63,435 nt of DNA, filler included, from Reclinomonas americana ATCC 50394 (GCA_048213135.1; 13 parts of 13 records of this genome joined end to end with filler, not necessarily neighbours in it), one strand, 5' to 3'. Numbered from the whole stretch's first letter, positions 1 to 63,435 are shown. Numbers and translations: made by a program. The notes: generated by a model from the sequence alone, not told the origin.

Positions 1-3000
1 GCGGCGTTGCTGCAGTATGTCGAGCAGGTGCTGCCGTAGAAGTCGGCCTTGCACTGTGCGCAGAACTGGCCAGTGTAGTTGCCGGTGCACACGCACACTC
101 CGTTCGTGCACGTTCCTGCATGTGGAGGAGAACGTGTGAGCAGCGAGAAAGCAAGCGTGCAGAAACAGTGCGTGCGCGCACACAAACCGTGTCCATTGCA
201 GTTGACATTGGCACACGAGGTGTCGGCACCGGTGGCCAGCGAGGTGCCACTGAGCACCAGAGAAAAGTCCTGAGCCGACACAAGCTGGAAGGCCGTCACC
301 ACGATGGTGTACGTGCCCGGTGCCAGCGAGTCAAAGAGGACACGCTCGGCGTTGTGCCTGCACACCACGGTGTGGAGTGAGCACCAAATGTATAATCATG
401 GGAGGGGGAAAGGTGGTAGGTAACATGGACGCAACAGACGATCGGGGATCTTGGCGGTGACGCGCTCGTTGCCGCGCTGCAGCAGGGTGCTGCCCTGGTA
501 GACGGCCAGATCGAGATCGTTGACCAGAGCGTGCGAGGCACCGGCGGCGGGTGTGGCTGGAGCGGGATCCGTCCAGGCCAGTGTGATGGCCACACGACCA
601 GTGGAAGCCGTCACCGTGAAGGTGGTGCTCCACGAGGCGCCAGTCGAGGCCAGCGGATTGCTCTCGTGCGACAAGACAAAGGTGCTGTGCCAAACACACA
701 CAAGTGGTGAGCACCAGCGCTCAAGCATCATCAGCAACTCCTGCGGCACACTCGCACTCACCGCATGCCCGTGCTGGAGCTGGCAAACAGATTCGTGTAG
801 AGGATGCGACCGAAACCGTACTTGTTGGCCGAGCCCGCCAGATCGCTGGCGTTGTACTCGCCCGACAGCGGCACGGCGCTGTTGAACAGAGCAGCGCGGA
901 GGAGAGAGGCGCGAGGCGACGGGATGCCGGTGCCGGGGGTGCCGGGCGGGTTGGGGTAGTACTTGCGGAAGTACTCGCGCAGCGTGGCGGAGATGCCGGC
1001 GGTGGCCGGGGTGGCCATGCTGGTGCCCGAGTAGCCGATGGTCATGGCGACAATGTCGTTGAAGTTGGCACGTGCACCGGTGCCGCACACGTCGCCAGTG
1101 GCCAGTGAGAGGGCCGACGTACTGCGTGGAGGAGGAGGAGAGGAGTAAGCGAGTGATGGGTGAAAGTGGGCGTGCAAGTGCAGAGTGGACGCAACAGTGG
1201 GTTGCCGGGAGTGACCAGATCGATACCCATGCGGCCGTCGCTGGCAGGTCCACGAGCACTGAAGCTGGCGAGATTGGTGGCCACGCCCGAGTCGAGAGTG
1301 ATGGACGCACCGATGGTCAGCGAGTTCTTGCTGTGCGCTTGCGGACTGCAATGGTCGTGCTTTCAGAAACCCAGAACAAAGAAGGGTTCGAACATTGAAG
1401 AGCAGCGCACCTGATCGTGCTGGCACTTGGACCGGCATTGGAGGCGGCGTACAGAATGTGCATGTCGCGGTTGCTGTTGGCGAAGCGATCAGTGGCCAGC
1501 GCCCAGGTGTCGTAGCCGCCCGGCGCGCTGCCCCACGAGTTGGTGTTGATGCGAGCGCCGGCAGCATAGACCGTCGCATAGTACTGCATTTGGAAAGTGA
1601 GAACACACATTTGGAAGCGAGAGTGCAGACAAGACAGGGCAAACCTGGTCGGCTCCGGGAATGTTCAGGTAGTTGGTGGGCGGCACACCAAAGTCGGCCA
1701 TAAACCTGCATGCAACAATATAAACATGAGTGAGAAGCCACCTTCTTCTTCTCTCTCCGCCAAGGGTGTGCACGCAACAGCTTGGCGTTCTTGGCCATGC
1801 CATTGTACTGCGTCTGGGAGCCACCGTAGGGGTCGGCGTTGCCGGCCACCGTGCCACACACGTGCGTGCCGTGACCGTGTGCCACGTTCTCGCCAGGGCT
1901 GGCGTAGCTCCAGTAGCCGACAATCTTGCGGTGCGCCACCTTGCCTGTTGGCGGTGTCGTCCAGTCGGTGGTGGCCGCCGAGTCGAGCTTGAAACCGGCG
2001 TTGGGGTTGGAGTCGTAGAAGAAGCAGTGGTTGTACTGTGCGTCGTTGTGAGAAACAAACAATGAGGAGAGCCACACGACGGCGCACACGACTCACATCG
2101 AGACCCGTGTCGCCGACTGCCACCACCTCTCCGTCGCCAGTGAGGACATTGGTCCACGGCTCGGAGGCGGGCACGCCAGTCTGGAAGTTGAAGCGGGCGC
2201 GCGAGTTTTGCGTGCGAGGCTACAAGGAAGAGAGTGAGAACGACAGAAAAAACGCAAAGAACAAGAGACGACCAAAGCCTCCGGCAGTACCTTGATGTAG
2301 ACCTCGACCCACACCACACGCGGAATGGAGAGCAGCAGATCGGCGGCACCGAGCAGGCTCTCGTGCGACGAAAAGGTGATGCTGAAGATGTCGTGCGACA
2401 TGGCCGACACCTGCGCCACGTGGAAGCCCTGGCTGTTGAGCAGCTTGGTGAGGTCGTCGGCGAACTCGAGCACCACGTGCTCCGTCGGCGACATCATGAC
2501 TTGCACGATGAGACGGTCGCTCGGAGGCTCCTGCACAATGTTGCCGTCCTCGTCGACCTCGAACGACTGCACCGCCGCAGAGTCGTCGACAAGGCGGTCG
2601 AGCGACGCCGAGGCCTTGAACTCTTGGCGGAAGGGCAGCACCGACACCAGGTGCGAGCCGAGCTCGTGGACCACGTGGGTGATGGCTTCGGCAGTGGCAA
2701 AGACCAGGAAGCTGCGGTGCGGCACGTAGCGCACGTCGACGGCGGCTACCGTTTCAGCGTCGTCAGTCGACAATCCCATGCCCTGTGAAATGTACCGGGC
2801 ACGGTAAATGAGTTGCATTTCAGAATACCAATAATCTCGGACATCGCGCACACACCTCGGCAATCAGCGTCCGCAGGCGATCGGCAGACTCGGGCGACAC
2901 GTCGTCCATGGCGATGATAAAGGGGTGGCTGTACTCAACAAGGCCACTGGAGTTGGGCTGCGGTGCTTGCACGGCCGCGGCGTGGTCACTAAAGGGAGCG

Positions 3001-3334
3001 GGGGAGGGGGTGAGTGACAGGGCGATCGGAAGACAGTGGCAAGAGTACGCACGAGATGTCGAGTGTGCGCTGCAGGTGCCAGGCGGGCGCACTGCGCGCG
3101 TCAACGGTGATGCCATTGAGCATAATCTGCAGCGACAGCGCAGTGGCCAGTCAGTCACGGAGAAAGAAGGAGAAAAAACGGGACGACGACGGACGCAACG
3201 AGGTGGGGTTCGACAGAGTCGTCGTGGTCGGCATCGGAGGCAACAACCAGCGACGGCACAAGGAGGAGAGCAAAGAAGGCAAGGAAGCTCACGCAGAGGA
3301 AGACTGCGGAGAGAGCACGTCGAGTGGGCAGCAT
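1..3334 (-). CDS. Secreted subtilisin-like S8 serine protease (KP-43/TagC-like) with C-terminal beta domain and EGF-like repeats; multi-exon, 3' end outside window
   Basis: Signal peptide MLPTRRALSAVFLCVSFLAFFALLLVPSLVVA. Catalytic triad motifs VVAVGDTGLD, HGHGTHVCGTVAG and YSGTSMATP; also NTNSWG, FSARGPASDGR and VNDLDLAV. Ends in CNGHGTCTNGVCVCTGNYTGQFCAQCKADFYGSTC at the window edge. GT-AG introns restore the frame. Confidence 0.92.
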
Positions 3335-4127
3335 GACGGCGGAGAGGAGTGCACGTGGGGTGGGGAGGGGACACAGCGACAGGAAAAATGAGCGAGTGGA
3401 GGGCAGAGAAAGCACGGAGGGAGAGGCAGAGGGGGAGGGGGGCAGGTGAGCTGTGCTCCACGAGAGGAAGAAAAAAAGATGAATTGCTGAGACTGATGAT
3501 CACGGCGAGCCCTTTTCATGCAAAAACCAATCGGCGGTCATGATGAAACTTCTCCTCCGATGGCAGAAATGCAAGTGCAACTCGGGGAGTTCGGCCTGCG
3601 ATATGCGACCGCGTGCTCAACTCCTGCAGCACGGTGCTCAATTCCACGGCATCGCCGCAAAGTGAACTGCTACTCGCTGGCCTCCTCCTCGCACGCTGCA
3701 GCAGGTGACAGTTGGTGTCAAGCAAATTGAGATGTGCAAGCGAGCAAATCGCCACGAACCGCATGTCGCCAGGCGTGCTGTCTCGCCGCTGCACTTCGAC
3801 TGCCAACGGTTAGCACGAACGATGCGAAATGAAGGCAACGGCTAGCACGCTCCCATGACAACGGTCTGCAACGGCGCGCCCGCAACGTTTTTTTCTTGGC
3901 ACGCCGACCAGTCGCCGAAGTGTATCTGTGGTCACGGACTTGTCCGTCCACCTGCTGATTGCGGAGGGTGGGAGGTAGAGGAACGTTACGGATGGGAGGA
4001 TGCGGGGGAGGGACGTTACGAATTTGGGGGAGGAAGAGGGGAAGGGGGAAAGGGGGAAGGAAGAGGGAAAGGGGGTGAAGACGGGAAGGGGGAAGGGGGA
4101 AGGGGGTAGAGAAGGAAGAAAGGGAGA

Positions 4128-4624
4128 CAGTCGAGACAACGCTGCCCACTGTTCCTTCTCTCTTTCCGCGTCGGAGCGAGTCACTTGCTGACTGCAAGAT
4201 GCATTGCTGGCAACGAGAGCTGCAACAAAGGCGAGGCGAAGAAGGGAGAAAGAGAGACTGTCGAGGCAACGCTTCCCACTGCTCCGCACCATCTTATCGC
4301 CTCGGAGCAAGTCTCTTCACCCCGCTGACTGCAAGATGCTTTGCTGGCAACGAGACCCGACGCGAGGAGCGGAGAAAGATAGACTGTCGAGACAACGCTT
4401 CCGACTGTTCTTTCTCTCTTTCCGCGTCACTTGCTGACTGCAAGATGCATTGCTGGCAACGAGAGCTGCAACAAAGGCAAGGCGAAGAAGGGAGAAAGAG
4501 AGACTGAAGCTTACATGGTCCCTCTCACTGCTCCGCACCATCTTATCGCCTCGGAGCAAGTCTCTTCACCCCGCTGACTGCAAGATGCTTTGCTGGCAAA
4601 GCGGGAAGCAAGGCATGGTCGGAG

Positions 4625-4677
<53 letters not shown>

Positions 4678-4950
4678 GTAGGACGGACGCGTCGCGTCGT
4701 TCCGTCCTCCTCTCCTCCTCCCTCTACGTCTCCTACCACCGACGTCGTCGCGTAGACGTACGGTTCGTCGTTAGACGTCGNNNNNNNNNNNNNNNNNNNN
4801 NNNNNNNNNNNNNNNNNNNNNNNNTTAATTAATTAANNNNNNNNNNNNNNNNNNNNNNNNNNNNNNNNNNNNNNNNNNNNTACGTACGTACGTACGTACG
4901 TACGTACGTACGTACGAGTACGGTACGTACGTACGACGAGACGAGTACGG

Positions 4951-5003
<53 letters not shown>

Positions 5004-5300
5004 GAGGGAACGCTGCCATGGTTCCTCCCACTGCTCCCCTCACTGCTCACCACACTGGCTGCAAGGTGCCTTTGATGCCAGCGAGAGTTGCAACAGAGGC
5101 GAGGCGAAGAAGGGAGGAGGAGAGTGAGTCGAGGGAACGCTGTCATGGTCCTTTCCACTGCTCCCCTCAATGCTCATTACATTATCTGCAAGATGCTATC
5201 GACGACAACAAGCGCTTGCAACAAGGGCGACGCGAGGAAGGGAGAAGTGACACTGTCGAGAAAATGCTGACATGGTTCTTCCCACTGCTCCTCCTCTCTT
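4128..5300. repeat. Intergenic tandem repeat family (about 125-bp subunit, about 247-bp dimer) spanning an assembly gap
   Basis: tcacttgctgactgcaagatgcattgctggcaacgagagctgcaacaaagg... occurs at 4181 and 4428. Degenerate copies (ctgcaag...tgcaaca...gaaggga...cccactgctcc) continue at 5003-5300. Confidence 0.85.
4781..4880. other. Assembly gap spacer (N-TTAATTAATTAA-N), first of 12
   Basis: Identical 100-bp spacers also at 20237, 37870, 44180, 45501, 47611, 50698, 52220, 53996, 56884, 58060 and 60126. The linker has stop codons in all six frames. Confidence 0.98.
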
Positions 5301-5547
5301 CGCGGAAAGAATGAGTCCCTCCACCCCACTGACTGAAGGAGAAAGAGAGAAAGAGACACTGACGCTGACATCGTCCCTCTCCCTGCTCCCCACTACCTTC
5401 TCGCTTGTGAAGGAGGAAGCCAGACAAGAGAGACAACCAATCTCTCCACCACGCAGCTGCTATCCTCCGCTCCCGCTTCCTCCACTCACCCACCTTCCAT
5501 CGCAATCATTCACTCACTCACAGCATCAGTCACTCACTCACTCACTC

Positions 5548-6132
5548 TCACTCCTCTCGCATCCGACGCCACAGCATCGCCAGCGCCGCACTGACCGCCT
5601 GCTCCAGCAGCTCAACGCGCTTGCACACCCCGCCCGTCAGCCACGCATGCGGGTCCTGCCGATCCATCTCCCCCGCATGCCGCTCCGCCAGCACCTGCCC
5701 CACCGTGCACACTGCAAATCCGCGTTCCCGAGCCTCCTCCACCGCCTCCACCGGAAACGGAACGCCCGCACTGCACGCAGTCGTCTGCACGCGAGCGTCT
5801 CCACTCGCACAGACAACCCACGCCAGATCGAACCAGTCGCCAGACTCCACGGGCGGACGCTGCACGATTCCGTTCTCCATTGACACCACAATGTTGACCT
5901 TGTCGCCATCATCAGGGACCAGCAGGAGGGTTTTTGCGGCCTCCGCCAAGCGATTACGTGCTCCGCGCAGTGTCTCCTCGTCGCCGCACGGCTGCTCATT
6001 GATACCCGACGCCGCAGCGACGCCCGTGACGGTCAGTTCGTCACAGGAGGCGGCAAAGACGCGGCGAGCGGCGTGCTCGACGGCTTCCATCTTGAGACGG
6101 GTGCGACTGGCCACGACAATGTTTACGCGCAT
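5548..6132 (-). CDS. Non-canonical purine NTP phosphatase (YjjX/PRRC1 family, ITPase/XTPase-like), intronless, 194 aa
   Basis: IVVASRTRLKMEAV, GVAAASGINEQPCGDEETLRGARNR, SMENGI, and C-terminal LTGGVCKRVELLEQAVSAAL match YjjX-family motifs. Confidence 0.85.
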   Translation of the reverse strand: MRVNIVVASRTRLKMEAVEHAARRVFAASCDELTVTGVAAASGINEQPCGDEETLRGARNRLAEAAKTLLLVPDDGDKVNIVVSMENGIVQRPPVESGDWFDLAWVVCASGDARVQTTACSAGVPFPVEAVEEARERGFAVCTVGQVLAERHAGEMDRQDPHAWLTGGVCKRVELLEQAVSAALAMLWRRMREE

Positions 6133-6367
6133 GGCTGCAGGCTGGCGGGATAATTCACACTGTGTGTGTGGGAGGACACATGCAGCGATGTGTGACAGAG
6201 TTGCTGCTGCGGAGGTACGCTGCTGCAACACGTGCACAGGTGCGTGTGTGGCGAACAGAGAAGAGAGAAACCACTGCAGCATGCGCGACGTCGCAATGAC
6301 GACATCGATAGCATTCTGCAACTCACTGTGCGCAGTGCTGTGGGGCGAGAAGGCGGCACTGCAGAGA

Positions 6368-6662
6368 ACGCAACGTGCAGAACTGCGTGCAAGCTACAGG
6401 TTGGCCATGGGAGATGTCAACGTCGCGCGCGATGAATTCGCGCGCAGCGCTGCGAATGCTCTCTTCTTTGCAACTGGTTGCAAGCTGCAGCAAGTGGAAC
6501 AGAAGAGGGCATACTAGTGAACGCGACGTGCAGAACTGCGCGCAAGCTGGGGGGTGGCCATGGGATCCGGAGATGTCGACGTCGCGATAAATTCTTTCGA
6601 TATCTCTTCTTGCAGTACTTGCTGCAAGCTGCAGCAAGTAGTGGAACAGAAGAGGGCATATC
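6368..6662. repeat. About 150-bp imperfect tandem duplication in the divergent intergenic region
   Basis: acgtgcagaactgcg..caagct..ggccatggga..gatgtc.acgtcgcg and ctcttc..tgcaagctgcagcaagt..ggaacagaagagggcata each occur twice. Confidence 0.85.
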
Positions 6663-6745
6663 AGTGAAGCAACACGCACTCGCGATCAGGCAAGCCGACA
6701 ATCGTCCTCCGTCGGTGTATCAGTTGCAGTCTGTTGCAAGCACGA

Positions 6746-7086
6746 ATGCGACTGTTGTTTCTCGCGTCTCTCGCACTCGTGTTTCTTCTGAGCGCGGCCT
6801 CACTGGCGTCGGCGTTGACGCATGGCTTTGCGCAGCGCGACTTGATCTTTGCGGAGGAGGAGGAGGCGGGCGCAGGGTTGCACACGCGCGACACGCCCTC
6901 GTTTGACACGGGCATGTACTCGTCGCAGTTGTTGGATCACTTTGATGCGGTGCTCGGCGGCAACCGCACGTACACGCAGCGGTACTATAGGTCCACGCAG
7001 TTTTGCCCCACGTCGGGAGGTGAGTGAGGGGAGAGAGGGAGGGAGGGAGGGGAGTGAATGCGTGTGTGAAAGGAGCGCAACTGTCT

Positions 7087-7121
<35 letters not shown>

Positions 7122-8869
7122 GGAGGATGGGAGGACGCACGTGCATGCGTTGCCGTGGTGAATGAGCATTGACGAGTTGATGGAGACAGATGCACACACA
7201 CACACACACACACGTCTCTGCTTGCGTGAGTGACTGCATATACTCACCTTACTCTTGCTCTCTCGCTGAAGCTGCTGTCTTTCTCTCTCACTCTCACCTT
7301 GCTCTCTCACTTTTGCTGCTTGCATTGGTGACTGCATGCATGCACTCTGGTTCACAGTCCATCACTCTTACTCTCTCACGCTCACGCTTATCTTTCTCTC
7401 TCGCACACCTATTCCTCTCACTGTGCTGCTTGCATTAGTTACTGCATTCACTCTGACTCTCACTCACTCGTCGTCATTCTCTCACTCCCCTCCCCGTTTC
7501 TCCCTTCCTCTCATTCTCTCTCATCTGTCGACTGACGTGATTGCTTTGTTTCACCACAGCATGCACGGCGGCTGTGATCTATGTCGGCGGCGAAGCGGCG
7601 TTGACAGCAGCCTGTTGCGTTGTTTTTCCCTTCTTCCAGCACAGCGACTGCTTTGCTTTCTCATTTTCATGTGCAGCCATGGCCAAGGGCCAGCACATCA
7701 CCATTGCCCAGCAGCACCAGGCGGTCATCTATGGTTTGTCAGTGTCGCTTTTTATGTCAAATGGCTGTCGTCGCTTGCTCATGCATGTCCGCAGGGCTCG
7801 GTGTGTTGCTGCCAGCCGCATTCCGTCTCCTCATTCGCCTGCTCATGCTTCGTTCGTGGTCGTAGAGCATCGCTACTACGGCATCAGTGTGCCATTCATG
7901 CAGCTGACGACGGAGAACCTTCAGTTCCTGAGCTCGCAGCAGGCGCTGGCGGATCTCGCGCAGTTCATCACTGACGTGGTGCTGGTCGATCACCCGCAGG
8001 CCACCGGTCGCATTATCACGGTGCGTGTGAACTCTCTCTCTGTTTGTGTGTGTGTGTGTCTTCATCTCATCGCCACCCACGTGTAGGTCGGTGGCTCCTA
8101 CCCGGGTGCGTTGAGCGAGTGGTGAGTAGTCTTCCAATGTGCGCTGTATCCTTCGCCCTCTTCTTGTTTTTCACTCTGCGTCGTGTTTGCAGGGCTCGTC
8201 TCAAGTATCCGCACCTGGTGCGCGCCGCGCTGGCCTCCTCCGGCCCCGTGCGTGCCGAGGCGGATTTCTACGAGGTTCCTTCGTTTTCTCCATGGCGCTC
8301 CACGAGCCACTCTCCTCCTCATTCGTGTACGCACGCAGTACGACTTGCATGTGTCGCAGAGTGCGGGCGACGACTGCGCGGCGGCGCTGCACGAGGCCAC
8401 GGTGGAGGTGGAAAATCGTCTGGCCACCCCGACGAGCGCCGCTCAAGTCAAAGCGCTCTTCTCGTGCCAGACGGTGCCGAACGACGACTCGTTCCTGTAT
8501 GTGATTGCCGACGTGGTGGCGTTCGCCATTCAGTACACCAGCACCAATCAGAAGAGTGGATACCGGTACCACATGCGCGAGCGGCTGTGCAACGGCGTGT
8601 TGGCGGCCAAGCAGCAGGGCGGCGTTGCTGCGCAGGTGGAGGCGTACGCCAACTTCACCAACTCTATTTTCCAGGCACGCAACGAACCGGCCACCACCTG
8701 GGACCTCATGGCTGACCAGTACAAGGAGACGAGTTGGACGGAGGAGTGCGTCGCTCGTACTGTTGTTCGTGTGCGTGCACTCTTGTCCTCATTGCCGTCG
8801 TGCGTAAATGTGCAGTTCCAACATGCGACAGTGGATGTATCAGAGGTGCGCATAGATTGCAGAGTCTTT

Positions 8870-8916
<47 letters not shown>

Positions 8917-9852
8917 CGCATGCTAACTTGCGTGGTGTGCAGCTGCACCGAGTTTGGCTACTTCCAGACCGCCCCGCAGCCCCCGAACAAGCCACTGCGC
9001 TCGACTCGGCTGACACTCAAGTACTTTTACGACGTGTGCCAGTACCTGTACGACCTGCCGCTCATTCCCAACACGGCGTTCACAAATGCCTACTACGGAG
9101 TTGCGCTCGCTCGCCTAGCACGATTCAGCTGCGACACCTGACATGCTTTGGCGTGCACACAGAGCCAATCCATGCAAGCCAGCCGTGTGGTGGCCACTAG
9201 CGGCTCGGTGGATCCGTGGACCCGCCTGTGCTTCACATCGTCCATGGAGTGCTGCCCGACCGAAGTTACATACTGCGTGGGCGACTCTGCACGACGATAG
9301 TGTCTCATTCCCGGCACGCAGGTCCCGATTGTGATTGACGGCACCTCGCATTGCGCCGATTTGGCCGACCCTAGTCCCGACGACCCCAAGTCGCTCACCG
9401 ATGCACGCTCGCGAACCCAGTCGCTGCTGTCGACGTGGATGGACAATGAGTGCCTCGATGTGTGCCGCCCGATTCGTGAGTTGGTCAACGGTTAAGGGGG
9501 GAGCCATTGCTGTTGCTCGCAACTGACTTGCCTCTCATTGCAGCTCCCGCTTGCAACTCGGTTGCGTCGCAGCACGCACATACGTACCTTGTGACTTCTC
9601 GTCTTCTAACCCACGATGGATTAATTGCAGGTGCTGAATAACGCCGGTGTGGCTGTCGGTATTGGATTTGCCGTGTTGGCTGTCGGTGGCGTCATTGGCG
9701 TTTTCTTGGGCATTTGGATTGCCGGGCGGTGTCGCCGTTGCGTGAGAGTGGAAGTGGGGTTGAAATGTGACGAGGATGTTGACGACTGTGTGTTGTTTGC
9801 AGGGAAGCGCGAGGGCGACTTTGCGCCACTCAACTCGGATCGGAGGATTTAG
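6746..9852 (+). CDS. Peptidase S28 (PRSS16/Pro-X carboxypeptidase family) with C-terminal TM helix
   Basis: Signal peptide; [47 protein letters not shown] nucleophile, [22 protein letters not shown] and [10 protein letters not shown] segment [27 protein letters not shown]; last exon 9803-9852. Confidence 0.93.
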
Positions 9853-10497
9853 AGGGGAGGCAAGCGGGGTGGGGGGGTTGTTGTTATCGAAGTGAGTGAA
9901 CGCGGCGTCGGGGAAGGTGTCGGAATTCGATGATGATGTTGTGCAGTTTGCAGGGAAGCGCGAGGGCGATTTTGTGCCACTCAACTCGGATCGGAGGATT
10001 TAGAGGGGAAGCAAGCGGGGGGTGGTTGTTGTTATCGCAGGGAAGGTGTCGGAACTCGAGGATGATGGTGTGTTATATGCAGGGAAGCGCGAGGGCGACT
10101 TTGTGCCACTCAACTCGGATCGGAGGATTTAGAGGGGAGGCAAGCGGGGGGTGGTTGTTGTTATCGAAATGAGTGAACGCGGGATTGTCGTCGGGGAAGG
10201 TGTCGGAATTCGATGATGATGGTGTGTTGTTTGCAGGGAAGCGCGAGGGCGATTTTGTGCCACTCAACTCGGATCGGAGGATTTAGAGGGGAGGCAAGCG
10301 GGGAGTGGTTGTTGTTATCGCAGGGAAGGTGTCGGAACTCGAGGATGATGGTGTGGTATTTGCAGGGAAGCGCGAGGGCGACTTTGTGCCACTCAACTCG
10401 GATCGGAGGATTTAGAGGGGAGGCAAGCGGGGGGTGGTTGTTGTTATCGAAATGAGTGAACGCGGGATTGTCGTCGGGAATGAGGTCGGAATTCAAC
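9790..10497 (+). repeat. Five tandem copies of the S28 terminal exon with acceptor and 3' flank
   Basis: tgcag|ggaagcgcgagggcga.tttg.gccactcaactcggatcggaggatttag, with exon starts at 9803, 9954, 10083, 10237 and 10366. Confidence 0.95.
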
Positions 10498-10549
10498 GAA
10501 AAATCCTGTCATGTCGCGTTTTTGGATCGGATTCGCGTGTCCGGAGGTG

Positions 10550-13500
10550 ATGGCGAGCGCAGGTCAGCTCTACTCCGTCACCCTGACTTTAACACACAAT
10601 GCTTACAATCTCGCGTACAGGCGGCGACAGGATCGCGGCGTTGCTTGCTGCTGTGAAACGTCTCCAGCAACGAGAGGTTATTCCGCGTGCTGCGTGTGAC
10701 GGTCACTTGCTCTCTCACACACACTCATGTGTGCTTCCTCTCCACAGGAACTTGCGACACTCGATGCCATACGGAGAGAGCTGGGTGCCGATTGTTGCGT
10801 GCGCGTGTGTTGCGGAGAGATGATTGATTCTCGTGCATCACTTTCATCTTCCACACGACGCAGATGCGAGCGTCGACCTGGATGATCTGGTGAGCGAGGC
10901 TTGTGATCGCGGAATCGTGGGGTGGAGTACAGTGGAGGATACTCGAGTACTGCAGGTCTTCGGAGGCGGAGGTGAGGATGCGATTTTATTGTGCACACGA
11001 TGCTTGGTATTCTAATCGCACCCGACAGGCGCTGGTGGACGTGGGTGGGGAGCGTCGGCGAGCGCACCTGCTTCGACAACTCGCCAGTCTTCCGCGGCCG
11101 CGGCGTTGCCAGCACGCATGATTCCATTGTCCGCACGTCCTCCCGCTCCGCCGTCGGCGAGACCATCACCAGGTTACTCTATGTCGTCCAGTCTGTTTTT
11201 GAATCAGCTGCCTTTGCTCATCACCTTCCTGTTTACACAGCCGTGCTCAGTCATGATGAGAAAGCTGCTCGTCTCGCAAAGCTTGTGCGCCAGCACTGCG
11301 ACGACACAGGGGTGCGTTGTTGTGTGTGTTGCACGCAATGGCCTGATGGTGTCCACTCAACGCATATGTGGGCGTTGCAGTGTGTCATGAGCGTGAGGCT
11401 AGGCGATTTGGTGAAGCTGCAGTCGGAGGTGTTCTACACTGGGGGTTCGTTTCTCTCTCGCCTGATGAGTTCACCGCCGTGCTCCGTTGTCATTATGTGC
11501 TGTCGCTTCAGACACGGGAAAGTTTGCGGCACTCTTGCAATGTGCTGTGCAGCGGAATCTGTTGCGAATATGTGGCGAGAACAAGTCGGTGGTGCAACTC
11601 GTGGACTTTGTCTCGGAAACACGGTCTCCGTCGCCATCGTCGCCGCCGAAGGCACTCACTGCCGCTGCTCCCACAGCCGAAAAGAAGAGTTGCGTGGATG
11701 TGATTGTGCTGCGTGATGGTCGGTAATCTCACAATGTGCCTCTCATATGTCGCCGATGTAGAGTCTCGTAGTCGCGAAGAGAAGGCAGAGCGACTTGCCG
11801 CTCTTGTGTGGGAACACGGAACTGATGGGGTATGATCCCTGGTGTCTGTGGTCACGTCATCTCAGGCTCACTCTACATACGCCATACCTGTTTCAGCGTA
11901 TCCGCGTAGCACTTCTCAAGTCACTCGTGGAGAAGGAAGACCAATTCCTGTTGTCGAACGGTGCGTGCCTTCTGGACTTTATTGTGGCGCGCATTGTGGA
12001 ATCACCGTTTGCTTTTATGCTCAGGGAAAAAGAAGAAAAAGGCTAAGTCTTTGGATCCAGTTATCCAGTCTGCCGTTAGCCGCCGCATACTCAACTTCGT
12101 TGACGGCCAGAAGACAGTGGTGCAAGTTGTACAACGGCCGAATCCGGCAACTCCACTGTCCATTGCAGCCACACAGTCTTCACCCGTCGCAGACGCTGCT
12201 GCTTCATTGTCGAAGCCGCTGTTCACCGCCGCTGCGCCTGCTGCGCAGCAGAAAAGTTGCGTATTCGTCTGTGTGCCAGCATGCTAGTCCCCGTCACTGG
12301 ACGACGCTGTAGTAACATTGTGTATGCAAATGCATCTTACGGTGCGTTAGAAATCTCACTTGCTGCAAAGAGAGCAGCTGGACTAGCTGCTCTGGTGCGC
12401 GAATATGGAACTGAAGGGGTCTGCTACGCCTATCGTTGTCGTGCTTCATGAAAGTGCTCATACTCACTCAAAATATGGATGCGTGCGTGCTTCAGCGAAT
12501 CGACGTCGAACAGCTTAAGGCACTTGCAGAGGCTGACGGGCAGTTGTTGCTGTCGAAGAGTTGCGTGTCTCCACGTGTCTGTGTATGGATTCCCTGTTGT
12601 GCGCATCATGGTATCACAGTTCTATACAATACTCAGGCAAAAAGACGATCAAGCCGTTTGCGCGGGTTCTCGCATCTGCCATTGACCGTCGTGTGCTGAT
12701 GTACATTGATTGCAAGACCGCGGTGCAAGTTGTACGGCCGCCGAATTCGGCAACTCCACTCTCCACTGCTGCCGCGCCGGCGTCGTCCGTCGCAGCCACC
12801 GCCGTTACGTTGTCGAAGCCGCTGATCACTGCCGCTGCGCCCGCTGCACAGAAGCAGAGTTGCGCGTTTTTCTGCACGTGCGTATGTCTCTCGCAAAACG
12901 GCACGTCGCATTAACATTTTGTGGCGAATTCAATAGTACTCGATCCCATTCAAAGAGCTGAAAGGCTTGCCGCCCTGGTACGCGAACATGGAACTGAAGG
13001 GGTCTGCGTCGCCAATCAAAGTCGTCATGCGCATGAATGGATAATGCTCACTCAAGTGTGCATGTGCTAACTTTTCTTAGCGGATCGATGTCAGTACACT
13101 CGAATCACTTGTGGAGATGGACAGATATATGTTGCTGTCAAATGGTGCGTGACATCTCTCGACATTATCGTTGTGCGCATCATGTGTTCACCGTTTCTTT
13201 CGCATCCAATGCCCAGGGAATAAGAGTAAGCCTAAGCCGAAGCCATTTGATCACGTTGTCGCAGCTGCGGTTGCCCGTCGCGTGCTCGAATACGTTGATG
13301 GCAAGGCCGCTGTGCAAGTTGTCAGATCGTTCGATTCGGCAACGCCCTCGCTGCGGTCCCCGAAGCCTCTTTCCGCCGCAGCCTCCACAATGTTGTCTGC
13401 CAAGACTCTCGTCGCTGCCGCGGTGCCCGCTGCTGCGAAACTCAGTTGCATACACACCGCTGTCTGTTTGTGGCTGGTTGTACTTTGATTTCACGATTCA

Positions 13501-16500
13501 TCGTCACAGCGAGACCAGGGGTGCTCACTCTCGAAGAGAAAATAGTCTTGCTTGTCAATCTTTTGCGCAATCATGGAAAGCATGAGGTCTGGCACGCTGA
13601 TCGTGCTTTGTTTCCTCGCGTTCGTTTGCCGTGCTCATTCCGATGATATTCACATCTCAGGGAATCGATGTCGAATCACTCTGGGGACTCGTGGACAAGA
13701 AGCGGTTTATATTTCGAATTGGTATGTGCATTTTCGTTGCGAACAACAATTGCACATCACGCACATGTCCATCTGCATCACTACTGTTTAAACCAACAGG
13801 ACGAAAGGGATTCAATGACGTTCTGGCAGCTGCCATTAAGTGCCACTTGCTTGAATACATTGACGACGGCAACACCACGGTGCGACTTGGACAATCAATG
13901 AGTCCAGCAGCGTCGCTCGACCATACTTTGACAGTGGAGGAGCTTTCATCCGCAGCCGCCACCGTCGAAGCGTTGTCGACGCCGCTGACTGCTGCTGCTC
14001 CGGAAACTGAGGCAGTCAGTTGCGTGTTCATCTGCGTGTCTTCTACGCATTGCCATCGCCAATATGTTCATCTTCATCGTGCGGCACGTGCAGAAATCCT
14101 CAGTGACGAGGAGAAAGCAACAAGACTCGCTGCTCTGGTGCGCAAACGTGGAAATAACGGGGTCTGCAACTTGCCTTCCATGCGCTAATGTGCGTCTCAA
14201 TCGTCTGGCTCACTCTCCGCTTCGGACGTGTCTTCGTCATTCAGAGAATCGATCTTGGATTTCTCGGCGCACTTGTGATGCTGCAGCCGGCTGTCTTCAA
14301 GACTGGTAGTGAGTACTTTGTTGCGCGCGCGGTACTTGTGATCACGGTCATCAACTGGTACTATCACAGAGACAAGGACTCTGTCGCAAATGCTTAGGTG
14401 TGCACTGGATCTCGGCCTGCTCGAGTACTGTGCGGACCGCAGCAATTGGGTGCAAGTAGCTAGTGCTGCGCAGTCAGATCTAGAATTCTCGGCCGCTGCG
14501 TCAACTGAAACCGCCGCCCTCACACTGCCGGATGCGGAATCGATACCCACTGCATCACCTCCGCCACTGACTGCCGCTGCGCCCACTGCACAGAAGAAAA
14601 GTTGCGTATTCGTCTGTGTGCTAGTCTCCGACGCCGTATTAACTTCGTGTATTACCGTGCGTTAGAAATCACACGTGCTGCCAAGAGAACAACGAGACTC
14701 GTTGATCTGGTGCTTGAACGTGGAACTGAAGGGGTCTGCTACGCCAATCGTCGTCGTGCTGCATGTGAGTGCTCATACTCACTAAGAATATGGATGCGTG
14801 CCCCAGCGAATCGACGTCGAACAGCTCAAGGCACTTGCAGAGGAGGACAGGCATTTGTTGCTGTTGAAAGGTGCGTGAATCTCGACACTGTGGTGTGTAA
14901 CATCGATTCACCGTATCTACAATGCTCAGGGAAGAAGATGAAGTCCAAGTATTTTGAGCAAGTTCTCGCATCTGCCATTGGCCGTCACGTTCTCGAATAC
15001 ATTGATGATAGCAAGTCCGCGGTGCAAGTTGTCAGATCGTTGGATTCGGCAACGCCCTCGCAGCGCTCCCCTAAGCTTTTTTCCAGCACAGTCGCCATGC
15101 AATTGTCTTCGAAGGCTCTCGTCGCTGCCGCGGTGCCCGCTGCTGCGAAACTCAGTTGCATACACACCGCTGTCTGTTTGTGGCTAGTTGTACTTTGATT
15201 TCACGATTCATCGTCACAGCGAGACCTGGGGTGCTCACCCTCGAAGAGAAAATAGTCTTGCTTGTCAATCTTTTGCGCAGTCATGGAAAGCATGAGGTCT
15301 GGCACGCTGATCGTGCTTTGTTTCCTCGCGTTCGTTTGCCGTGCTCATTCCGATATTCGCAACATCCAGGGAATCGATGTGGAATCGCTCTGGGGACTCG
15401 TGGACAAGAAGCGGTTTGTATTTCGACTTGGTATGTGCATTTTCTTTGTGAACGACAATTGCACATCGCACATATCCATCACCACTTTTTACACCAACAG
15501 CAAGAAAAGGATTTAATGGCGTTCTGGCAGCTGCCATTGAGTGCCACGTGCTTGAATACATGGACGACGGCAACACCACGGTGCGACTTGGACAATCAAT
15601 GAGTCCAGCAGCGTCGCCCGACCATACTTTGACAGTGGAGGAGCCTTCATCCGCAGCCGCCACCGTCGAAGCGTTGTCGACGCCGCTGACTGCTGCTGCT
15701 CCGCAAACTGAGGAACTCGGTTGCGTGTACATCTGCGTGTCTTCTACGCATCGCTATCGCCAATATGTTCATCTTCATCGTGCGGCACGTGCAGAAATCC
15801 TCAGCGACGAGGAGAAAGCAACAAGACTCGCTGCTCTGGTGCGCGAACGTGGAAATAACGGGGTCTGCAACTTGCCTTCCAAGTGCTTATGCGCACCTCA
15901 ATCGTCTGGCTCACTCTCCGCTTCGGACGTGTCTTCGTCATTCAGAGAATCGATCTTGGATTTCTCGGCGTACTTGTGAGCTTGCAGCCGGATATCTTCA
16001 AGACTGGCAGTGAGTACTTTGTTGCGCGCGCGGTACACAAGTATGGTCGTCAACTGGCGCCATCACAGAGACAAGGAAGCTTTCGCAGGTACTGCAATGT
16101 GCACTGGATCTAGGCCTGCTCGAGTACTTTGGCGACAGCAGCAATTGGGTGCGATTGGCGAGCATCTCTAACACTGTGTCGCAATCAACCACTTTCGCTG
16201 TGTCATCTCCGCCTCCGACTGCTGCTGCTGCTGCATCGGCATCTGAAGACCTGAGTTGCGTACTTGCCGTCACTGTGTGTGATGTGCATTGCTGACATTT
16301 CATGATTCGTGTAGTCCAATCAGTGCTTTCTTTGGCGAATTCAAGCCCCCCGACTCTCTCGAGTAACCCCCCGACTGCAATCCCAGTGTACGCTTCCACC
16401 GACTCGAGCACGGACTCAAATGCAGTCTCCACGCCAGCCACCGAATCTTCGACCCGCTCGTCGACTCTGGTGAAGAGCGCAGCAGTCCTGATCACCGCCA

Positions 16501-16541
16501 TCTATTTTTTTACCAAATACTTTCGGCGCAGAAAATCATAA
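10550..16541 (+). CDS. About 33-exon protein with 9 (plus 1 divergent) tandem LOTUS/OST-HTH-like winged-helix repeats, Ala/Ser/Pro/Thr linkers and a C-terminal tail anchor
   Basis: Each repeat is three exons with intron phases 1/0/1, e.g. SREEKAERLAALVWEHGTDG | RIRVALLKSLVEKEDQFLLSN | GKKKKKAKSLDPVIQSAVSRRILNFVDGQKTVVQVV. Last exon 16315-16541 ends LVKSAAVLITAIYFFTKYFRRRKS*. An in-frame upstream ATG lies at 10511. The gene model is well supported; the domain identity is inferred. Confidence 0.75.
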
Positions 16542-16598
16542 CAAGTGCAGCTTCATCTAGTGCATTCCCCTCACTTCACAATCATTCATTCACCGCCT

Positions 16599-19500
16599 TC
16601 AATCCACACACGTGACGGCCGCTGCCTCCGCTTCACGCATGCAGTCCTCCATCAGCGCCACAACACCGCTATTGCCACAGTGCGTCACCTTCTCCAGCAG
16701 ACCACGCACGGCGCCCACAGCCTCCTGTCTTGTCATCTTCTCCAAATCCATCTCGCAGAACTCGCACAGAGCGTCATTGACTACTCGTTCGCCCTGCATC
16801 CCGAAACCATCAGCAGCGCGATCATAGCACACACCGCCGACCATCACACACACTCACCTGCGGGTCCAGTTTGCGTCGCTTCCGCTGTGGCTCTCCAGTG
16901 TCTTCGTCGTCGTCGCCACCGCCGGCCATTACCACATCTGCCAGGGAGCATTTTTGAGAAACAAGACTGAACAGGAGAGTGCATGGTCTCTTTTGGCTCC
17001 AGCATGCAGTGCATGGAGAGATGACAAGGGGCGTGGGAGAGAGTGCATCAAAAGCAGCCAAACGCAAGAATAAACAAGGTGGAGTGGTGACATGGGGTAT
17101 GACAGAGAGCGCATGCTCTGATTGCCAATGTGGTAAGGATGAGGGCAGCGAAGGGAGCAATACAAATGTACGGGATGTGCATCCCGAGCGCAAAAATGAA
17201 AGTGGAGTGATGACAAGGGGCAAGGCGAAAACATGGTGTGCAAGAAGAGGAGGAGAGCACAACAGGATGGAAGAGCACGTACGATATGAAGTCACCGTAA
17301 GCTGTCACATGAAATGGAAGAAAGGAGTGTTGAACAACGCGCTAAGTTACCCACATGGTATTCTCTCTATCTATCAATCTATCAATCTGTCTCCATCTAT
17401 CCACATGCTTGACTGCCTGTGCGCCTGTCTGTCTTTGTCCTCACTCCACCCAGCGCTTTCTGCATCTGCCGTGCTTTTCTCACTTCCTCTCCTCTCTGTC
17501 CATCAGTGAAAGAAGTAAAACAGGATGTAAGCTGTGAAGTGACTGCCAACACAGCCACATGCAAGGAAAGAGAAGGCGCACTGAATGAGAGAGTGCGTCT
17601 TTCGTAATCATAGTGTAGACAACAAAGGCGGAGCGCAAGAAGAATGAGGAGGGAAGGAGGAAAAGGTTGCGTACTCTAAAGTGACTGCCAATACAGTCAC
17701 ATGCAGTGCTAGAGAACGAATATTGAATGAGAGAAAGTGCATCGCCCCAAAGTGACCACCACGCAGCCACCTGCGCGTCATCCACACTCACCACCACTGC
17801 TACCCGACGCCGACGCGGACGCGCCGTCGTCGCCCCCAGCACTCTTGTCAAAGTCCTCCAATTCTGAAGCCTTGCGGCGAGCCATCTGTGCAGCACAACG
17901 CCCCATTTCATCAGTCAACCCCCCGAGCAATTGCCTTCGAGACACATCGCACCTTGATCACACTGGGTGGGAATCCCGCCAGCTCCGCCACATGGATGCC
18001 GAAGCTCTGATCGCATGCACCGTCTTGCACCCTGTAGGACCGTGAGAATCAGCACCGCGCCAGCCCTCATTATCAGTGAAACAATGTCCGCAACTTGTAC
18101 AACATGGTCAACGTGTTACCACGAGTGTGCGCGGTCACGTGCTTGTTCTTGATGCCCGGCGCGTTGCCTTCCAGTGCCGTGAGCTCGTGGAAGTGCGTCG
18201 CAAAGAGGCAGAAGCACCCAATGTCACGGGCAATGTGCTCCGAAATGGCGTACGCCAATCCGTAGCCATCGTAGGTGCTCGTGCCGCGGCCGAGTTCATC
18301 AATCACCACCAGCGAGTTGGCCGTTGCCGACTGCAGAATCGACGACGTCTCCAACATCTCCGACATGAAGGTGGAGATGCCGCGCAGCTGTGAATCCGAT
18401 GCGCCAACACGCGCCGAGATGCAGTCGACGGCCGAGATCACCGCCGACTCGCACGGCACAAAGCAGCCGATTTGCGCCATGAGCGTCACCACACCGATCT
18501 GAGAGACAACTATTGTGTGAGTGTCTCTCACTCACGCGTACAAGGAAAGGGAGGGTCACGCACACACACACTCTCTCTCTCACATACATACACACTCCCT
18601 CACACACGCACATACATACATACATACATACATACATACATACATACATACATACATACACACATATACACATATACACATATATACACAGACATACATA
18701 CGTACAAACACTCTTTTTCTCTCTCTCACAAACACATACATACATACATACACACACATATATTTCACACATACATACACACGAATAAATACACACTCTC
18801 TCTCTCACACACACATATATATACACAGACATACATACATACAAACACTCTTTCTCTCTCTTACACACACATACATACATACACACACACACACTCTCTC
18901 TCTCTCTTTCTCTCTCACACACACCGAGCGAATGTACGTCGACTTGCCGCCCATATTCGGACCCGACACAATCACAAAGTTGCTGTCGCCCTTGACCATG
19001 GACACACTGTTGGCGATGAACGCCACCCCGTCCTGCACCTCGAGACATGGGTGGCGCGCCTGTGCAATTCACATGAGCTCACAGACGGCGAAAAAAAAGG
19101 TACAAGCACGTGCGCCGTACCTCGGTGAGCACCAGCTGGCGCGAACCAATGGCATGCACCTCCGGACGAACGTACGGGATCGGTGCCTGCACTGAGCTCT
19201 CCGCCAGCGCCAACAGCACATCGAGTTCACTCAGCACATCTGCCACATCCTCCACCACCGGCATGTACGTGGCCACAATGGCCATGGCCTGCGTTCCATG
19301 CAAGAGTGGTGAGGTGACACGCACGTTCGAGACAATAGCGTGGAAAGCAAAATCCACGCAACCTTGTCAACCAGTTCGGTCTGCTTGACGTCGTACTGCT
19401 CGCGGAGATCGCTGTATTGCGAGTTGAGGGTGCGCAGCTTCGGGTTGGTGAAACGCACTTGGCCCTGCGTCACTTCGCTCTGCAGTTCTGGCCGCGCGCG

Positions 19501-20236
19501 AATCGCTTTTTCATGCTGCGCACACACACACATTCACACACACAAACAAACGGATTCCACATTAGACCAGGTGCGTTGGTGGGCCACAGAGAGTCGAAAA
19601 GAGTGTTGGCGAACCTTCTTGGGGACCTTGAAGTGGTATCCGAGCTTGATGTTTTGCTCGAGCTTCACCACCTTGTCGGCCTCCAGCTGCAGTGAGGAGC
19701 ACATCTCCCGCCACGCACGCTGGATCTGCTGCTCGAGCAACTTGATTTCCGTGCTCAATTCCTGTCGCGCAGGTGAGTACACGGATGCTCCCCCCTTGAG
19801 GAAACGCAATCTCGCACGTACCGCCAGCTGGTCGTCAAAGTCGGCCTTGATGTTGTACTTGTGGTGCTCCACTTGTTCCAGATCCACCACGTTCTCCACG
19901 AGAGCAATCAAGTTGTGCATGTCGTCGGCCGCCTTTTGCAGCGGCTCCACAAAGCGCACACGAACCGCCTGCAACTCGCAGTCGCGGAAGGCGTCGGCCA
20001 GGTTGGGCAGAGCCAACGCCAGCTGATACAGGCGGACGGCATCGTCGAGGCGAGCGCGGCCGCGTTGCAGTTTCTTCACCGTGCGGGGCAAATCCGGAAT
20101 GCGCTTCAAATGCTCATCGCGAAGCGTCTGCCGAAGCACCGTCTCCTGTACGAAGAGCTCCACCAGATCCAAGCGTGCATCTGCTCGTTGAGAGAGAGAG
20201 AGAGAGTAGATGAATAGACGTGCAACACAATACGAC
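16599..20236 (-). CDS. MSH2: DNA mismatch repair protein MSH2, 5' part lost in gap
   Basis: [36 protein letters not shown], Walker [78 protein letters not shown] and MSH2-like C-terminal helices. Confidence 0.97.
18560..18922. repeat. (CATA)n/(CA)n/(CT)n compound microsatellite in an MSH2 intron
   Basis: catacatacata... runs seen directly. Confidence 0.95.
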
Positions 20237-20393
20237 NNNNNNNNNNNNNNNNNNNNNNNNNNNNNNNNNNNNNNNNNNNNTTAATTAATTAANNNNNNNN
20301 NNNNNNNNNNNNNNNNNNNNNNNNNNNNNNNNNNNNGAGGTGCAATAGAAAGAGAGTGGATTGTGCCTGCAGAATGTGTGACCGTCTGCACAG

Positions 20394-21733
20394 GAACATC
20401 GGCACGGGCTACTTTGGTTGCCGCACAAGCGAAGGCCAGTTCGATCCCGACATGTTCACCAAGACCGCCAGCCAGCCGCAAGTCAAGATGATTGAGATCA
20501 AGCTGAGTCAGGGCGCCAAGCCCGGTCACGGTGGCGTGCTGCCCGGCACCAAGGTGACGCCCGAGATTGCCGAGGCCCGTGGCGTCAAGGTCGGCGAGGA
20601 CTGCAACTCGCCACCGCGCCACAGCGCGTTCACGGGACCGCGTGGACTCGTCGAGTTTATCGCCCGTCTGCGCGAGTTGTCCGGCGGCAAACCCATCGGC
20701 TTCAAGCTGTGCCTCGGTCGGCCGGAGGAGTTTACGGCTGTCGTGCACGCCATGTTGGTGAGTGGCCGGTGGGAAATAGAGTGTGTGGTGGTGGTCGGCA
20801 TGATACTCACACGGGAGCAGGAACTCAACACGTACCCCGACTTTATCACCGTCGACGGTGGTGAGGGTGGCACGGGCGCTGCGCCGCCCGAGTTCAGCAA
20901 CCACGTGGGCACGCCACTCGTGGAGGCTCTGTCGTTTGTCGACAATGTGTTGGAGGGTGCCGGTGTGCGTGGCCAGGTGAGCATGTGATGATGATGAGAG
21001 CGGTGATGGCCCCTCGCTTCCGCTGACGATCGTGCGCAGGTCAAGCTGATTGCCTCTGGAAAAATCCTCTCCGGCTTCTCCGTCGTGCGCACGCTGGCGC
21101 TGGGTGCCGACGTGTGCAACTCGGCTCGCGCCATGATGTTCGCGCTCGGATGCATCCAGGCTCTCAAGTGCAACACCAATCGTTGGTGAGTTTCAGCACA
21201 GCACTGTCGAGATGTTATTGTCATTCACGTGCACGCGTCTCAGCCCGACTGGCATCGCCACACAAGACCCCGAGCTGATGAAGGGTCTCGTGCCCGGCGA
21301 CAAGGCCGAGCGTGTGGAGCGCTACCACAAGAAGACCATCAAGTCTGCGATTGAGCTGATCGGTTCGTCGCATGCAGTCTCCTAACGCAGATCCACCCTC
21401 CGCGCTCATTCCTCTCTGACAGGAGCCATTGGACTCAACTCCCCCGAGCTACTGCGCCCGGAGCATGTGATGCGCCGAGTCAGCTCCACCCGCGTGGCGT
21501 CGTACGCCGAGCAGTACCCGCGTGTGGCCACCGGCTGCTTGCGGACGGGCCAGGGACCGACGGCACTGCAGTCGGCGTGGGAAGCCGGCTACAAGCTGCT
21601 GCACCCGCCACCGTGCATGAACGCCCCGCACATGCTCGAGTCATCCACCAGTGCGTTGACGCACACGCCTCCCTTGTTCCTCCTGTTCCGCACGACTCAC
21701 TTCGTTACCACAGCTCGCATCATTGCCGCCTGA
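20394..21733 (+). CDS. FMN-binding glutamate synthase family protein (single-domain, YerD/GlxD-like), 5' part lost in gap
   Basis: NIGTGYFGCR, EIKLSQGAKPGHGGVLPG, GKPIGFK, DFITVDGGEGGTGAAP, ASGK, LALGAD and the 3Fe-4S motif CIQALKCNTNRCPTGIATQ. Stop codon follows soon after the FMN domain. Confidence 0.93.
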
Positions 21734-21838
21734 GACCGCTCAGACAGACCAGACCGCATGTGGAGTGTCTTTTTGTTCTCTACTTGCCCTCGCACGTGCA
21801 TAATAAAGCCTCACAAAACAACACAGTCTGAATTTCAC

Positions 21839-23147
21839 TTACTCGTCCGTCTCTGTCAGTTCGTCCTCGTGCAGCCAGGCCGGATCGCTCAGGTCGCAGT
21901 TGCCGCCGCACAGCACCACACCGACACTGCTCGGCGGGGTGAATGACAACTCTCGCGCTCGTGACACAAAAAGAAAAACTCACCGGCGCACATGCGGATG
22001 ACGACGACAGAAATCCGCAAATGCCTTGGTCTGCGTCACGGCCACGCCCACACCAGCACTCGGCTCGATAACCTGTGTGACAGGGTGAGCAAACGTGAGG
22101 CTCGTGAAGTGAAAAACAAAGGGCGTACCAGCTTCATGCGCTCGCCAACCAGCCGCATACACCTCGCGATGCTGCGCTCCGACACACAAATCACCTCGTC
22201 GACCTGATCACGAATCACAGGCCACGTCAGGTCGCCCAGCGACGTTCGCAGACCACTGCAGGGGGCACGGTGAGCAGCTGTACACCAACAGAATTCGCAC
22301 ACCAACACCAACGCAACTCGGCAATCGTCTGCGGGTTCGTCTGCGGCTGCCGCTCGCCACACTGCTTGCCACGCCACGCATCATCGGCACCCCGCGGCTC
22401 CGCACCAATCACCAAAATCGACGGCTTGATCGCCTTGGCCGCAATGGTGATGCCCGAAATCAGGCCACCGCCACCAATCGGCGCAATGATGCAGTCCAAG
22501 TCGGGCGCCTGCTCCAGCATCTCCACGGCAATCGTGCCCTGCCCGGCAATCACATCGGCATGATCGAAGGGCGGAATCATTGTCGCACCCGTGCGCTCCA
22601 CAATCTCCCGCGCCGCCGCCTCTCGACTCTCCAACGTCGGCACACACTCCGTGATGGTCACCCACTCGCCAAACCGCTGCGTCGCCCTCCGCTTGATCGC
22701 CGGCGCCGTTGTCGGCATCACAATGAACGCCGGAATGCCTCGATCGGCCGCTGCGCATGCCAGCGCCTGCGCGTGGTTCCCCGACGAGTGCGTCACCACT
22801 CCGCGCTTGGCCTCCTCATCGGAGAGCCGCAGCACGGCGTTGTAGGCACCGCGGACCTTGAAGACACCGCACTGTGTGTGTGGAGGCATGCATTGTCAGC
22901 CTCTCGTCGACGAGCGTGCATGTGTCACTGCGCACCTTTTGCAGGTTCTCGCACTTGAAGAGCACCTCCACTGGCGCCGAGGCCATGGACGACATCTGCA
23001 TGCGAGGTGGTGAGATGACAGTGAGTGTCTCTCTCTCTCTCTCTCTGTGCATACCTCACGCGATGGCAGCAGCGGAGTCACATGCACAATGTCGCGCACA
23101 CGCTCATGCGCAGCACGCACATCGTCGAGTGTCACACAGGCGGCCAT
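21839..23147 (-). CDS. PLP fold-type II serine racemase / Ser-Thr dehydratase
   Basis: FKCENLQKCGVFKVRGA (PLP lysine), VVTHSSGNHAQA, IAGQGT, PIGGGGLISG, TIADGLRT, ERMKLVIEPSAG and VVLCGGN. Confidence 0.93.
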
Positions 23148-23338
23148 GTGAGAACGAAGAGAGTGCGCTCGCGACAAGTGTTTGTCTTGTCATCAATCAC
23201 TCTGCGTTCTGCGCAAAAGGTGCGTCGTCTTTCCGCCTCTGCATGCAACCTGCTAGCGATCCTCTAACTCCGTGTCGCACACACACACAGCGTCTCTTGT
23301 CTCTCTCTGTGTGTGTGTTCTCTTGTCGCGCATTTGCC

Positions 23339-24241
23339 ATGTCCGCCGCCCCCGACGCCGCCTCATCATCGTCTGCACTCTCCCCGCACATTCAGGTAAA
23401 AAAAGCAGCAAGAGAGAGAGAGAGGCAGACAGAGAGAGAGTGACATCTTCTCTCGCGTGCAAATGAGCATGCTCAACTTGGTTTATGCATGCATGCATGC
23501 AAGCTGTCTTGCTGACTCTCTCTGTGTATGTGCTGTTGTCTCTGAATGGTTAGGTGTCGTCGCAACGACGACCATTGACGTATGTGATTCGCGCGGAGAG
23601 GGTTCTGCAGGAGTTTGACACGCTGGAGATCTCGGGACTGGGAATCGGTATGTTGTCTCTCAGTGCATGCAGCTTGCCAGTGAGTGAGAGACCGCTCACT
23701 GTGTGTGTGTGTGACGATCAACGAAGCAATCAACACGGTGGTCTCTGCTGCGGAGATGATCAAGAAGAAGGGATACGCCACCGTCTCTGGTGCGTAGGTG
23801 GACCACACAGGCCTTCGTTGTTGTTGGACTTCTCTCCTTCTTCCCCTGTCCTTCTTCTCCTCTCGCCCTTCTCCCTCCTCTCACTCTACTTCCTCTTCTC
23901 CTTCTCCCTCCTCCCCACGTCTTGACGTTCTTTCTCAATCACTTTCTCCTTCACGCTTCGCTCATCTTCGCCGTCTTCTCGCCCTCATTCCTCTTCCTCG
24001 ATGCAGGCATTGAGACGTCGCTGGTGAGCAGTGAGGAGAAGGGAGAGCAGAAGCCAAAGATTGTGGTGCGCATGCACCGCGCACCAGGCTTCGCCGAGCA
24101 GCTGGCCATCCAGACTGCCAAGCAGGCCGAGAAGAAGGTTTTGTTGATTGTCTCGCATGCCCGATCGATGATGGCTGTGTTCATTGTTTTCTTCTGCAGA
24201 AGGCGGCTGAAGCTGCCGCTGCCGCTGCTGGCGACGCCTAA
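23339..24241 (+). CDS. Alba-family DNA/RNA-binding protein (5 exons)
   Basis: HIQVSSQRRPLTYVIRAERVLQEFDTLEISGLGIAINTVVSAAEMIKKKGYATVSGIETS...KPKIVVRMHR follows the Alba pattern. Confidence 0.9.
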
Positions 24242-24632
24242 AGTCGCTTGCAGAAGCCAAGGAGCGAGACTGTTGAACAATTTGCTCTTTCCCTCTTGTC
24301 TGCCACCATCATCACTGCTCTTCCCCCCTTCTCTGTAGCGACGCGACGCCCCACCCCTCTCTTTGTGTGCAAGCAGCACTTATGGTCACTCATATGTGCT
24401 GCTGCAATACTTCTCCATCCCTTATCGTCTCTTTGCCGTCGCCGTCCTGTGCCGGACGATTTCCCCCCGCCCCACCCTCTTCACCGTCTCTGCTTCTTTA
24501 GTTCAATAAAGAAACACAATTACCACAATCTTTTCTTTTTTTACTTCAACAGCACAAATTGATACGCCACATGAACAACAACATCAACAACAATGATTAC
24601 AACGGGATGGCGACAAGTGGTGAGATCGCGCC

Positions 24633-26676
24633 CTACGGTCTCTCCACCGTCACGCGCAGACCACTGGCTTGCCCGACGTACGTTGCTGCAGGTGAATGAG
24701 GCGGGGGGTGTGGCGACTGCGCACCGCCCGGTAATGATGGCGGTGCGAGCAGAGGCTGCGGCGCTGCGCCCGTAACCACTGTGTTCTCCTCGGCAGCTTC
24801 GGCGCCCGCCGGCCACACACTGCTCGTGTAGGCCACGATTTCCGCACGGCACACTGGGCACTTGTCCACGTGCTGGAAGCACTCGTGGCACACACAGTGA
24901 TGTCTGCACGGCAGCAGAGTGATGCGCGGTGGATCCGTGAGACAAATGGTGCACACGTGGTCCTCTTGCCCTGGATCCTTCTCGAAGCCATACACATCCT
25001 GCGTACCGGGTGTGAGAAGGAAGAACACGCACTGGAGGAGGAAGATTTTCGGTCGACGCAACGTGCACTTCGTAGGCACCGAATGGCACACAAACAACAT
25101 GCTTCACCTCGGCCACACGCAACGGAGCGGTGGCGGTGCCTCCGTCGAACCACACAAAGTAGAGCACGCATTCGACATCAGCGCAAATCTCCCGCAAGTC
25201 GTCGGCCACGCCGGACAAGCGCGCCGACGGAGCCGGAGTGTACATGGCGGGCTGTTGTGGTGCTGGTCGGTGTCGTGCACTGCTGGCCGACACCTCAGCA
25301 GGCGGCGGTGCATCTTTTCTGAGGAGAATCACCAGCGGAACAGCCACATTCAAATCGAGGCTCGCCAGTGCATCCACACGCGGTCGTTCGTGTTGCGGCA
25401 GCACGAATCGGTGTCGGCCATGCGAGAAGCTACAGATGACGGGGAAATCAGAAGACATGAACCACACACACGCCTCCCGCCACTCTCGCCACTCAACTAT
25501 CTCCGATCGCCGGCGGCGCGGAACTCTTGCGGCAAGAAGAACGGATAGCCCGAGTGCACCACAGCCTCGTCCACCGACGGTCCATCGGAAAACACACTCA
25601 TCTCCACGTCCGTCTTGGGTGCCGGAGCGCCACCCTTCTTGTGACCGCTGCCGCCGCTGCTGCGCGAGCCGTGACTATGTCGACCATCACCACCTCCGCC
25701 AACACCCGCACCACTGCTGCTGCTGCTTCCGCCCTTGTCTTTGCCTGCGGGCGAGGCAGCCTGCTGCGCCTCCAAGTACTCAGTCAACCGACGCTGTCCC
25801 TCGCGCGACAGCTGATGCCGATGTCGTTCGACAGCCGCCAGTGTCACTCCCCAAAACACCTCCAGCACCACCGGCACGTCACACAAGAACTCGAACGACA
25901 AGTCCACGGCGCCTGCAATGCGCGTTCGTGAATACAACAAGGAACCACGTCTCCAAAAGAAGAAAACACGGCATCACGAACCCTCACTCGGCGACATTCC
26001 CGCACTCAGCGACGACTTGCGCAGTCTCGCAAAGCTAAACAAGCGCAGCATCTCCGACGGTGGAATGCGTGCACGGTGGTTGCGCACGACCTGCATCACC
26101 TGCGATCGAACATTGCCGACCGCCGGTCCACCGGCCACGTTTGAGGCCACGCCAAGAGGCACAATCTGAGGGTGGATGGGAGGGGTGAGGGCGCAGAGAG
26201 GGAGAGAGAGAGAATGAGAGGCAAAGAGCCTGCTGGAGTGGGGTGAAAGAGGAGAAGAACGGAATGAGAGGCAGCCAAGCCAGTCTGTCTTTCTCTCTCT
26301 GGAGAGGAATGAAGAGAAGAAGGACGGCAACAGAGGCAGCTATTCTCTCTCCCTCTCTCTCTCCTGCTTACCTGATTGCTCCGCAAGGCACTCCTCAGCT
26401 CCATGAGAGCGCACGTCTGCCGCGCCAGTCGAAACAACCAAAACACCAGCAGACTTGCAATCACCAGCACGAAAAAGTTCTGGATCTCCGGCTGCACCGG
26501 CACAAAGTTCTCCTGCACACACAAGCGACAGAGAGACAGAGTGAGTGAGTGAGAGAGAGAGAGCGATGACCATGTCCGCTCTCTTCCTTCTCTCTTGTCT
26601 CACTGTGTGAGTGGAAGTGCGTGTATGTGTGTGTATCGCCTCTCCAACGCACTAGTGCTGCAGCAGTGCCCGCCAT
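24633..26676 (-). CDS. N-terminal TM, C-terminal C3HC4-type RING E3 ligase (CGRRF1/MGRN1-like)
   Basis: TM segment FFVLVIASLLVFWLF; RING region QDVYG...CTICLTDPPRITLLPCRHHCVCHECFQHVDKCPVCR. The start exon MAGTAAAL is inferred. Confidence 0.85.
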
Positions 26677-26814
26677 TTTCTCACAACAACGACGAGAGAA
26701 TCGTTCGGCCAACAAGAGTGGAACGCGCTTCTCTTCTTCTCCTCTCTCCAGAGACACACACGCTCAGAGAGAGGCACACACACAGTGCGCTCACGGTGAC
26801 ACAAGCAAGCGAGG

Positions 26815-28223
26815 ATGAACCGACAAGGACACTGGGACACTCATATCAAGTCAACAGAAGAATCCGTCACTTGCGACGCGATGAAGAACTACTATGATGG
26901 TGCGTTGACAAGCACACGCACATAATGCCCTGTCTCTCTGTGCGCACGCACGCACGCACGCAAAGAAGAAGAAAAGAGCGATGATTGCTGATTTACGCGC
27001 GCGTTTTTTCTTCTGTTCTCTCTCTCTCTCTCTTCTCTCTCTTGTGCTCAGTGGTTGCCAACACAATGACTTCGGCGCCGTTTGTGGCGTTTGCGGTGAG
27101 CGACAATGACCCGCAGTCGCAGGCGATTATCGATCATGCGATTGGCGCGGAGCCACCGCTCGAGTGGATTGCGTGTCAGCAAGGGCCGCACTCGATGCTG
27201 CTCTTCCTGCTCCTCTCGCCCTTTATTGTGTGCGTGTACTTGCTGGCGTTCTTCTTCACGTGGACGGTGAAGGTGAGGGGGAAGGAGCAGGAGGAGAGAG
27301 GGTGAAGGCAGAGCCTGAGGATCGGCACGTTGAGCGTATGAAGCAGCGACGAGAGGGATTGGAGAAGAAGGGGAGAGAAAGAGACTGAAAACGTCAGCAA
27401 GCGAGGCCTTGAGAGGCTGGAAAAGGCGGCAAGAGGCTGGAGAAGAACGAAAGACCGGGAAAGACAGTGTGGGCGACTGGGAACAGCACCTTGAGAGCTG
27501 GAAAAGGCGGCAAGAGACTGGAGAAGAAGGGGGGAGAAAGAGACTGAAAACGTCAGCAAGCGAGACATTGAGAGGCTGGAGAAGAACGAGTGACTGGGAA
27601 CAGCACATTAAGAGACTGAGGCGGCGACGAGAGGGTTTGAAAGAAGGGAGAGAACGAGACTGTGAACAGTACCTTGAGAGACTGAGAAGGACTGGGAAGG
27701 AGGAGTGACAGTGCAGGGACCGCGAACGACAGCAAGTGAGACGTGAATGACCACGCTGGGTACAACAAGAGAAGAAGGGAGATCGAGGCACCATCAACGA
27801 CCGAGGAGGCAACGTGCAGAAGAACTGGTTGGGTGTCTTACCTTCTTTTGTTTCTTCGCCCATCGTCAGGTCTTCTTCCACCACCCGTGCTGGCTGATCA
27901 CCGTGCCACTGCTGGCACTGCTGACGCTGCTGGTGGCGCCACTGAACCTGCTGGTGCACTTTTGCCGGTGGAGCTGGAAGCTGTCGGCGTGGACACGCCG
28001 CCTCGGCACCATGTGCAAGCTGATTTGCGCCTGCTGCATGGTGCCGCACCCGCCAGAGTTCTACAGTCGCAGCAGCAGCAGCAGTGCGAGTCGACGAGCG
28101 GCCGCGAAGAAGGCGGCTGCGGCGAAGGAGCCGACGGATATCCGCACGGCGAACAGGAGAGTACCGCCACTGGAGAAGCCGTACACCAGCACCCCCGGCG
28201 ATCAGCACAGTTTGCTCTTGTAA
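26815..28223 (+). CDS. Uncharacterised membrane protein (2-3 TM segments), 3 exons
   Basis: Exons splice in frame: MNRQGHW...KNYYD | VVANTMT...MLLFLLLSPFIVCVYLLAFFFTWTVK | VFFHHPCWLITVPLLALLTLLVAPLNLLVHF...DQHSLLL*. Confidence 0.65.
27340..27700. repeat. Imperfect 80/160-bp purine-rich tandem repeat in an intron
   Basis: gagaaagagactgaaaacgtcagcaagcgag, ctggaaaaggcggcaagag and gactgggaacagcac each occur twice. Confidence 0.8.
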
Positions 28224-28293
28224 AGAAAAATACTCGCGCGCGCGCGTTTTTTGTCTCTCTTCTTCTTCTGTGTGTGAACGCGACAACAACAAC

Positions 28294-28645
28294 ATGGGCT
28301 TTGGCGACGGTGCGGTGTATGCACTTGAGAGGGGCAAGTGCAGACCTCTCACTCTTCTCTTCTCTGTGTGTGTGTGTGTGTGTGTTTGCAGACATTTTGG
28401 ATCACTTGGGTGGTGTGGGCAAGGCCATTGAGACTGGCATCGACGTCGACCACACGGTGCACGACGCGAAGGACCACCACTGGTGGGATGGTGAGTGAGA
28501 AAGAGTGTGTGAGAGAGTGGGAGAGAGTGTGTGATTTGCGTCATTCATTCATTCGTCATGACACGCAGCGGCCAAGAGCGGTGTTGGCGCCGTGGTGAAT
28601 GGCGTGGAGGCGTGGGGTGACTTCTCCAGCGGTGACTGGATCTAA
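28294..28645 (+). CDS. 63-aa three-exon microprotein of unknown function
   Basis: Exons 28294-28309, 28392-28490 and 28569-28645 have GTGCG/GTGAG donors and CAG acceptors, and give MGFGDDILDHLGGVGKAIETGIDVDHTVHDAKDHHWWDAAKSGVGAVVNGVEAWGDFSSGDWI*. Confidence 0.75.
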
Positions 28646-28864
28646 ACATACAATGCACAGGTGTGCCGTTTCCGATCGACAGTGGGGCCTTTGCGCTTTT
28701 GGCGGCTCTCTCTCTCGCTCGCTCGTGAAGCAAATGAATTCCTCCCCCTTTCTCGTGAGCAAGCGGAGGGAGACGTTGACGGGAGGAGGCCGTGCTGCAA
28801 CACAACGCATAGATTACATTGGTGGGGGCAAGCTGTGGGCCCCCCTAAATTGTTTTTCTCCTCG

Positions 28865-31607
28865 TCAAGCGCACATGTTGCCGGGTGTGACGTGTGCGGG
28901 TGACGGTGCCGGTGGGGCGGATGGAGCGGCGGAGGCCGGTGGCGGTACGAACACCTCGTCAGTGCCCGGCACTGGTGACTCCTTGCCGTTTGCCGTGGAT
29001 CGTGCGGGTGACACGGCGCGTCGAGATCGTCGCTTGTGGCGGATGACCAGGAACGCCACCACCAGTGCGACAATGAACCCGCCACCAACGCCCACGGTCG
29101 TGCCAATGATAATGGCATTACGCTTGGTATTGGAGGACGAGGAGCCGGTGGTGGTGGTGGAGAGCGAAGAGTCGCATTGTTGCGACATGGAGGGCGGTGT
29201 GGTCGAATACCGGTAGGCTGCGGGCACGGAGGAGGAGCAGTAGGAGACCGACTGGCCAGTGCTGCCGCCGCCCGACGCCACACAAAAGGTACTCGAGTTG
29301 GTGTTGACAAACCAGCGGTCCATCATGCCCGTGTCTTCGTGGTACTGCATGTGGCAAACTACAATCAGGCAGGGCAGAGCAGAGTGTGGGGAGAGAGGAG
29401 AAGAGAAACGCACCAGGAAGTGGCAGTGCAGGAAAATGTTGCCGCCCCATCGATCCAGTGAGATGCGGGTGCGAGTGGAACCAGCGTAGGCTGGAACTGT
29501 GTCGCGGAAGTCGCCCAGCGGACCCCACACAGTTGTGTAGGCGGTGGGATTCGAAGCGCCCGTCGAGTCGGTCACACTCAGCACCTGCAGTCGTCTCGTG
29601 AGTTCCTCTCTCGCGCTTTTTCTCTCTCACTCTTCGCTCACCTGGAACGGATAGACGTGCAGGTGGATGGGGTGTGGCGTCTGTCCGCGGCCCTGGATGG
29701 TGAACTCCTCGACCGTGCAGGTGGAGCCAACGTGGCGGTACTCCATGGTTTCGGTGCCCCACGGCACGTACGGGCACTCGCCGTATGTGTTTGGATTCGC
29801 AGTCATGCAGTCACGGCCGGTGCTGGTGACAGCGATGGTGGTGAGTCTCCTCCTTACACAAGGCAGAGTGTGGGTGGAAAGCATCCTGACAAACCATTGC
29901 AGCGCGCAGTCCTTGCCGACGCCGAGCCACGCATGGCTGCCGGAGGTGACACCGGTTTGTTCGACTCCGAGCTGCCAGCTGCCGACCGTGGACGCACTGG
30001 TCAGATCGCGCAGATAGTACGGGCGCGTGATGCCGCTGGAAGTCCACGACGGTGTGCTCATGCTGACGGCCGAGCCGGCGACATTGAGCGTCACCAGATT
30101 CTGCAGGAAGAGAGCCTCGTAGTCGGCAGCCCGTCGCTGCGGGTTGCTCATAAAGTAGTACGTGCCTGTGTGCGTCGTGAGCGAGTGTGTGAGTGAGAGG
30201 AGGTGGGGCGACGGCACTTTGGGTTGACAACAACTCACCCGCCGTGGAGCACATGTAAGCAATGGACACACGGCCGGCCGGCGGTATCGGCACCATAGTC
30301 ACATCACGCGGTCCGTTGATGAGGAAGATGCCGTCCTGCGCCAGCAGGCGCATGCTGCACGCCGACGATCCGTTGGCCGTGCCGGTGCGAATCTCCAGCT
30401 CGAGGTACACGTCGCCCACGGCGTTGACGACCTCGAAACGGCGCCACTCGCCCGGTTTCACCGTCAGCGTCGGCTGCAGCTGGCCGTTCACCAGGTACAC
30501 GTCGGTGAGATTGACAGTGCTGCTCAGGCTGAGGTTGAGCGAGAGCGGGTCGTTGATCTCCGTGCGCAGACTCGGGATCGAGATGATGCGGAACGGGTCG
30601 GTGGTCGGATTGCACGAGCACATGGCGGTGTGGGAGAGCACCAGCAGGTCCGATTGCATGGCCGAGTAGGTGGCTGGCGGTGTCGAAGACGACGGCCAGT
30701 CGACGATAATGCCGCCCACCAGACCACCAGCCACGTGCAGTGTCGACGCGCCATGGACTGTTTACACAACAGCATGTCAGTGACAGTGGTGATGTAGCGA
30801 CCTGCGAGACCGCGGCTCACCATGAGAGTGGTACCAGTGAGTGCCAGGCATGTGGTCCGAGGGGATGCTGAACGTATACGTGCGGCTCTCGCCCGGAGCG
30901 AGAATGACGAACGGATTGTCGACACTCGGATCCACGTGCTGCGAGGAAGAACGAACTGGTGAGACGGACTCCCCAGCTCCTCTTGCGACGGCTGCACATA
31001 GAGGGATCAGACGCACCAAGCCATGTGTGTGCACGTTGGCATAGTTGGGATTCATCAGCATGTTGCCAGTGTGGGTCGTCGAGCTGGTGGTGTCGGTCGG
31101 CAGCTTATTTACCAGTGTCAGTCTGAAAGCATGCGGATCAGCAGCTGGAAGGCGCAACCCCGGAAAGCAAAAGGCACACACTGCCTCACCTGACCGTGTC
31201 GCCCGGCTTGACAATCATGGTCGGCCCCGGAACCTGATATGATCACGATTGAGATATCTCCGCATGCACAAATCGGGCGCTTACCACACACAGACGCTCA
31301 CCGAGCAGGCGCCATTGACGCAGAACGCGCGCGTGTTGAACGAGAAGGCAGTGGCGTTCATGGTGTACTGCTCCACCGACATGGTGAACTCGAGGACACC
31401 ATTGGAGGAGGTCAGCGCGGTCGGCGCCTGCAGCGTCGGACCCGCAATCACCGTGCTGCTGCCACACGCACTGGTGATGCCAATGCCGCCGTTGCCGGTG
31501 GTCGCCTGCGTGCATGTCACCGTCTGCGCACTGGCCAACAGTGGCATAACGATCGCCAAGAGCACTGCCGCAGTGGCCAAGACCATGTGCAATCTCCGAA
31601 CGGTCAT
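28865..31607 (-). CDS. Three-domain multicopper oxidase, type I membrane protein
   Basis: Signal peptide; copper motifs NVHTHGL, GTHWYHSH, HPIHLH and HCHFLYHEDTGMM. TM segment AIIIGTTVGVGGGFIVALVVAFLVI is followed by RHKRRSRR. Confidence 0.93.
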
Positions 31608-31904
31608 TGGTCTCCCAGCACACTCTCGTGGTCGTTCACTCACTCTTCTTCTTCTCTCTCTCACTCTCAATCTGTATTCCCTTCTACACGGGAGTGCGCT
31701 GAACAAGTGGTGATGGTGGTCGCTTAACCTCGGCGCCAACACAAATGCAATCGAGAGATGGAATGCGTCGCGAAGCCGACACGAATATTCTATTGAACGA
31801 TTACATTGGATCTCAAATCGCCGCGCGTTGCAACGTTGCGATGCAGAATACCGACGACCCGACCCGACCCGATACATATAATTCCCCGCTCAGCTTCCTT
31901 CTTT

Positions 31905-34900
31905 TCAATTATAATTCTTGCTGCCGTGGTGCGGTTCACCTCCGGATCCTTGCAACTGGCGAAGTTCGCGCATGCGCTCCGAGGCGTGTCGCACGCTTTG
32001 TGCGAACTCGTAATCGCTGGTCTCCAGCCGCCTCCACATGGCCACCAGGCGCACGTCGGGAAGCGTGGACAGGCTGTGGGGGTGATGGTAATGGCGGTGG
32101 TGGAGGTGACGGCTGAGAGCGGGTGACAGAGAACGAGAGGACTCGCGGGCTTGAGTTAGCGCCGTTACTGCGGGAGTCCTGCTCCGACTGCTGTGCAACA
32201 GGGCGTGATCATCGAGAGCGCGACCCCATTGCACCGCCGGTGGAGAATCCTCCACTGTCGGAGCCGGCAGTGGCGCTGTGGGAGGGGGTCCCACTGAGTG
32301 CCGCCGAGGAGAAGCCGGGAGACGAGGCCGACGACAGAGGCGGGAAGGTGAGACCAGTAGAGAAGGTACCCTGCTCGCCACCAACACTGCTGCCGCCGCC
32401 GCCACCGCCGCGCAGCTGCGGACTGCCGCTGGTCAGAATCGATGTTATGCCGGCGTGTGCCGACGCCGGCGCTGGCGACATAACTCCGGCCGCAGCGGAG
32501 CGAGGCGTCATGCGCGACTGCTGCTGCTGCTGCTGCTGCAGCTGCAAGTGTTGTTGCAGCTGGTGTTGCGTCAAGCGCGCCTGTCGCGAAGACAGCTGCT
32601 CGTCGAGACGACGCGGGGTCTCCATGGTCAAACTGGACATGCGCTGCATGGCCTCGTCCAGCTGCGCGGCCAGCGACGAATCCGACGGCAACGGCCCTGG
32701 ATCACTTTCACCCTCCGGATACTCAAACGCTGTCGTCGGCGAGTCAGTCACGTGCAGCAAGAATGCACAAGTAATGAATCAACAAAACCTCGTGTGCGAT
32801 GCTTGGCCTTCATCAGCTTTTGCTGCGCGGTGGTGCCCACCGGATACGCCGGAGCAGGGCCAGCTGCACCCGACTGCGATGTCGTAATCAGTGTGCCGGC
32901 AGGCCTCCGACGCACCGGTGCGGCACGAATGGTAGATGCCCCAGGCGCCGCGGCCGTTACCGTTACCGATGCGGTGGTTGTTACCGCAGCGCCGGATGGC
33001 GTGGTGCCGCGTGACGAGGACTGAGAGGCTCCGGGTTTGGTACCGCGAGAAGAGGTTCTGCATTTTTGTGCACAGAGAGGACAGACAGACGATTTGTTGA
33101 GGGCTCACCCATGGGCGCTGCAATTGGTGCAAGCCTCGTCACGCACCTCAATTTTGGCTTCTTCTTGCGATCCTTTTCTCCAGTCTTCGATCGAGAAGAG
33201 GCACTGTCGCCACGATCGGTGCCGCGGTCGGCGCCCGTCGAGTCCCCTGACACGGACTCGGTGTCCGACTCGTCCAGATCCTCTGTCGCACCCATGACAG
33301 TCAGCGACTCCACGCAACACACCCATTCTCGTCATCTAGTGACACTGACCAGAGTCCCTGGATTCACCCCTGCCGGCGTCCGAACCACCTCCATACGAGT
33401 CCCTCCACCGCAGTGATGTTGACACGTGCAGTGGCGAGGAAGGCGACTGTGCGACACACACCATATGTTAGACGAGGAAACAAATCAATGATCAATAACA
33501 TTACATGTCCACAGACCGGCTCAATGGTCAGCGCGCCACCATGCGCTCCGCGTGTGGCGGAGCCGGAGGCGCCCGGCGGAGGTGGGCCTGGTCTTTGCAC
33601 CAGTCGATCTGCAGTGCCCAGTCCGTCACAGAGGAAACCAACATGAAGCAAACATCAATCGTCACCCACCATCTTCGCTGACGGAGCGCGCCGTCTCACG
33701 AGCCGCACGCTCCTCCGGTTCCCAATACTCGGCTTTCGAGAAAAGAAAACACACACAGCGGTCAGACGCGATGCGCTACGTGGAGAGCACACATCCAGGC
33801 ACACCTTCATCCTCCTCTTCCTCCTCCGCCTCGTCCTCCTCGTCCAACTCTTCATCCTCGTCCTCCTCACCATCGTCTTCATCGTCGTCCGACGGCAGAT
33901 CAAACTGAATCACGTGCTGCAGCGGGTTGACCAGCAAATCGAGGTGCGGTGATGGCACGTCGCCTCGTGGTGCTTCCACTCCACCCAGCGACCCAGAGGC
34001 ACTCCCACCAATATCGCCACCGACTGCTCCCTGTCGACTGGAAGGGCGTGACGACACACGACCCACTGCGGCACGAGACGCCACACAATGCATCAGACAG
34101 CGTTGTGCGCACAACAAACGAATGACAACGAACATGCTTCGGCAACCGACATGCGAGTGGAACCGGCTCCGTTGGAAGCCGTGGCGGCGGCAGAAGATGC
34201 GGCGACAGCGGCGCGCAGCTGGCCCTCCAGTTGGAGCACCAGTCGCTCCTGCATGTCGGGCGACATGGGACCCGGTGGCCCCTCGGTGCCACGCACTTCA
34301 ATCGTGCGGATGCGCGCACTGGCACCGAGAATGAACTCATTCGACATGGTCGCCGCAGCCTCGTCGAGCTCTGGCGTGTCGGAGACGTGCTCCGGCGGAA
34401 ACAAGTGAATGTTTTCTGGGATTTTGAAAACGAGAAAAGAGAAGAATTTGCTCCCCTGCGTTGCGCTGAGGTAAGAGACGCACTCCCTCGCAGCAAGCGA
34501 GCAATGCAGAAAAACGCGCAACATCCGTGTTGGCACTCTCCAGATTGCAAGAGATGCGGGGTGTCAGCGTGCGCTGGTTCAGCAGTGACAGTGGGTTCTG
34601 CGAGCGACAAACGCGGTGATGAGGACGGAGAAGCAAATCCTCCACTTCCGCCGACACGAACCGTGTGCTTGGTCATGCGCATGACCATGTCACTGGAGTC
34701 GACGGGACTCGTGGGCGACGTCACAGTGGCACTACTGGGTGAGCGGTACCGCGACGCAGTCGGCGTTGTGGTCACCGGCGCACTGTCCATGGCGGAGAAC
34801 GCCGCCACGTAGCGCTTCTGAATGTCGAGGTAGATGTTGGTGGCGATTTTCTTAATGTGCTGGAAGCGAAGCAGACGGGCTCCTGTGCCATGGAAAGACG

Positions 34901-35892
34901 GTGAGTTACTTTCTCAGAGAGGCGAATCGCAGCGGCCGACCAACCTCGGTAGAGGTCCCCGCGGCCTTCGGTCAGGATCTCGTTGATGGTGCGCGCAATC
35001 TCACGCATGTGCACACACTCAAAGTCGTCCTGCGACAGAAAGTTGGGCACGAGCAGCACGAACGGCGGCATGGTCGCGCGCTTCGGTTGATGCATCGGCA
35101 CACAGGTGACAAAATGCGCTCCGTACAGCACCGTGTCGTCGGTGAGGAGTCGAGTGCCGACGCGCACACGAATGTCGGCGTGGTGCAGGTTGAGTGGCGC
35201 CACAATCATCACCCGCCCCGTCACCTCAAACGGCGGCAGGTCGTAGTCTTGGTAGATCTAGGCGACAGGAGATGATGAGAGGAAGGAGAGGAAAGAGGGA
35301 GAAGGTGACAAGTCGCGACCTTTTCAAACGACATCATGCACGGCGGCACTGCCGACGGGTTACACATGACATCGCCAGCGTACACACGATCCACCAGCAC
35401 ATCACGCGCTCGCAGCTCCGACACAATCGGCGCAATGTGCGTCGCCGATCGTCGCGACACCAACACCAACACAAAGCTTCGCGACAAGAGCTGCATGCCA
35501 CACACTGTGAGCGGCACACAAGACACAACAAACAGAACAGACAGGCAGACATGTACGAAACTCGCAGCTCCTCCGCAGCACCCGCACGCAAGTACAACGA
35601 CGGCTTCTCCTCGCGCCAAAAGTGCAGTTTGGTGAACTCCCCAATGACACCTTCTCACACACACATAGTGAGCCACTGCACACAGAGAGACAGAAGAGCA
35701 GCTCTCACGTGCCTTCCACCACCATGATGAGCAGCGGGCGCGGTGGAGGCTCAACCGCCGAGGCTGTACACACACACACACACACACACGCGCGCGAACA
35801 TCAGTGAATGAACAAGACGCACAGACAAGCAGTAGTCACGCTCTGTCTGTGTCTCTCTCACCCTCACCGCCTCCGCCTCCTCGCACACTCAT
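31905..35892 (-). CDS. Large multi-exon protein: N-terminal degenerate HAD/FCP1-like domain, long low-complexity C-terminus
   Basis: PLLIMVVEGVIGEF...SLYLRAGAAEELRLLSRSFVLVLVS resembles FCP1/SCP motifs I and II. Downstream exons are acidic, poly-Q and Ser-rich. Exon joins are only partly verified. Confidence 0.55.
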
Positions 35893-35953
35893 GGCGTGAG
35901 AAGAGAAGATGACGGACGGAAGAGCGCGCGAAAATTTGTAATATAAAAACGAG

Positions 35954-48132: not shown

Positions 48133-51100
48133 ATGCGACGACGCACCTCTTCGTCGTCGACCTCTGCCTCCCTGGCCTATGCAGAAGAAGAAGAGGAAGC
48201 AGAGGAAGCAGAGATGAGAGGGAGAGCCATGAGCATGATGATGATGATGAGTGAGAGTGAGCAGCGGACGTTGCGCGAGGCCGTGATTCGCATGGGACTT
48301 ATGGAGGGAACAGTGGCGCGCAAGTGTCGCGCACTTAGTGATCTGACAGCGAGAGCGGTGGCGGCGGCGACGCAGGAGGGAAAAGGTGAGGAGAGTGGCA
48401 GAAAAACGTGAGAGAGAGAGAGAGAGTGTGTGTGTGCGTGTGTTTGCTCCTTGTGCGCACACACGCATTCTCTTGTGCGTGAGGGTGTGTGTGTGTGTCA
48501 GTTGCGAGCGCATGCATTCGATCAATCACTCGTGCAGATGTGAGGGTTGCAACGTCACTCTTTCTCACACGCACACATACTCAGTCGTTGTCACGCTCAC
48601 TCACACACTCACTGCGACACTCGCTCCTCCACTCACTCTCCTCACCCCCGCACTCCGCTCACTCTCTTCCTCACTCTCCTCCTTGTTATCCTAACTTCCC
48701 TCACTCTTCTAACTCCCCTCACTCTCCTCGCCCTCCTCCTCCTTGTTCTCCTCACTCACCTCACTCCCCTCACTCCCCTCACTCTCCTCACTGCCCTCAC
48801 TCTCCTCGCTCTCCTCCTCCTTGTTATCCTCACTCCCCTCACTCCCCTCACTCTCCCTCACAATTCCTCCTCCTCCCCCTTCTCCCTCTCTTCTCCCCTC
48901 ACTCCCCTCCCTTCTCCTCATCGCTCTCTCCCCCCCACAGTCGCCCTCTGTCACGCCATTGGCCGCGACGGCCTTCGCTACATTCACCGCCTGCTGACGT
49001 ACCCCGATCGCACTGTGCGGAGGGCCGCTGTCACCTTTGTAACCACACTGGCCGATCGCTGTGGCGCCGCGCAATTGGCACTTGGTCGCGTGTTTGAGCT
49101 GTTGCCAGCTGGCAAGGTCCGCGTTGTGATGCAAGTCAATGGGCATTCGCTTGGTTGGTTGCTCATGCCTCGTTGTAGGTTTTGGTGTTTGCGGTGCCGC
49201 ACTCGTATGTGGAGGTTTTCCACGCCCAGTGTCATCCACGCAAGCCGGATATTAACACGGATGGTTGGTTCACAGCCTCGCCTGTATCTCCCTCACACGC
49301 ACACTCACTCGCACGCATGAGCACTCGTTTCACTTCCGCGCGCGCTTACTCGTCGCTCCCCCTTCACGCCATTCTCACCCGCTGCCACCCCGCAGAATTC
49401 CGCGACTTTGTGCGCACCATGGTTGCCGACGCCCAAGCCTATTCAGCCGACATGCATGGCTTCGACAGACACGGCAGTGCGCACTACGACGATGACGATG
49501 AAGACATGGAGCACGGCACGCGATACTGTTGGTGTTTCCCTCGCGCGGAGGACCCTGATCTGGCGCCCGACCCTGCATGTGCGTTACCCGCGGCTCTTGT
49601 TTCGACTGCGCACTCGATGTGGCTCTCTTGCGTCTCAATGTGTTGCTCTCGGCATGGTTGCTCTGCCGCTCTCTCCTGCGCATCGCTCTATCGCTCTCTC
49701 CTGCGCATCGCTCTATCGCTCTCTCCTGCGCATCGCTCTATCGCTCTCTCCTGCGCATCGCTCTATCGCTCTCTCCTGCGCATCGCTCTGCCGCTCTCCT
49801 GCGCATCGCTCTATTGCTCTCTCCTGCGCATTGCTCTGCCGCTCTCCTGCGCATCGCTCTGTCGCTCTCTCCTGCGCATCGCTCTGTCGCTCTCTCCTGC
49901 GTATCGCTCTGTCGCTCTCTCCTGCGTATCGCTCTGTCGCTCTCTCCTGCGCATCGCTCTGTCGCTCTCTCCTGCGCATCGCTCTGTCGCTCTCTCCTGC
50001 GCATCGCTCTGTTGCTCTCTCCTGCGCATCGCTCTGTCGCTCTCTTCTGCGCATTGCTCTGTCGCTCTCTTGCGCATCGCTCTGTCGCGCGCGCTCTCTC
50101 TCACTCTCTCGCACGCGCTCTGTCTCTCCCCCTCTCCCTGCCTTCCCCTTCTCCCCCTTTCCCCTTTCCCTTTCCTACCCTGCCCTTTCTCCCCCTTTCC
50201 CCCTTGTCTTTCCTGCCCTGCCCCTCACCCTCCTTCCCCCCCTTTCCCAGGCCACATTCTTGGTCTGCGCCTGGACCCCTACGCCGACGAGGAAGAATTC
50301 GAGAGTGGACTCCTTCCACTCCCGCTCCGTGACATGGCCGCCGACCTGCTGAACGACATCACACCCGCCGACGTGTGGGGCCTGCAGGGCGAACGCTCCG
50401 AATTCCATCGCTCCATCAGCAGCGTGATGAAGGCGCGCGCCAAGGAGACCACTCGATTGTTGCGTCGTCACGCCCAGCCATGGTTGTTGAATACCTTTCA
50501 GTGCGCTCATTCGCGCCCGTCGCAGACCGATTCGCATCTGCGGCGTCTCATTACCACCGACGGACTACTTGCCGACACCTCTCGCTCCCACGCCACCGCT
50601 GCTGCCCTCTTCTGCATCGGCTGCCGATGCTGCCGCAGCAGCAGGTCCACCTCCGACCTCGAGCGCCCGTCCACAGCGCTGGGCCGTGCTCGCCACCNNN
50701 NNNNNNNNNNNNNNNNNNNNNNNNNNNNNNNNNNNNNNNNNTTAATTAATTAANNNNNNNNNNNNNNNNNNNNNNNNNNNNNNNNNNNNNNNNNNNNTCC
50801 CCCCTTCTCACCCCCTTCCCCTTCCCAGGCCGCCCCTCCTCCGCCCGCTCGGCCCGCACCCCAGGCACAACCCGCAGCTCGGCCTTCCAACGCCCCACCT
50901 CCGCCATGCACCGCTCACCGGCGGGACTCGCTCACCTCGACGCCTCGCTGTCGTCGCTCCCGTCGGACACCAACTCGGAGCTGACACCCATTCCGAGCGT
51001 CCACCGCCACGAAAAGTACTCGCCGGCACCCCCGTCGCACTCGAAAGCTGCCGCGGCGGCGACGACGACCACCGCAACAACAGCGACCACCACCACGACA

Positions 51101-52418
51101 ACGATGTCTGCGATGCGGCGTCCGTCGATGGTGGCGCCTCCATCGCCACCGCATTCACCAACCTCGTCCAACGGCAGCATGCACGGCGCATACCCAACGC
51201 CACCTCCACCGCGTCAGCCACCACCACCGTCATCATCAACCGGCGGCGGCGGCAAAAAGTCGCAGCAAAAGAGGCATCGCACGGCACGCTTCGCGTCGAC
51301 GGATTCATCGCCGGCGTCGTCGCCGGTGCAGAATGATTCGCCGCGTGTCAAGGTTCGCACCGGCCACCGCATCGAGTTGCACGATCCGATGCATCGGCTC
51401 GCCGACATGGCGACGCGGCAGGCCTACATCAAGCGTGTTGGCTTCCACCCGCCCAAGCACCGCACCGACAATGAGTCACCGGAACCGGAGACGCCGACCA
51501 TCAATGTGCAAGCGCAGTCGCCAATGGCTGCCAATGGCCACCACGCGCCATCACGCTCTCCGTCTGTTTCGCCTGTTCCTGTCTCTCCTGCCATGGGCAA
51601 CACGAGCACCCTCAGCATGGCGTCGTTCCTGCGGCGATCCGAGGAAGCGGCCTCGCCACCGCCTGCAACCTTTTTGCGGCGTGTTTCGGCGGCGTTTGTG
51701 CACATGCCACCCGCGTTTGCCAACAACCACAGTCACCACAACGGTGAGGAGGATGATGAGGAGGACGAGTCGCCTGACAATGGCAAGGATGAGCCGGCGG
51801 CGGCGGCGGCTGCGTCGCCGAATGTGCGTCTGCGCGGATCGGTGGCCGTCAGTGGCTTTGCCACCGACAATCGCCGTCGCTCCACGGTGGGCATTCTGAC
51901 GTCGCCCAGCGAGGCGCTGACGGCGTCGGCCGAGGGTCGCGTCATGGCCTTCCTCACGCCAAATGTCGGCGGCGGAAGCTGGCGCGTGGTGCCGCCACCT
52001 GTCAAGCCGCGCGATCTGACCATGCCCACGCCACCGACGTCGCCGCGGCCGAGTCCTCGCAAGGTGCAGACGCTGGTCACCGCCACCCCTGCCAACGCCA
52101 GGAAAAAGGTCGCTGCCGAGGACAACAAGGCCGTCGAGGAGAAGCCGCTCATCGACGATACCCTCGTTCCTCCCGGCTCGACGTCGAACTTGTCGCCGGT
52201 GCCGCCACCCGGACCACCGNNNNNNNNNNNNNNNNNNNNNNNNNNNNNNNNNNNNNNNNNNNNTTAATTAATTAANNNNNNNNNNNNNNNNNNNNNNNNN
52301 NNNNNNNNNNNNNNNNNNNCGGCGACGCGAGTCGCGCTTCCGGGAGGAGAAGCAGCGGGTGATGGGCAGGGTCGACAGGCAGACACCTGTGACGAAGCTC
52401 TTCCGCAAGGAAAACTAA
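48133..52418 (+). CDS. Uncharacterised protein: ARM/HEAT-like N-terminus, long Pro/Ser-rich region; probably one gene across two gaps
   Basis: GLRYIHRLLTYPDRTVRRAAVTFVTTL is ARM-like. In-frame splices run to 50697, an open frame covers 50906-52219, and a putative end is ...KLFRKEN* at 52418. Continuity across the gaps is inferred. Confidence 0.5.
49669..50087. repeat. 25-bp intronic minisatellite
   Basis: ctctctcctgcgcatcgctct(a/g)tcg is repeated roughly 16-17 times, some copies 23 bp. Confidence 0.95.
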
Positions 52419-52481
52419 CAAGTGTACAACTGAATCAATTTCCTCAATGTTGTCCGTAGAGGTGCATTGTGTGTGTGTTTC

Positions 52482-53697
52482 TCATCTTGGCGGCGCAGTG
52501 GGGGGCCCGAGGAAGGAGATGAACGAGCCGGATAGTGAGGTATTGACAGAGCTGCTGGTCGACATGGGTGCAGCGGGCGGTGGTGGTGGTGGTGGTGGCG
52601 GCGGCGGTTGAGGTTGAGGTTGCGGGACCATGCGCGCCGCGGCGTCATTGGTCAGCGAGTGAATCACATTGGTGAGGTGGGCGTACTGGTCGAGCTGTGC
52701 ACGCAATCGCTGCGCTTCGCTCTCCCATCGTCGGGCCTCTGCCTCGGCCACCGCAGCACGCCGCTCGGCCGACGCCTGTGAGCGCTCGACATTGAGCAAC
52801 GCTCGTCGCTTCTCCTCCGCCAACGCCAACGATTGATCTGCTGTCTGCAACAGCTCCTCGTGCTCCGCGCGCAGCCTGGCCAGCTCGCCACGCGTGACCT
52901 CCAGCTGTTGCATGGCGTCGGCTGACTGTCGCACCCGCTCTTCCAGCTCCGCTGTCACTGCTCCCGTCGAGGCATTGGATTCCTCGAGCTGGCGATGCGA
53001 ACGTACCACCAGCAGCAGCTTGCGGTATGCCTCATCGATTCTGGCGCAACGAGTCAGCAAACTGCGGGGGACAAAGGGGAAGGGGGGTGGGTGCGATACC
53101 TGTTGCTCTTCTCCTTCACATCGGCCTCCAGCTGCGTCACGCGACGACGCATTGCTTCGTCGACGGCCTGTTGTGAACGCTGCTGCTGGCTCTTGTTCGA
53201 CATGTCGCGGTACCGTGCTGCCAGTGCCTCGTGCTCCTGCCGCGTGGCCTCCAGTTCGCGCGTGAGGCGATCCACACGGCCTGTCGATTCAATCAGTTGC
53301 TGTCGCAGGCCGTCGTTCTCGCTGCGCTGCGTCAGCGACTGCACACGGAGCTGCTCCACTTCGCCGGCGTGCATCGTCAAGTCTCCCATGAGCCGGCGCA
53401 TTTCATCCTTTATGAGGAGAAGTTGGAAAGGGAGCGGGAAGGGGGAGGGAAGGGGGAGAAGGGGAGGTACGAGTGCTTACCTCGAGCTGTGCCACACGCT
53501 CTGCTCCGGCGCGGAATGAGTCGAGAGAGTCGGTGTGGGATATCTACAGCTCATCGGTGAATTGGAGAGTGTGCGACGAGGGAAGGTGGTGGTGGTGGTG
53601 GCAGCGCAACTCTCGATGCAAGGTGACTGAGGTGTGAGTGCAGTGGTGGGTCGGCCGCGTTTGAGATGAATTCATCAATGAGGCGGGCCAGCCTGTC
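52482..53697 (-). CDS. Coiled-coil protein, C-terminal part
   Basis: Heptad-rich E/R/Q/L exons (LRQQLIESTGRVDRLTRELEATRQEHEAL...LRAQLDQYAHLTNVIHSLT) followed by a poly-Pro tail. Confidence 0.7.
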
Positions 53698-53759
53698 GAT
53701 GGGGGTGAGGAAAAAAGGGGAAGCTGGGGGGGAAGAGAAGGGCGAGGGAGAGGGAGAAG

Positions 53760-53995
53760 GAGATGAAGAAAGAGGAAGAGAAAGAGGAAGAGGGAGAAGG
53801 AGATGAAGAAAGAGGAAGAGGAAGAGGAAGAGGAAGAGGAAGAGGAAGAGGAAGAGGAAGAGGAGGAGGAAGAGGAAGAGGAGGAGGAAGAGGAAGAGGA
53901 AGAGGAAGAGGACGAGGAAGAGGAAGAGGAAGAAGGAAGGGGGAAGGGGGGAAGGGGGAGGGGGAGGGGGAGGGAGAGGGAGAGGAAGAAGGAAG
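53760..53995. repeat. (GAAGAG)n purine microsatellite at contig end
   Basis: Seen directly. Confidence 0.95.
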
Positions 53996-54150
53996 NNNNN
54001 NNNNNNNNNNNNNNNNNNNNNNNNNNNNNNNNNNNNNNNTTAATTAATTAANNNNNNNNNNNNNNNNNNNNNNNNNNNNNNNNNNNNNNNNNNNNCGTCC
54101 CGTCGCCCCCTAACTCCAGCACATTGTGTTCTGGCTCACCGTGCCACAGC

Positions 54151-56842
54151 TCCGTATTCTCCCGGCACCGGCACCGTGTACCGCTCGATGAGTCGCAGTG
54201 CCCGACCCGGTTTGTGTTTCTCGGGCTCCAGTCAATTTCCACTCTGTTCTCATTCCTCGTCCCTAAACAGGCACAGCGGGTGGCGCCGGCGGCAGCGCCC
54301 ATGTGCAAGCGCAGTTGGCGGTCCGGCCTGTCAGTGCATGTGCGTTTGATCACATTGCCTTCCCTCCATCCTTGTCGCACTACATCTCGTAGTCTCTTGG
54401 TCGTGCAGCTGTGTTCCTTGTCTGTCAAGCACACAAGCAGTTAGTTGTACGCACAGTTGATTGTTTTGCTCTCGTCTCTGCCCGTTTTTTCTCTCTCATT
54501 CGCTGAGTTCTTGTCAATCGTGCACACTTCCACCGTGCACACCGCCTTTCTGTTCCTTTTATTCTGGTTCACCATTGACAGTTAAGTATTCTTCTCAAAT
54601 CTTTGCACCTTTTTTTCTCTCCTCACCCCCGCGTTTCATGCCGATAATGCGCACTTCCAACTTGCTCACATTTTTCTGCTCCTCCTCTTCTGGTACTTTA
54701 CACACCATTGTGCATGCTGCTCTTGTCCTTGTCTCTATTCAGCACCATATCAACAGCGTATTTCTTCTCGCTTCCATGATCTTCGCCCTTATCCTCCTTC
54801 TCCTTCTGCGCAGTGACGCACGCCTCCCAATCATCCCCAAGCCCAAGTGCCACCCTCCAGCACGGCGAGCACGTGCGTCGTCGCGTCGACACCATGCTGA
54901 CAGAACTCGGCACGCTCTGGCCACAAGCTCAATCGCGCAACTCGCGCACGTTGCGTTTTTCCACCGCCAATCCTTTCATCGGGAAGGGCGAAATACTAAC
55001 ACGCCTGTGCACACAGTCCGCATGCCGGCTCGCCGCACGCCAAGACTCCCACGGCTCGTTCGCCTGGAGCGCGATCACCCAATCGCTCACCGAGTCCGCG
55101 CAACGAGCCGAATGATGGATTGTCGGTGCGTTTCTGCGCCACCTTTGTGCTTTGTCAATAACAACTCACCGCCTCTCCTCACTTTTTTTGCAGCCATTTA
55201 CTGTGCGCATCGGTACGAATCCCTGATTAATTCCCATCGCGCGTTCTATTTTCTCATCCTCCGCGCAGGCTCCAGCATGATGGTCAACGAAGATGAGTTG
55301 TCGGAGGAGGGCATCGATCCGCCAGCCTTTGCGGAGACATTTCGCCGCGAGCTGTTCCCCACGTTGGAGAAGACGCTGTACACGGATCCTGAGGTGCGTC
55401 CCTCGTTTCATACTTGCTTAATACGCAGATACTCATTCTAGCTTGCAGGTGGAGTACCTGGACGTGTCGCGACTCGACTTTGGCCAGGCCGACGATCCAC
55501 TAGTCGACAAGCCGGTCACCACGGAGCCATTCTCCGTGGCCACCCCGCAGGAGCTGAAGGATGTCCTCATTGACAAGTTGCGTTGTGGTGGAGCAGCACC
55601 GCGTGGAAGTGATACGCTTCTTGCTCAATCCGACACACGCAGGAGCGACTTTTTCATCGTCACCGACCTGTCGCTGGCCCGCGGTGCAACCACATTCGAT
55701 CACTACCACTTGCGCTGGATTGGCACGTACTGTGCGCAGCTCACGCACATCAATTTGGAGGGATGCCCGCGCCTCTCCAACGACAATCTGGCGCTAATCA
55801 CGCGCAACAATCGGCACACGTTGGAGATTGTCAATATCAGCAACTGTGTGTGCATCAGTGATCAGTTGCGTGGGGGGGGAGAAGAAAGGGAGGGAGGTGG
55901 ATGAGAAGGTGGTGTGGTGAGAGATGAGTGGCACAGGACTTGGCATGAATACACGCACGTCTTAATGAGTGAGAGAGTGAGAGAGGAAGTGCACTGATTA
56001 GATATGATGTGAGGAGGACATGAATACCACACATGCTTTGGGTAACTAGGGAGGGAACGCGCTGCGGTAGCGAATAGGAAATACTCTTCCAGACGGGATC
56101 AACTTGAAAGAGAATAGGGCAGCCAAACACGTACCTGCAAAGCGTGTGTGAGAGAGAGAGAGAGAGAGAGAGATAGAGTCACGAGACTGCAGGAGAGTGG
56201 GCACAGCAACACATGCACCTGCACGGAGATACATAGAGAGAATTTGCATCATTTGTGGCTTTGTGTTTCTTTGCCGGGTGTGTGAGAGACGGCTATCGTA
56301 TCAAACTCTGCTAATTCAGACGCCTGTGCTTCGTCACGTTGCACTTGCGCGTCTCCCTCGTCGCTCGCACACTCTCCCTTGAGGTTGTATCTGCATGACA
56401 TCGACCTCTCTGTCATTCTCTCTATGTGTTCGTGTACTTGTGTGTAGTGTGATCATCGTCTTCAGAAGCTCTCTTTCCATTTTATGTAAACTCACTTCCC
56501 TTTCCCTACTTCAGAGGCATCTCGTCCATCTTCCGCGACTGCACAAAGCTCACGCTGCTGGAGATGCGCATGTTGCCGCTGGTGCACGGAGAGGAGTGTT
56601 TCGCACTCATCGATAATTGCCCTGGGCTCACCAGCTTGGATGTGGCGTACTGCGATGGAATTACACCTGGTGAGTGTCACGCTTGCAGCAGAGAGTTCAG
56701 TTCTTTGCTCGTGTTTCTTCGTCTTTCTGCTTCGGTACGGAGTCCGTGAGACATGCTCTCTGTTATATCTATTCCTCCTGTCTGCTTCTCGCATCTGCTG
56801 TGAGTCAGCCACCGTTGTGCATTCTTCTCACACGGTCTCGTG

Positions 56843-56883
<41 letters not shown>

Positions 56884-57690
56884 NNNNNNNNNNNNNNNNN
56901 NNNNNNNNNNNNNNNNNNNNNNNNNNNTTAATTAATTAANNNNNNNNNNNNNNNNNNNNNNNNNNNNNNNNNNNNNNNNNNNNTCCCCTTCTCCCCTTCT
57001 CCCCTTCCTCCCCCTTCCCCCCTTCCCCCCTTCCCCTCTCACCCTTCTCCTTCCCTCCGCCCTCTCCGCAGCCGGCTTCTCGACGCTTTTCTCCACCGCC
57101 CCGCGTCTCCGCATCCTCGACCTCTCCTTCTGCACCCAGATGACGGCGCCGGCGGTGGCCTCACTGCTCCACCACTGCACGCATCTGGAGACGCTGCACC
57201 TCAAGATGTGCTCCTACGTCAATCGCACACACGTCCCCATGGCGGCCTTCCAGCGCATCGACGGCAAGGTGCGTTGAGTGCCTCACTCTTTTCCGTTCTC
57301 ACACCGCTAACTCTCTGTCGCTGCTTAGCGCAAGCACGCCCACGAGCAATCGGAAGATCTGCGAAGGGCGGAGAACCCAGAGACTGAAGCGCAGTGGTTG
57401 CTTGAACGACATCGCAAGATGAAGGAGGAGCAAAAGGCCAAGCAGGCGGCTGGTGAGTGATTGGTGCTCTTCGGTACCATGCAGCTCTTCGTCTCATCCC
57501 CCTACGCACAGCTGAGCTCGCTCTGGGAATGGCCATTTCGACCGACTTTGAGGATGCCGATGCCATCACGGCGGCGCAATTGTCGGCGGCACGCACTGCG
57601 CTGGCGGGCGTGCCAGTTGTGGACTCGTTCGACTCGTCATGTTGCGTGTGCAGGAGACTCGTGCTGGCAAGGTGTGCGAATGCTGACGCG
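54151..57690 (+). CDS. Cysteine-containing leucine-rich-repeat protein (AMN1/FBXL-type LRRs), spans the gap at 56884; ends approximate
   Basis: CAQLTHINLEGCPRLSNDNL, LEIVNISNCVCIS, CPGLTSLDVAYCDGIT, PRLRILDLSFCTQMT and CTHLETLHLKMCSYV. Confidence 0.85.
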
Positions 57691-58536
57691 ATCGATTGTG
57701 ACACAGCTGGACCACCCACTGGCGTCTCGGCGACGACTGCCTCCGGCTCAGCACCGACCACCGGTCGCTCTGAGTCACTGCCGTCGTTCCGCGGTCCTCG
57801 AGTTGTCGAATATGTGCCGTTCGGTGAGTGGCGTTGTAGAAGGTGAAGAGCGAGGTGGAGAAGTGTCGCATTGCAAGAATCATTTCACTTGATTGAGAGC
57901 GGCGAGTGAGAGCAAGAGGAGAGAGCTATTGAAGTTAGAAGAGACGGAGATGAAGTGGGAGGAATGAGAGAGGTTGCGACCGGTATTGCTCTCCCCTCTC
58001 GCTCTCCTCTCTCGCTCTCCCTCTCTCGCTCTCCCCTCTCTTCTCTCTTCCTCTCGCTCNNNNNNNNNNNNNNNNNNNNNNNNNNNNNNNNNNNNNNNNN
58101 NNNTTAATTAATTAANNNNNNNNNNNNNNNNNNNNNNNNNNNNNNNNNNNNNNNNNNNNCGAGAGGAACGAGAGCAGAGCGAGAGGAACGGGAGCAGAGC
58201 GAGAGGAACGGGAGCAGAGCGAGAGGAGCGGGAGCAGAGCGAGAGCGAGAGGGAGCGGGAGCAGCGAGAGGGAGCGGGAGCAGCGAGAAGGAGCGGGAGC
58301 AGCGAGAGGGAGTGGGAGCAGCGAGAGGGAGGGAGCAGCGAGAGCGAGCGGGAGCAGCGACACGGGCGCCATCCTTCACCCACGATTCGCTCGTTCACCA
58401 GTCTTCTTCTGACCATTCGTACTGCTACTCGCTTCCCAATCCCCTCTCGCTCCCCTCTCTCGTCACTCCCTCTTGCTCTCCCCCTGTCTTTATCGCTCTT
58501 GGTGTATCAACGCGTCACTGTCTCCCACTCACCCCC

Positions 58537-59877
58537 TCCATGCGGAACCAGAATGCAACACCGGCATCTGCCAAGAACGGCACTCCATTGTGACTGAACC
58601 ACACCTTCGCAGGCGTGAGGTCGCCGTGGATGACTGCAATCGAAAAGAAAGTCAGGGATTGCGAGTAAACACAGCAAACTCAGACACGCCACAATACCAT
58701 TCTGTTTGGTAACGCAAGCGAAGAGGAAGACAACACCGACCAGTGAGCACACAAACGAACAGAGAACATACAAAACGCAGAAACACTCACGAGCCTGCAA
58801 TGAGAGAGACGTTAGATGGACGCACAATCAAACGGCAAGCTGCGAAAGCACGGCACGGAACTTGTGCACCGCAGCCATGACCTCGGAACACCGAAGCAAG
58901 CACGACATGCGCTCCTCAATGGACGTTACCGACAGACCGCGTTCCTCCCACTGCAAAAGTCGGTGCTCCAGATTGTATTCACTGCGTGAGTAAACAAGGA
59001 GGAAGAATGAGAGTCACACAGAACGCGACAGGAACAGTGTTTCTCTCTTGCACACACTCAACCCTCTCTCTCCCACGCTGTCGAACTGTACATCTGTCTC
59101 TTTCTCACGCTATTTTGCCTCTCCAGTTTATCCCCAGTCTCTCCCTCCGGCTGTCTCGTTACTCGTATGCCACAACTCTCCGATTCCCACACCAGTCGCG
59201 CCCGTTCATTCTGTCTCTTTCTCTCACTGTGATTACCTCTCCATTACTGTCTCCAGTCTCTCTTTGTCGTTGCTTTGGACCCAAAGTTTCTCCTCACCTC
59301 CGTCTTGTATTTGCTCTGCTCTGTCTCCTCTACTCTCCTCGATTTCCTTTCCATTCTCTCTTCTCTCTTTGAGATCCACTGATTCTCATCTCGTCACTTC
59401 GCTTATTGCTTTTCTAAACTCACAAATCTCATCACTCTTCTCTCCCCCTTGCTCCTATTTTCTCCCCTTTCTTTTCTCCCATCCTTTCCCCTCCATCCCG
59501 TCCCTTCCTAGTCGCACCTCAAACTCTCCACCACCACACAACGAATGCCGTCACTCGCCTCGGCATACCCAAGCAGCGGCACCATGCCCACCACGCTCAC
59601 CGCTTTGAGCTTCTCCACCTGCAAAACAACGGTAAGAAGCCAACCTGCCTCAACACCTTCACCCTTTCATCACACCCACACACATACCTCGCGGGAGAAC
59701 GACTCGACGCACCACGGCAGCTCACTGCCGTACACCTTCACATCCACATCTCGCTCCGCCCACCGTCCACGGTAGATCTTGGCCAGACCACTGCCGTCGA
59801 GCTGATTCGCGAAATTGTTGCTCATGGCCGCCACTTGCTCCCAGGAGAACGCCGTCAGCGGAACTGCATCGCGCACT
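58537..59877 (-). CDS. IRAK/Pelle/RLK-like kinase domain with degenerate catalytic motifs (pseudokinase), partial
   Basis: FSWEQVAAMSNNFANQLDGSGLAKIYRGRWAERDVDVK, ESFSREVEKL, MVPLLGY, NLEHRL, IEERMSCL and IHGDLTPAKVWF...FLADAG. Confidence 0.75.
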
Positions 59878-60225
59878 AATCAAACAGAGTGGACCGCAAT
59901 TGCTGTCATTCTTGCTTCCTCTCTTCCAGTTCCTCCACGAAGTCTCGACCTCTTGATATCCTGTCTCTTTCTCTCTCGTTCCATCCCTCTCTCACGCTGA
60001 TTTCATCCCTTCCTTGTCGTCTTTCTTTCGTCCTCTCACTCTCTTTTTGCCCGTGTCACACAGAGTGTGTCTCCTTTTCCATTTCACTCCCTCTCCTCTC
60101 TCTCTCCCCTTTCCTCTCTCTCTCCNNNNNNNNNNNNNNNNNNNNNNNNNNNNNNNNNNNNNNNNNNNNTTAATTAATTAANNNNNNNNNNNNNNNNNNN
60201 NNNNNNNNNNNNNNNNNNNNNNNNN

Positions 60226-63200
60226 TTTCTCGGTCTTGTCCGCGACGGCTGTTACTCCTATCAGCTACAACTACGCCGCGGCGACAACATTGACTGTAGA
60301 TGGCGCAGGCTTGTCAACCCGAGATCTGTATTTTGCCGTGTCGAGTTCCAGTCTATGCAGTGCTGTTCCACTTGCTCAGGTCGCCGTCGATCAAGTGACC
60401 CAAGTGCAATTCAATCAGCAATTCACAGTTCGCGTCACCATCAGTGATGGCAACGGATGGCTCTTCCGTCTCTGTGTGCAACCAGGTGGTGAGCCCAGCG
60501 CTGCGTTCGCGCTGTCTGTGGCCTCCCAGCAAATTGTGTCAGCGGTGAAGTCGAGTGGATTCACGCCCCCGGCGATCCCTGTTGGATACAGTGTGACAAT
60601 GACGGTGAACGGCAGTGGCTTCCGCCCCGGAAGCGACACTGCGGCGGTGCTTGTGCAGGCTGCCGCTTCGTGCTCGTCTGGCGCCGGATCGCTTCTCAGT
60701 GTGTCGAACGTAACAGCGCCTAACGGTAACACGTTACAGTTCACTGTCAACACTGCTGCAACAGTGGCGTCCACTGCATATACTGTTTGTGTGGCTGCGT
60801 CGCCGACGAGTCCGGTGTTTGTCAATGTCGGAACGCTCTCTGGTTTGGTGCTTGTGGATGGGCAGAGCATTGTGCCACTAGGCAGTGTCGTCCCTGTGAT
60901 CGCCAACACGCGGTTCACGATTTCGGGAGTGGCACTGAGCAGTCTCGACGTGGTGCAGTTTGTGGCCAGCGACGCTGCTGGCCAAGTGACGTGCAGTTCG
61001 CCAATGGCGGCTGCCACTGTGAGCACTCGCAACCCTGCGGTTGTCAGCAACCAGCTGGTGGTGGACTTGTCGAGTGCCATTGTCAGCGGATCGCGCTTCC
61101 TGGTGTGCATCCAGTTCCAAGGTGTAGGCCTCTCGTACCCTCTCAGCAACTCTGCGGCAGCATTCTTCTCGGCTGTATCAGTGCCCACCGCAACGCCAGT
61201 GACGTACACTCTGGACACCAACGCGCGTATCATGCAAGTGACCGGCACTGGCCTCAGCGCAGCCGACACCTATTTCGTGGTTGCCGCAGACAGTGCGTGC
61301 ACTGCTGGTCCACTGGCCTCCACGGCGGTTGCAGCGCCCGCAGTGACCACATTCAACACGCTCGTATCCATTACTGTAACCATGAGTGACTCCACTGGCC
61401 GTTTGTTCCGATTGTGCGTACGACCTGGCAACAATCCGAGCCTGCCGGCCGCCATTGCGGTCGGCAGTGGACAAGTTTTCGCTGCGGTCACCGTCACGTC
61501 CTTGACACCTGTGGCTGTGCCTCGAGTGGCAAGCGTGTCGCTGACCATTACCGGTCGTGGTTTCCCACCAGCCGGCACCCTGCTCGTGAAGGTATGTCAT
61601 TGTTGTTATATGTATGTATGCTTGCTTGTCGTTTGTATGCCTCGGACGCCTAACTTTGTTCCCACCACTGCAGATGGTCGATTCAGCGTGCACGGCATCC
61701 GTATCGCCGCTGCCTGTGACTTCGGTGACAGTGACGTCTGATACGCAGGCGGTGGTGGTAGTCAACACATCCTCTGCGGCGGCTGGCTCGACTCGCCAGG
61801 TTTGCGTTGCAACAAGTGTGTCGGATGTGTACTTGCCAGTCGGTGCGCCTGTGCTGCTTGTGGATGCGCAGTCGGTGTCGCCTGTTGGGCTGCCGGCGCC
61901 AGTGACAACGGGTCGTCGCCTGTCGGTTACTGGTGTTGGTCTCGACGTAACTGATGTGTTGCAACTGGTGGCCACCAATGTCGATAGCTCGGCCACTTGC
62001 AGTGATCCGCGAGGAGGCACTGTACTTGCTCTTGTCAACAACATTCTGAGTGGTGGTCCGCTTGTGGCCGAGATTCCTTCGAACGTTGTCGCTGGCCAGC
62101 AATTCCTCGTGTGCATTCAGTATCGACGCCAGGGTGTGTTTTACCCGTTGAGTACGGCTGGTTCATCTCGCTTCTCGGTGGTGGCGGTGACGAACGTGCA
62201 GCCGGTGCTGTTCAATTTTGTGTCTCCGGCTCTGCTGACGCTCTCCGGAAGCGGCCTGTCGTCGGACGATCGTTTGTTTGCAGTGGCTCCCGGCGACACG
62301 TGCACATCGGCAACGCCGCTGGTGCCAGTGCGCTTCAGTACTCCCACCGTGACTTCGTTCAATCAGCAGGTGACGCTCACCATCAACTTTGATGACGGCC
62401 TCGGCAACGCCTTCTTGGTGTGTCTGCGACCGAATGGAAGCGTAGTGCTGGGTGATGCGCTGCTACTGAATGGCGGTCAAGTGGTCAACGCGGTGCAAAC
62501 TGCGTCGGTGACCCCAGTTAATGTTCCAGCTCTGTCGTCGGTGGCGCTGACAGTGTCGGGTGCTGGATTCCCGCTTGGCGCCAATCGCGTGGTCGTGAAG
62601 GTGTGTGTGTGAGAGAGAGAGAGAGAGAGAAAGAAAGATTGTTGTCGTGGTTTATGGTTATTTGTCTTCTCATGCCCATGTGTGTGTTTGTATTTGATAG
62701 ATTGTCGAAGATGCTACGTGCCTGGGAACTACGAATCCAGTGCCGATTCTAGGCGTCTCGTCGACAACAACGGCGGCGCTGGTTGTGACTGTGAACACCT
62801 CGGCGGTGCCAATCTTGTCGCAGCGCACGGTGTGCGTTGCTGCGACAATGTCGTCGCCTTTTATCATGGTTACTGGCAGTCCATACGCTCTCCAATTTGT
62901 GAGAGCGTCGGCGGTGTCGCCCAAGGGCCTGTTCACGCCAGTTCCCATTCACACGCAACTCACAATTTCCGGCGCTGGTCTCACGAACACGGACGTGGTG
63001 ACGCTGATTCCGCGCAATGCACTCGGCACTGCCTCCTGCGATGACTCTGGCGGACTGTCGACTGACAGCACTACCGTGGTGGCTGCTGGCATTCAAGTGC
63101 AGCTGACCGCTGCCATCGCCGCTGGCCAGACCTACCTTGTGTGCATTCAGTTCCGTGCTCAAGGCCGCTTCTACCAGCTTGGCGACCCCACTGCGAATGT

Positions 63201-63435
63201 GTTCTCGGCCGTGTCGACGAGTGCGATCTCGCCGAGTCAATTCATTCTGTCGAGTCAGCAGCCGCTGTTGGTCGATGGTCTGGGTGTCAGTGAGCGCGAT
63301 GTGTATTACGCCGTTCCTGCTGGTCAGCCGTGCTCCACTGCACCGCTGGTGGACATCTCGTTCCCGGCCGGTAGCGTCAGTGCGTCTGCGTTCAATACGC
63401 AGGCAGCGGTGCAGCCGCTGTGGAATGCCTATTCT
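60226..63435 (+). CDS. Large surface protein of tandem disulfide-containing Ig/IPT-like domains in an A-B-C triplet period; both ends outside
   Basis: Repeats of about 105 aa, xxP...LT(V/I)xGxG(L/F)...C...(L/V)C(V/I). An intron recurs after VK in B-type domains (about 61592 and 62601). Confidence 0.8.

Follow-up and report, generated by a model that had tools for sequence, protein, structure and literature searches.

The LOTUS (OST-HTH) domain is a module of ~80 amino acids, in which three helices and two strands take a winged helix-turn-helix arrangement (PMC7498356). Tandem arrays of it are described in MARF1, with eight copies of the minimal form (mLOTUS) in the mammalian protein (PMC7498356) and six LOTUS copies in the Drosophila protein (PMC6168497), whereas eLOTUS proteins carry a C-terminal helix extension through which they bind and stimulate Vasa (PMC5458760). 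Among tail-anchored proteins of mammals and yeast, a moderately hydrophobic segment with a highly charged tail directs the protein to peroxisomes, lowering the tail charge from +4.9 to +2.9 redirects it to mitochondria, and targeting to the ER requires high hydrophobicity and low charge (PMC5450235). The terms "LOTUS domain" and "tail-anchored" occur together in no paper of the literature searched. The gene described here lies in a 63-kb window (the whole stretch of DNA analysed, 63,435 nucleotides with filler) and encodes nine tandem modules followed by a C-terminal hydrophobic segment. We put forward, as a proposition about evenly balanced between right and wrong, that its product is a tail-anchored protein restricted to its lineage, whose basic, winged-helix-like modules form an array on the cytosolic side and work as a multivalent tether.

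A spliced gene with nine tandem repeats

The initial annotation placed at this locus a spliced gene absent from the ORF track, and this intron-rich gene is real. In the predicted model, assembled from coordinates, 33 joined exons give a coding sequence of 3732 nt that runs from ATG 10550 to the stop codon at 16539–16541 without an in-frame stop, as one unbroken frame of 1243 amino acids (Table 1). The introns are each 57–95 nt long, and retention of 28 of the 32 would bring in a stop or a frameshift. There is no long ORF, the longest stop-to-stop frame on the plus strand of the region being 246 amino acids. Pooled over paralogous exons, pN/pS is 0.52.

The nine repeats of ~75 amino acids that had been proposed are all present, and their first exons start no more than 1 nt from the nine positions given earlier. 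Every repeat consists of three exons (A, 65–77 nt; B, 61–64 nt; C, 177–231 nt) with intron phases identical across repeats. An HMM built from the nine units finds nine domains in the spliced model (96–108 bits each), and in the six-frame translation it recovers all 27 repeat exons, exclusively on the plus strand and from 10976 to 16292; the remaining eight pieces listed for the 63-kb window all have E values of at least 0.9. The nine-unit alignment displays the consensus reported before, EEKAxRLAALVREHG-xG-RIDVxxLxxL...G(K/R)KxFxxVLxxAxxxxLLEYxDxxxxVQV, as well as the Ala/Ser/Pro/Thr linkers, which are ~30–45 amino acids long and each carry a conserved terminal motif, "...TAAAP.A.K". It contains no conserved cysteines, and between the predicted helices 2 and 3 of the repeat lies a basic loop, variable and up to ~8 residues long. 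Net charge is positive in all nine modules (+1 to +7; pI 8.1–10.2). Pairwise identity among the units ranges from 22 to 89%: repeat 8 is 89% identical to repeat 5, repeat 9 is 82% identical to repeat 6, and repeat 7 is a mosaic that looks like repeat 3 in exons A and B and like repeat 4 in exon C and the following intron. These recent internal duplications and the mosaic repeat indicate an array in flux.

Table 1. Features of the gene, by position in the window.
Feature	Position	Strand	Exons	Evidence or property
Whole gene model, 33 exons, 1243 codons and stop	10550..16541	+		32/32 introns GT..AG
N-terminal region, ~122 aa, five exons, start uncertain	10550..11172	+	10550-10562, 10621-10676, 10748-10793, 10864-10971, 11029-11172	phase-consistent junctions
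Repeat 1 and linker	11241..11688	+	11241-11311, 11381-11444, 11512-11688	HMM domain 1, 99.4 bits
Repeat 2	11762..12255	+	11762-11829, 11897-11960, 12025-12255	HMM domain 2, 101.3 bits
Repeat 3	12351..12858	+	12351-12418, 12496-12559, 12637-12858	HMM domain 3, 96.1 bits
Repeat 4	12937..13444	+	12937-13001, 13081-13144, 13217-13444	HMM domain 4, 100.1 bits
Repeat 5	13510..14018	+	13510-13586, 13661-13721, 13800-14018	HMM domain 5, 103.4 bits
Repeat 6	14094..14600	+	14094-14161, 14245-14308, 14370-14600	HMM domain 6, 107.7 bits
Repeat 7 (mosaic)	14666..15154	+	14666-14733, 14807-14870, 14930-15154	HMM domain 7, 102.7 bits
Repeat 8	15220..15719	+	15220-15296, 15370-15430, 15501-15719	HMM domain 8, 101.2 bits
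Repeat 9	15795..16254	+	15795-15862, 15946-16009, 16069-16254	HMM domain 9, 107.5 bits
Last exon: Ser/Thr/Pro-rich stalk, hydrophobic segment, basic tail, stop	16315..16541	+		S+T fraction 0.36
Predicted membrane segment, residues 1223-1235, 13 uncharged residues	16476..16514	+		Kyte-Doolittle mean 1.88
C-terminal tail, 8 residues, net charge +5 (5 Lys/Arg, no Asp/Glu)	16515..16538	+		sequence, hand count

The N-terminal region has a helical-looking start followed by a Gly/Ala/Ser/Pro-rich linker. Confidence in the model is lowest for its first two exons and the start codon, for which ATG 10599 offers an alternative in the same frame. A divergent N-terminal copy had been counted as a tenth repeat; the sequence exists, in exon 10864–10971, but its score against the repeat HMM is only −0.6 bits, which leaves nine supported copies and not ten. 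No signal peptide is seen at either candidate N-terminus of the predicted 5′ end, both being amphipathic and charged rather than hydrophobic, as judged from hydropathy and sequence. An upstream S28 peptidase gene, with a membrane exon of its own and then a tandemly repeated last exon, reaches 10494; since only ~55 nt of unoccupied DNA are left before the ATG, there is no room for a signal-peptide exon.

A neighbouring MSH2-like ORF is closest, among the matches listed, to MSH2 of the jakobid Seculamonas ecuadoriensis (46% identity, E 2e-33); the other listed matches are ten plant sequences at 33–36% identity and one further sequence at 35%. By this neighbour, the gene belongs to a jakobid-like (Discoba) protist.

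Relation of the repeats to winged-helix families

A profile of a partial repeat recovered no relative and no LOTUS protein from 1.84 billion representative proteins, and searches of Pfam, PDB sequences and two metagenome scans likewise gave no relative of the repeats. When 15 contiguous exon or ORF pieces were compared with Pfam, OST-HTH (PF12872, family cut-off 23.8 bits) had no match at E up to 10, and neither DeoR HTH nor NYN nuclease nor RRM was found. The 1243-residue product is best read as a protein without detectable sequence relatives, built from what is probably a lineage-restricted orphan domain.

The repeats had been described as LOTUS/OST-HTH-like, a reading that is weakly supported. 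In hhalign comparisons, a profile of the nine repeats matched 32 actinobacterial OST-HTH sequences end to end over 66–74 columns with a score of 24.1 (P 1.4e-4 to 2.4e-4; probability 26–44%), the top end-to-end match among 11 families, with helices aligned in register, although at low probability. None of 100 column shuffles (local maximum 19.7) and none of 100 block shuffles (local maximum 18.8) reached this score, and the reversed repeat profile gave 8.4. However, when the LOTUS alignment was widened to 71 sequences from three phyla (all LOTUS sequences compared were bacterial), the score was 20.3 locally (probability 16%) and 17.9 globally (6%), and an HMM of the 32 actinobacterial domains gave the full spliced protein 0.8 bits. 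The bacterial LOTUS alignments show a conserved signature in the loop and helix 3, F-D-x-R-x-Y/F-G-F/Y-x-K-L; its F-D-x-R-x-Y-G part is absent from all nine repeats, where that site, in the hhalign register, is taken up by a variable, Lys-rich loop and by "K-x-F-x-x-V-L". Of the families tested, LOTUS/OST-HTH comes closest, and these scores weakly suggest a faint resemblance; they do not show membership.

The DeoR winged HTH (PF08220), a classical DNA-binding domain, matched the repeat with a local score of 21.6 over 29 columns (P 1e-3) and a global score of 15.0, while the nine other control families stayed at or below 15.2 locally and 8.4 globally. The DeoR and broad-LOTUS scores each exceed all 60 block shuffles. 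Because the local DeoR match is about as strong as the broad LOTUS match, the signal may reflect no more than a general likeness to winged helices. The repeats give no full-length match to the DeoR profile: the alignment takes in helix 1, the short strand and helix 2, which make up the repeat's first half, covers only 29 of ~57 positions, and its global score is below that of LOTUS. The DeoR HTH has a classical tight turn where the repeats have their variable basic loop. A partial AlphaFold2 model of ORF 13661–14161 (mean pLDDT 52) shows a helix in exon A and, in exon C, a helix at 51–60 and strands at 64–66 and 73–76 (pLDDT 72–81), with exon B poorly modelled. Most likely the modules adopt a winged-helix-type fold that would run helix, short strand, helix, variable basic loop, helix and beta hairpin.

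The initial annotation also saw in the protein a scaffold for helicases. Directly after the last strand, all nine repeats have the Pro/Ser/Thr/Ala-rich linker in place of an eLOTUS-type C-terminal helix, and in the one repeat modelled this linker is a low-confidence coil (pLDDT <50). The helicase scaffold is therefore the least supported part of that proposal. Its analogy to nuage and piRNA processing is speculative and rests on no evidence within the 63-kb window, which showed no gene for Vasa, Piwi or a NYN protein.

The C-terminal segment and a possible tether

The C-terminal sequence read earlier recurs unchanged in the spliced model, and the hydrophobic segment and basic tail retain the tail-anchor-like character then ascribed to them, insertion being predicted. 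The segment is short and is the only uncharged stretch of at least 13 residues in the protein with mean hydropathy above 1.2; no other membrane segment accompanies it, and neither a signal peptide nor a signal anchor is present on the predicted N-termini. The charge of the tail becomes +6 if the stretch is extended to the Lys preceding the hydrophobic segment. An alternative acceptor for the last exon, at 16324, leaves the frame unchanged.

The protein would thus be laid out as a short N-terminal region, nine basic modules with linkers, a Ser/Thr-rich stalk, a single predicted membrane segment and the charged tail. As no signal peptide is seen, insertion would take place after translation, in the manner of a tail-anchored protein, and would leave all nine modules on the cytosolic side. 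Given the moderate hydrophobicity of the short segment and the high charge of the tail, its destination would be peroxisomes or the mitochondrial outer membrane rather than the ER, by a rule drawn from mammals and yeast and applied here to a Discoba host. There it probably acts as a multivalent, flexible tether, keeping at the organelle surface either a polyanionic ligand, for which RNA is the most plausible candidate, or a repeated protein partner.

Alternative readings and known systems

The modules could instead be true, highly diverged mLOTUS domains, forming an organelle-tethered RNA-binding array that prefers G-rich or G-quadruplex RNA, which is the reading of the initial annotation minus its helicase part. 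The end-to-end LOTUS rank with helices in register, the basic charge, the agreement of ~75 residues and a predicted helix and hairpin with the LOTUS description (PMC7498356), and the precedent of the MARF1 arrays (PMC7498356; PMC6168497) speak for this, but the hhalign probability of 6–44% with a lower score against the broader alignment, the 0.8-bit HMM score, the 0 of 15 pieces matching OST-HTH, the missing F-D-x-R-x-Y-G and the failure of the partial-repeat profile to find any LOTUS protein among the 1.84 billion representatives make it rather unlikely. Less probable again is that the modules bind protein or are purely structural and have no tie to nucleic acid; the product would then serve on the organelle surface as a long flexible spacer, a contact-site tether or a part of a coat, and would recruit a repeated protein partner. 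Protein binding is common among winged helices, the searches place this orphan in no known family, and the long Ala/Ser/Thr/Pro linkers each close with a short conserved motif that could serve for docking; against this, the positive charge of every module suits a polyanion.

Both remaining readings have little to recommend them. A Ser/Thr/Pro/Ala-rich stalk before a membrane segment and a basic cluster is typical of type I surface proteins, and all these elements, with linkers of like composition, are present here; with the 5′ end the weakest part of the model, a missed signal-peptide exon would turn the product into a secretory or surface glycoprotein with luminal or extracellular repeats, O-glycosylated mucin-like linkers, a stop-transfer anchor and a cytoplasmic basic tail. 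This is very unlikely, as neither candidate N-terminus is hydrophobic, the upstream gene fills the DNA to 10494, the repeats lack conserved cysteines and the hydrophobic segment is short for a plasma-membrane span. Hardly to be expected at all is a decaying or unexpressed array whose open frame is a relic: the lack of relatives among representative proteins and metagenome scans and the flux of the array fit such decay, but the canonical introns with conserved phases, a 3.7-kb frame without stop, the pN/pS value and the same pattern in old repeats at 22–40% identity do not.

The cytosolic, tail-anchored array of basic modules that we prefer shares with the MARF1/Limkain-b1 arrays its many tandem, basic helix/strand modules of ~75–80 amino acids and predicted winged-helix type, and in its lack of a C-terminal helix extension it is mLOTUS-like, not eLOTUS-like. 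Unlike MARF1, it has no NYN or RRM detected by Pfam on the 15 contiguous pieces, ends in a predicted membrane anchor and carries long low-complexity linkers, and its LOTUS similarity, with the conserved loop motif absent, is too weak for membership. With the germ-granule eLOTUS scaffolds Oskar, TDRD5/Tejas and TDRD7/Tapas it would have in common the notion of a LOTUS-bearing scaffold on which RNA-processing factors are concentrated in one defined place, although a Pro/Ser/Thr/Ala-rich linker replaces the Vasa-binding helix and Tudor and OSK domains are lacking. It resembles the tail-anchored proteins found on peroxisomes and the mitochondrial outer membrane: its one moderately hydrophobic segment stops 8 residues short of the C-terminus, the tail is strongly basic and there is no signal peptide. 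It differs from them in that its cytosolic part would be a nine-fold array of an orphan domain.

Predicted gene structure and neighbouring genes

The gene under study escapes an ORF scan, in which the longest stop-to-stop frame on the + strand of the region is 246 aa and no long ORF crosses it. The DNA itself reads as regular short coding blocks separated by gaps of 57-95 nt that start with GT and end with AG, and a predicted model, written from coordinates alone, joins 33 exons into a CDS of 3732 nt for 1243 aa, with zero in-frame stops and with GT..AG at the predicted junctions of all 32 introns. Retention of an intron would break the frame in 28 of the 32 cases, and the pooled pN/pS for the paralogous repeat exons is 0.52. 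Confidence in the model is lowest for its first two exons, and an in-frame ATG offers an alternative start (see table). The gene is a clear example of a many-exon gene overlooked by ORF-based annotation.

Donor sites across its introns are unusual. All nine introns after the third exon (C) of a repeat unit, together with introns 3 and 13, begin with GTTGC, and six of the nine after the first exon (A) begin with GTCTG. After the second exon (B), repeats 6 and 9 use a GTGAGT donor; the GT/GC aligned with the donor of the other repeats lies 3 nt upstream of it.

Upstream lies a gene for an S28 serine carboxypeptidase, with a membrane segment and a short tail encoded by its last exons. The gene appears to finish with a 16-codon terminal mini-exon that ends in a stop; acceptor, mini-exon and 3' flank together occur in about five tandem copies (periods of 129, 154 and 283 nt, 92-95% matches), each encoding a near-identical C-terminal peptide. 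On the other side is an intron-split mismatch-repair gene of MSH2 type (MutS_V, E 1.5e-56; MutS_III, E 5e-11), one ORF of which is closest to MSH2 of the jakobid Seculamonas ecuadoriensis (46% identity, E 2e-33), while its other 11 matches comprise ten named plant proteins at 33-36% and one unnamed protein at 35%; this points to a probable origin of the window in a jakobid-like member of Discoba. Five further fragments in the window carry Pfam domains listed as subtilase (S8), C3HC4 RING finger, GH5 cellulase, PAN and a weak IPT/TIG; for the majority of the long ORFs in the window, Pfam gives no match.

Positions of the predicted repeat gene, its parts and the neighbouring genes
Feature	Position	Strand	Remark
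Repeat gene, predicted model	10550-16541	+	ATG at 10550
Alternative start	10599	+	in-frame ATG
Introns with unusual donors	10563-16314	+	
Exon A, repeat 1	11241	+	start
Exon A, repeat 2	11762	+	start
Exon A, repeat 3	12351	+	start
Exon A, repeat 4	12937	+	start
Exon A, repeat 5	13510	+	start
Exon A, repeat 6	14094	+	start
Exon A, repeat 7	14666	+	start
Exon A, repeat 8	15220	+	start
Exon A, repeat 9	15795	+	start
Hydrophobic segment	16476-16514	+	residues 1223-1235
Stop codon	16539-16541	+	
S28 gene, membrane-segment exon	~9625-9745	+	apparent end of gene
S28 gene, terminal mini-exon	~9803-9852	+	tandem copies up to 10494
MSH2-type gene	18076-21189	-	
MSH2-like ORF	19534-20277	-	
Other Pfam gene fragment	758-2089	-	
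Other Pfam gene fragment	24636-25103	-	
Other Pfam gene fragment	36677-37156	+	
Other Pfam gene fragment	43762-44232	+	
Other Pfam gene fragment	60182-61738	+	

The repeat array and the C-terminal segment

A five-exon N-terminal region is followed by nine units of three exons each: exon A (65-77 nt) ends in phase 0, and exons B (61-64 nt) and C (177-231 nt) both end after one codon base. The nine repeat starts proposed in the initial annotation agree with the exon A starts within 1 nt, and alignment of the nine translated units recovers both its consensus pattern, over about 75 residues, and its Ala/Ser/Thr/Pro-rich linkers after each unit; every linker closes with a conserved '...TAAAP.A.K' motif. 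A hidden Markov model (HMM) built from the nine aligned units recovers nine domains in the spliced model, each scoring 96-108 bits. When the whole window is translated in six frames, the same HMM picks up all 27 repeat exons in their order and on the + strand only, the remaining eight pieces listed having E values of at least 0.9. The divergent N-terminal segment that had been counted as a tenth copy scores -0.6 bits against this HMM and was rejected, which leaves support for nine copies rather than ten. The longest period considered by TRF is 500, and the repeat units of about 580 nt therefore fall outside its detection.

Pairwise identity among the units ranges from 22 to 89%. Repeats 5 and 8 (89% identical) and repeats 6 and 9 (82%) are recent copies, and repeat 7 is a mosaic with exons A and B from repeat 3 and exon C and the next intron from repeat 4, which indicates unequal exchange. 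Net charge is positive in all nine modules, with module pI values of 8.1-10.2 and a pI of 9.46 for the whole protein.

The short hydrophobic segment and basic tail noted previously are also found in the model. Residues 1223-1235, with a mean hydropathy of 1.88, form the only uncharged stretch of the protein of at least 13 residues with a mean hydropathy above 1.2. Between them and the stop lie eight residues with a net charge of +5. Both candidate N-termini are non-hydrophobic, and an unseen signal-peptide exon is unlikely because only about 55 nt lie between the repeats of the upstream gene and the ATG. A basic tail after the hydrophobic segment counts against a GPI anchor, and a GPI anchor was rejected here on that ground. 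Tail-anchored proteins are described as going to peroxisomes when a moderately hydrophobic segment is combined with a highly charged tail, and as being redirected to mitochondria when that charge is lowered from +4.9 to +2.9; ER targeting is described as requiring high hydrophobicity and low charge (PMC5450235). By this rule, derived from mammals and yeast, the protein would belong to peroxisomes or the outer membrane of mitochondria, the repeats facing the cytosol.

Relatives of the repeat and likeness to LOTUS domains

Database queries were unspliced translations, none with more of the repeat than exon C and one copy each of exons A and B, and with these the repeat domain is an orphan by sequence. 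Fifteen contiguous exon or ORF pieces of the gene, searched against Pfam at E up to 10, gave no match to OST-HTH (LOTUS, PF12872) and only three chance-level matches, all with E of at least 0.06. The word-based protein search with the exon C of repeat 3 matched none of 4266 candidates among longer proteins; of the pattern sites matched in two metagenome scans (599 and 156), none was confirmed, and the ESM Atlas returned no usable match. An alignment of 125 profile positions, composed of an ORF with exons B5, C5 and A6, an ORF with C8 and A9 and seven exon C rows, found in the PDB sequence search only a dehydrogenase (E 0.3) aligned on the Ala-rich linker. Against 1.84 billion representative proteins, at E up to 0.001, the same alignment gave a single match (P0013, 363 aa, E 7.3e-4), a Cys-rich protein of six unclassified Cys-containing repeats of about 57 aa; having only an 'I-E-Y-I..D-I-T-V' stretch in common with the query, it was judged spurious and is probably unrelated to the repeat gene.

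Whole repeats were compared by hhalign of the nine-repeat profile, whose Neff is 2.7, with aligned family sets, the LOTUS set being PF12872 matches from bacterial genomes, translated and aligned, so that the comparison concerns bacterial LOTUS alone. Ten controls comprised eight winged or related HTH families, TetR_N and the acyl-carrier PP-binding domain. Against 32 actinobacterial LOTUS sequences the score is 24.1 (P 1.4e-4 to 2.4e-4; probability 44% local, 26% global), over 66-74 columns aligned end to end and in register; this score is reached by 0/100 column and 0/100 block shuffles (local maxima 19.7 and 18.8), and the reversed profile scores 8.4. DeoR, the best control, gives 21.6 in local mode, where the match spans just 29 columns from helix 1 into helix 2, and 15.0 globally, and the other nine controls stay at or below 15.2 and 8.4, respectively; LOTUS itself against the ten other families scores at most 19.0. 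With a broad set of 71 LOTUS sequences from three phyla the values are 20.3 (probability 16%) locally and 17.9 (6%) globally, and the real score lies above 60/60 block shuffles both for this set and for DeoR.

As judged by these profiles, the likeness of the repeats to winged-helix-type domains is real, above shuffles, and LOTUS is the best full-length match among the families tested, but the resemblance falls short of showing membership. Bacterial LOTUS domains carry an F-D-x-R-x-Y-G stretch just ahead of helix 3, which is absent from the repeats in the alignments, and an HMM of the 32 LOTUS sequences gives 0.8 bits on the spliced protein.

Possible function and comparison with known systems

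In the best-supported mechanism, the protein would be anchored in an organelle membrane and act as a flexible, multivalent tether facing the cytosol, and the nine basic modules on long linkers would fit avidity binding to a polyanion such as RNA or to a repeated partner. A bolder reading, which we regard as unlikely, takes the modules as genuine, extremely diverged LOTUS domains, making the protein a nuclease-less, MARF1-like array on a tail anchor and an RNA/RNP platform at the organelle surface. LOTUS domains are described as winged helix-turn-helix folds in which about 80 aa form three helices and two strands, and as binding G-rich and G-quadruplex RNA in organisms ranging from bacteria to animals (PMC7498356). 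On the surface of mitochondria or peroxisomes, a true LOTUS array would hold RNP granules or RNAs that are G-rich or structured. Organelle-tethered LOTUS scaffolds would then be far older than animal germ granules, the host being a deep-branching flagellate of Discoba. No Piwi/Argonaute, DEAD-box, NYN or Tudor gene occurs among the Pfam-scanned ORFs of the 63-kb window, which says little genome-wide. If the repeats instead represent an unrelated orphan fold, the gene would encode a repeat protein specific to its lineage, and its general interest would be modest.

Should fold and topology hold, the tether would present nine winged-helix-type modules on a tail anchor, an architecture without precedent found here, in a poorly sampled lineage that is early-diverging among eukaryotes. 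It would be a tractable candidate for the way protists tether RNA or protein assemblies to organelle surfaces, and would test LOTUS-like modules as membrane-bound scaffolds outside animals. The literature search returned no paper combining 'LOTUS domain' and 'tail-anchored', and within the reach of these searches the architecture is novel. Its general kinds are known ones, namely scaffolds held by a tail anchor and arrays of tandem winged-helix or LOTUS domains, and mammalian MARF1 has eight tandem LOTUS copies (PMC7498356). Vasa binding is described as requiring the C-terminal helix extension of eLOTUS domains, which the minimal LOTUS domains of MARF1 do not have (PMC5458760). The earlier proposal of a helicase scaffold is the weakest part of that annotation because the last strand of the repeat leads directly into the low-complexity linker: whereas eLOTUS carries its helix extension at this place, the repeats here continue as linker, and the modules, if LOTUS at all, are of the minimal type.
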